Source: Methanobacteriota archaeon (lineage in GTDB: Archaea; Thermoplasmatota; Poseidoniia; Poseidoniales; Poseidoniaceae). Taken from it: a DNA stretch of 41,251 nucleotides. A program made the position numbers and the translations under genes. The notes under the pieces were generated by a model. That model saw nothing but the letters and a program-made list of their open reading frames with translations. It had not been told where the DNA came from and made no database searches. Where the stretch lies: NCBI GenBank assembly GCA_002715725.1, contig PAZU01000011.1, forward strand, positions 32,963 through 74,213. The letters run 5' to 3'. Positions 1 to 41,251 of the stretch are shown here, in pieces. Each line of letters opens with the position of its first letter. Within the stretch, counting starts at the first letter, position 1.

Positions 1-875
1 ACAGTTTTAGTAATCCGATTTGATTCCTTGAAAGCGGCGTGCTTCGCACCACTAATTGTACCTCCTTCACCCAATGCTAGCCAAGCAGCCATAGGAGTGA
101 TCAAATCATTTGAATCACGTAGGATAGTGTTCTCAAGGTCATGCCCAATAAGATCCACAGAATCCGGTTTATTCTCAACTTTAATTCCTGCTAATTTTGC
201 AAAAGCCATCATCGAAGCATCAGAAGGTATGACTACATCTGGGCATTTCACACTCCATGGAATCCCAGGCTTTTTTGCACCTGTTTGCTGGCACAAATCC
301 CAAGTTAATTTCGAATGCTTTCGGGACACTGCTTCTCCATTTGTTTCAATAGAGAAGCCCTTGGTTCGCGGAGTCATTAACATTAATGCAGAGTGGAATT
401 GTGAGGTTTTTGAAACATCGATAGTTACAGAATTAGCATCAAATGGCCCGTTTAAATTTAGAGGATACTCAGATTCATTCGAAGCAATCTTAGCACTTAT
501 TCCTAAAGATTTTACCAAATGTAAGGAACTCCTTGCTCGTAGGCTTGCATCACCATCGATAGTTACTGGGAAATCACATGTTGCTGCTTGAGCGATCAAA
601 AATCTAAGTGCTGTTCCACTATTTTTACAATCTAGAGTTTTACTTGAAGGTTTGAAATCACCTCCTGTCATAAATTGCCCATCCCAAGTAATTCCCAATT
701 GAACTAAACAATCAATCATGGCTTGGACGTCTTCCCCAATCTCCCACATTTCAATCTTAGTTGGTGATTTATCCATACTTGCTAGGGTTAACCAGCGCAT
801 TGAATGGCTCTTCGAAGGAGGTAATTTTAGTGAACCTGAGAGAGTGCTTGGCTCTATTTCAAGCACATTTCCCAT
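1..875 (-). CDS. aroA: 3-phosphoshikimate 1-carboxyvinyltransferase (EPSP synthase), 3' end runs off the window
   Basis: Not in the ORF track. Manual minus-strand translation from ATG 875 gives MGNVLEIEPSTLSGSLKLPPSKSHSMRWL...DCKNSGTALRFL...DGDASLRAR...SKTSQFHSALML, matching AroA motifs PxSKS, NSGT.xRF, GD.SL..R and SSQF.SALL. Alternative in-frame ATGs at 902 and 917. Confidence 0.92.
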   Translation of the reverse strand, partial: MGNVLEIEPSTLSGSLKLPPSKSHSMRWLTLASMDKSPTKIEMWEIGEDVQAMIDCLVQLGITWDGQFMTGGDFKPSSKTLDCKNSGTALRFLIAQAATCDFPVTIDGDASLRARSSLHLVKSLGISAKIASNESEYPLNLNGPFDANSVTIDVSKTSQFHSALMLMTPRTKGFSIETNGEAVSRKHSKLTWDLCQQTGAKKPGIPWSVKCPDVVIPSDASMMAFAKLAGIKVENKPDSVDLIGHDLENTILRDSNDLITPMAAWLALGEGGTISGAKHAAFKESNRITKT

Positions 876-993
876 ACCGTGTTTAGCGGTAGTACCAGGC
901 ATTGTCACCCCTCCCATGTACTCAGCCAAGGGGCATTAGGAGAAGAAGGCATCCAATGCACATATTGAAGTGCGTCTTTCTGTAGCGTATGAC

Positions 994-1962
994 ATGGTCA
1001 CCGATTTGCTAAATCGCCCTTTGCGTGACCTGAGAATCTCTCTGACCGATCGTTGCAATATGAGATGCAGATACTGCATGCCTAGAGAGCATTTTGATTC
1101 TCATGAATTCCTAGCAAAGAAGGAAATCCTATCTTATGAAGAGCTGACTACCATCGTAGAATCACTTGTCCCATTGGGTTTGACCAAGGTACGATTAACT
1201 GGCGGTGAGCCCTTGTTGCGAAGGGATGTCTGTTCTTTCATCGAAATGTTACCTAAAGAATTAGATTTGGCGATGACGACGAATGGAATCCTACTAGAAA
1301 AGTTCGCTAAAGACCTCGCTGCTGCTGGATTGAATAGGGTGACTGTTTCTCTAGATGCTCTTGATGTGGAAACATTCCAAGCCATGGGAGACACCAATGA
1401 AACACCAGAAACCGTACTTCGAGGGATAGAAGCTGCGCGAATGGCAGGGCTAACCGTGAAAGTGAACACCGTTATTCGAGCAGGTTACAATGAACATTCT
1501 GTTGAAAGGGTTGCAGAACGATTTGTGGGAACAGAAGTTGTTGTGCGGTACATCGAATTCATGGATGTTGGCGAAACAAATTCATGGGTCACAGATGAAG
1601 TGATTACAGGGGAAATGATGCGCAAGATGTTAGAAAATCTACAGCCAATAAAACCTAATCACATCGGAGAAGTTGCCAACCGATACAAGAGAGGTAGTCA
1701 AGAAATTGGTTTCATCGAGAGTGTGTCAAAGCCATTCTGTGGAGATTGTAATCGTGCTAGAATCAGTGCTGATGGTTCTCTTTACACATGTTTATTCGCA
1801 TCTAAAGGAAACGACCTGAAATCCTTGCTAAGAATGGATGCTACAAAGGAACAAATCGCCGAAGCAGTTAGGAGTATTTGGTCGCAAAGAGACGATGCTT
1901 ATTCTCAAAACCGCGGAGAATCGGTAAAGGAAAAGGTCGAGATGTCTTTTATCGGTGGTTAA
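994..1962 (+). CDS. moaA: GTP 3',8-cyclase (molybdenum cofactor biosynthesis radical SAM protein)
   Basis: LRISLTDRCNMRCRYC (CX3CX2C), RLTGGEPLLR, second cluster FCGDCNR...LYTC, C-terminal MSFIGG. ATG 994 preferred over GTG 970. Confidence 0.96.
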   Translation: MVTDLLNRPLRDLRISLTDRCNMRCRYCMPREHFDSHEFLAKKEILSYEELTTIVESLVPLGLTKVRLTGGEPLLRRDVCSFIEMLPKELDLAMTTNGILLEKFAKDLAAAGLNRVTVSLDALDVETFQAMGDTNETPETVLRGIEAARMAGLTVKVNTVIRAGYNEHSVERVAERFVGTEVVVRYIEFMDVGETNSWVTDEVITGEMMRKMLENLQPIKPNHIGEVANRYKRGSQEIGFIESVSKPFCGDCNRARISADGSLYTCLFASKGNDLKSLLRMDATKEQIAEAVRSIWSQRDDAYSQNRGESVKEKVEMSFIGG

Positions 1963-2438
1963 TCAGAGGTTGGCAACTTTATTTTTGCTAGAACTGTATT
2001 GCTCCCTTTATCCACCAACTGGAAAATATGGTTTCCAGAATCACATTCGATTTCTTTACAATTGATGACAAAATAATCTCCTTTAGTGATTGACCACCCT
2101 GCATCACGGTCATGGAATGAAACATTTGAGCCTACAGTACCATACACATCTGCATCATCTACGAAACCATAGTGCTCTTTGATACTCTGACCAGTTTGAT
2201 TGACTAAAGCCCATTCAACTTTTGACGGGTCGAGGGATTGATCTATGCTAGTAATCGAGACTACATGGTAACCATTTGATAGTGCTCTTACAGACACCGA
2301 TGCTTTTGGGTCGGCCTTTTCTACAGTATCTAGTGTAGTCGACATCATCACGAAGACCATGCTTGAGAGCAGAACTGTAATTGCCAGTAAAAGCACAGTA
2401 GCGATGACTGGGCTTACCGCTTGGTCATCTCGGTGCAT
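1959..2438 (-). CDS. Archaeal type IV pilin-like protein (class III signal peptide)
   Basis: N-terminus MHRDDQA|VSPVIATVLLLAITVLL fits the archaeal Pilin_N pattern (A/G-VSPVIA.ILL.AITV). GAGGGG SD-like sequence upstream of ATG 2438. Confidence 0.88.
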   Translation of the reverse strand: MHRDDQAVSPVIATVLLLAITVLLSSMVFVMMSTTLDTVEKADPKASVSVRALSNGYHVVSITSIDQSLDPSKVEWALVNQTGQSIKEHYGFVDDADVYGTVGSNVSFHDRDAGWSITKGDYFVINCKEIECDSGNHIFQLVDKGSNTVLAKIKLPTSD

Positions 2439-2520
2439 GACAGCCCCTCGCATACAAATCACTTGAATCAACCGCTTACATTTTAGGGATTTGATTGAAT
2501 TTGAACGGTCTAGACTTTTT

Positions 2521-3621
2521 TCAGATTACCCAAAACATACGCCTACAGGTAACTGCTCTCCAAATAATAGCCTTAGTTAATCGATTAAACATCATATTCA
2601 AAATCCAATCAGGTAATCTGAAAATCATACTTCCAATTTTGAATGAGCGCTTGGAATTACGCATCACTTTACCCATTTGCTTCTTCCATCTCTTTTCATA
2701 TTCTTCTAGTGGTAATCCTGAATTGAGATGTTCTGCAACTACTTGTCCGGCAATTCTGCCTCCAATCATAGCAATCGTGATTCCTGCACCGTTTGAGGGT
2801 AGTACCATTCCAGCAGCATCTCCAACGAGAACATAATTTCCCTTTACGAATTTCTTGATCGTTCCGGACATTGGAAGTGAACCCGCACCAGTGAAGGTGA
2901 TTTCTCCTTCGTATTTTGAAATGAAATCTTCAGTGTATTGATTCAAACTGCGCCCTTTGGAAAAACTTCGCTGAATCCCCAATCCGATATTCGCACCGCT
3001 CGATTTAGGGAACATCCATGCATAGCCACCAGGAGCCATAGAGCCGAAATGAAGTTCTACAGCTTCACCAAAATCGCCTTCCATCAAAACAAATTTTACA
3101 GGAATTTTAGTTGATTTTTCAGTCCAATAATCTCTTCTTATTGGGCCATTATGACCTCCTGCATCTACGATTATTCTTGCAGAAATTGTACTTCCGCCTC
3201 GTAAAAGTACCGAGTTTCCTTCCACTTTTTCTACCCTAGACTCAACTAGATATTCCGCACCAGATTCTTTCGCTAAATCTACCAAGAATTCATCATGAGC
3301 AACTCGATTTAGTACATAGCCATCAAAATCGAATTTCAAAGGTTTACCTGAAGGTGGAACCAGGTGCATTTTTTTTGAATGGCGAGAAATTGCTGATTCA
3401 GGAGTACGAAACAAATCATCCATATCTGGGACATCCGGACATAATCTGCGCATCTCGTCATTTGTTGGAACTAATTCTCCACATTGAAGAGGAGAGCCGA
3501 TTGGGTCTCTGCGGTCTATCACCAATACATTAGCACCGCCCAATGCAGCATATCTGGCTACCGTGCTACCTGCAGGGCCACCGCCGATTACGATAACGTC
3601 ATGGTCGAACTTTTCTGACAA
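2521..3621 (-). CDS. Geranylgeranyl reductase family FAD oxidoreductase (digeranylgeranylglycerophospholipid reductase-like)
   Basis: DVIVIGGGPAGS FAD motif, CGE, PGGYAWMFPK, LVGDAAG..P..G.GI..A. TTG start with GAGGT upstream. Confidence 0.9.
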   Translation of the reverse strand: MSEKFDHDVIVIGGGPAGSTVARYAALGGANVLVIDRRDPIGSPLQCGELVPTNDEMRRLCPDVPDMDDLFRTPESAISRHSKKMHLVPPSGKPLKFDFDGYVLNRVAHDEFLVDLAKESGAEYLVESRVEKVEGNSVLLRGGSTISARIIVDAGGHNGPIRRDYWTEKSTKIPVKFVLMEGDFGEAVELHFGSMAPGGYAWMFPKSSGANIGLGIQRSFSKGRSLNQYTEDFISKYEGEITFTGAGSLPMSGTIKKFVKGNYVLVGDAAGMVLPSNGAGITIAMIGGRIAGQVVAEHLNSGLPLEEYEKRWKKQMGKVMRNSKRSFKIGSMIFRLPDWILNMMFNRLTKAIIWRAVTCRRMFWVI

Positions 3622-3630
3622 TCCAAAACC

Positions 3631-4605
3631 TCACTTGTGTCGATTCTTAATCAACCCTACTAGATGTTTAAGCAATTGCTTTGCATCACAATCTGGGAAG
3701 AAATCTAGATTTTGCATTGCTCTTTCCAAATGATTTTGAATCAGAATCTCTGTATAACTTAGACTGTCTCCAAAATTAAGAAGTGAGATTAATTCATCAA
3801 ATAATGCATCTTCAAAATTGTGAAGTATTTCAGCAAGTCGCACTCTTTGATTTCCATGAAGAATAGTCAGAGCGTGAATAATTGGCAACGTCATTTTCCC
3901 CTCGTAGATATCCGAACCTCGAGGTTTACCCATCCTTTCATCGCCCCTGATATCTAACAAATCATCTACCAATTGGAAAGCGATTCCAATTTGCATACCG
4001 AACTCGAATAATTTCTCGCATGCTTCCTCACTAGCATTAGCGATTAAGCCGGCCCCTTTGCATCCTGCTGCAAACGGCCCTGCAGTCTTTCCTCTAACAA
4101 TTTCAAGATAGTCCTCGGGACTGGTCGAAAGATCAAGGATATGGTCGATTTGAGTGAATTCTGCACTAGCCAATTTTGAGCAATAATGCGCCATCACATC
4201 AACAACGGATTTGTCGTACCTGCCGCCCAATCCAAAACCTTGAGAAAATAACCAATCTCCGGCGATAATCGCTTTCGCCTGTCCGTATTTTGCATGAATT
4301 GTGGTTTGGCCTCTACGAGTTAATGACTCATCATTAATGTCATCGTGGACTAAACTTGCTGTGTGAATAAATTCATTGGACATTGCAAAGGGAATAACTT
4401 CGTCAAAATCATCTCCATCTGCCAAATCATATGCCAGCATTACCATGATTGGTCTGATTCTTTTACCGCCAGCTAGAACTACTTGCCCTGAAACTTCAGC
4501 TACTTCGCCAAAAGTAGAAGACTGCTCAGCAATAATGGACTCGAGATTGGCATTAACCAAATCTCGCATCTCGTCAATTCTGTCGAGTGCCTCATTGTCC
4601 TCCAT
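3631..4605 (-). CDS. Trans-polyprenyl diphosphate synthase
   Basis: GGKRIRP, FARM HTASLVHDDIND..RRG, GKT, SARM FQLVDDLLD, GK.TLP. ATG 4605 preceded by GGGAGG. Confidence 0.93.
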   Translation of the reverse strand: MEDNEALDRIDEMRDLVNANLESIIAEQSSTFGEVAEVSGQVVLAGGKRIRPIMVMLAYDLADGDDFDEVIPFAMSNEFIHTASLVHDDINDESLTRRGQTTIHAKYGQAKAIIAGDWLFSQGFGLGGRYDKSVVDVMAHYCSKLASAEFTQIDHILDLSTSPEDYLEIVRGKTAGPFAAGCKGAGLIANASEEACEKLFEFGMQIGIAFQLVDDLLDIRGDERMGKPRGSDIYEGKMTLPIIHALTILHGNQRVRLAEILHNFEDALFDELISLLNFGDSLSYTEILIQNHLERAMQNLDFFPDCDAKQLLKHLVGLIKNRHK

Positions 4606-4685
4606 GGAACCTCCCACAAGGGTCGCCTTCTTAACGAGTGGCGGACGCCCCACGGTTGCCGGTAACCGCCGGCCGAGGTGATTGA

Positions 4686-5825
4686 ATGAGTGGAGAAGAC
4701 CGCTTTGAGATACTAATTTGTCCCGAGAGAGGAGACGGAGTTGGCACTCATTCCCAGAAATTCATCGATAGTTCACCTGATGGATTAGATTTGGTTGCTA
4801 AGCAGGTCCCTCACATCGAGACAGCAATAGATTTGTTACTCGATGGACATGGGGACATAGTTCCCGTCTCTGGAGAGTGGTGGTATGAAAATAGAATCAA
4901 AGAACTCTCAGCAGGTTTAGTTTTACCAAGAAGAGAACCCACCAGGGTTTTGGTTTCTGAAGATAAACCCGAGTACATCCCTAAGAATGGAGTAATTATT
5001 GCAGATTGTGAAATCTTGAAAAGGCAAATGAAGCGCTCAAGAAAGGACCTAAATGTCCAGTTAGCTGAGGATTTGGAAGACATACCAAGTGATGTTTTCG
5101 AGAGGGTAGAATGGTTAGAAAACAAGAGAGAAAATGGAGAAATAGATGGATTCATTACTTCTAGAACGCTTCATTCATCACTACCTTCTAAACCGAGGAG
5201 GCATACTTTAGGAATGCAGAGGCAAGATGATGTAAGATCTAGATTCATCCCTGTTCCTCTCGAAGGATACACTATATTCCTGACTAGGAAAGATTTCCCT
5301 GCTTCTCGTTTCTCTAAAGTTATCGATGCTGGAGCAGCACTTGCTTTCAGACTGGAGTTAACAGTTTTAGACAGTATTGAAGAAAATCTCCGAGACAAAA
5401 TAGGTTTGATTATTGAGCAGCGAAAGGTTCGAACAATTTTACAAGATGTTGGAAACAGAGGAAAATCTCTAGGCTCTGAGAATCCACTAAAAGAATGGAA
5501 AACATTCTCTGGAGGAGATGAGCATCAAGGACCAAAAGATTCTGAACCAAGAATTGATATTATTCTGGAAACCATCAATAGAGACGGTAGTGTTACAACT
5601 GGCGTCGAGAGAATTTTCCCGATCGAAGAAAGCCATTCTGGCACTCAAAACCTTGTATTCAATTGGCAACAAGTTTTGAAGATTGCAAAGGAGACCCCTG
5701 AAGAGGAGAAGCGGGGGAGAATGAAACAATTGATGGACGAATACATCGATGAAATGGTAATGAGTGGCCGATTATCCGAAGATAGAATCTATGCTCCACT
5801 GTTCAAGGAAGAAGACCACAACTAA
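4686..5825 (+). CDS. Divergent porphobilinogen deaminase (HemC)-like protein, catalytic residues apparently absent
   Basis: Collinear HemC-like segments LLLDGHGDIVPVS, LPRREPTRVLVS, KRQMKRSRKDL, GEIDGFI, FIPVPLEG, RLELTVL. GAGGTG SD upstream. Confidence 0.6.
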   Translation: MSGEDRFEILICPERGDGVGTHSQKFIDSSPDGLDLVAKQVPHIETAIDLLLDGHGDIVPVSGEWWYENRIKELSAGLVLPRREPTRVLVSEDKPEYIPKNGVIIADCEILKRQMKRSRKDLNVQLAEDLEDIPSDVFERVEWLENKRENGEIDGFITSRTLHSSLPSKPRRHTLGMQRQDDVRSRFIPVPLEGYTIFLTRKDFPASRFSKVIDAGAALAFRLELTVLDSIEENLRDKIGLIIEQRKVRTILQDVGNRGKSLGSENPLKEWKTFSGGDEHQGPKDSEPRIDIILETINRDGSVTTGVERIFPIEESHSGTQNLVFNWQQVLKIAKETPEEEKRGRMKQLMDEYIDEMVMSGRLSEDRIYAPLFKEEDHN

Positions 5826-6451
5826 TCTTCGGGACTTTCTTCGCCAGCCAACTCTCTAATTTTTGCTCGGCATTTTTCGATATTTTCCGGGGCTCTGTCA
5901 TCGCCTGCTAGAATCAAATCATATCCATTGTTGCTCAACTCTCTTTGAAGTTCAATCATCTCGATAGGAGCATTTGCATCAACAACATCCGCAATCGATT
6001 CATCAATTTCTCGAGCAGATGCTTCCCATGAACCTGAAAGTTTCAACAAATCTTTCGTCATTCTTTCAATTATGTCGACTGCAGATGGTGGCCGGGCTAA
6101 AGCACCTTGAATTCGGTTTACTGCATCGAGGTGCAGAGCCTTTAATTCTCCTAAACGGTTTGCTGCGCCGATGATTTGGGTGACCATTAGTTCCCTATCT
6201 CCATATTTGACAAGTTTTTTCTTAGCTTTCTGCAAATCACGCTTAACTTCTGACGAACCTGCAATAATTGCATCTTGGATACTCGCAACCTCATTCAGAA
6301 TTGATTGAATTGATTCAACTCTATCTCCCATTTCTTCTTCGAGTCGAACTTCTTCTCTGCGAAGATCGTGCCTCACCGTAGTGATTATTCCAGATGCTAA
6401 TGCAGTGGCCTCCTTTAGAGAGGTTTTGGCAGCTCTTTCATAGCGCCCCAT
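5822..6451 (-). CDS. Hypothetical all-alpha / coiled-coil protein (209 aa)
   Basis: Long ORF with heptad-like helical composition. Its stop overlaps the stop of the convergent gene. Confidence 0.75.
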   Translation of the reverse strand: MGRYERAAKTSLKEATALASGIITTVRHDLRREEVRLEEEMGDRVESIQSILNEVASIQDAIIAGSSEVKRDLQKAKKKLVKYGDRELMVTQIIGAANRLGELKALHLDAVNRIQGALARPPSAVDIIERMTKDLLKLSGSWEASAREIDESIADVVDANAPIEMIELQRELSNNGYDLILAGDDRAPENIEKCRAKIRELAGEESPED

Positions 6452-6635
6452 TGCTCGCCCTCAGATGTTGTCAACCACAGCACCGTTTGAAGGTGTTGTT
6501 TTTTGGGGGAGTGAAATTTTGGCCCCATAGGGGCCTAGAGGTTGAAAATACCCCTCAGAATGTACCTGTTCAGCATCTGAATGAGGTGTAACCTCAAATA
6601 TGGAGAGGAATGGAGGGACGATTAGAGGTATGCGA

Positions 6636-8324
6636 ATGGATGAGAAGCAAACTCTACTTTCTGAACTCCATCAGGCGAGATTAGACCGCCTGAAAGAAAT
6701 TTGTGCCCAGCATGGAATTTCAAAAAATGGTTCTGTAGAAGTTCTACGTGCTAAACTAATCGCAGAACTTGTCCTAGACGAATGGGATTTCTCACCAGAG
6801 GGTATCAGTTCGATTTTGAATAATGACCTAGGAGATGTCTTGGCAGTATTTGGAGTGAAAAAATCTGGTTCCATAAGAGAGAGGAGGCAGCGTCTTTTCC
6901 TACATCTAAACCATGATGCAAAGCAGTTGACCCCAGAGAAACTTGATTCACTATCTCGTGACCGATTGCACGAATTATGCTCGAAACTTGATTTGCCAAG
7001 ATCCGGTGCTAAGCAGGCACTTCTAATGCGAGTTGCAGGCGTACTTACTTCTCAGTCCGGTTCTTGGGGCGTAATTAAAAAGAGCCTAAGAAGGCCGCGT
7101 GGTGCACCGAAAAAGATTGCAATTCCTTCACCGTCTGAAGAATTTGAGTCTCACTCTGTAATCGCTAAACCTATTGCAGTCAATGAAACTGTAGTAGAAG
7201 AAATTATTGAAACTCCAGTAATTGAACCTGAACCAGTTGAGATACACAACGAAGTAGAAATCATTGAGATTAGGCCTCAAACCATTGTAGAGCCAACTCC
7301 AACTCCTCCGGTCGTAGAATTGACGGCCAGTGTTATTGAAATCGAAGGACGTAGTGCTGAAATCGATGCATTATGCAGAGATTTCCTACTGGTCGGTTCA
7401 GTAAATGATGATGAAGATGTAAATGCCTTCGTCTCTAGTTTATCTGAACACGGATTTGCATTAAGTGACACTAATGCTGTGGATTATGTTAAATCGAGAT
7501 TATTCGCATTAGATGAAATGGCCAAAGCAGAAAAGAATGCAATGCATTCTATGCCTAACTCTTGGAGAGAAAGAGAAGCGTTGCGAAAATTCGAAGAAGC
7601 GAGAAATATCCTAAGAAATGCGTTACCTGAAATCATTTCTGAACACAATGGCGAGATGGTCAAGGCTAGAATGGCATTCGAAGACAAGGCTCGAGGTTTG
7701 AACCTAGATTTACGACTGCCATCAGTTTCGGGTAGAGTGCATGCACTATTCGACTTACAGATATCTTTGGATGAGGAAATTGCAGCTACAGACCCTAGAA
7801 CCGCTCGCAGAACTAGAGTCATTCGCCTTCTGCAACATGGGGCTATTCACTTGGGTGCAAATGAAAGAAGAACACTTGACAGGTTGGAAAGGAATATTGA
7901 TGGCTTCGAGCAACTAGTAGAGGCGATTCTTGAAAAATCTGAAGGAATCTATGGAGATGCACAACAAACTTTGGTGATCAGATTCCTCGAGAAAAAGGGA
8001 TATGAAGTCAATAATGCAGAATTACGACCTAGGGTTGTTGCAGCCGCAGGAGTCATCGGTGCTGAATTGGGACATATCGCTCCAAGTGAAATTCCAAGAT
8101 TGGCGCCAGGCATCAAAGTCAGTGACACTGAAGTTGATTCAATAATTACCGATTTGAAGAGATTGGCGCAACAGTTCAAAGCAACCGATGAAGAAGAGGA
8201 TGCTGATGAAGAGATTGAATTAGCAGAATCTGTTGCTGATGCTGCGCAAAGAGTAACATCCATGCGACAGAGAATCGATGGAGTGGATGATTTGCTTGCA
8301 AGATTGAAACTTTCTCACGATTAA
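6636..8324 (+). CDS. Protein with three N-terminal SAP/HeH-like motifs, a Pro/Glu-rich linker and a helical C-terminal region
   Basis: LDRLKEICAQHGISKNGSVEVLRAKL, NNDLGDVLAVFGVKKSGSIRERRQRL and RDRLHELCSKLDLPRSGAKQALLMRV resemble the SAP consensus L..LK..L...GL..SG.K..LI.RL. Start could be 6600, 6630 or 6636; GAGGT spacing favours 6636. Confidence 0.8.
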   Translation: MDEKQTLLSELHQARLDRLKEICAQHGISKNGSVEVLRAKLIAELVLDEWDFSPEGISSILNNDLGDVLAVFGVKKSGSIRERRQRLFLHLNHDAKQLTPEKLDSLSRDRLHELCSKLDLPRSGAKQALLMRVAGVLTSQSGSWGVIKKSLRRPRGAPKKIAIPSPSEEFESHSVIAKPIAVNETVVEEIIETPVIEPEPVEIHNEVEIIEIRPQTIVEPTPTPPVVELTASVIEIEGRSAEIDALCRDFLLVGSVNDDEDVNAFVSSLSEHGFALSDTNAVDYVKSRLFALDEMAKAEKNAMHSMPNSWREREALRKFEEARNILRNALPEIISEHNGEMVKARMAFEDKARGLNLDLRLPSVSGRVHALFDLQISLDEEIAATDPRTARRTRVIRLLQHGAIHLGANERRTLDRLERNIDGFEQLVEAILEKSEGIYGDAQQTLVIRFLEKKGYEVNNAELRPRVVAAAGVIGAELGHIAPSEIPRLAPGIKVSDTEVDSIITDLKRLAQQFKATDEEEDADEEIELAESVADAAQRVTSMRQRIDGVDDLLARLKLSHD

Positions 8325-9556
8325 CGCGTGGCATAGAAACCTTGGATCACTTTGGTTACAGTTTCGATATCGCGAATATCTCTATTCAACAAGTCTGCTA
8401 GGATTTGTTCTCTCTGCTTAATATGCTGTTCAAATTGGGCAGGAGTGATTCCTGCAGCGGTACAAATTGTTTCTCTCATCTTTGAAGGAATACCTGTTTC
8501 CTCAATCTGACCGCTTGCTGCGTTGAACTTCCATATCGCGTTCAAACGAGGCTTATCTCCTTCCATTCCTGCAACTTCAGCAACCTCTGTAATCTTTCTT
8601 GCAGTCTTACCGTCAATATACAATCTTGCTTGTATGATAATCAAATCGAGCCCTGTGAGCATGATCGGAGGGACATTCATTGGAGGATTAATCATTCTAG
8701 TAATGGTCTCCATTGCAGTATTTGCGTGAAGTGAACCGAAGGAGCCATCGTGGCCTGTGTTCATTGCAGTTAGCAATGTAGCAGCTTCGCTAGAACGCAC
8801 TTCACCAACAATAATTCTGTCTGGGCGCATTCTCAAACTTGATTTTAGACAATCGTTCATATCTACTTCCGGGGTTCCATCTGGCCTCTCACGTCGTGTT
8901 TCCATTCTAAGCCAATGGTCGTGGTAGACCTGCAATTCAGCAGTATCTTCTACTGTCAATAAACGCTTGTGCCAAGGAATGTACATACCTAAACAATTCA
9001 ATGTTGTAGTCTTACCAGAGCCAGTACCACCAGCAATTACGAAGTTTGCAGGTCTGCTATCTAATCCCTCAATCCAAACCCACATCATTGCGGCTAAGCG
9101 AACATTCACTGTGCCGAATTTGATTAAATCAATCATAGTAAGAGGGTCCTCACGGAATTTACGGATTGTAAGAGTAGGCCCATCGGGCGATACAGGAGGA
9201 ATCGTTCCATTCACACGGCTTCCGTCTGGTAACCTACCATCGAAAATCGGAACCATTCCAGGGCCATCTCCAAGAGGTACTGAAGTAAATGCTGCAATAT
9301 TTTTTGCAATTTCTAAGCCTTGTTGATCATCTACCCAAACATTTGTTCTACACATGCCATGATCTCTGTGGGCGACCTTGACACATTGTGCACCTCCGTT
9401 ATACATCACTTCTTCCAAATTATCGTCTTCAAGAAGAACTGCCAAATTACCGTAAGGGTTTGGCTCCACTCCTCCATCTACGTGATACATTGGAGAGGGG
9501 TGGTTTGACTCCATGTAGACTGTTACTCTTCCATACTGCTCGAGAATTTTTTCCAT
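8321..9556 (-). CDS. CpaF/TadA/VirB11-family pilus assembly ATPase
   Basis: RLPDGSRVN, TLTIRKF, Walker A GGTGSGKTT, Asp box VEDTAE, LRMRPDRIIVGEVR, His box TGHDG..SLHAN. ATG 9556 preceded by GGAGG. Confidence 0.95.
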   Translation of the reverse strand: MEKILEQYGRVTVYMESNHPSPMYHVDGGVEPNPYGNLAVLLEDDNLEEVMYNGGAQCVKVAHRDHGMCRTNVWVDDQQGLEIAKNIAAFTSVPLGDGPGMVPIFDGRLPDGSRVNGTIPPVSPDGPTLTIRKFREDPLTMIDLIKFGTVNVRLAAMMWVWIEGLDSRPANFVIAGGTGSGKTTTLNCLGMYIPWHKRLLTVEDTAELQVYHDHWLRMETRRERPDGTPEVDMNDCLKSSLRMRPDRIIVGEVRSSEAATLLTAMNTGHDGSFGSLHANTAMETITRMINPPMNVPPIMLTGLDLIIIQARLYIDGKTARKITEVAEVAGMEGDKPRLNAIWKFNAASGQIEETGIPSKMRETICTAAGITPAQFEQHIKQREQILADLLNRDIRDIETVTKVIQGFYATR

Positions 9557-9560
9557 TTTT

Positions 9561-10292
9561 TTAACCTCCAATTACTAATACACCGACGTGATAAATTGAC
9601 ATTGAAACCGCCATCCAGAGAGGCGCCCACCATAATGCAGAGCGCATTCTACCGAGCATCCTTCCACTTACAGCAATAGCCACAAAGGAAGCTGCTCCAA
9701 AGAACATAGTGAATGAAGAATTAAACGAATCAAGTTGGAAACCTTGAGTTCTAGGTGCGAATAGACCCACGATAAAGGCGATTAGGAACGGTAATCCAAC
9801 TGATACAAACATGATGATAAGAATCGCTCTTCCCATTAAATCTGATTCCCTTCTATTCATTAAATCATTCAATCTCTCGTAATCTCTAGACATGTCTGCC
9901 AAGATGTTTTGCAGAGGAGCATCTTGTTCTATAGCAGTAGACATCAAGTGCATTACTCTTTGAACTTGTGATGAGCGTGATTTGGTTGCAAAGTTAGCAA
10001 GTGCTGAATCAAATGAAGATGCATGGCTCTCAGCCAGGGTCTCTTTGAGAAGTTTACCAAGGGTGCCAGTGTTTCTATCGGCTTCAGCCATCATAGCTTG
10101 TTGTAAACCAAGCCCTGCACCTAGTGAATCGGATAAAGCCTCTAGCATTGCAGGTAGGTCATTTTCGATATTTCTACGCCTAATTCTCTCTAGAATCGGA
10201 GGGACACCCCCAATAGAACATGCTACACCCAAAGTAATGATGAACAACAACAAGGGGTCATTTCTAAACATCTCCAGGATACCGAATAACAT
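9561..10292 (-). CDS. Type II secretion system F / TadC-like membrane platform protein
   Basis: RRRNIENDLPAMLEALSDSLGAGLGLQQAM T2SSF-type helices, several TM segments, adjacent to the ATPase. Confidence 0.85.
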   Translation of the reverse strand: MLFGILEMFRNDPLLLFIITLGVACSIGGVPPILERIRRRNIENDLPAMLEALSDSLGAGLGLQQAMMAEADRNTGTLGKLLKETLAESHASSFDSALANFATKSRSSQVQRVMHLMSTAIEQDAPLQNILADMSRDYERLNDLMNRRESDLMGRAILIIMFVSVGLPFLIAFIVGLFAPRTQGFQLDSFNSSFTMFFGAASFVAIAVSGRMLGRMRSALWWAPLWMAVSMSIYHVGVLVIGG

Positions 10293-10295
10293 AGA

Positions 10296-10868
10296 TCACA
10301 ACCCCGGGTCTTTTGTGTGGGCTTTTAGCCCAATCATAGCCATTCCTAACAAAGTCAATAATAGACCTACGTTGACTATACTCATAATCATCCCTTGGTC
10401 CATTGGACCGAATAACTCCTCTGCATCTTCCATCAACTGTGGAGCAATTCCAAGAATTGAGAGAATAATTGGGCCAATCATTCCAATAGAAAGCAGCGTT
10501 TCCGGAACACCGCCTAATTCTTCGATGTACTCCTTTACATTCTCAGTTCGGCTTTCTTCCATCCTCTCTCCTTGCTTCCTCAAGGTTTCGATAATGTCTG
10601 TATTCTGAGTTACGTTATTGAGCATTGTATTGATTACTCTCTTGTAACCATCAGTATCTGCTTTTTTGAGTAATGCTCTGAGTTCTTTTTCCAAAGGTCG
10701 ACCTTTGTTGATATTTTCCATTAAATCAGAAAAATCCTTTGAAATTATACCATAGCCTCCTTGAGAAATAGAATGGATTGCTGCTTCCAATCCAACACCA
10801 GAGCCCATTAGCACGTCTAACGTCCTAATGACGTATAGAACCTCTCTGGACTCATCTAGTGAACGCAT
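10296..10868 (-). CDS. Type II secretion system F / TadB-like membrane platform protein
   Basis: LMGSGVGLEAAI...GYGIISKDF...INKGRPLEKEL T2SSF pattern followed by two TM helices. Confidence 0.82.
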   Translation of the reverse strand: MRSLDESREVLYVIRTLDVLMGSGVGLEAAIHSISQGGYGIISKDFSDLMENINKGRPLEKELRALLKKADTDGYKRVINTMLNNVTQNTDIIETLRKQGERMEESRTENVKEYIEELGGVPETLLSIGMIGPIILSILGIAPQLMEDAEELFGPMDQGMIMSIVNVGLLLTLLGMAMIGLKAHTKDPGL

Positions 10869-10877
10869 TCAATCAAC

Positions 10878-11231
10878 TCAACGGATATCTTCAATCAACT
10901 CGAATTTGTATGTTTTTTCAGAACCATCATACTCGATTTTTCCAAATACACATTTTACATCCCTTTCTTCAAAAGGATCGTGGATATAGGGTTGACCGCT
11001 TCGAAACATGCTCAGAATCTTCTTGTATTCCTCATAATCCATTTCTCCAACTACGGTATATACAGCGGATTCAGCGCCTTCATCAACTAAGTCGTCACCT
11101 TCACCACCATGAAGAACTGTTCGAGTTATTCTTCTTGTGATTGCAACGCTTATGTCTGCATTAGGCAATCTTAACCAGTCTGAACTTGAAGTACCACTTG
11201 CCGGGCGAATAAAGAAATCTGTTCCTGCCAT
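10878..11231 (-). CDS. Small protein resembling phage tail tube-fold / DNA-circularisation N-terminal (Mu gpN, P2 GpU-like) domains
   Basis: Strong SD GGTGAGG, so the gene itself is well supported. RRITRTVLHGGEGDDLVDEG..S..YTVVG...HDP...YKFELIE resembles the RR......G.....DLG...R.F.....HP....F.L.FVE pattern by eye only. Confidence 0.6.
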   Translation of the reverse strand: MAGTDFFIRPASGTSSSDWLRLPNADISVAITRRITRTVLHGGEGDDLVDEGAESAVYTVVGEMDYEEYKKILSMFRSGQPYIHDPFEERDVKCVFGKIEYDGSEKTYKFELIEDIR

Positions 11232-11291
11232 AGCCTCACCTGTGAACCAGTGAGAGCGCGAATGGAACTTGAACCTGTTGGAGTATTCAAC

Positions 11292-12245
11292 TCAATTCGT
11301 GATTTTGAACCAGCCAAACCTGGGTTCGTGAACAGACCCTTCTTCGGTTAATTCGTCCAACGAGGATTCCGATGCATCCCTATCATGCCCTCGAGCAGCA
11401 GCATTAGATAGCAGTGTGTCGAAATCAACACCTTCTCCTTGGTCGAGTCGTGAGATTAAGTCCAACAAGACTTTCTTCAAATCTATTTCTTCATCACTAG
11501 CATTTTCCATCTCTTCAGGTTCCTCAGAATTAGTATCCGTATCCAAACTGGTTTGAGAAGCAGGAATTGTAGGCCCAGACAAATTAGGAACCTTGTCTTC
11601 AGCGATATCTAATGAATTCATTATGTTAAGTCGATAAGTCTCCAAATCGATTTCTCCGTAGTGCTCATTTGCAAGAAGAAGACCTTCTCGCATATTCTCA
11701 GGGATACCGCCTGCTGCTAATGCTTCACCGCTTTTCTCAAGTGATGTAGCTTTCTCATACATATCGATTCTTTCTAGCATACCATTCGATGCTTCAACTA
11801 ACCAATTGCGATAACTTTCACGAGAAATTACTGCTGCTTCCTCAGGTCTTAGACTTGTATATACAGCACCTTCATCATTCTGGAAATAACGAGCTTTGGC
11901 TATCATTAGAAGCATTACTGTCTCGCCATCTTCAATTCTAGAAGATAATTGAATAGTTAGTTCCCTCATCGATTCAGGAGCATAATCTCCTACTGAGAAG
12001 AAATGTAAGCCTGATGGATCTCTTAGTTGCCCTTGCCATAGAGTCGAACCATTCGAGGTTTCTCTAGGGTCCAACCTTTCCAGCATACCAGCAACGACAA
12101 CTCGGTTTACCTTTGCTCCAAGTTTGGTTATTACGAATAATGGGTCGAATTCTCCGGAACCCTGCTGACTCAATGTCGAGTCACTGAATTCTGAAGCAAG
12201 CATATGCCATGCAGGTTGTCTTCTTGCTCTTCTAGCTGGCTGCAT
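11292..12245 (-). CDS. RPA2 / RPA-associated OB-fold protein with C-terminal winged helix
   Basis: RRQPAW, TKLGAKVNRVVVAG, LRDPSG, SLRPE OB-fold motifs. Acidic linker, then wH LDELTEEGSVHEPRFG. ATG overlaps the RPA stop (TGATG). Confidence 0.85.
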   Translation of the reverse strand: MQPARRARRQPAWHMLASEFSDSTLSQQGSGEFDPLFVITKLGAKVNRVVVAGMLERLDPRETSNGSTLWQGQLRDPSGLHFFSVGDYAPESMRELTIQLSSRIEDGETVMLLMIAKARYFQNDEGAVYTSLRPEEAAVISRESYRNWLVEASNGMLERIDMYEKATSLEKSGEALAAGGIPENMREGLLLANEHYGEIDLETYRLNIMNSLDIAEDKVPNLSGPTIPASQTSLDTDTNSEEPEEMENASDEEIDLKKVLLDLISRLDQGEGVDFDTLLSNAAARGHDRDASESSLDELTEEGSVHEPRFGWFKITN

Positions 12246-13948
12246 CAAACCACCCCCCACTTTGCTCTCAATTCAGCAGCGGCTAGAACAGAATCCGCCT
12301 CAACTAATTCTACATCATCAGATAGCAGCATTGCTCCTTGTTCATCGACAATCGTTCTTCCATTGGCTCTCAATTTCCTACCAAGTAAACGCTCGCGAAG
12401 TTCTTGAACAAAGGCCATGGTTCCATTTTCGACAATATTAGATGAAATTTGTTCTTGGTTCATTCCAATCAAAGATTCGGTTGCGATTTTATTCACAATT
12501 AGCGAAATGGTTGAATGGCCATCATCCAACACCATTCGTAATCTTACATCATCAACTCCCTCATAAGAAGAACATGAAGGAACCGAACATTCCCCGTCCC
12601 TTAGAACTCTACGACATTCGCTACATCTACTGATTATTCCTGAATCCTCTCTAATCGAAATTACATTTCCAGTGGTAGAGATTCCTACTCTACTTGCTCC
12701 TGATGATAAATCCTTGAGAGCGACTTCCACTACATTGTTTGCTAGGTCGATATCGTCTCCCCAAGGTGCTGCTGCTAAAACTTCTATCTGAGTATCATCA
12801 TCAACAGTGATATCCGGAATACCTTGCCAGGCCCTTACTCTTACTCCTTTGAGTCTTACAACGACTGGAGTTGATTCGAAATCGAATGGTGGTTCAAACC
12901 AAATGGAACATCGACATTTTCCGGTCGGGTCTGCGACATCCCCGGACCATACACTCTTTGCTTCTCCATCTCTACCTTGAAAATCTCTCTTGATCATCTT
13001 CTGGATTTCCAAGACAATTTCGACATCTCTTGAACCGTCTCTAAGATCTTCGATTCGGCTAACTGAACGAGCAACTAAATCCTCAGCTGTGGCGAAATTT
13101 GAGTCGTGGAAAATCTCGATTTTGGAAGATGACCCGATATTGATTTCAGGAGTCTCTCTGAATACTCTAACCTGAGCATTCTCGATTTTGATTAAGGATC
13201 CTACTTCATGGTCAAATGATTCCCACGATAAGAATCCAATAGCGCCAGAATCATCAGCAATTCTGCCTCTAACTACATCTATAGAACCAGAGCCGTCTTT
13301 ACGGTGAATTACATCTTTACGAGATGCAAGTAATCTACCAACAACAGTTACAGAACCTTCAGATTTAATCGAGTTGATTTCTACAGGCTCTCCTGGTTTT
13401 GAAACTGTGCGTACGCCTTCTCTTAGAACAACAACACGGCTAGCTTGATTTACATTTATGCTCATGCGGCCTTGGTATTCGTTTACAGAAACACCTTCTA
13501 GGCGCACTACTGCCCCCGGTGCAATGTTTGGATTATTGCCCCAGTCTTTGTATTCCCACCTGGTGCGACTTCCACCTTCCGACCAAGGCTGGTCTTCAAT
13601 TAATCCATAAGGTACAATTTTCTCTTCACCGCGAACCATGGTAGTTCTTGGATTATGAGTAATGATTTCTACTTCGATTTCGACGTTACGATCATCTGCT
13701 GATAAATCGGATAGCCTCTCAACTTTCTTTATTGGTATAGATTGTCTTTGACTTCCTGCAGATTGCTGATTTGATTGAACAGGAGCACCTGTATCCGATT
13801 GGAAACGGCGCAATACAGAACGCATTGCATCCTCAGGTGGAATAAGGAAATCTTTCTCGTATCTAGAGAACGCCTCTGCAACCTTCTGAGGGTCGGCATC
13901 TGGTACTTGTTTGAGAACTTCCGAAACGTGTGCTTCGTAATCAGACAT
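12245..13948 (-). CDS. rpa: Replication protein A, large subunit (multiple OB folds plus zinc finger)
   Basis: Repeated OB motifs (GRIADDSGAI, GDVADPTGKC, RMVLDDG) and Zn finger CSECRR....EC. ATG 13948 preceded by GAGGTG. Confidence 0.9.
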   Translation of the reverse strand: MSDYEAHVSEVLKQVPDADPQKVAEAFSRYEKDFLIPPEDAMRSVLRRFQSDTGAPVQSNQQSAGSQRQSIPIKKVERLSDLSADDRNVEIEVEIITHNPRTTMVRGEEKIVPYGLIEDQPWSEGGSRTRWEYKDWGNNPNIAPGAVVRLEGVSVNEYQGRMSINVNQASRVVVLREGVRTVSKPGEPVEINSIKSEGSVTVVGRLLASRKDVIHRKDGSGSIDVVRGRIADDSGAIGFLSWESFDHEVGSLIKIENAQVRVFRETPEINIGSSSKIEIFHDSNFATAEDLVARSVSRIEDLRDGSRDVEIVLEIQKMIKRDFQGRDGEAKSVWSGDVADPTGKCRCSIWFEPPFDFESTPVVVRLKGVRVRAWQGIPDITVDDDTQIEVLAAAPWGDDIDLANNVVEVALKDLSSGASRVGISTTGNVISIREDSGIISRCSECRRVLRDGECSVPSCSSYEGVDDVRLRMVLDDGHSTISLIVNKIATESLIGMNQEQISSNIVENGTMAFVQELRERLLGRKLRANGRTIVDEQGAMLLSDDVELVEADSVLAAAELRAKWGVV

Positions 13949-14039
13949 TATGAACACCTCGACGGTCCAATTCAATTTCTGGCCCGTCATAGGACGGGTG
14001 TTCGGGCTTTCGTGCTGGTTGGTTCAGTTTAGTGGACAC
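13941..14039 (-). CDS. Candidate 32-aa upstream ORF / leader peptide (MSTKLNQPARKPEHPSYDGPEIELDRRGVHNV)
   Basis: GTG start 6 nt downstream of a perfect GGAGGTGA (14046-14053, minus strand). The ORF overlaps the rpa start and stops in ATGTCTGA. Confidence 0.45.
   Translation of the reverse strand: MSTKLNQPARKPEHPSYDGPEIELDRRGVHNV
13952..14003 (-). promoter_or_regulatory. Structured leader over the rpa ribosome-binding site (alternative hairpins)
   Basis: mRNA sense: GAACACC pairs with GGTGTTC (covers the SD), GACGGgCCA pairs with TGGaCCGTC, and a competing hairpin CCCGTC-ctat-GACGGG can form. Confidence 0.5.
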
Positions 14040-14128
14040 TCCCTTTCACCTCCGTGGATTTAGATGTTCGATGGAGACGGTTCATGAAGATGTCTGCCAG
14101 ATTCGCCAAACTATTGAAAGTAAAGCGA

Positions 14129-15529
14129 TTAAGCAGGATTAATCCTCAAACCGTCCAACATCAGAACATCTGGAACATGCATTGAGCCGGTGCTGTATGA
14201 ACCCTTCCGTTTTGAGGAATCTCCAAGAATCACTCTCCCGGACAATGCTTTAGAAATATTTCCTGAAAATCCTGCTTGCGAAAGAGCTCCAATTACTTCC
14301 CCCCCTTCCACACGTAAAATTGTGGAAGTGGTAACAGAAAAATCACCACTGGTAGGGTTAGCAGTATGCGCCCCCATCACGCTATGTATGATGTAACCTT
14401 CTTCCATCTCTTCGACTAGCCTATCTCTTGCATGAGTATTGGAAGAGGAGGATAAAATTAGATCACTACAACCGCAAATAGGCGGTGATGTGTGTCCTCC
14501 CCTGGAGGCGGAACCTGTTGTTTCCGCCTCAGAAACCTTACCTTCTGATACTAATTTAGCAGCATCTCTAGTAGACCAGATCTCTCCGGCTAATCTTCCA
14601 GAATCAACAATCTTCTGAGTACGGCTAGGTACGCCTTCATCATCACGAGAACCTGAAGACATTCCTCCATCCATCAACCCATCATCCACCAACGAGAGGT
14701 GGTCTGCCATGACAATCTCATTCATCTTTCCAGACCAAAATGATTCGCCGCGTGCCAATCTTTCTCCTTTAATCGCAGAAGGAACCACAACTGAGAACAA
14801 TGGAGAAAATCCATCAGAGGTCATTAACACTGGACAATCTTCAGTTTCTCCACCTGCAATTTTTTGTCTTGTAATTTGAGACCAATGAACCGCTTTGTCT
14901 ACACAAGCGGTCAAATCTTTGAGTAATCCTCTTGATGACTCACCTTCATAAGAGGAAGTAAGTTGATCATCTTCATCTATCGAAACGTGAATACCAATTC
15001 CATGCGAGGTGTATACGCCACCATCTTCTATTCCAGAACTGGTAACAATCGCTCCTGCGCCAGCACCAACTCCGATTCCCCCACCTACTGCAACAGCCCT
15101 TTTATCTAATTCAGCAACCCTAGTAAGTATTTGGTCACCTTGTTCTAGTAAATCTTCAGGACCCATGTCTAAAATGGCTTTATCTTTCATTCCAGAAACT
15201 CTGGGTGCTGATTGATTTCCAGGTAATTCAAAACCTTCAATTGAAGGTGATTTTCTAGCGATGGAAAGTGCTTGGTGTATCGCTCTTTCAGCAGAAGATG
15301 GATCGACTAAATGGGCGAATCCATATCTTCCATCCTCTACAATCCGAATCCCAAATCCGCCTTCTCCACCACCGGAAGCCATCGAAATTTTTCCGGCTTC
15401 GATGTCAAGAGAATTACCATATCCTTGTGAAGCAAAGATTTCCCATTCCTTGACTCCAGCAACCTCACATGCATTTCCTATCTTTTGCGCTGAATCCATC
15501 AAACGCTCAACAGCATCGTCGGGAATCAT
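14129..15529 (-). CDS. tldE: TldE/PmbA family protein
   Basis: GFGIRIVEDGRYGFA, DDEGVPS, GAHTANPTSGDFS. No HExxxH. Immediately downstream of tldD. Confidence 0.88.
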   Translation of the reverse strand: MIPDDAVERLMDSAQKIGNACEVAGVKEWEIFASQGYGNSLDIEAGKISMASGGGEGGFGIRIVEDGRYGFAHLVDPSSAERAIHQALSIARKSPSIEGFELPGNQSAPRVSGMKDKAILDMGPEDLLEQGDQILTRVAELDKRAVAVGGGIGVGAGAGAIVTSSGIEDGGVYTSHGIGIHVSIDEDDQLTSSYEGESSRGLLKDLTACVDKAVHWSQITRQKIAGGETEDCPVLMTSDGFSPLFSVVVPSAIKGERLARGESFWSGKMNEIVMADHLSLVDDGLMDGGMSSGSRDDEGVPSRTQKIVDSGRLAGEIWSTRDAAKLVSEGKVSEAETTGSASRGGHTSPPICGCSDLILSSSSNTHARDRLVEEMEEGYIIHSVMGAHTANPTSGDFSVTTSTILRVEGGEVIGALSQAGFSGNISKALSGRVILGDSSKRKGSYSTGSMHVPDVLMLDGLRINPA

Positions 15530-15530
15530 T

Positions 15531-16970
15531 TCATCCCACCAGTGCCTCTCTAATACGCATCAATGGGCCACCATCTCCTACTGGAACTGTTTGTCCTTTG
15601 CCACAGAAACCTGGTGCACCAAGATAAGCATCACGAGTTAAACCGTCAACATTTTTCAAAATTTCAAGAGTCATTCCCGAAACACTAACATCTCTTACTG
15701 GTCGAGACAATGAACCATTTTCAATAATCCAAGCTTCTTGTGCTGCGAATTGGAATGAGCCACGGCCAGTATCGACCTGTCCGCCTCTACTTCCACAAGC
15801 ATATACACCAAATTCGATATCTTCAATCAATTCATCCAAATCTTTGTGAGAACCACCTTGAATTACCGTATTCGACATTCTAACCAGAGGATGATGAAGA
15901 CCATCTTGGGCACGTGCACCACCATTTGGATCCAAATCATACCTGTGTGCAGTTTCCCTGTGATTGAGATATTCAGTAAGGACTCCATTGACGATCAAAT
16001 TCTTTGGCCTAACGTCCACGCCTTCATCATCAATAGGATAGCAACCGTATCCTCCTCGCATGGTAGGGTCGTCGACAACTGTGCATATCTCTGAGCCGAT
16101 TGTTTGACCTAGGCGTCCTTCCAAACAAGAATCTCCAGCAGCGACTAGGTCTGCTTCACATGGATGTCCTAGCGCTTCATGGATGTAAACTCCGGTCAAA
16201 TCTCGGTCAGCTACCAATGGCATTTTCCCGGAAGGCGCCCTTTCTGCGCCGAGTAATCTGAGTGCAGATATTCTTGCATTCCTACCCATTTCTCCTAGGT
16301 CGCATGACTCGATAAACTCTAGCCCGCCTTCTCCTCCATGCCTCATTCTATAGGACACGACGTCGCTGCCGTCCCTGGCGGTAACCATACCGTTGATGAG
16401 ACTTCTTTGGAAAGACCAAACTCGGTTCATCCCTTCGCTTGTCATTAATTCGGTGTGGATGTGTTCATCTGACCATCCAGTGCTTGTAGAAACAATCTTT
16501 TCATCATCCTTTGCTTCGTTATCGATTGCCAACATCAATTCAATTCTTGTGTCCAAATCTGTATCTCGTACATCTTTGATACTTTTCCAATGAATTTCAT
16601 CTTCAATGATAGGAACATCTGCTAAGCCAACTGCTAATTGTGACGGAGAGCGGCGGGCTGCAACAGCTTTTGCTAGGCGCAGAGTAGGAGCAACCTGATC
16701 TGCAATAGAAGCAATATCACTTGTTGAGTGAACTCCCCACGCTCCATCTGCTAGTATCCTCATCGTTACTCCGACTTCTTGACCAGGTATTGCTCTCTCT
16801 AATTTTCCATCTTTGAGAGAAGCAGTGTTGGTTGTCTCGCTTACCAATCTGATTTCTGCATATTCTGCACCTAAATCAGTAGCATTATTCAATGCCTTAG
16901 TGATTTTATCTTCGTCAAGTAATCTACCGTTCGAAAACAAAGAATCAGATTGCCTAGTTGTAACCACCAT
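15531..16970 (-). CDS. tldD: TldD metalloprotease
   Basis: HEALGHPCEAD zinc motif, DDEG, RMSNT, GGQVD...G.FQF, C-terminal CGKGQTVPVGDGGP. Start ATG 16970 (track gives 17000). Confidence 0.93.
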   Translation of the reverse strand: MVVTTRQSDSLFSNGRLLDEDKITKALNNATDLGAEYAEIRLVSETTNTASLKDGKLERAIPGQEVGVTMRILADGAWGVHSTSDIASIADQVAPTLRLAKAVAARRSPSQLAVGLADVPIIEDEIHWKSIKDVRDTDLDTRIELMLAIDNEAKDDEKIVSTSTGWSDEHIHTELMTSEGMNRVWSFQRSLINGMVTARDGSDVVSYRMRHGGEGGLEFIESCDLGEMGRNARISALRLLGAERAPSGKMPLVADRDLTGVYIHEALGHPCEADLVAAGDSCLEGRLGQTIGSEICTVVDDPTMRGGYGCYPIDDEGVDVRPKNLIVNGVLTEYLNHRETAHRYDLDPNGGARAQDGLHHPLVRMSNTVIQGGSHKDLDELIEDIEFGVYACGSRGGQVDTGRGSFQFAAQEAWIIENGSLSRPVRDVSVSGMTLEILKNVDGLTRDAYLGAPGFCGKGQTVPVGDGGPLMRIREALVG

Positions 16971-17011
16971 GTCTACCCGGTACAGGAGGGGCTCTTTCAC
17001 ATTTACGAATT

Positions 17012-17500
17012 CTAGCGTAAGTCTGCAAGGTGGATGTGACCAATTGCTCCATTTTCTGATTTTTCACCCTCTATGCCCATTCTTACTGAATCGAAAATCT
17101 CGAGATTAGGCCTTTCGTCTAGGATTTCAAAGCCCATTCTTTCAGCGTGAGAGGTATACATTTCATCAGTAGCCTGCCCTGATAAGTCTACAATCCATGC
17201 ATTTAGGTCCCCTTGAGAAAGGCCTGCACGTTTGAAACTTGTAGAAATATGGTGAGTGCCGGAAAGTAATCTGATAAATTCACCATCGAGAGAATTTGAT
17301 TTCATTATATTCCTATCTTTATTTCTCATCAATACTTCATGAGCGACCCAAGCGTGAATCTCACTAGCTAAACTGTACCCGCTGATCAATGCCCAGTGTT
17401 CTGAATCTCTACTTTCAATCCATGACATAGCAAGCGACCTTGGGTCTTCGCAAGGAGCTCCTAGAGAGACTCTTCGACACGGGAAATTTGGTGCGGTCAC
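17012..17500 (-). CDS. cgi121: KEOPS complex subunit Cgi121
   Basis: KSNSLDGEFIRLLSGTHHISTSFKRAGL resembles the Cgi121 pattern A.SL..E.L..LSG..QIS.A....G. Typical size, and placed next to hel308 as in other Euryarchaeota. Confidence 0.75.
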   Translation of the reverse strand: MTAPNFPCRRVSLGAPCEDPRSLAMSWIESRDSEHWALISGYSLASEIHAWVAHEVLMRNKDRNIMKSNSLDGEFIRLLSGTHHISTSFKRAGLSQGDLNAWIVDLSGQATDEMYTSHAERMGFEILDERPNLEIFDSVRMGIEGEKSENGAIGHIHLADLR

Positions 17501-17524
17501 AAATGTCCCATGGCTTCATCAATT

Positions 17525-20035
17525 TCAACCCTGACGCTCGCCAGGAAGCGGTTCATCATCGCTTCGAGGTTTTTTCTTTGCTTCTGTAGTAGAAATCAAT
17601 CTAACAGATTCAAGTATTCTTTCGACTAAAATTGGACCCCATCCTCTTCTAGATTTCAATTTGTCAAGTTCGGTATTGCTCATAGCTAAAAGGTCAGAAG
17701 GGGTGCGGATTCCCATCTCTGATAATGTTCTAGCACGATTTCGCCCTACATTTCTAACTTGAACTAACTGAAGTAAATCTTCCTTGCAACCTGCTCTAAC
17801 TCTGGCACGAGTTAGGTCTAGCATTCCTGCTAATTCTGCAACGTAGCCAAGATGCTCTTCAGCAAACAAATCGTCTCTAAGCAAAACTTCCCTTGCAGCA
17901 AGCAATAACCAGCCCATCAAATCTGTTCTTGAATAAACATCACCAGGAGTGACCCCCAATTCTTTCTCAATATCTCTTAGGTCTCTCTCTTCATACCAAA
18001 ATTCAGTACACCAAGCGCTTTTCACTAATCCCATTGCTCTTTCATCAATCGGACTTTCGATTAATAATTCATCTTCAACAAGTGCTGCCTTTTGCCTTAA
18101 CTTACTTCCAAATTCAAGTTCACTGGATTTAGGCCACAATGAGATAAAATCTGGGGTTGCAGCAACAAGGTGGCATAGACTGAAACTTGTAACTGGCAGA
18201 CTCTTTCTAACAATTCTTCTAACCGCTCTTCTCAAGCCATCTAAAAGAATGTCTGCAGATAATGGATCGATGTATAATTGGGCAACTCTTTCTCCCATAG
18301 GAGTCGCTTCGTACTCGTTGTCAAGTGCCTCAACATCGAATGATAATGAATCTCCAGCCGATATACTCGAAGCACGTTGAAAACCAAATGTTGCTTCAGT
18401 AGGTTCACGCGACTTTGATTTGGAAAAACTAACTCCTGATGCGGATTGTGCCGCATCTACCCATGAAGGAGTTTCATCATCCCAATTCTCTTCTAAATTG
18501 CCCACATTTGTTCTACGAACAAATCTCTTTTCAACTAGCCATTTTAGCATAGTGTCTATGTTTTCTTGTAAATATGAATTAGTTTGTGAGTGGCCCAAAT
18601 AAGTCCCTGCAAAGAAATCTCCAATCTTCTGTCTAGTCTTGAGACCTCCTGTGGCTATAGATGATAGAAGATGAAATCGCATGGCGGGCTCAGCAGCTAA
18701 TTTCGAAGAAATATCTTCAACAGGCCCGTGAATATATCTATCAGCAATTTCGTCAGCAACTTGCCTAGGATCACCACCTTTGCAAGCAAGCCAAGCTTCT
18801 CCTAACGGGTCATACCTTGGCCTACCGGCTCTACCCAACATCTGTCTGACTTCCATTACAGGAAGAAGTCTACTCATTCCGTCTTCGAATCTTTTCAAAT
18901 CTCGAATCAGCACCCTTCTTGCAGGCAGATTCACGCCTGCAGCGAGCGTAGGTGTTGCGCACAAACAATACAAAATCCGATTCTTGAATGCGTTCTCAAT
19001 CTCAGTTCTCTGAGCGTGTCTTAATCCTGCGTGATGGAATGCTACACCACCTTTGACACACTCGGCCAGGGTGTCACCCATCGCAGAATTTGAGTTTCGT
19101 GACAACTTCTCAGACAATTCCTTGAGTGCATGAAGAGCCTCAGGGTCGTGCTTGGAGAGATACTTATGCATCCTTTGCCCTAATTTCTTTGCTTCAGATT
19201 GCGCTGAGCGTCGTGCAGCAACGAAAACAAGTAATTGGCCTTCTTGTTCATACACATCACTTAATGCCGCCCAAGCGATGTGGCTTTTGGGACCTTCAAG
19301 GGTGCGTGGTGGGCCAAGGTTTGCTGACGTGCTTAACTCGCTCTGTTGTATCGCTCTTGGTTCCAAATCTAATTCAGCAAGAGTCGCATATTCCAGACTT
19401 ACAGGCCTCCAGTTTGAAACAATAAGTTCGCTTTCTAACCAATCTGCTAAGTCTTGTGAATTTCCAACTGTAGCGGAAAGTGTAATTATTTGCGCCTCAG
19501 GGAGCAAGTGTCTAATTCTAGCTAGATTTATCTCCATTGTTGGACCCCTGTGGCTATCGTTTACCAAATGGAATTCATCAGCAACAACCACTGAAACTCT
19601 TCTGAGAACTTCAGATTTTGATCTCATCAATGAGTCCAACTTCTCGCTAGTACATACCAAGATGTCACAATCGTCAATCTGTCTTGCTTCATTTGGAGCG
19701 TCACCAATCCCAAGACCTATTTTCAAACCTAAGCTTTCTCCAATCTGTTTGAGTTCTCCAAGTTTCTCTGATGCTAAAGCTTTCAATGGGACAATGTAAA
19801 TGCCCCGTGAACCTATATCTTTGACCATCAACTGATTGACTAAACCCATGAATGCAACCAAACTTTTCCCACTAGCAGTAGGGATACAAATCATGGTATT
19901 TCGACCCGATAGCACCGCAGGCATAGCTTCTGCTTGTGGCGGATGAAGCGTCTTTATTCCCCAATCATTCTCTATGAAATCAACGAAAGCTTGGGGCAAA
20001 CCGAGTCGTGATACTGCACGTTCCGGCTCACCCAT
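17525..20035 (-). CDS. hel308: Ski2-like SF2 DNA helicase Hel308
   Basis: PTASGKS, VPLKALA, DEFH, LSAT, FHHAGL, TPTLAAGVNLPA, QMLGRAGRP, LYIDP, HhH domain with RAR motif. Confidence 0.95.
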   Translation of the reverse strand: MGEPERAVSRLGLPQAFVDFIENDWGIKTLHPPQAEAMPAVLSGRNTMICIPTASGKSLVAFMGLVNQLMVKDIGSRGIYIVPLKALASEKLGELKQIGESLGLKIGLGIGDAPNEARQIDDCDILVCTSEKLDSLMRSKSEVLRRVSVVVADEFHLVNDSHRGPTMEINLARIRHLLPEAQIITLSATVGNSQDLADWLESELIVSNWRPVSLEYATLAELDLEPRAIQQSELSTSANLGPPRTLEGPKSHIAWAALSDVYEQEGQLLVFVAARRSAQSEAKKLGQRMHKYLSKHDPEALHALKELSEKLSRNSNSAMGDTLAECVKGGVAFHHAGLRHAQRTEIENAFKNRILYCLCATPTLAAGVNLPARRVLIRDLKRFEDGMSRLLPVMEVRQMLGRAGRPRYDPLGEAWLACKGGDPRQVADEIADRYIHGPVEDISSKLAAEPAMRFHLLSSIATGGLKTRQKIGDFFAGTYLGHSQTNSYLQENIDTMLKWLVEKRFVRRTNVGNLEENWDDETPSWVDAAQSASGVSFSKSKSREPTEATFGFQRASSISAGDSLSFDVEALDNEYEATPMGERVAQLYIDPLSADILLDGLRRAVRRIVRKSLPVTSFSLCHLVAATPDFISLWPKSSELEFGSKLRQKAALVEDELLIESPIDERAMGLVKSAWCTEFWYEERDLRDIEKELGVTPGDVYSRTDLMGWLLLAAREVLLRDDLFAEEHLGYVAELAGMLDLTRARVRAGCKEDLLQLVQVRNVGRNRARTLSEMGIRTPSDLLAMSNTELDKLKSRRGWGPILVERILESVRLISTTEAKKKPRSDDEPLPGERQG

Positions 20036-20119
20036 GAAGTGAAGTGATAGTCAATAGTCCAAAAGGTAAGCGATTGAACAGCCGACACCCTCAAGTCCTA
20101 TCTTGTGTGTGGATGTAAT

Positions 20120-20761
20120 ATGAGCAGTGACGATGCGACGGTCGATGAGCGACTTTCGGTGTTTGATGATGAGCCTGATTTGAACGACTGGTTCGAAGTC
20201 ATATGTGGTTCGTTGATGACCGTTATCGGAATATTCCAGTTAATCTCTCCTGGCAATCTAGTAGACCCAGATGTAATGCGATGGTTTGCTGCAGCAGTAA
20301 CCGTTTCTGGCCTTATGTGGGCCGCTCATGGATTGAAGGACATGGCTATCAAGGAAGTTAGAAAATCGATTGTGATTTTAGAAATGGGTTCCAAGCAAGG
20401 AAGCGTAGATTACGGTTTAATTCGTGATGTTATTCTAAACTCAGAAGCATACACTGAATTCCTAGTCAAGGAATACGAGAATGCATATGCTGATGGCGTA
20501 ATCACCGACAAAGAACTCGAGGAATTAAAGGCGATTCAAACTGCACTAGGAATTAGTGACGAAGATGCTGCAAAGATGGCGGTTAGAAGTGCAGTTAAAT
20601 CCGCATTGGCTGATGGTAAGGTCAGCGATGAGGAAAGAGAAATGATTGAAAACGCTGCTAAAGGGCTTTCAAAGACGAAGAAGAATAAACTAGCAAAAGC
20701 ATTGGACAGTGGAGAAATCACAGAAGAAGTGGAAAAGATTCTACAATCTCTAGAAGATTAA
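20120..20761 (+). CDS. Membrane protein with two TM helices and C-terminal TerB-like repeats
   Basis: Two hydrophobic helices, then AYADGVITDKELEEL, ALADGKVSDEEREMI and ALDSGEITEE repeats (TerB-type ADG.I...E). Confidence 0.7.
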   Translation: MSSDDATVDERLSVFDDEPDLNDWFEVICGSLMTVIGIFQLISPGNLVDPDVMRWFAAAVTVSGLMWAAHGLKDMAIKEVRKSIVILEMGSKQGSVDYGLIRDVILNSEAYTEFLVKEYENAYADGVITDKELEELKAIQTALGISDEDAAKMAVRSAVKSALADGKVSDEEREMIENAAKGLSKTKKNKLAKALDSGEITEEVEKILQSLED

Positions 20762-22776
20762 TTCCACTTGTTATCTGCAGCGAATTGCTGCAAAATACTC
20801 TTGGCTCTAGTTCGGCGTTTAGTTTCAATTACTATTCCTAAAACCACTAACGAGATACCAGCAATAACCCAAAGGTATTGAGATTCCAGTAGCGGAGAAG
20901 ACGGTTGTACTGATTCCGAAGAATAAAGCAAATTGTGATTAATTTCATTATCGATTAGAATTCTAAATTCTAAATCATCCTTGATACCATCCAACATTGT
21001 TATTGAGATTAGATTGGGATACAGATTTTCTTGCATCAGCCTCCATCTTCCCTCTGGTATATCGATTGGCCTAGTCCCCCAAGTTGGGTCTTTAATCAAA
21101 CCAAGACTTCCAGAACTAACCATCTCTGTTTTGAAATGAATTACATTTGAATCAGGGATCTCATCGACTACTAGTAAAGCCTCTAACATCAATAAATCAA
21201 GCATTAGAGTTCTTGCTGCGAGTAGGATGAAAGATCTCGAATGTGAATCTAATAAATCATCAACAGGATTCACAGCAGACTTTTCAGCTACTTTATTGAA
21301 TATTAGTGCTTCAAAGTCAAGCTCATAAAATGCCGGTATGTGTAATTGCCACCTACCGTCATCAAGCGGCCAAGCCGAATCTGCAACCAATCGTAAGGAA
21401 AGTGTCTCTCCATCAAGCATACCAAATGTGGAGCCTACGTGTAGCGCACGTGAAGATGCAGGTGTATTTGGATGAGAAGCGTGCCATAATTGGTCTAATC
21501 TCGAATCGATTAATTCATCTAGATTTTTCTCTTCCGTTGATTGCACTTCGCCACTAATTGCCCAAAGTGGAGAAACTACTCCTCCTAAAATTAGTATCAG
21601 TACACCCGGTACAAATATTCCATAGCGTACCGATTTAGACGTAGTATTATTTCTAAATTCAATTACTAATCCAACTAAAATTGCCAATGAAAGAATAAGA
21701 GCCATCAAGTCGGAGGTTGCACTCAAATCTTGCGACCCATAATTATCGGCCTTCATCCCATATCCTTGCCATTGCCAAGTGGAATAATCGAACTCTTCTG
21801 GAGAGGTTGGACCTAGTCCTTCGAATGCGATTAGGCCTGCCCACTGATAGGGCTGGAAAGCGTTCAACCTACCGCCTATACAGAAATCATATTCTCCTAC
21901 TGGCAAGGCACGCCATTGCCAAGTCATCTTTGTTTTTCCATTGGTGACCTCTGTTTCTAAATCAGGGATTGGAGCCATTCTGTTGTCAGGCATAATCAAA
22001 TCAGGTCGCCCATGCGTTTGTTCAATCTCCGATGGAACTTCTTCCCATTCTATTGTAATGCGCAATATCTCATGATTATCTACTTCAAAAGTCCAACAGT
22101 CCCAATCATCTTCTACCAGGGCTCCATAATGAATGGTTTCCAAATCTGTCGCTCTTGGAGAAGCATATGATGATGGTTCATCAACATCTCTAGAATCAAC
22201 ATCTTCAGACCATATTATGTCCAATAGCATGTAGGAAGCACCTCTCAGGTTTAATTGCCAATTACCAGGTCTTTCAACCTCGAATTGCAGCAATATTCTG
22301 ATCTCTTCATCAGGCCAAAGTAGCCTATCTCCGCCATGGTTTAGAGGTTCATTTTCTACAGAATAAGGGCCTTGCATCCCATCTGCAGGATTAGAATCTC
22401 CTTCAAATTCAATCACCGTGGTGGATTGTGCAATTATTATTGTGACTTTCAAATCCGGTCTTGATAATCCGATAACATCATCTTGATATCTCAAATCTAT
22501 TTCCAATTCATCTATATTATCTGGAATTAATGCAATTTCACTTTGCTGAGGCATCATAGGCAATTCTAAGAAAATAGTTTCAGGAGTTAAAGGAGTTGCA
22601 GAATTTACAGTTCCGCTAATACTAGCCTCACCTGTGTGGAATTCAGTCAGTGAACAATCGTTGACATCATCACAAGAGAACCATAGTTCACCTCCACCTT
22701 CTTCAGAATCAATTGCTGCCATTGCGAGAGGTGATGAAATGATGCAGAGCAGCAAGATAGCAACCGCTCTGCGCAT
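20758..22776 (-). CDS. Hypothetical secreted / multi-pass membrane protein
   Basis: Signal peptide MRRAVAILLLCIISSPLAMA, beta-rich acidic ectodomain (PPC-like DDWDCWTFEV), central TM pair, C-terminal TM. Confidence 0.75.
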   Translation of the reverse strand: MRRAVAILLLCIISSPLAMAAIDSEEGGGELWFSCDDVNDCSLTEFHTGEASISGTVNSATPLTPETIFLELPMMPQQSEIALIPDNIDELEIDLRYQDDVIGLSRPDLKVTIIIAQSTTVIEFEGDSNPADGMQGPYSVENEPLNHGGDRLLWPDEEIRILLQFEVERPGNWQLNLRGASYMLLDIIWSEDVDSRDVDEPSSYASPRATDLETIHYGALVEDDWDCWTFEVDNHEILRITIEWEEVPSEIEQTHGRPDLIMPDNRMAPIPDLETEVTNGKTKMTWQWRALPVGEYDFCIGGRLNAFQPYQWAGLIAFEGLGPTSPEEFDYSTWQWQGYGMKADNYGSQDLSATSDLMALILSLAILVGLVIEFRNNTTSKSVRYGIFVPGVLILILGGVVSPLWAISGEVQSTEEKNLDELIDSRLDQLWHASHPNTPASSRALHVGSTFGMLDGETLSLRLVADSAWPLDDGRWQLHIPAFYELDFEALIFNKVAEKSAVNPVDDLLDSHSRSFILLAARTLMLDLLMLEALLVVDEIPDSNVIHFKTEMVSSGSLGLIKDPTWGTRPIDIPEGRWRLMQENLYPNLISITMLDGIKDDLEFRILIDNEINHNLLYSSESVQPSSPLLESQYLWVIAGISLVVLGIVIETKRRTRAKSILQQFAADNKWN

Positions 22777-22801
22777 AAGTTGCTGTTCGAATTAGCACTA
22801 A

Positions 22802-23341
22802 TCACTGTGCCGGATTATTGGGCACATCTTCCAACACAGTTCTACATGTTCGACAAAGATAACGTCCTTTGCCAGGTTTTTGGCGAGGATATTCCTTTTC
22901 ACAAGTCGTACAAACCCATAACCAACTTGCTCTTTCTTTACGCAACATTTCTGTGAATCCAGATCCCATTTTTGATGATTCTTGACTTGGCCACAAATTT
23001 TCTAGTGAACGGAATGTCGAATCGTGAGCAGTATAACCCAAAGCATGAACGAATTCGTGATGTAAAACCCAAGCTGCATATGGCATCCATTCTGTTGTTA
23101 ACAAACGTGGATGTAAATCGATAACTTCAACCTGTTCTGGAGTTGAAGGAGTTAGAACACCTCTTTTCCATCTTGTTACTCCATGACGCTGAGTAGCATT
23201 CTTTCTAAGCACGCCTAAATCAATTTCAGTAAGTTTAGTGAGTTCATGCTCACTCCAAACTTCCATAGCCATCATAACTTCGAGAACGAACTCACGTAAA
23301 TGATTTAATTCTTCTAACTGAATCTGTGACGGCTTGACCAT
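22802..23341 (-). CDS. SprT-like zinc metalloprotease with C-terminal zinc ribbon
   Basis: IDLHPRL, VLHHEFVH...AHDSTF, CTTC...CRTC. Confidence 0.8.
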   Translation of the reverse strand: MVKPSQIQLEELNHLREFVLEVMMAMEVWSEHELTKLTEIDLGVLRKNATQRHGVTRWKRGVLTPSTPEQVEVIDLHPRLLTTEWMPYAAWVLHHEFVHALGYTAHDSTFRSLENLWPSQESSKMGSGFTEMLRKERASWLWVCTTCEKEYPRQKPGKGRYLCRTCRTVLEDVPNNPAQ

Positions 23342-23806
23342 TCATGACCACCGATGATATGCAGGATGTCCTTCCTTAACTGCTACAAACAATCCCTTTC
23401 CAGTCGCACATACTTTTCCTTCTGCAGACAGAGTCATTTTGATGCTAGCTCTATCATCTTGTAAATCTTCAACTTCGGCAAGAACATGCAACTCGACTCC
23501 TGCAGGGGTTGGCCTTCTCAAAGATATCGAGTATGTTGCAGTTACAGTACATGGAGGCTCATCCAGCCCTGATGCATCCATAAGCGCTATCGCAGCAGCC
23601 CAGTTTCCGTGACAATCTAGCAAACTTCCAATAATCCCTCCATTGATCATACCTGGAAATGCTTGATGCTCTTCGGATGGCATAAAGCGCATTTCCAGCC
23701 CTTCCTTGCATCTGTGTGAATCAATTTGTAGACCCTTTTCATTAGCAGGCCCACAACCGAAGCAAATCGAAGTTGGGGCGTATTGTCTCTGAACTCCGTG
23801 TCCCAT
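23342..23806 (-). CDS. PaaI-family hotdog thioesterase
   Basis: CFGCGPANEKGL, HQAFPGMINGGIIGSLLDCH, VTA...RPTP. Confidence 0.88.
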   Translation of the reverse strand: MGHGVQRQYAPTSICFGCGPANEKGLQIDSHRCKEGLEMRFMPSEEHQAFPGMINGGIIGSLLDCHGNWAAAIALMDASGLDEPPCTVTATYSISLRRPTPAGVELHVLAEVEDLQDDRASIKMTLSAEGKVCATGKGLFVAVKEGHPAYHRWS

Positions 23807-23881
23807 GAGACATGACTGAGAGAGGGGGTTGATTTGCTATTCGCATCCATCACCTTATTTCCTGTTTGATTATGGGCAAAC

Positions 23882-25177
23882 ATGGCCGGGAAGAAGCGAC
23901 GGATACGCGTCGCTAACGAACTTCCTAAAATTAGGCGTCTAGCAATCAAAAAGGCGCTAGACGAACATGAATCAGGAGGGAGACCTGATTGGGACCGTTC
24001 TTCAGATTGGAAAGACATTCGATTTTTGAGAAAACGAATCAAAACTGGCGAAATGCGTACTGTTCACATGCCTCTACTAGATGTAGACATGGGGGATTCA
24101 TGGCCAATTCCAATTATTGTATTCCATGGGAAAAGACCAGGCCCTGTTGTAACAATCATTGGAGCAACTCATGGAGACGAGTTAACTGGACCGAGCGCAT
24201 GTACAAACCTTTTATCTTCAAAATTTACAGAACCTGGAGGAGCATTGGATCCACAATCAATGGCTGGTACAGTAAGAATTGTTCCAGTTCTAAACCTACC
24301 TGGTTACAGATCAAAAACGCGGTACTTCCCAGATGGTAGGGACCTGAATAGAGCATTTCCCGGACTAGCAAAGGGAAGTACAACATCTAGAGTTGCTAAC
24401 ATGGTAAAGAAAAATCTCATCGATGATTCTGATGTGATTATCGATTTACATAGCGCTGCAACAGGAAGGTCGAATATGCCTCAAATTCGAGGAGACTTAT
24501 CTCATCCGGAATCTTATCTACTTGCTAAAGCGTTTGGAATTGAAGTCATCCTAGATAGTAAGCCCCCAAAAGGCAGTTTACGTCGAGTTGCAAACCAAAT
24601 GGATATCGCTGCTGTAACCTATGAAGGCGGAGGTGCAAACAGACTTGAACAGACCGCTGTTAAAGTGGCAGTACACGGATGCCTCAATGTACTAAAGGCT
24701 CTGAAAGTTATTCCAAAGAATCCTAGTCGTCCAAGATTTAGATTGAATGCGGGAGGCTCAACATGGCTTAGATCAGGCGAAGGTGGGCTCCTGGATATGT
24801 TTGTTGGACCGGGAAGTATAGTCACCAAAGGAGATGTCGTTGCAACAATATCAGACCCTGGTGCGCCCGGATTGTCAGTAGATATCGTCGCCCCTGAAAA
24901 TGGATTAATGATTTGCACCGCTACAAATCCATTCGTCACTGCTGGAACACCTGTTGGTCATTTCCTTCCAGTAACCAAACATATTGAACTGCTGAAGACT
25001 CAAATGGATGACAGAGGAATTTTGATTGTAAATGGTAGCCAAGGTGATGCGATTTGGCGCGAGGAAGAGGAAATGGTCGAAATCAAGGTCGAAGGTGATT
25101 GGTCCGGAGGCTCTGTTGACGCCGAATGGAACCAAATTAATACTGAAGAAACCGAACAGGAAGAAGCAGATCCCTGA
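23882..25177 (+). CDS. Succinylglutamate desuccinylase / aspartoacylase family (M14) protein
   Basis: HGDE, DLNRAFPG, IDLHS, TYEGG and a C-terminal barrel-sandwich domain (GGLL...V.KGD...APENG). Confidence 0.9.
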   Translation: MAGKKRRIRVANELPKIRRLAIKKALDEHESGGRPDWDRSSDWKDIRFLRKRIKTGEMRTVHMPLLDVDMGDSWPIPIIVFHGKRPGPVVTIIGATHGDELTGPSACTNLLSSKFTEPGGALDPQSMAGTVRIVPVLNLPGYRSKTRYFPDGRDLNRAFPGLAKGSTTSRVANMVKKNLIDDSDVIIDLHSAATGRSNMPQIRGDLSHPESYLLAKAFGIEVILDSKPPKGSLRRVANQMDIAAVTYEGGGANRLEQTAVKVAVHGCLNVLKALKVIPKNPSRPRFRLNAGGSTWLRSGEGGLLDMFVGPGSIVTKGDVVATISDPGAPGLSVDIVAPENGLMICTATNPFVTAGTPVGHFLPVTKHIELLKTQMDDRGILIVNGSQGDAIWREEEEMVEIKVEGDWSGGSVDAEWNQINTEETEQEEADP

Positions 25178-26431
25178 CTATGATTGGAATTCTGCAATCG
25201 CTGCCTTAACTTCATGCTCTTCCATATTTCTTGGTTGACTCTTTGCAACTTCAAACAGGTGGGCTACTAATTCATCAGTAGCTTCCATACCATTACTTTC
25301 TAACCAGTGAATGATGTTTGAACGTCCAGACATGTGTCCAATTCTAATCACTTGTTCTAAACCGAAATCTCCAGCAGGTACTCCGCTGTATACCCTATCT
25401 GCTAACCACATGTCTCCCTTACGAATGGCTTTGATTACAGCACTGGCATGAACTCCTGTGCCTGTTTCAAAAGCATCTTGTCCGAAAACAGGATAGTTTC
25501 TAGGCAGTGGAACCTTGATGTATTCATTGGCTTTCTGAACATATTCGCTCAAAAGAGATAGATCGTTGTTGATTATTCCCATCAGTGAGAGATTAACTAG
25601 AGTCTGATCTAAAGGAGCATTTCCTGCTCTCTCTCCAACTCCAAGGGCTGTACCGTGGATTACATCTGCACCAGCTTCAACCGCTGCTAGATTATTTGCA
25701 ACACCTAGGCCACGATCCTGGTGTCCGTGCCAATTAACTTCGATATCACTACGCTTGTATCCTGCATCTTTGATTACTTCCTCATCTATGAATGAAAGCA
25801 ATTGCTTAACTCCATTTGGAGTGACGTGTCCGCATGTATCGCAAACACACAGTCTTCTGACACCTAATTCCATCGCTCTTTGATAGATTAATTTCACATC
25901 TTCGGGCTTAGAGCGAGTTGTATCCTCTGTAACAAACATTACAGGAATGTCATTATCTACAGCATATGAAACGGCTTTTTCCATGGTTGAAACCAGTTTA
26001 TCCATTGTCCAACCTTCTGTAAATTGACGAATTGGGCTTGTCCCAAGGAAAGCACTTGCTTGAATTTGCATTTCGTGCTTAGATTGTAAATCTACCAATG
26101 GTTCAATATCATTCATCAGAGTTCTTACTGCAGCACCGGGGCGGATTTGGAAATCATTTTCTCTGATATGAGAAAGCATTGCATCGATATGCTCCAGATG
26201 GAATGGTCCAGCGCCTGGAAGACCCAAATCGACCTTTTGAACACCTAACTTTTCCATGTAAGTTAGCAACTCAATCTTCTGGTCGATGGATGGATTTAGC
26301 GCACTTGGACTTTGTAGGCCATCGCGCAATGTCTCATCATCAAACCAAACATCGTGAGGGTGGTTTGCAGAATCTCTTGAATATTCATAATCGACAATAT
26401 TCCAGTCGTATATCAGATTCTGCTCGTCCAT
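25178..26431 (-). CDS. 2-isopropylmalate synthase / homocitrate synthase family (DRE-TIM), short form
   Basis: DETLRDGLQ, EDTTR, CDTCG, HGHQDRGLGVAN, GVGERAGNA, GVHASA. ATG 26431 preceded by GGTGA. No C-terminal regulatory domain. Confidence 0.88.
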   Translation of the reverse strand: MDEQNLIYDWNIVDYEYSRDSANHPHDVWFDDETLRDGLQSPSALNPSIDQKIELLTYMEKLGVQKVDLGLPGAGPFHLEHIDAMLSHIRENDFQIRPGAAVRTLMNDIEPLVDLQSKHEMQIQASAFLGTSPIRQFTEGWTMDKLVSTMEKAVSYAVDNDIPVMFVTEDTTRSKPEDVKLIYQRAMELGVRRLCVCDTCGHVTPNGVKQLLSFIDEEVIKDAGYKRSDIEVNWHGHQDRGLGVANNLAAVEAGADVIHGTALGVGERAGNAPLDQTLVNLSLMGIINNDLSLLSEYVQKANEYIKVPLPRNYPVFGQDAFETGTGVHASAVIKAIRKGDMWLADRVYSGVPAGDFGLEQVIRIGHMSGRSNIIHWLESNGMEATDELVAHLFEVAKSQPRNMEEHEVKAAIAEFQS

Positions 26432-26504
26432 GGAATCACCATTTAGACACTCGGTCTTGTCTTTGAGAAGGGCTTTCAGTGTTTGAATGCGTCGGATAGA
26501 CGAA

Positions 26505-29189
26505 TCATTCCTCTTCTTCATCTGAAGATGGTTTCTCAGTGAGTATTTCCTCAGCAAGTTCAGCAGGCATTCTTGCACTAAAAATCAGTTCATCCAAGAA
26601 TGAATCCTTGTCCTTAGATCTGAGCTCCATGACACGAGTACCCTTAGAAGAGCGCCCAGAAGTTACCTTTGTTTGCTCTGCAGAAATTCTGATTACAATG
26701 CCCTTACCAGATAACAGGAATAATTGATCATCCAAATCTGGAACTTGATGCACTCTAGAAATTACATCTCCTTCATTGAGATTCATTGTGATTACACCCT
26801 TGCCTCCACGCTTGGTGACACGGTAACCATCCATCTCTGTCTTTGGATTTCCTTCATCGTCGTATAGTTGCTCACCATCACGAATAGACAAAATCTTCTC
26901 GCCTTTACCAAGGCGTGTTCTCTTACCCATTCCTTGCTTTGAAAGAGTAAGAACGCTTGTTTCAATGTCATTTGTAAGTATCATTCCTGCAAGAGAACCT
27001 TCGCCTTCTAGCCGAATTCCTCTAACTCCACTGGAAACTCTGCCTTGAGTTCGAACACTTGAAAGGTCGAATCGACATGCTCTTCCAAGATTGGAAACCA
27101 TCACAACATTATGCTCATCTGTCCCACTTCTAACAGTTATCAATTCATCATCAGCCGCTAAATTGATCGCTTTCTTACCGTTGCGATTAATCTTGACATA
27201 GTCGGATAAACGGCTCTTCTTGATGACACCTTTCTTTGTAGCGAATGCCAAGAAATGACCTTCTGGTTCCTCGATTAACTCTTTATTCATTGGAATAATT
27301 GACACCACAGTCTCATCATCTTTCAATCCCAAAACATTTCGGATGTGACTACCTCTACTGGTTCGAGAACCTTGCGGAGTTTCCCATGCTTTGAGGCCAT
27401 ACACTCTTCCTTCAATATATGGGACTTCATTTCCATCTTTATCCTTCTTTGTAGCAGCACGATTCGTGAATACAAGTAACCTGTCTTTGCTGAAACAAGT
27501 AATCAAGGTTGTAGGGAAATCTTCGTTCTTGGTTTGAACGCCCTTCATTCCTTTTCCACCTCTATTTTGCATTCTGAATGCTTCAGCAGGTAAATGCCTG
27601 ATGTAATTGTCATTAGTTAGCGTGATAACAATCGCTCTTTCTTCAATCAAATCTTCTCTGTCCATCGATAGTGGCATTGGATCAATGTGAGAACGGCGTT
27701 CATCTCCGTGCTTCTCAACTACTTCATCCAGTTCTGAAAGTAAGATGCCTAAACGGCGTGCTTTTGAAGCAATGATATCTTTCAAATCTGTAATCTTAAG
27801 TTGTAAATCGTCATATTCATTCTGAACTTTTTCAACATCTAAACGGCTCAACTGATACAATCTTCGCTCAGCAATAGCCTTGGATTGAGCCTCAGTGAAA
27901 CTAAACGGAGCAACGCCAGGGAATGTTTCATTTCCTTGAAGTACAGATTCAAATTGCTCACGACTTGAACTGCCTTTACCAACTGTGATTACATCATCAA
28001 TGCGGTCTTGCGCCTTGACTAACCCCTCTAAAATATGAGCCCTAGCCTCAGCTTTACCTAAATCGAAATTTGCTCTGCGCTCAATTACTGATTCACGGTG
28101 CTCTACATAGGTGTGTAACATTACGGGCAGTGTCAATAGAACTGGCCTACCGTCAAGGATTCCCATCATATTTGCAGAATATGATTCTTGCAACCTACTC
28201 GATTTGTATAATTGATTTAGTACAGCATGAGGGTCTGCATTGTTCTTTACTTCGATTACAACGCGGATTCCTTCTTTGGAAGATTCGTCACGAATATCTC
28301 TGATACCCACTACTGTTCCTTTGGTGACTAAATCTGCAATATGTACCAACATGTCGGCTTTCTTAACCTGGTAAGGAATCTCATGAATTACGATTTTTTT
28401 ACCATTACTATCGTCATGAACATCACACTTTGAACGAACGTGAAATCTACCTTTCCCACTGGTATACATGTCGTATATTCCATCGATGCCATGGATTGAT
28501 GCACCGGTAGGGAAATCAGGGCCTTTCACATGCTCCATGTAACTTTCTATAGATAAATCAGGCATTCCCTGGTTGCCTTCACCCTCTTCTAGAATTGTTT
28601 CGACATGAAGCTTAATTGCGCCGGAAACCTCTGTCAAATTATGAGGTGGAATGCGGGTTGCCATTCCTACCGCTATTCCATCACTACCATTTAGCAACAG
28701 ATTAGGTAACCTCGAAGGTAGAACTGTTGGTTCTTGCTCGGAGTCGTCGAAATTTGGTTGGAAATCTACCGTATCCTTGTCGATATCTTCTAGCATATGC
28801 TTAGCAATTCTATCTAATCTACTCTCTGTATATCGCATAGCAGCAGGCGGGTCACCATCGATTGAACCAAAATTTCCTTGCCCATCTACTAGAGGGTAAC
28901 GCAATGAGAATTCTTGTGCCATCCTCACCATTGTGTCATAGATTGATTGATCTCCGTGAGGGTGATACTTACCCATCACTTCTCCAACTGAACGTGCAGA
29001 TTTGCTGAATTTCTTATCTGCAGTATGGCCTCCTTCGTGCATACCATACAATACTCTACGATGTACAGGCTTCAATCCATCTCTAGCATCTGGAAGAGCT
29101 CTTCCGATAATTACAGACATAGCGTAATTGATGTAAGAATTCTTCATTTCTTCATTCAATGGACGATTTAGCAGATTTGCATTTGACAT
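26505..29189 (-). CDS. gyrA: DNA gyrase subunit A
   Basis: [34 protein letters not shown], catalytic AAMRYTE, GyrA-box QNRGGKG, beta-pinwheel repeats, acidic tail. ATG 29189, or TTG 29231 overlapping gyrB. Confidence 0.97.
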
Positions 29190-29220
29190 TTCTGCATCCT
29201 CTTCTTTATCTTCAATCTCA

Positions 29221-31191
<1,971 letters not shown>

Positions 31192-31202
31192 TTATGAGTT
31201 AG

Positions 31203-31290
31203 AAAAAGTCTTCGTAAATTACCATTTTTATCACTTAGTTCTAATCGTTTTTTTAGCATAAAAAAATATTCAAAAAAATCGTCAGAATTT
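31203..31290. promoter_or_regulatory. Phased A/T-tract region in the gyrB-aroD divergent promoter
   Basis: A/T tracts near 31205, 31218, 31227, 31251 (T7), 31263 (A7), 31275 (A7) and 31288. Confidence 0.4.
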
Positions 31291-31502
31291 CGCTTCAGTC
31301 AGGCGATTTACGCTGAGTCCTCTCTACCCAAATATAAGGGTGCCAAAGGGGGTATATGAACATACTCAACACCCAGCCTTGAAAGTGAAGATTTGAAGAA
31401 AGAAAAAAACTCCGAATAATGTCAAAATTAAGCAAAATTGCAATTCTTCTAACAACATAAATAATCGCAACCGTTAATGAACAAGGGAAAGTCGCCGACA
31501 GC

Positions 31503-32297
31503 ATGGCTGACCCAAAAGTATGCGTTGCTCTCGACGGCACAACTGTCGAAGAAATGACTGACGAAGCTGCACGCGCGAACTTAGCCGGCGCCGACATGGT
31601 CGAAGTTAGATTTGATAGACTGTACCTAGTCAAGCCCGACCCTACTATTTCTGACGAAGAAGAAGGCGAGAAACCAGTATTGCCTCCTGAGAATGATTGG
31701 GAGACTGTTGACATGTCCGAAGTTGATGTTGATGCATCGATTGCTGCTCTAAAGGAAGGTCTTCCTTTGCCGGTAGTTTTCACCGCAAGACCCGTCTCAG
31801 AAGGTGGATTCTTCCCAGGAGTAGAATCTGAGAGAATCGAAATACTTCAGAAAGCAATCGATTCCAAGGTATCTTGGATTGACCTAGAATTATCCATAGA
31901 GGATTCGACTAGAAAGTCCCTTCAAGACTCAGCAAATGCCAACGGATGCCAAATTATTGCATCATCTCACGACATCAATGGAACCCCAGACGCAGAATCA
32001 ATTGTTGCACTAGTCCGAGATAATCAAGGAGCAGGAGATATTGTCAAATTCTGCGGTACTGCAAACAATCACGGTGATGCACTGCAAATCGTTGAAGCGG
32101 CTACTGAACTGACCGGAGAAGGTCTGAGCCATAGCCTAATGTCAGTAAACAGTGGAGGAGATTGGGCTAGAATTCATGCTCCAATGCTGGATCAAAGCCT
32201 AGTTTATGCAACCATGAAAAATGAATTCAGAATCTCAGATAAAGGCCTAGTAAATGTTCGCGACCTAAGAGATGCCTGGTCTCTACTAGAATACTAA
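31503..32297 (+). CDS. aroD: Type I 3-dehydroquinate dehydratase
   Basis: VEVRFD, FTAR...EGG, WIDLEL, catalytic His (SSHD), Schiff-base Lys (DIVKF), ARI. Confidence 0.88.
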   Translation: MADPKVCVALDGTTVEEMTDEAARANLAGADMVEVRFDRLYLVKPDPTISDEEEGEKPVLPPENDWETVDMSEVDVDASIAALKEGLPLPVVFTARPVSEGGFFPGVESERIEILQKAIDSKVSWIDLELSIEDSTRKSLQDSANANGCQIIASSHDINGTPDAESIVALVRDNQGAGDIVKFCGTANNHGDALQIVEAATELTGEGLSHSLMSVNSGGDWARIHAPMLDQSLVYATMKNEFRISDKGLVNVRDLRDAWSLLEY

Positions 32298-33286
32298 TCT
32301 GGCTGTTTTTGCTCAAGAGAAGGAACCATGCCTTTCTGTAATTGTTGATTCTCATTAGTTAGACTCAACCCCGAATTCATGTAACGCTTGTTCATGACGA
32401 TTGGGACTACTAAAATGCCCATCATTAAACCACAGCACACTAATGAAACTGTCCAATTAGGTAGGACTGTCGACCTTGGTTCTGAAACAACCGAAACATA
32501 GGCTACAATCTCTGTTTCTGGATTTGCATCATAGCGGTGTGAATTGTTTGTATTGTCGACTACGATGTTGAAATACTGGTTTGTTTCATCGCCAAACAAA
32601 CCACTACTAACCTCTGGACCATCTAAGGATACAGAAAATGAAACCTCTTTGATATCTTCATATTGATGTGAATCTCTGAATGAATGCCAACCGACAACAG
32701 TAAAACTTCGCCATTCTGGAGGAACGTCGCTAGTTGGATCATCATCGTCCCTATGCTCTTTCAGCCCCCATGCGCCATGCGCTACATCGTAAGCTTGGGT
32801 ATAACGGTCATACTGTGAAGTAGTCATCAAGTAGACATCTGCAGATGGGTCAAACGAATTGTTTCCTGTCTCTATTGTGACACAAATCGTTGTACGTCTT
32901 TCGTGATCAAGATTAACACGCAGAGTCCCCACTGCGTCATTTCCAATCGCCATCATGGTTGTGAAATCTTCTCGTAACAATCTCAAATCATGATTCGGCT
33001 CCCAGGTCATCCAATCTTCCTCGGGCCCATCATAATCCTCCATCACTTCTGCTTGACCCTGATCTTGCCCTCTGCGGTTGCCTCTTTCTTCAAACTCGAA
33101 ATCGTAATCGTAGACATTAGGAACCTTAGCTAGTCTTTCCACAGTCTGATTCCAACTAGGAGTTACAAATTTTCCGTTGTCGCAATTTGATTCAGCAGAA
33201 ACAGTCCCAACTGAAGGTAATGCCGAAGGCGCGACCATCGGAAGAAAGAAAATTGTTAGAACAATAAGATTCAGCCTCAGGCCCAT
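32294..33286 (-). CDS. Hypothetical exported protein with C-terminal membrane anchor
   Basis: N-terminal signal peptide, acidic beta-rich body, C-terminal TM (WTVSLVCCGLMMGILVVPIV). Confidence 0.75.
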   Translation of the reverse strand: MGLRLNLIVLTIFFLPMVAPSALPSVGTVSAESNCDNGKFVTPSWNQTVERLAKVPNVYDYDFEFEERGNRRGQDQGQAEVMEDYDGPEEDWMTWEPNHDLRLLREDFTTMMAIGNDAVGTLRVNLDHERRTTICVTIETGNNSFDPSADVYLMTTSQYDRYTQAYDVAHGAWGLKEHRDDDDPTSDVPPEWRSFTVVGWHSFRDSHQYEDIKEVSFSVSLDGPEVSSGLFGDETNQYFNIVVDNTNNSHRYDANPETEIVAYVSVVSEPRSTVLPNWTVSLVCCGLMMGILVVPIVMNKRYMNSGLSLTNENQQLQKGMVPSLEQKQPD

Positions 33287-33290
33287 TTGA

Positions 33291-33309
33291 CACCCCCCTA
33301 TGGGGGGTG
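33291..33309. repeat. Perfect inverted repeat CACCCCCC-TAT-GGGGGGTG over the RBS of the 33286 gene
   Basis: 8-bp stem with 3-nt loop, ending 4 nt before the ATG on the minus strand. Confidence 0.6.
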
Positions 33310-33341
33310 ATACACTCCTAGGGGGTTAATCGGTTTTCCCT

Positions 33342-36300
33342 TCAACGTCTTCGGCGAAGAGGCCTTACATAGCCAGAAGCGCCACTTCGACGTTCATCTT
33401 TCGAAAGTATACCTGGTGCAGGAGGAGGATTATGTTGATCCATACCCAATACACCGCCATATGACTGCACTTCATCGACATCATATGTCGCAGCAGCTTG
33501 CTCTGCTTCTTCTTCAATCTCGGTTGGACTTCGCATAACAGCCCATCCAAGAATTAGAACAGCAACGATTAGAGCGAGAACCAAGAATGATTCACCACTA
33601 GCATCAACCAACCATTCTTGCCAATCTTGAAGTGAGAAATCCGACAAACTTGGGTCAGCTACTTTTTCAGCCAAAATTGTGACTTCTGTTTCTTTGTAAA
33701 TGCATACACCCATACCATCGCAAACTGAAACTTTGACTGTCTTAATTCCAACATCATCCCAACTAGCAGCGACTCTAATTCCATCTGCTCCGGAAGGGGT
33801 AATCCAGTCGTCTGTTGCATCACCATTTCCATCTGAATCGAAATCTAGGTCGCTTTCCCATAAGACAACGATGTTAGAGGAGATTCTTTCGTCCCTATCA
33901 GTATGCAATCCATCATTTACATCCAAATCTCGCCAAACGACGTACTCTGAGAGGTCTTCAGCATCCGAAATGTTAGCATCTAGAACCACAGACTCTCCGA
34001 CATAAATCGTTTCAGTAATATCAAATTCACCAATCACTGGGATTTCATTTACAACGATGTTGAATGTAGCTCTAGTGACGTCTCCTGTAAGATAAGAATC
34101 TCTGACCGTTAGTGATACTTTGTAGGTCCCAGGTCTATCGAATGCATGCCAAGGCATCGGCTCATGAGAAATCGGAGTTGCATCTCCGAAATCCCAAGAA
34201 TACTCAACGATTCCATTCCAATCCGAATGATTCGATTCTAATGGGACAAATCTACCCTCGTAGGCCCTATCACCGTCTCTGGTGCCTATGGAATCAAAAT
34301 ACAGCATTTGCCCAGGAGTGGTGACTACATTTCCATCGTCATCGAATGTATGTGAATAATCGAATGATGCGCCTTCAGCGATTGGTGTTGTAGTAGTCAC
34401 CAAATCTCCATTATACCAAACGTCAAAGATTTTAACAGAAACTATTGGCTTAGGATTTTGAATTCTTATTGTCAAAGTCCTAGCCTCACTTTCCATTCCA
34501 TTTTCATCTATCACAATCAATGTGACTGAATGTTCGCCGGGTGTTGAGAAATTGTGAATAACTAGAGAATCGTTAGATGTAGTGCCATCTGAAAAGGTCC
34601 ACATGAATTCAAGATCGCTAGAATCTCCTACTTGCCCATCAGGGTCGTAACTTGTTCGTCCATTGAAGGTGTAAGGAACATCAACTTGACCGTCCTGAAC
34701 TCTGAAATCAATTATCGGACTACCTGCTGAACCCGAATCTCTCACATCAAATTGTGCAACCGGTAATTGATTTAGAACTTGAACCATGACTTGGGCGATA
34801 GATTGTGCTCCATCATCATCAGTGACTGTCAGATTAACATATTTGACCCCTGGAGTAGACCATGCCACCATAGGATTTTGTTCAGTCGATAAGAAATCTA
34901 CGAACAAATTGGTTCTATCGACTACGCCACCATCAAGGTTGACGCCTTCTACGAAATCCCAATTCCAACCAACTAATTCTCCATCCACATCATCGAATAT
35001 ATCTGGAAGCATTGTTGCTGTGAAAGTCTCAGTGATGATAGTATCAGAGTAAATCTGTCCTGGAGCCCTGTTGTTAACAATAATATCAATGAAGGATGAA
35101 GCCACATTGACTCCATCACTTACTGTAAGAGTTAGATTGTAAACAGTAACTGCAGTGAGGCCATCTTCCCACAGATGGTACGCTCGAGAAACTCCTTTAC
35201 CACCTTCAATATCACCGTCGCCCCAATCCCAAGTAAACACCAAATGGCTTATTGGAACGTTGTCTGTAGTTCTTTCAGCACTAAACTGAATGATTTGACC
35301 AGTTAGAATAGATAGATTGTCTGTAATTATTTGACCATTTACTGAAATAACTGGATTTGGTAGAGAATCATCAGTCACATTGATTGAAGTTATATCTGAA
35401 TCCGACCAAGTACCTCCCTGATCTAAAATCTTCAAGGAGACATTGTACTGACCAACCTCAAGATATGGTCTAACTGGACTTTTTAGCGAGGAAGTGTTTC
35501 CATCTCCAAAGTCCCATGCATAAGCTACTGGGTCATCCAAATACGGTAATGTATTGTTTGCAAGAGAAAGGCCCCAAGCATCGAATCCGTTTCCAACGAA
35601 TAATACATTATCCCAAGTCTGAACTTCAACTGGTTCTACACTTGAGTTAGCAACAGGCTCCATGTTATCAAGGAACTGAGCGCCAGTTTGGGTTGTGTCA
35701 ATAACATCTCCCAGCATGTCTTTCATAGTAAGGTGGAAAGTATGTACTTCACTAGTTTTGGCAGTGTACCAGAATGTTGTGGGGACATTTACTCCGCCAC
35801 CGGCTTGTACTCTAGTTTCCAATGTGTCCAATACAACTCCTGATGCATTCTTAACTTCCACTAAAACATCTAAATCTTCAAAGAAAGCATTCGAGAGAAC
35901 ATTGAATTCGATTTCTGCTGTATCAATCTTTGAGTCCCCATCTCTATCTGCAAGAACGGTAGAATTCATACTTAGTGAAGCAGGAGAAGTAATTCTAGCC
36001 GCTTCGACATCGATGACTGCTTGTGGATAGGAACTACCACAAGATGTGTAATCACAATCTCCTTGATTTGATGCAAACCAAGTGATTGCCCAAATTTCAT
36101 CGGTAATATTACCAAAGCCAGGAACTAATGCAGTTCCAACCGCACCGTTGAAATTAATATCAGAACGTGTATAAATTCCATCAGCAGAAGCCCTGCTCAT
36201 AATTACACCATCCATTCCAGGAACATCCCCAGTAAATCTCATTGTAAGAGGTGCTGGTGCTGCTGAGCCTGGTGTGAATTTGAATACTTGAACACCCCAC

Positions 36301-37520
36301 CCTTCGACGGAATTGCCTGTCGAAGACCATGGACCTAACCAATTGCTATTGGTGTCTACGGGCTGTATTCTACAGAATTCGCTCGAACCGCATGCGGGAG
36401 TCAAGAAGAGGTTTGACATGCCATATATCCCTTGATCACTGTCTAGTGTAGCAGCAATAGTGAAATTGGTATAGATATCAATGAAATCTCTACCAATCAC
36501 TCCGGGAGTTGCACCTATCGGATTGCGAGCTAAATCTTCGATACCTGCAGCACCTGTTGATGAATCTTGAGCAAGTTTACGAATCGCAGGTCCGCCTCCT
36601 AAGTGGTCTGCTAAGTAAAGAAGGAAGATGAATCCGCCACCGTAATCTGCTGTTCTCTGATTCCACCATCGTACAGAATAATGACTAGCTGTTGTCCATG
36701 CGTTAACGTGTCCATACAATGTAGAAGAACCTCCAAAACAAAGGAATGCTGCCATATCTGCTGCACCTTCATCAATCCACAAATTCTCATATGGATCGAG
36801 TGCATTGTGCATTAAGTGTTGTAATTCGTGAGCTAAGATTACCTTAGACCAGGTGAGAGGTGCGTCATCAATATCGATGAAAATGGCTTCACGAGAAGCA
36901 GACATTCCCGGAGAGAAATATCCTCCGATATTGTATGCACCATCGATTGCATAGATGATTACTTCAATCTGGCAGTTATTATCGACATCAGGAGCGGCAA
37001 TTCCTCTACCATCGAAGTAATCTTTTCCGAAGTATGTCATCAATGTAGGATAGACTGTGCTATCCCAGGTACTTGCCCAGTTGTTCAAAACAGTAGAAGA
37101 AAGAGTTCTTCCGCTTTGAACCATGAATGCTGCGGTTGAGGTGGTTTTCTCAACTGTAACATCAATTGAACCACCAGATGTTGGTACAGTTGCAGTATCA
37201 CCTTCGTTGTATGGAGTACAAGCACGGCCACTAGTCATTGACTGCGGAGATGTTGCAATATCGACTCCCGGCATTCCATGGTCAATCCATGTATTTTTCA
37301 TCATGCGTGTAGCGCTGTATAGGGCTTCATCGCTATCAGGCAGCATGTAAGGATGAGAATCTGAAGGTACAAAATTATCCAAATCTGCGAACACAGGAGT
37401 GAATTCAAATGACTGATTTTCCGAACTTTCTACCGGGTCCGCGGAAGCAAGAGGAGACATGATGGAAACTAGGAAAATAAGGAGTAAAGAGCATGCGCGA
37501 GTAGAGCATCGTTCGGACAT
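33342..37520 (-). CDS. Large membrane-anchored zinc metallopeptidase (M30/hyicolysin-like) with tandem PKD domains
   Basis: Signal peptide, GYF, AHELQH...WIDEGAAD, about 5-6 PKD motifs (YAWDFGDG, FTWDWGDG, WNWDF, FMWTFSDG, YSWDFGD), C-terminal TM. ATG 37520 preceded by GGAGGT. Confidence 0.88.
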   Translation of the reverse strand: MSERCSTRACSLLLIFLVSIMSPLASADPVESSENQSFEFTPVFADLDNFVPSDSHPYMLPDSDEALYSATRMMKNTWIDHGMPGVDIATSPQSMTSGRACTPYNEGDTATVPTSGGSIDVTVEKTTSTAAFMVQSGRTLSSTVLNNWASTWDSTVYPTLMTYFGKDYFDGRGIAAPDVDNNCQIEVIIYAIDGAYNIGGYFSPGMSASREAIFIDIDDAPLTWSKVILAHELQHLMHNALDPYENLWIDEGAADMAAFLCFGGSSTLYGHVNAWTTASHYSVRWWNQRTADYGGGFIFLLYLADHLGGGPAIRKLAQDSSTGAAGIEDLARNPIGATPGVIGRDFIDIYTNFTIAATLDSDQGIYGMSNLFLTPACGSSEFCRIQPVDTNSNWLGPWSSTGNSVEGWGVQVFKFTPGSAAPAPLTMRFTGDVPGMDGVIMSRASADGIYTRSDINFNGAVGTALVPGFGNITDEIWAITWFASNQGDCDYTSCGSSYPQAVIDVEAARITSPASLSMNSTVLADRDGDSKIDTAEIEFNVLSNAFFEDLDVLVEVKNASGVVLDTLETRVQAGGGVNVPTTFWYTAKTSEVHTFHLTMKDMLGDVIDTTQTGAQFLDNMEPVANSSVEPVEVQTWDNVLFVGNGFDAWGLSLANNTLPYLDDPVAYAWDFGDGNTSSLKSPVRPYLEVGQYNVSLKILDQGGTWSDSDITSINVTDDSLPNPVISVNGQIITDNLSILTGQIIQFSAERTTDNVPISHLVFTWDWGDGDIEGGKGVSRAYHLWEDGLTAVTVYNLTLTVSDGVNVASSFIDIIVNNRAPGQIYSDTIITETFTATMLPDIFDDVDGELVGWNWDFVEGVNLDGGVVDRTNLFVDFLSTEQNPMVAWSTPGVKYVNLTVTDDDGAQSIAQVMVQVLNQLPVAQFDVRDSGSAGSPIIDFRVQDGQVDVPYTFNGRTSYDPDGQVGDSSDLEFMWTFSDGTTSNDSLVIHNFSTPGEHSVTLIVIDENGMESEARTLTIRIQNPKPIVSVKIFDVWYNGDLVTTTTPIAEGASFDYSHTFDDDGNVVTTPGQMLYFDSIGTRDGDRAYEGRFVPLESNHSDWNGIVEYSWDFGDATPISHEPMPWHAFDRPGTYKVSLTVRDSYLTGDVTRATFNIVVNEIPVIGEFDITETIYVGESVVLDANISDAEDLSEYVVWRDLDVNDGLHTDRDERISSNIVVLWESDLDFDSDGNGDATDDWITPSGADGIRVAASWDDVGIKTVKVSVCDGMGVCIYKETEVTILAEKVADPSLSDFSLQDWQEWLVDASGESFLVLALIVAVLILGWAVMRSPTEIEEEAEQAAATYDVDEVQSYGGVLGMDQHNPPPAPGILSKDERRSGASGYVRPLRRRR

Positions 37521-37609
37521 TTGTGTGACCTCCATAGAATCGCAGTACTGCATTCCAAATCACCGAGTACAAATGAGGTATTTAATACTCAGCGAGAGTG
37601 GCATCATCA

Positions 37610-38803
37610 ATGCGCAAGGGATTTGTTGCGATTCTGGCGTTTCTGTTCATTATGCCGTCAACGATTTCTGTGACCGGCCAAGATAGTGAAGAAATGCCCC
37701 TAAATTGCTCATTAAATTTCAATGGAGAGTTAGCAAATGAATCAGTTCATTTCCAAACTGATTTAGGACCAAGAATCCCCGGCTCGTTAGCAAGTTCTGC
37801 TCTACGCGATTCGATTAAGAATAATCTCACAGGATGGCACATTACAGAATCAACCCATCATTCAAATGGCATGACACTAACAAATTTGTTCGCAACATGG
37901 AACAAAGGAGCAGGTTCCAATGTCATACTAGCGGCACACTATGATACCCGACACAAAGGTGACCAAGATTGGAACGAAAGCCGCAGGGGTGACCCTATCG
38001 ACGGTGCTAATGATGGTGCTAGCGGAGTCGCTGTTTTGCTTGAAATCGCAAGACTTATTCCGAACTTAAATTTGACACATGAAGTCACTCTATTCTTCAC
38101 AGATGGTGAAGATCAAGGTGATAATCATTCAACATATGTTTTGGGAGCTAAAGCTTGGGCAGAAAATCTATCGCAAGAGGAGGCAGATAGTATAGAATCA
38201 TTCATTCTAGTCGATATGGTCGGAGATTCATATCTGACTCTACGAAAAACCACACCAGGAAATATGGAATTATGGAATCGGACTGAAGACATAATCAGAT
38301 ACATAGATGATGTATGCCAACTAAACGATTCTTCATACTTCGATTTCGAAAGATTTGATGGGATATATGATGACCATGTTCCCGCACATGAATTAGGTAT
38401 ACCTGCGATAGACATCATCGATACTAGATTTGGAGAGAATGCATCTTTCCTTGGAGGGCATTGGCACACTCATAATGATACTGCTGACAAAGTTAGTGCT
38501 GAATCATTGCAGAAGGTAGGATACATCCTAGAATTAGGCCTTATTGATGGCGCATGGCTAGATGTGCGTGAAACGGAAGTTAGCAAAGACTCAGATGGCG
38601 ATGGAATCGCAGATAACGTAGATTCTTGCCCTCAAATTTCTGGAGATGATACATCTGGTTGCCCACAAGAACCTGCAGAAAAAACCACAATTTCTCAAGA
38701 CGGTGATGATATCACAGTAGGAGTACTACTGGTTCTGTGTATTGTATTGGTATGGAGTAATTTCGCCTGGCTAATTTTCGCGGATAATAGAGGGGAGGGG
38801 TGA
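37610..38803 (+). CDS. M28-family peptidase / glutaminyl cyclase-like, membrane anchored
   Basis: Signal peptide, AAHYDTR, GANDGASGVAVLLE, FTDGED, VDMVG, DDHVP, WHT..DT. TSP3-like DSDGDGIADNVDSCP and a C-terminal TM. Confidence 0.9.
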   Translation: MRKGFVAILAFLFIMPSTISVTGQDSEEMPLNCSLNFNGELANESVHFQTDLGPRIPGSLASSALRDSIKNNLTGWHITESTHHSNGMTLTNLFATWNKGAGSNVILAAHYDTRHKGDQDWNESRRGDPIDGANDGASGVAVLLEIARLIPNLNLTHEVTLFFTDGEDQGDNHSTYVLGAKAWAENLSQEEADSIESFILVDMVGDSYLTLRKTTPGNMELWNRTEDIIRYIDDVCQLNDSSYFDFERFDGIYDDHVPAHELGIPAIDIIDTRFGENASFLGGHWHTHNDTADKVSAESLQKVGYILELGLIDGAWLDVRETEVSKDSDGDGIADNVDSCPQISGDDTSGCPQEPAEKTTISQDGDDITVGVLLVLCIVLVWSNFAWLIFADNRGEG

Positions 38804-38845
38804 AATCCGCGCACGGCCTCGGGTGAATTAACCGGAGGTGCTAAT

Positions 38846-39709
38846 ATCAGCGACGATAAACAAAATCGGCTTGCAGCATTGCGCCAAAGGGTTCGCTCGA
38901 AGTTAATTGACTCTAGGATTGCTTCTCGTAAGAGAGAACAGCAGGCTGAAGGCGAAATAGTTGTTCAAGCACCACAATTAGAGGAAGTTGGATTTCTTGA
39001 ACTCAATGAACAGGAATTAACAGATGGGGAGAGACGCAGAAGGATTGCTTCTGCCCTAGTTATGATTGGAGCATTGATGGGAATATTATCTGGAACCTTA
39101 ATCTTACAAGGCAACCCATCAGGGTTACTAAATTCATCAATTTTCCAATCGACGGATTCTCTTGACATTCATGGTTTTGTCTTAGATGAAGCTGGAGAAC
39201 CTGTGGCAAATGTTTCTATCGAATTAGTCGACATTGATTCTGGTTCTGCAATAAAGCAAAATATTTTTTCAGATGAAAATGGTCGATATGTAATTGATGC
39301 AGTGTTAGTCCAAGAATACGAATTACATCTAGAGAAAACTGGATACGAAACTGTGATTTTATTGTTCGTTCCAGAACCTATTGGAATTTCACCCATAACT
39401 ATGGTTGCCGGAGATGGGGAGAGAGTAGTTGATGATTACACAAAGACTGAGGGATGGTCCCTAGATAATGCAGTGGCTCTGGCTACATTCGAAGGATTGT
39501 TCACACTAGGCTGTGCCCTAGTCGGTGTTCATGCTTCATTTGAAATCAAGAGAAAGAAGAGATATCGAAGGACTCAGGCCTTGTGTTGGGTCGGCTTATT
39601 TAGTCGAGGAATGATAATTTTCGGACCAACGTTAATTTTGGTTGGTATGATTTTGATTATGTTCAATAAAGAGGATTTCGCAGATCAACAGGTAGAGGAG
39701 GCATTGTGA
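38846..39709 (+). CDS. Membrane protein with carboxypeptidase-regulatory-like (prealbumin-fold) domain
   Basis: TM, then IHGFVLDEAGEPVANVSI...SDENGRYVI...YELHLEKTGY, then further TM helices. Start placed at ATC 38846 behind GGAGGTG; the track uses TTG 38879. Confidence 0.75.
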   Translation: MSDDKQNRLAALRQRVRSKLIDSRIASRKREQQAEGEIVVQAPQLEEVGFLELNEQELTDGERRRRIASALVMIGALMGILSGTLILQGNPSGLLNSSIFQSTDSLDIHGFVLDEAGEPVANVSIELVDIDSGSAIKQNIFSDENGRYVIDAVLVQEYELHLEKTGYETVILLFVPEPIGISPITMVAGDGERVVDDYTKTEGWSLDNAVALATFEGLFTLGCALVGVHASFEIKRKKRYRRTQALCWVGLFSRGMIIFGPTLILVGMILIMFNKEDFADQQVEEAL

Positions 39710-39710
39710 A

Positions 39711-41063
39711 ATGTACCTCATTACCGTCGAAGGCGGTGACGGTTCTGGAAAGGGCGAAGCTGTGAGAATTTTGGCTTCATTAGCGAACAGGTTAGCATTT
39801 CCAAATGTTCATGTTACCCACGAGCCCAGAAGGCATAGCGAATTAGGAAAACTAGCGCTCAGCGCAGTTAGTAAGGGGGAAAATACTCCGTTGGAAGAAG
39901 CGGGGCTATTTGCAGCGGATAGAGTCGATCATTCGCACACATGGATAAGGCCGCGTTTACTCAAAGGCGACCTTGTCATTTCTGATAGAAATATACATTC
40001 TAGTCTCGTTTACCAAGGCGTTGTTGGTGATTTAGGACTTGAACAGGTTGCAAAAATGAATGCTGCTGCAATGATTCCTGATTTGGTAATTTGGATCGAT
40101 TGCGACCCCAGTAAAGCGATGAAAAGAATAAATTCCGGCACACTGAGAATGGCTGGAGAAAAGCATGAATATTTCGAAACAACCGAAATACAAACTAAAA
40201 TTAGGGCAGGATTTAGTGGAATTTTATCGGGTGAAATCGAAACACCGCATCCATTCAGTAAGTGTTTAGTTATGGGCCCAGTTCTAAACGAAAGCGGCTT
40301 AGATGATTTGGAAAAACAACTATCTCAAGTCCTTAGCACATTCTTCAATCGTAGGCCTGACCCATTAAATGTCAGCCGTGATGAAGTAGACAGGCACCTT
40401 CTCAAAACGCTCTCTACCGGTGTTCAAACCCAACAAAGATTGCCTGGCGCCCCCGTACAACATGTATCATTGTTAGAAGATTGGCTGGATGGGAAATCTC
40501 CTTCACAATGGATGGAACTTGCAGAACAAGAATGGGACGAGGCTCGTGCCAAAGATTCAGATGTTCCTGCTAGGCCTATCGCTCACTCGTCATGGGCAAT
40601 TCTAGGAACATTATCACTAACTGATACAACCGATGTTCCCGCCTTGCACAAACAACTGGGCCCGGTTAGGTCTCTGACGAAGAGACATACTCAGAGGTTG
40701 GTGAAGTGGTTAGAACAAGAGAGGTGGATTCACCGTCAACAAAGCCATGTTCCTTTCGCTGAAGCTCAAATGTTCAAATTGAGAAATAGCCGACTAGGGT
40801 ACGGACGCTTGTGCTTGGCAATGTGGCCATTGAGAGCAGCTTTATCCAGTTGGCGAAGGGCTAATCCCGATGGAGAATGGGAAGATTCGTTGGCTGAAAT
40901 TATTCTTGAAACCGATGAGAAAAAGGTTCCACTTCAAATTCGTAAGGCTGTGCAAAATGTAATCCAAAGATTACATCTAATCTCTAGTGGTCATGCAGAA
41001 TGTCCTGTCCCTCAAAATGAAAAAGAGTTGTTGATTTGGTGGGCGACAGAGCCTCCAGAGTGA
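39711..41063 (+). CDS. tmk: Thymidylate kinase with long C-terminal extension
   Basis: ITVEGGDGSGK, THEP, LFAADR, VISDR, SSLVYQG, PDLVIWID in the first ~210 aa, followed by ~235 extra aa. Confidence 0.85.
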   Translation: MYLITVEGGDGSGKGEAVRILASLANRLAFPNVHVTHEPRRHSELGKLALSAVSKGENTPLEEAGLFAADRVDHSHTWIRPRLLKGDLVISDRNIHSSLVYQGVVGDLGLEQVAKMNAAAMIPDLVIWIDCDPSKAMKRINSGTLRMAGEKHEYFETTEIQTKIRAGFSGILSGEIETPHPFSKCLVMGPVLNESGLDDLEKQLSQVLSTFFNRRPDPLNVSRDEVDRHLLKTLSTGVQTQQRLPGAPVQHVSLLEDWLDGKSPSQWMELAEQEWDEARAKDSDVPARPIAHSSWAILGTLSLTDTTDVPALHKQLGPVRSLTKRHTQRLVKWLEQERWIHRQQSHVPFAEAQMFKLRNSRLGYGRLCLAMWPLRAALSSWRRANPDGEWEDSLAEIILETDEKKVPLQIRKAVQNVIQRLHLISSGHAECPVPQNEKELLIWWATEPPE

Positions 41064-41251
41064 TCACTCTTCTTCTGCCTTCATACTAAACCTGCTTCCA
41101 GAAGGAAGAACAACCTTCGAAGGGTCTAATCCGAAAAATGCTGGCCTTGCGCTAAAGGATGCGGCCATAAAAGCTCCAATGAGTGCCCCAAATGGCGTGC
41201 CTGTCAACAATCGCATGATAGCATTTGATTCATACGAGGTCAGCATCTGAG
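41064..41251 (-). CDS. C-terminal end of a DUF2085-like membrane protein (5' part outside window)
   Basis: QMLTSYESNAIMRLLTGTPFG resembles the DUF2085 Q....ES.N..RL.TG...G motif. Confidence 0.6.
   Translation of the reverse strand, partial: QMLTSYESNAIMRLLTGTPFGALIGAFMAASFSARPAFFGLDPSKVVLPSGSRFSMKAEEE

Follow-up and report, generated by a model that had tools for sequence, protein, structure and literature searches.

X117, a small protein with a predicted phage tail-tube-like fold, is encoded at the head of a type IV filament motor cassette in Poseidoniales

Genes at the X117 locus

The gene X117 is located at positions 10878..11231 on the minus strand of the window, the term used here for the whole analysed stretch of 41,251 nt. 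It starts with ATG, specifies a protein of 117 aa, and is preceded by a Shine-Dalgarno-like hexamer, AGGTGA (11236..11241, minus strand; tcacct on the plus strand), 4 nt 5' of the start codon. A first-pass annotation had described a 117-aa gene with a strong Shine-Dalgarno sequence, situated 9 nt before a tadB-like gene. Reading frame, hexamer, and spacing can all be read off the sequence, and the translation includes all stretches quoted in that annotation (..NADISVAITRRITRTVLHGGEGDDLVDEGAESAVYTVVGEMDYEEYKKILSMFRSGQPYIHDPFEERDVKCVFGKIEYDGSEKTYKFELIEDIR). The protein appears to be soluble and is acidic (pI 4.63), hydrophobic or transmembrane segments are absent, and the N-terminus is not signal-like. 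Without signal peptide or membrane segment, X117 should work on the cytoplasmic side.

That X117 is a real gene is indicated by its relatives. Out of 193 candidate proteins, 191 match at E<=1e-3, with identities of 63-95% among the 120 matches listed. No functional name is found among those, and the few source names among the listed matches point to Poseidoniales or Marine Group II. A search of 1.84 billion cluster representatives yielded only 58 at E<=1e-3, and many of these are fragmentary. Three marine metatranscriptome runs gave small shares (0.12, 0.10, and 0.05). Their contigs included one piece of 190 nt inside X117 (10905-11094, 10 differences) and one of 548 nt across the TadC/TadB junction, both of which could stem from DNA carry-over; pieces bridging X117 and TadB or X117 and RPAb, the nearer of two RPA-like genes upstream, were not among the contigs from these runs.

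X117 is the first gene of a cassette of four. It is followed after 9 nt by the gene for a TadB-like platform protein of 190 aa (10296..10868, minus) with one T2SSF domain (PF00482, 1.7e-11) and hydrophobic segments at residues 121-146 and 158-183, and after another 3 nt by that for a TadC-like platform protein of 243 aa (9561..10292, minus), again with one T2SSF domain (PF00482, 2.2e-10) and with weak NCBIfam matches to UpsF and ArlJ. The last gene (8321..9571, minus), overlapping the TadC-like gene by 11 nt, encodes a CpaF/TadA-like secretion ATPase of 416 aa (Pfam T2SSE, PF00437, 7.5e-42). In a sequence search of the PDB, the ATPase was closer to GspE2 of A. fulgidus (2oap, 3e-62) and CpaF of Caulobacter (8rkd, 3.1e-62) than to FlaI (4ii7, 2.3e-44). 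Two hallmarks of Tad/Epd-like systems, an ATPase of the T2SSE/CpaF type and a T2SSF platform split over two genes, are therefore contained in the cassette. A pilin with a class III signal peptide is represented elsewhere in the window, about 6 kb from the ATPase gene, by a candidate of 170 aa with an archaeal type IV pilin N-terminus (1959..2471, minus; Pilin_N 5.9e-10; hydrophobic 16-48). A search for a prepilin peptidase gave one Peptidase_A24 match at another place in the genome, with 25.1 bits relative to a cut-off of 26.5 bits. The genome holds three type IV filament systems in all, an archaellum operon, a second pilus system, and the minimal X117 cassette, of which X117 is a strictly conserved extra gene. 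The candidate pilin is presumably assembled by the X117-associated motor rather than by the two other systems.

Upstream of X117 and on the same strand, two genes outside the cassette were noted. The nearer one, RPAb (11292..12260, minus), is 60 nt away and encodes a conserved neighbour of 322 aa, RPA-associated-like and without Pfam match; the other, RPAa (12245..13990, minus), encodes an RPA1-like OB-fold protein of 581 aa with weak OB-fold Pfam matches. They probably represent an RPA pair, the designation of the 322-aa protein as the RPA partner being likewise provisional. Their reading frames overlap by 16 nt (12245..12260), and RPAa precedes RPAb whether or not the cassette is present. 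Since these genes precede X117 on the same strand, X117 is the first gene of the Tad cassette but perhaps not of the transcript, and the earlier placement of the gene at the head of a Tad operon stands for the cassette only. On the other side, a gene for a SAP-domain protein of 574 aa (6600..8324, plus) converges with the ATPase gene, the 3' ends overlapping by 4 nt. Besides RPA, T2SSF, T2SSE, and SAP-domain proteins, TldD/PmbA was recognized among the neighbours in the window.

Predicted fold of X117

The AlphaFold2 model of X117, calculated from a 75-row alignment, reached a pLDDT of 86.2 and a pTM of 0.73. A first strand (residues 4-9) is followed by a long β-hairpin (20-39 and 48-63), a helix (66-78), and three strands (82-84, 91-102, and 107-114). 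The model thereby displays what characterizes the tube/Hcp superfamily, a β-sandwich that is flanked by one helix and from which a long β-hairpin protrudes. Known examples of this fold outside the X117 family come from phage tails, tailocins, injection systems, and type VI secretion systems (T6SS).

Structural comparisons pointed in the same direction. Foldseek matches in the PDB (E 9.7e-5 to 1e-2, probability 1.00) were chains of the diffocin baseplate, the monocin tube, a gene-transfer-agent tail, the lambda tail tip, gpV, and the Mu and Milano baseplates, and 52 matches at E<=1e-3 were obtained in BFVD, including models of the TP901-1 major tail protein, of DNA-circulation N-terminal domains, and of Dit-like proteins. 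VIA-align, which is independent of Foldseek and was run against 48,161 chains, gave top Z values of 10.3, 10.2, 9.7, and 9.7, the best match being 9b45_V (Z 10.3, 108 residues aligned, rmsd 3.2). The best 50 rows are phage-tail, pyocin/diffocin, injection-system, or Hcp entries with the exception of ranks 33 and 38. A second VIA search with the model returned 50 chains at Z>=8. According to the tool's own note, unmatched models typically reach a best Z of 7-8; Z values around 10 together with a coherent list over 108-117 of the 117 residues therefore indicate a genuine, though distant, fold match.

The tube superfamily spans tail tubes, tube initiators, N-domains of baseplate hubs, the N-domain of Dit, and Hcp. 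The predicted fold of X117 corresponds to it over all 117 residues (Z 8.7-10.3, 100-115 aligned), the best chains being 9b45_V (phage Pa193 baseplate), 9g8s_S/T (phiCD508), 6v8i_AB (80alpha), 8v3w_G (diffocin), lambda gpV (7t2e_A), and Hcp1 (8z7k_A). In contrast to the members of this superfamily, X117 is specified by a gene of a chromosomal pilus-motor cassette, shares only 5-15% identity with them, and shows no profile match. A phage tail-tube/Hcp-type fold of X117 is supported at the level of the predicted structure, as the first-pass annotation had suspected from the sequence pattern, and with such low identity and no profile link the protein can be filed under the tube superfamily by fold only.

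Sequence searches were largely negative. No Pfam family matched X117 at E<=1, none of the 75 family members matched a tube-family Pfam entry, no family was assigned by NCBIfam or PADLOC, and PHROGs returned a single unnamed family at E 0.11. The best E values in the PDB were 0.069 for the single protein and 4.5 for the profile, and the proteins matched were unrelated. In the ESM Atlas, X117 is placed among unnamed Thermoplasmatota clusters. The nearest named families there are P2 GpU (0.91) and DNA_circ_N (0.90), scores that are weak and lie in the range where chance matches arise. A likeness to Mu gpN and GpU had also been proposed earlier. Relatives of the Mu DNA-circulation protein do match in structure (8fqc_U1, Z 9.3; 9rku_A1, Z 9.1; 9ki1_u, Z 7.8), but Pfam membership is lacking for both PF07157 and PF06995, and DNA_circ_N and P2 GpU are domains of baseplate proteins of about 400 aa.

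Six residues are invariant in the 75-row alignment, R34, G45, D50, G52, E54, and P86, and four of these (G45, D50, G52, and E54) are borne by the tip of the hairpin. This acidic, glycine-rich tip is also the site of Pfam matches in a few of the 75 members, to EF-hand_7 (5/75, best 0.0022) and Peptidase_M10_C (4/75). These matches are weak and are not taken to indicate calcium binding by the tip. A complex prediction with four copies of X117 scored 0.35 (runs 0.33, 0.36, and 0.35) against a mark of 0.42 that was calibrated on two copies; three controls scored 0.00.

The two exceptions in the VIA list are a flavin-reductase-type monooxygenase component (3bpk_B, rank 33, Z 7.3) and a PilZ protein (3kyf_A, rank 38, Z 7.2, 85 residues aligned). 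The latter raises the question whether X117 could be a small β-barrel regulator of the PilZ kind, which would bind and tune the ATPase, possibly together with a ligand, and would not form a tube-type oligomer. PilZ proteins are marked by the motifs RxxxR and D/NxSxxG. A conserved R33-x-x-x-R37 in X117 resembles the first of them, and the size of the protein and its setting in a type IV pilus operon would also be suitable. The second motif, however, was not seen at the usual spacing when the sequence was inspected by eye, neither X117 nor the 75 family members gave a Pfam match to PilZ, and the tube-family matches are stronger and wider (Z 9.5-10.3, 108-117 residues aligned). A regulator of this kind is therefore considered quite improbable.

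The fold matches in Foldseek, BFVD, and VIA could likewise be taken to mean that X117 is the remnant of a prophage, a tailocin, or a contractile injection system. The genomic evidence speaks against it. No tail, baseplate, sheath, or T6SS genes were detected by Pfam among the 31 other ORFs scanned in the window, the ATPase was the sole PHROGs match among 12 neighbours, and the sheath family PF04984 and the gp19-type tube family PF06841 were not found in the genome, which is 76% complete. The description of X117 as a lone gene with no phage gene nearby is confirmed by these searches. Relatives were detected neither in IMG/VR (six pattern matches, none confirmed) nor in 50,697 phage records, and X117 occupies one chromosomal site in 74 of 74 sampled genomes of the window's own family. 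A phage remnant is accordingly regarded as extremely improbable.

Linkage of X117 to the motor genes in Poseidoniales

For the whole order, 151 genomes belonging to three families were sampled. The X117 family is present in 107 of them: in all 75 genomes of the window's own family (the window's genome G000 included), in both genomes of the second family, and in 30 out of 74 of the third. The TadB-like protein was detected in 99 genomes, 75, two, and 22, respectively. In every one of these 99, the best X117 match shares contig and strand with the TadB-like gene and immediately precedes it on the 5' side, as judged by comparing coordinates by eye. Tblastn searches revealed the block RPAa-RPAb-X-TadB-TadC-ATPase in 29/29 loci of the own family, in 2/2 loci of the second family, and in eight Tad-adjacent loci of the third (L036, L039, L040, L042, and L044-L047). 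Wherever the locus extended far enough, the convergent SAP-domain gene followed. The divergence of X117 roughly keeps pace with that of TadB and TadC: identities are about 66-72% for X117, 63-72% for TadB, and 60-65% for TadC in other genera of the own family, and about 40-54%, 41-46%, and 39-45%, respectively, in the third family. In one genome (G144), the TadB-like match is split into two pieces about 380 nt apart (L010 1864..2764), which could reflect inserted DNA or faulty assembly.

The locus was also examined in five genomes that lack the cassette and are 91-97% complete. All of them have kept RPAa and RPAb and lack X117, TadB, TadC, and the ATPase gene, and in all five the SAP-domain gene comes directly after RPAa-RPAb, so close that the two stop codons adjoin or overlap. 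Four genes are consequently present or absent as one block between flanks that stay, which ties X117 to the motor and not to RPA. The SAP-domain protein itself measures just 327-334 aa in genomes without the cassette (L058 5253..6257; L062 4643..5626), and it is the stop codon of this short gene that adjoins or overlaps the one ending the RPA-partner gene.

These loci also bear on the possibility that X117 is a third, RPA14-like subunit of an RPA complex encoded just upstream. Its position behind the RPA pair, on the same strand and at a distance of 60 nt, its small size, and the order β1-β3/helix/β4-β5, as in an OB fold, would be in line with such a role. But RPAa and RPAb occur without X117 in 5/5 cassette-less genomes, so that the co-occurrence expected of a subunit is not observed, and OB-fold proteins are missing from the best 50 rows of either VIA list. 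The phyletic pattern largely refutes an RPA subunit, which we regard as very improbable.

With the ATPase as query, no match was obtained in four of the five cassette-less genomes, and the fifth contains a 34%-identical match elsewhere. The candidate pilin at 1959..2471 shows, by genus, the distribution of the TadB-like protein (99/151 genomes). As the cassette-less genomes mostly lack an ATPase match and have lost the pilin as well, the joint loss may mean that all surface filaments were lost. A matching split between presence and absence is reported for a 'flagella operon' in the part of Rinke et al. available to us (PMC6461757). The phyletic pattern by itself does not distinguish this motor from surface filaments at large; adjacency does.

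Family members and motors that occur apart

The linkage is not complete from either side. A second member of the X117 family, 50% identical and without Tad genes, is found in the genome of the window. It lies between flavodoxin-like and Lon-N-like genes (named by eye), a context kept only within the genus, and 700 nt downstream of a gene for a surface protein of 1051 aa. The latter (L003 4470..7625) contains about ten tandem repeats of about 35 aa, Asp-rich and with paired Cys (CDYDLDDDGVLDVDE..GCT.S.ANNF.PLATD.DG), and ends in a hydrophobic anchor. Eight of the 151 genomes possess an X117 family member and yet no TadB-like match. In four of these eight the neighbourhood was inspected and contained none of the panel genes; among five checked genomes with a family member and no TadB-like protein, three (G009, G059, and G067) gave a weak T2SSE match only. 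The lone paralogues retain the invariant residues in the absence of Tad genes. In a sample of 301 genomes of the phylum, distant X117 matches were present in eight genomes outside the order, and T2SSE or T2SSF neighbours were not detected at the seven loci inspected, all from other Thermoplasmatota. Co-occurrence with this Tad clade, named in the first-pass annotation as a means of checking, therefore holds without exception for adjacency to the TadB-like gene (99/99), but not for the lone paralogues and the seven distant homologues. Homologues apart from Tad genes, which had been named there as evidence against the proposal, do exist for this part of the family and not for the Tad-linked copies.

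Four of the seven distant homologues (L065, L066, L067, and L068) are situated directly downstream of genes for very large secreted-type proteins, namely S8 subtilases with CARDB of 1243 and 1256 aa, a PKD/NosD protein of 963 aa, and an Ig-like protein of 863 aa. Hcp has a chaperone role, and an X117 ring could in the same manner hold a client in its lumen, for example a prepilin or a large secreted or surface protein, and hand it to the membrane machinery. X117 would then be a handler of substrates and not a structural part of the motor. The good matches of Hcp chains (8z7k_A, Z 9.1; 9vne_B, Z 9.1; 7yw0_A, Z 8.4), the location of the four distant homologues and of the genome's paralogue behind large proteins, and lone copies suiting a more general role all favor this explanation. 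On the other hand, the context of the paralogue is not kept beyond the genus, and most of nine other paralogue loci have no directly adjoining giant ORF. A general rule that paralogues stand beside giant surface proteins was not borne out by these nine loci, and an Hcp-like carrier is considered unlikely.

Motors are also found without X117. Sister lineages contain ATPases 49-54% identical to that of the window, and two ORFs of TadB/TadC size precede the ATPase gene in 9/12 of their loci, with a tblastn match to TadB or TadC in 5/12. X117 was detected by tblastn in none of these 12 loci, and the motor in general does not need it. Small ORFs do occur 5' of the TadB-like gene in three sister loci. 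The one in L072 specifies an unrelated basic protein, and those in L074 and L075 look like wrong-frame ORFs when inspected by eye.

From such cases it might be argued that X117 is an unrelated small protein that stays beside the motor merely through inherited gene order and co-transcription. Lone paralogues with all invariant residues and sister-lineage motors without X117 are in agreement with this argument, and because the six-gene order is inherited across Poseidoniales, adjacency alone is not independent evidence against it. Nevertheless, the 9-nt gap and the 99/99 adjacency have persisted while RPAb, TadB, and TadC diverged to 34-46% identity, and X117 vanishes precisely when the three motor genes do, with the genes on either side remaining in place. 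A function unrelated to the motor is considered unlikely. In a tree of 58 family members, the distant clade was split off (100/99), and the backbone inside the order was not resolved; hence, neither an order of duplications nor a single clade of the Tad-linked copies can be read from the tree. Taken together, X117 looks like an addition, made in the ancestor of Poseidoniales, to an older motor core, drawn from a family that also works alone.

Relation to known type IV systems and possible function

A split platform and a CpaF-like ATPase are shared with the bacterial Tad core (TadB, TadC, and CpaF/TadA) and with the Epd core of Methanococcus, which consists of two platform genes and an ATPase gene. 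Pilins encoded away from the motor operon are known from the CdiP pilus of Cuniculiplasma divulgatum. In the accessible portions of the respective papers, a split platform and pilins distant from the motor operon are described for CdiP (PMC12448462), and two platform genes and distant pilins for 'System 1'/Epd (PMC13705601). CdiP differs in having two ATPases instead of the one in the X117 cassette, and a tube-fold protein or a comparable small soluble first gene is not mentioned for Epd, Tad, or CdiP in the text of these sources at hand.

Lineage-specific extra genes in motor operons, with unclear or scaffold-like roles, have precedents in AapX, UpsX, ArlX, and ArlH. X117 is likened to these by operon position, and kinship in sequence or fold is not expected. 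The location and function of AapX are stated as unknown in the sections consulted of PMC12448462, and AapX is described as an Fe-S protein family in those of PMC13705601. The first-pass annotation knew of no such component in described archaeal type IV pilus systems, and this holds for the literature searched, as far as its text was accessible: an X117-like component is not described in the papers on Poseidoniales pili and archaeal type IV pili, including the available parts of PMC4858521 and PMC12448462, and tail tube, Hcp, and Poseidoni- are not mentioned in PMC13705601. Supplementary tables could list it as an unnamed arCOG.

Based on linkage and predicted fold, X117 may well be a lineage-specific, probably oligomeric cytoplasmic accessory of a minimal CpaF/Epd-like type IV filament motor, an assignment that we make tentatively. 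The motor would comprise the CpaF-like ATPase together with the platform split into TadB and TadC, the pilin gene lying outside the cassette, and X117 would be the motor's cellular accessory. Like other proteins of the tube fold, X117 could oligomerise, and the conserved acidic hairpin tip (G45, D50, G52, and E54) might serve as a contact surface. The oligomer could then bind to the ATPase hexamer or, from the cytoplasmic side, to TadB/TadC, where it would act as a scaffold or adaptor comparable to ArlH, ArlX, AapX, or UpsX rather than as a secreted tube.

A bolder version, close to the domesticated ring-forming subunit imagined in the first-pass annotation, is that the ancestor of Marine Group II recruited a tube-fold protein whose ring shares its axis with the hexameric ATPase and the split platform and serves as a cytoplasmic collar or conduit. 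The constant RPA and SAP-domain neighbours suggest that such a machine might handle something other than an ordinary adhesive pilus. We consider a coaxial ring distinctly unlikely; if it were true, the tube superfamily would for the first time be linked structurally to type IV filament machines.

In the surface ocean, the archaea of Marine Group II rank with the most abundant ones, and to our knowledge no member is in culture. Their surface filaments are thought to mediate attachment to particles, as stated in the accessible part of Rinke et al. (PMC6461757). Should X117 prove to be a part of the motor, it would add an accessory of a novel type to type IV machines and show the tube fold in a new cellular function. 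The protein is tractable, being small, soluble, and acidic, with its candidate partners encoded alongside.

Additional observations on pilin-like and ATPase genes

A pilin-like N-terminal segment, 30-42% identical to residues ~10-116 of the candidate pilin, heads giant frames of about 4500-4700 aa. The segment in the genome of the window (G000:C31:9110-9448) is the head of a frame of at least 3214 aa, and similar ones are present in many genomes of the order. Such a frame would specify a giant protein that begins like a type IV pilin. Two genomes of a sister family each contain a frame of 862-870 aa with two tandem CpaF-like ATPases, each about 50% identical to that of the window (L079 2049..4637, minus; L080 4133..6745, plus). 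Finally, single in-frame stops (TAA/TGA) interrupt otherwise full-length orthologues of the pilin in G066, G038, and G132 and of the ATPase in G072, G038, and G017, which may represent assembly errors or pseudogenes.
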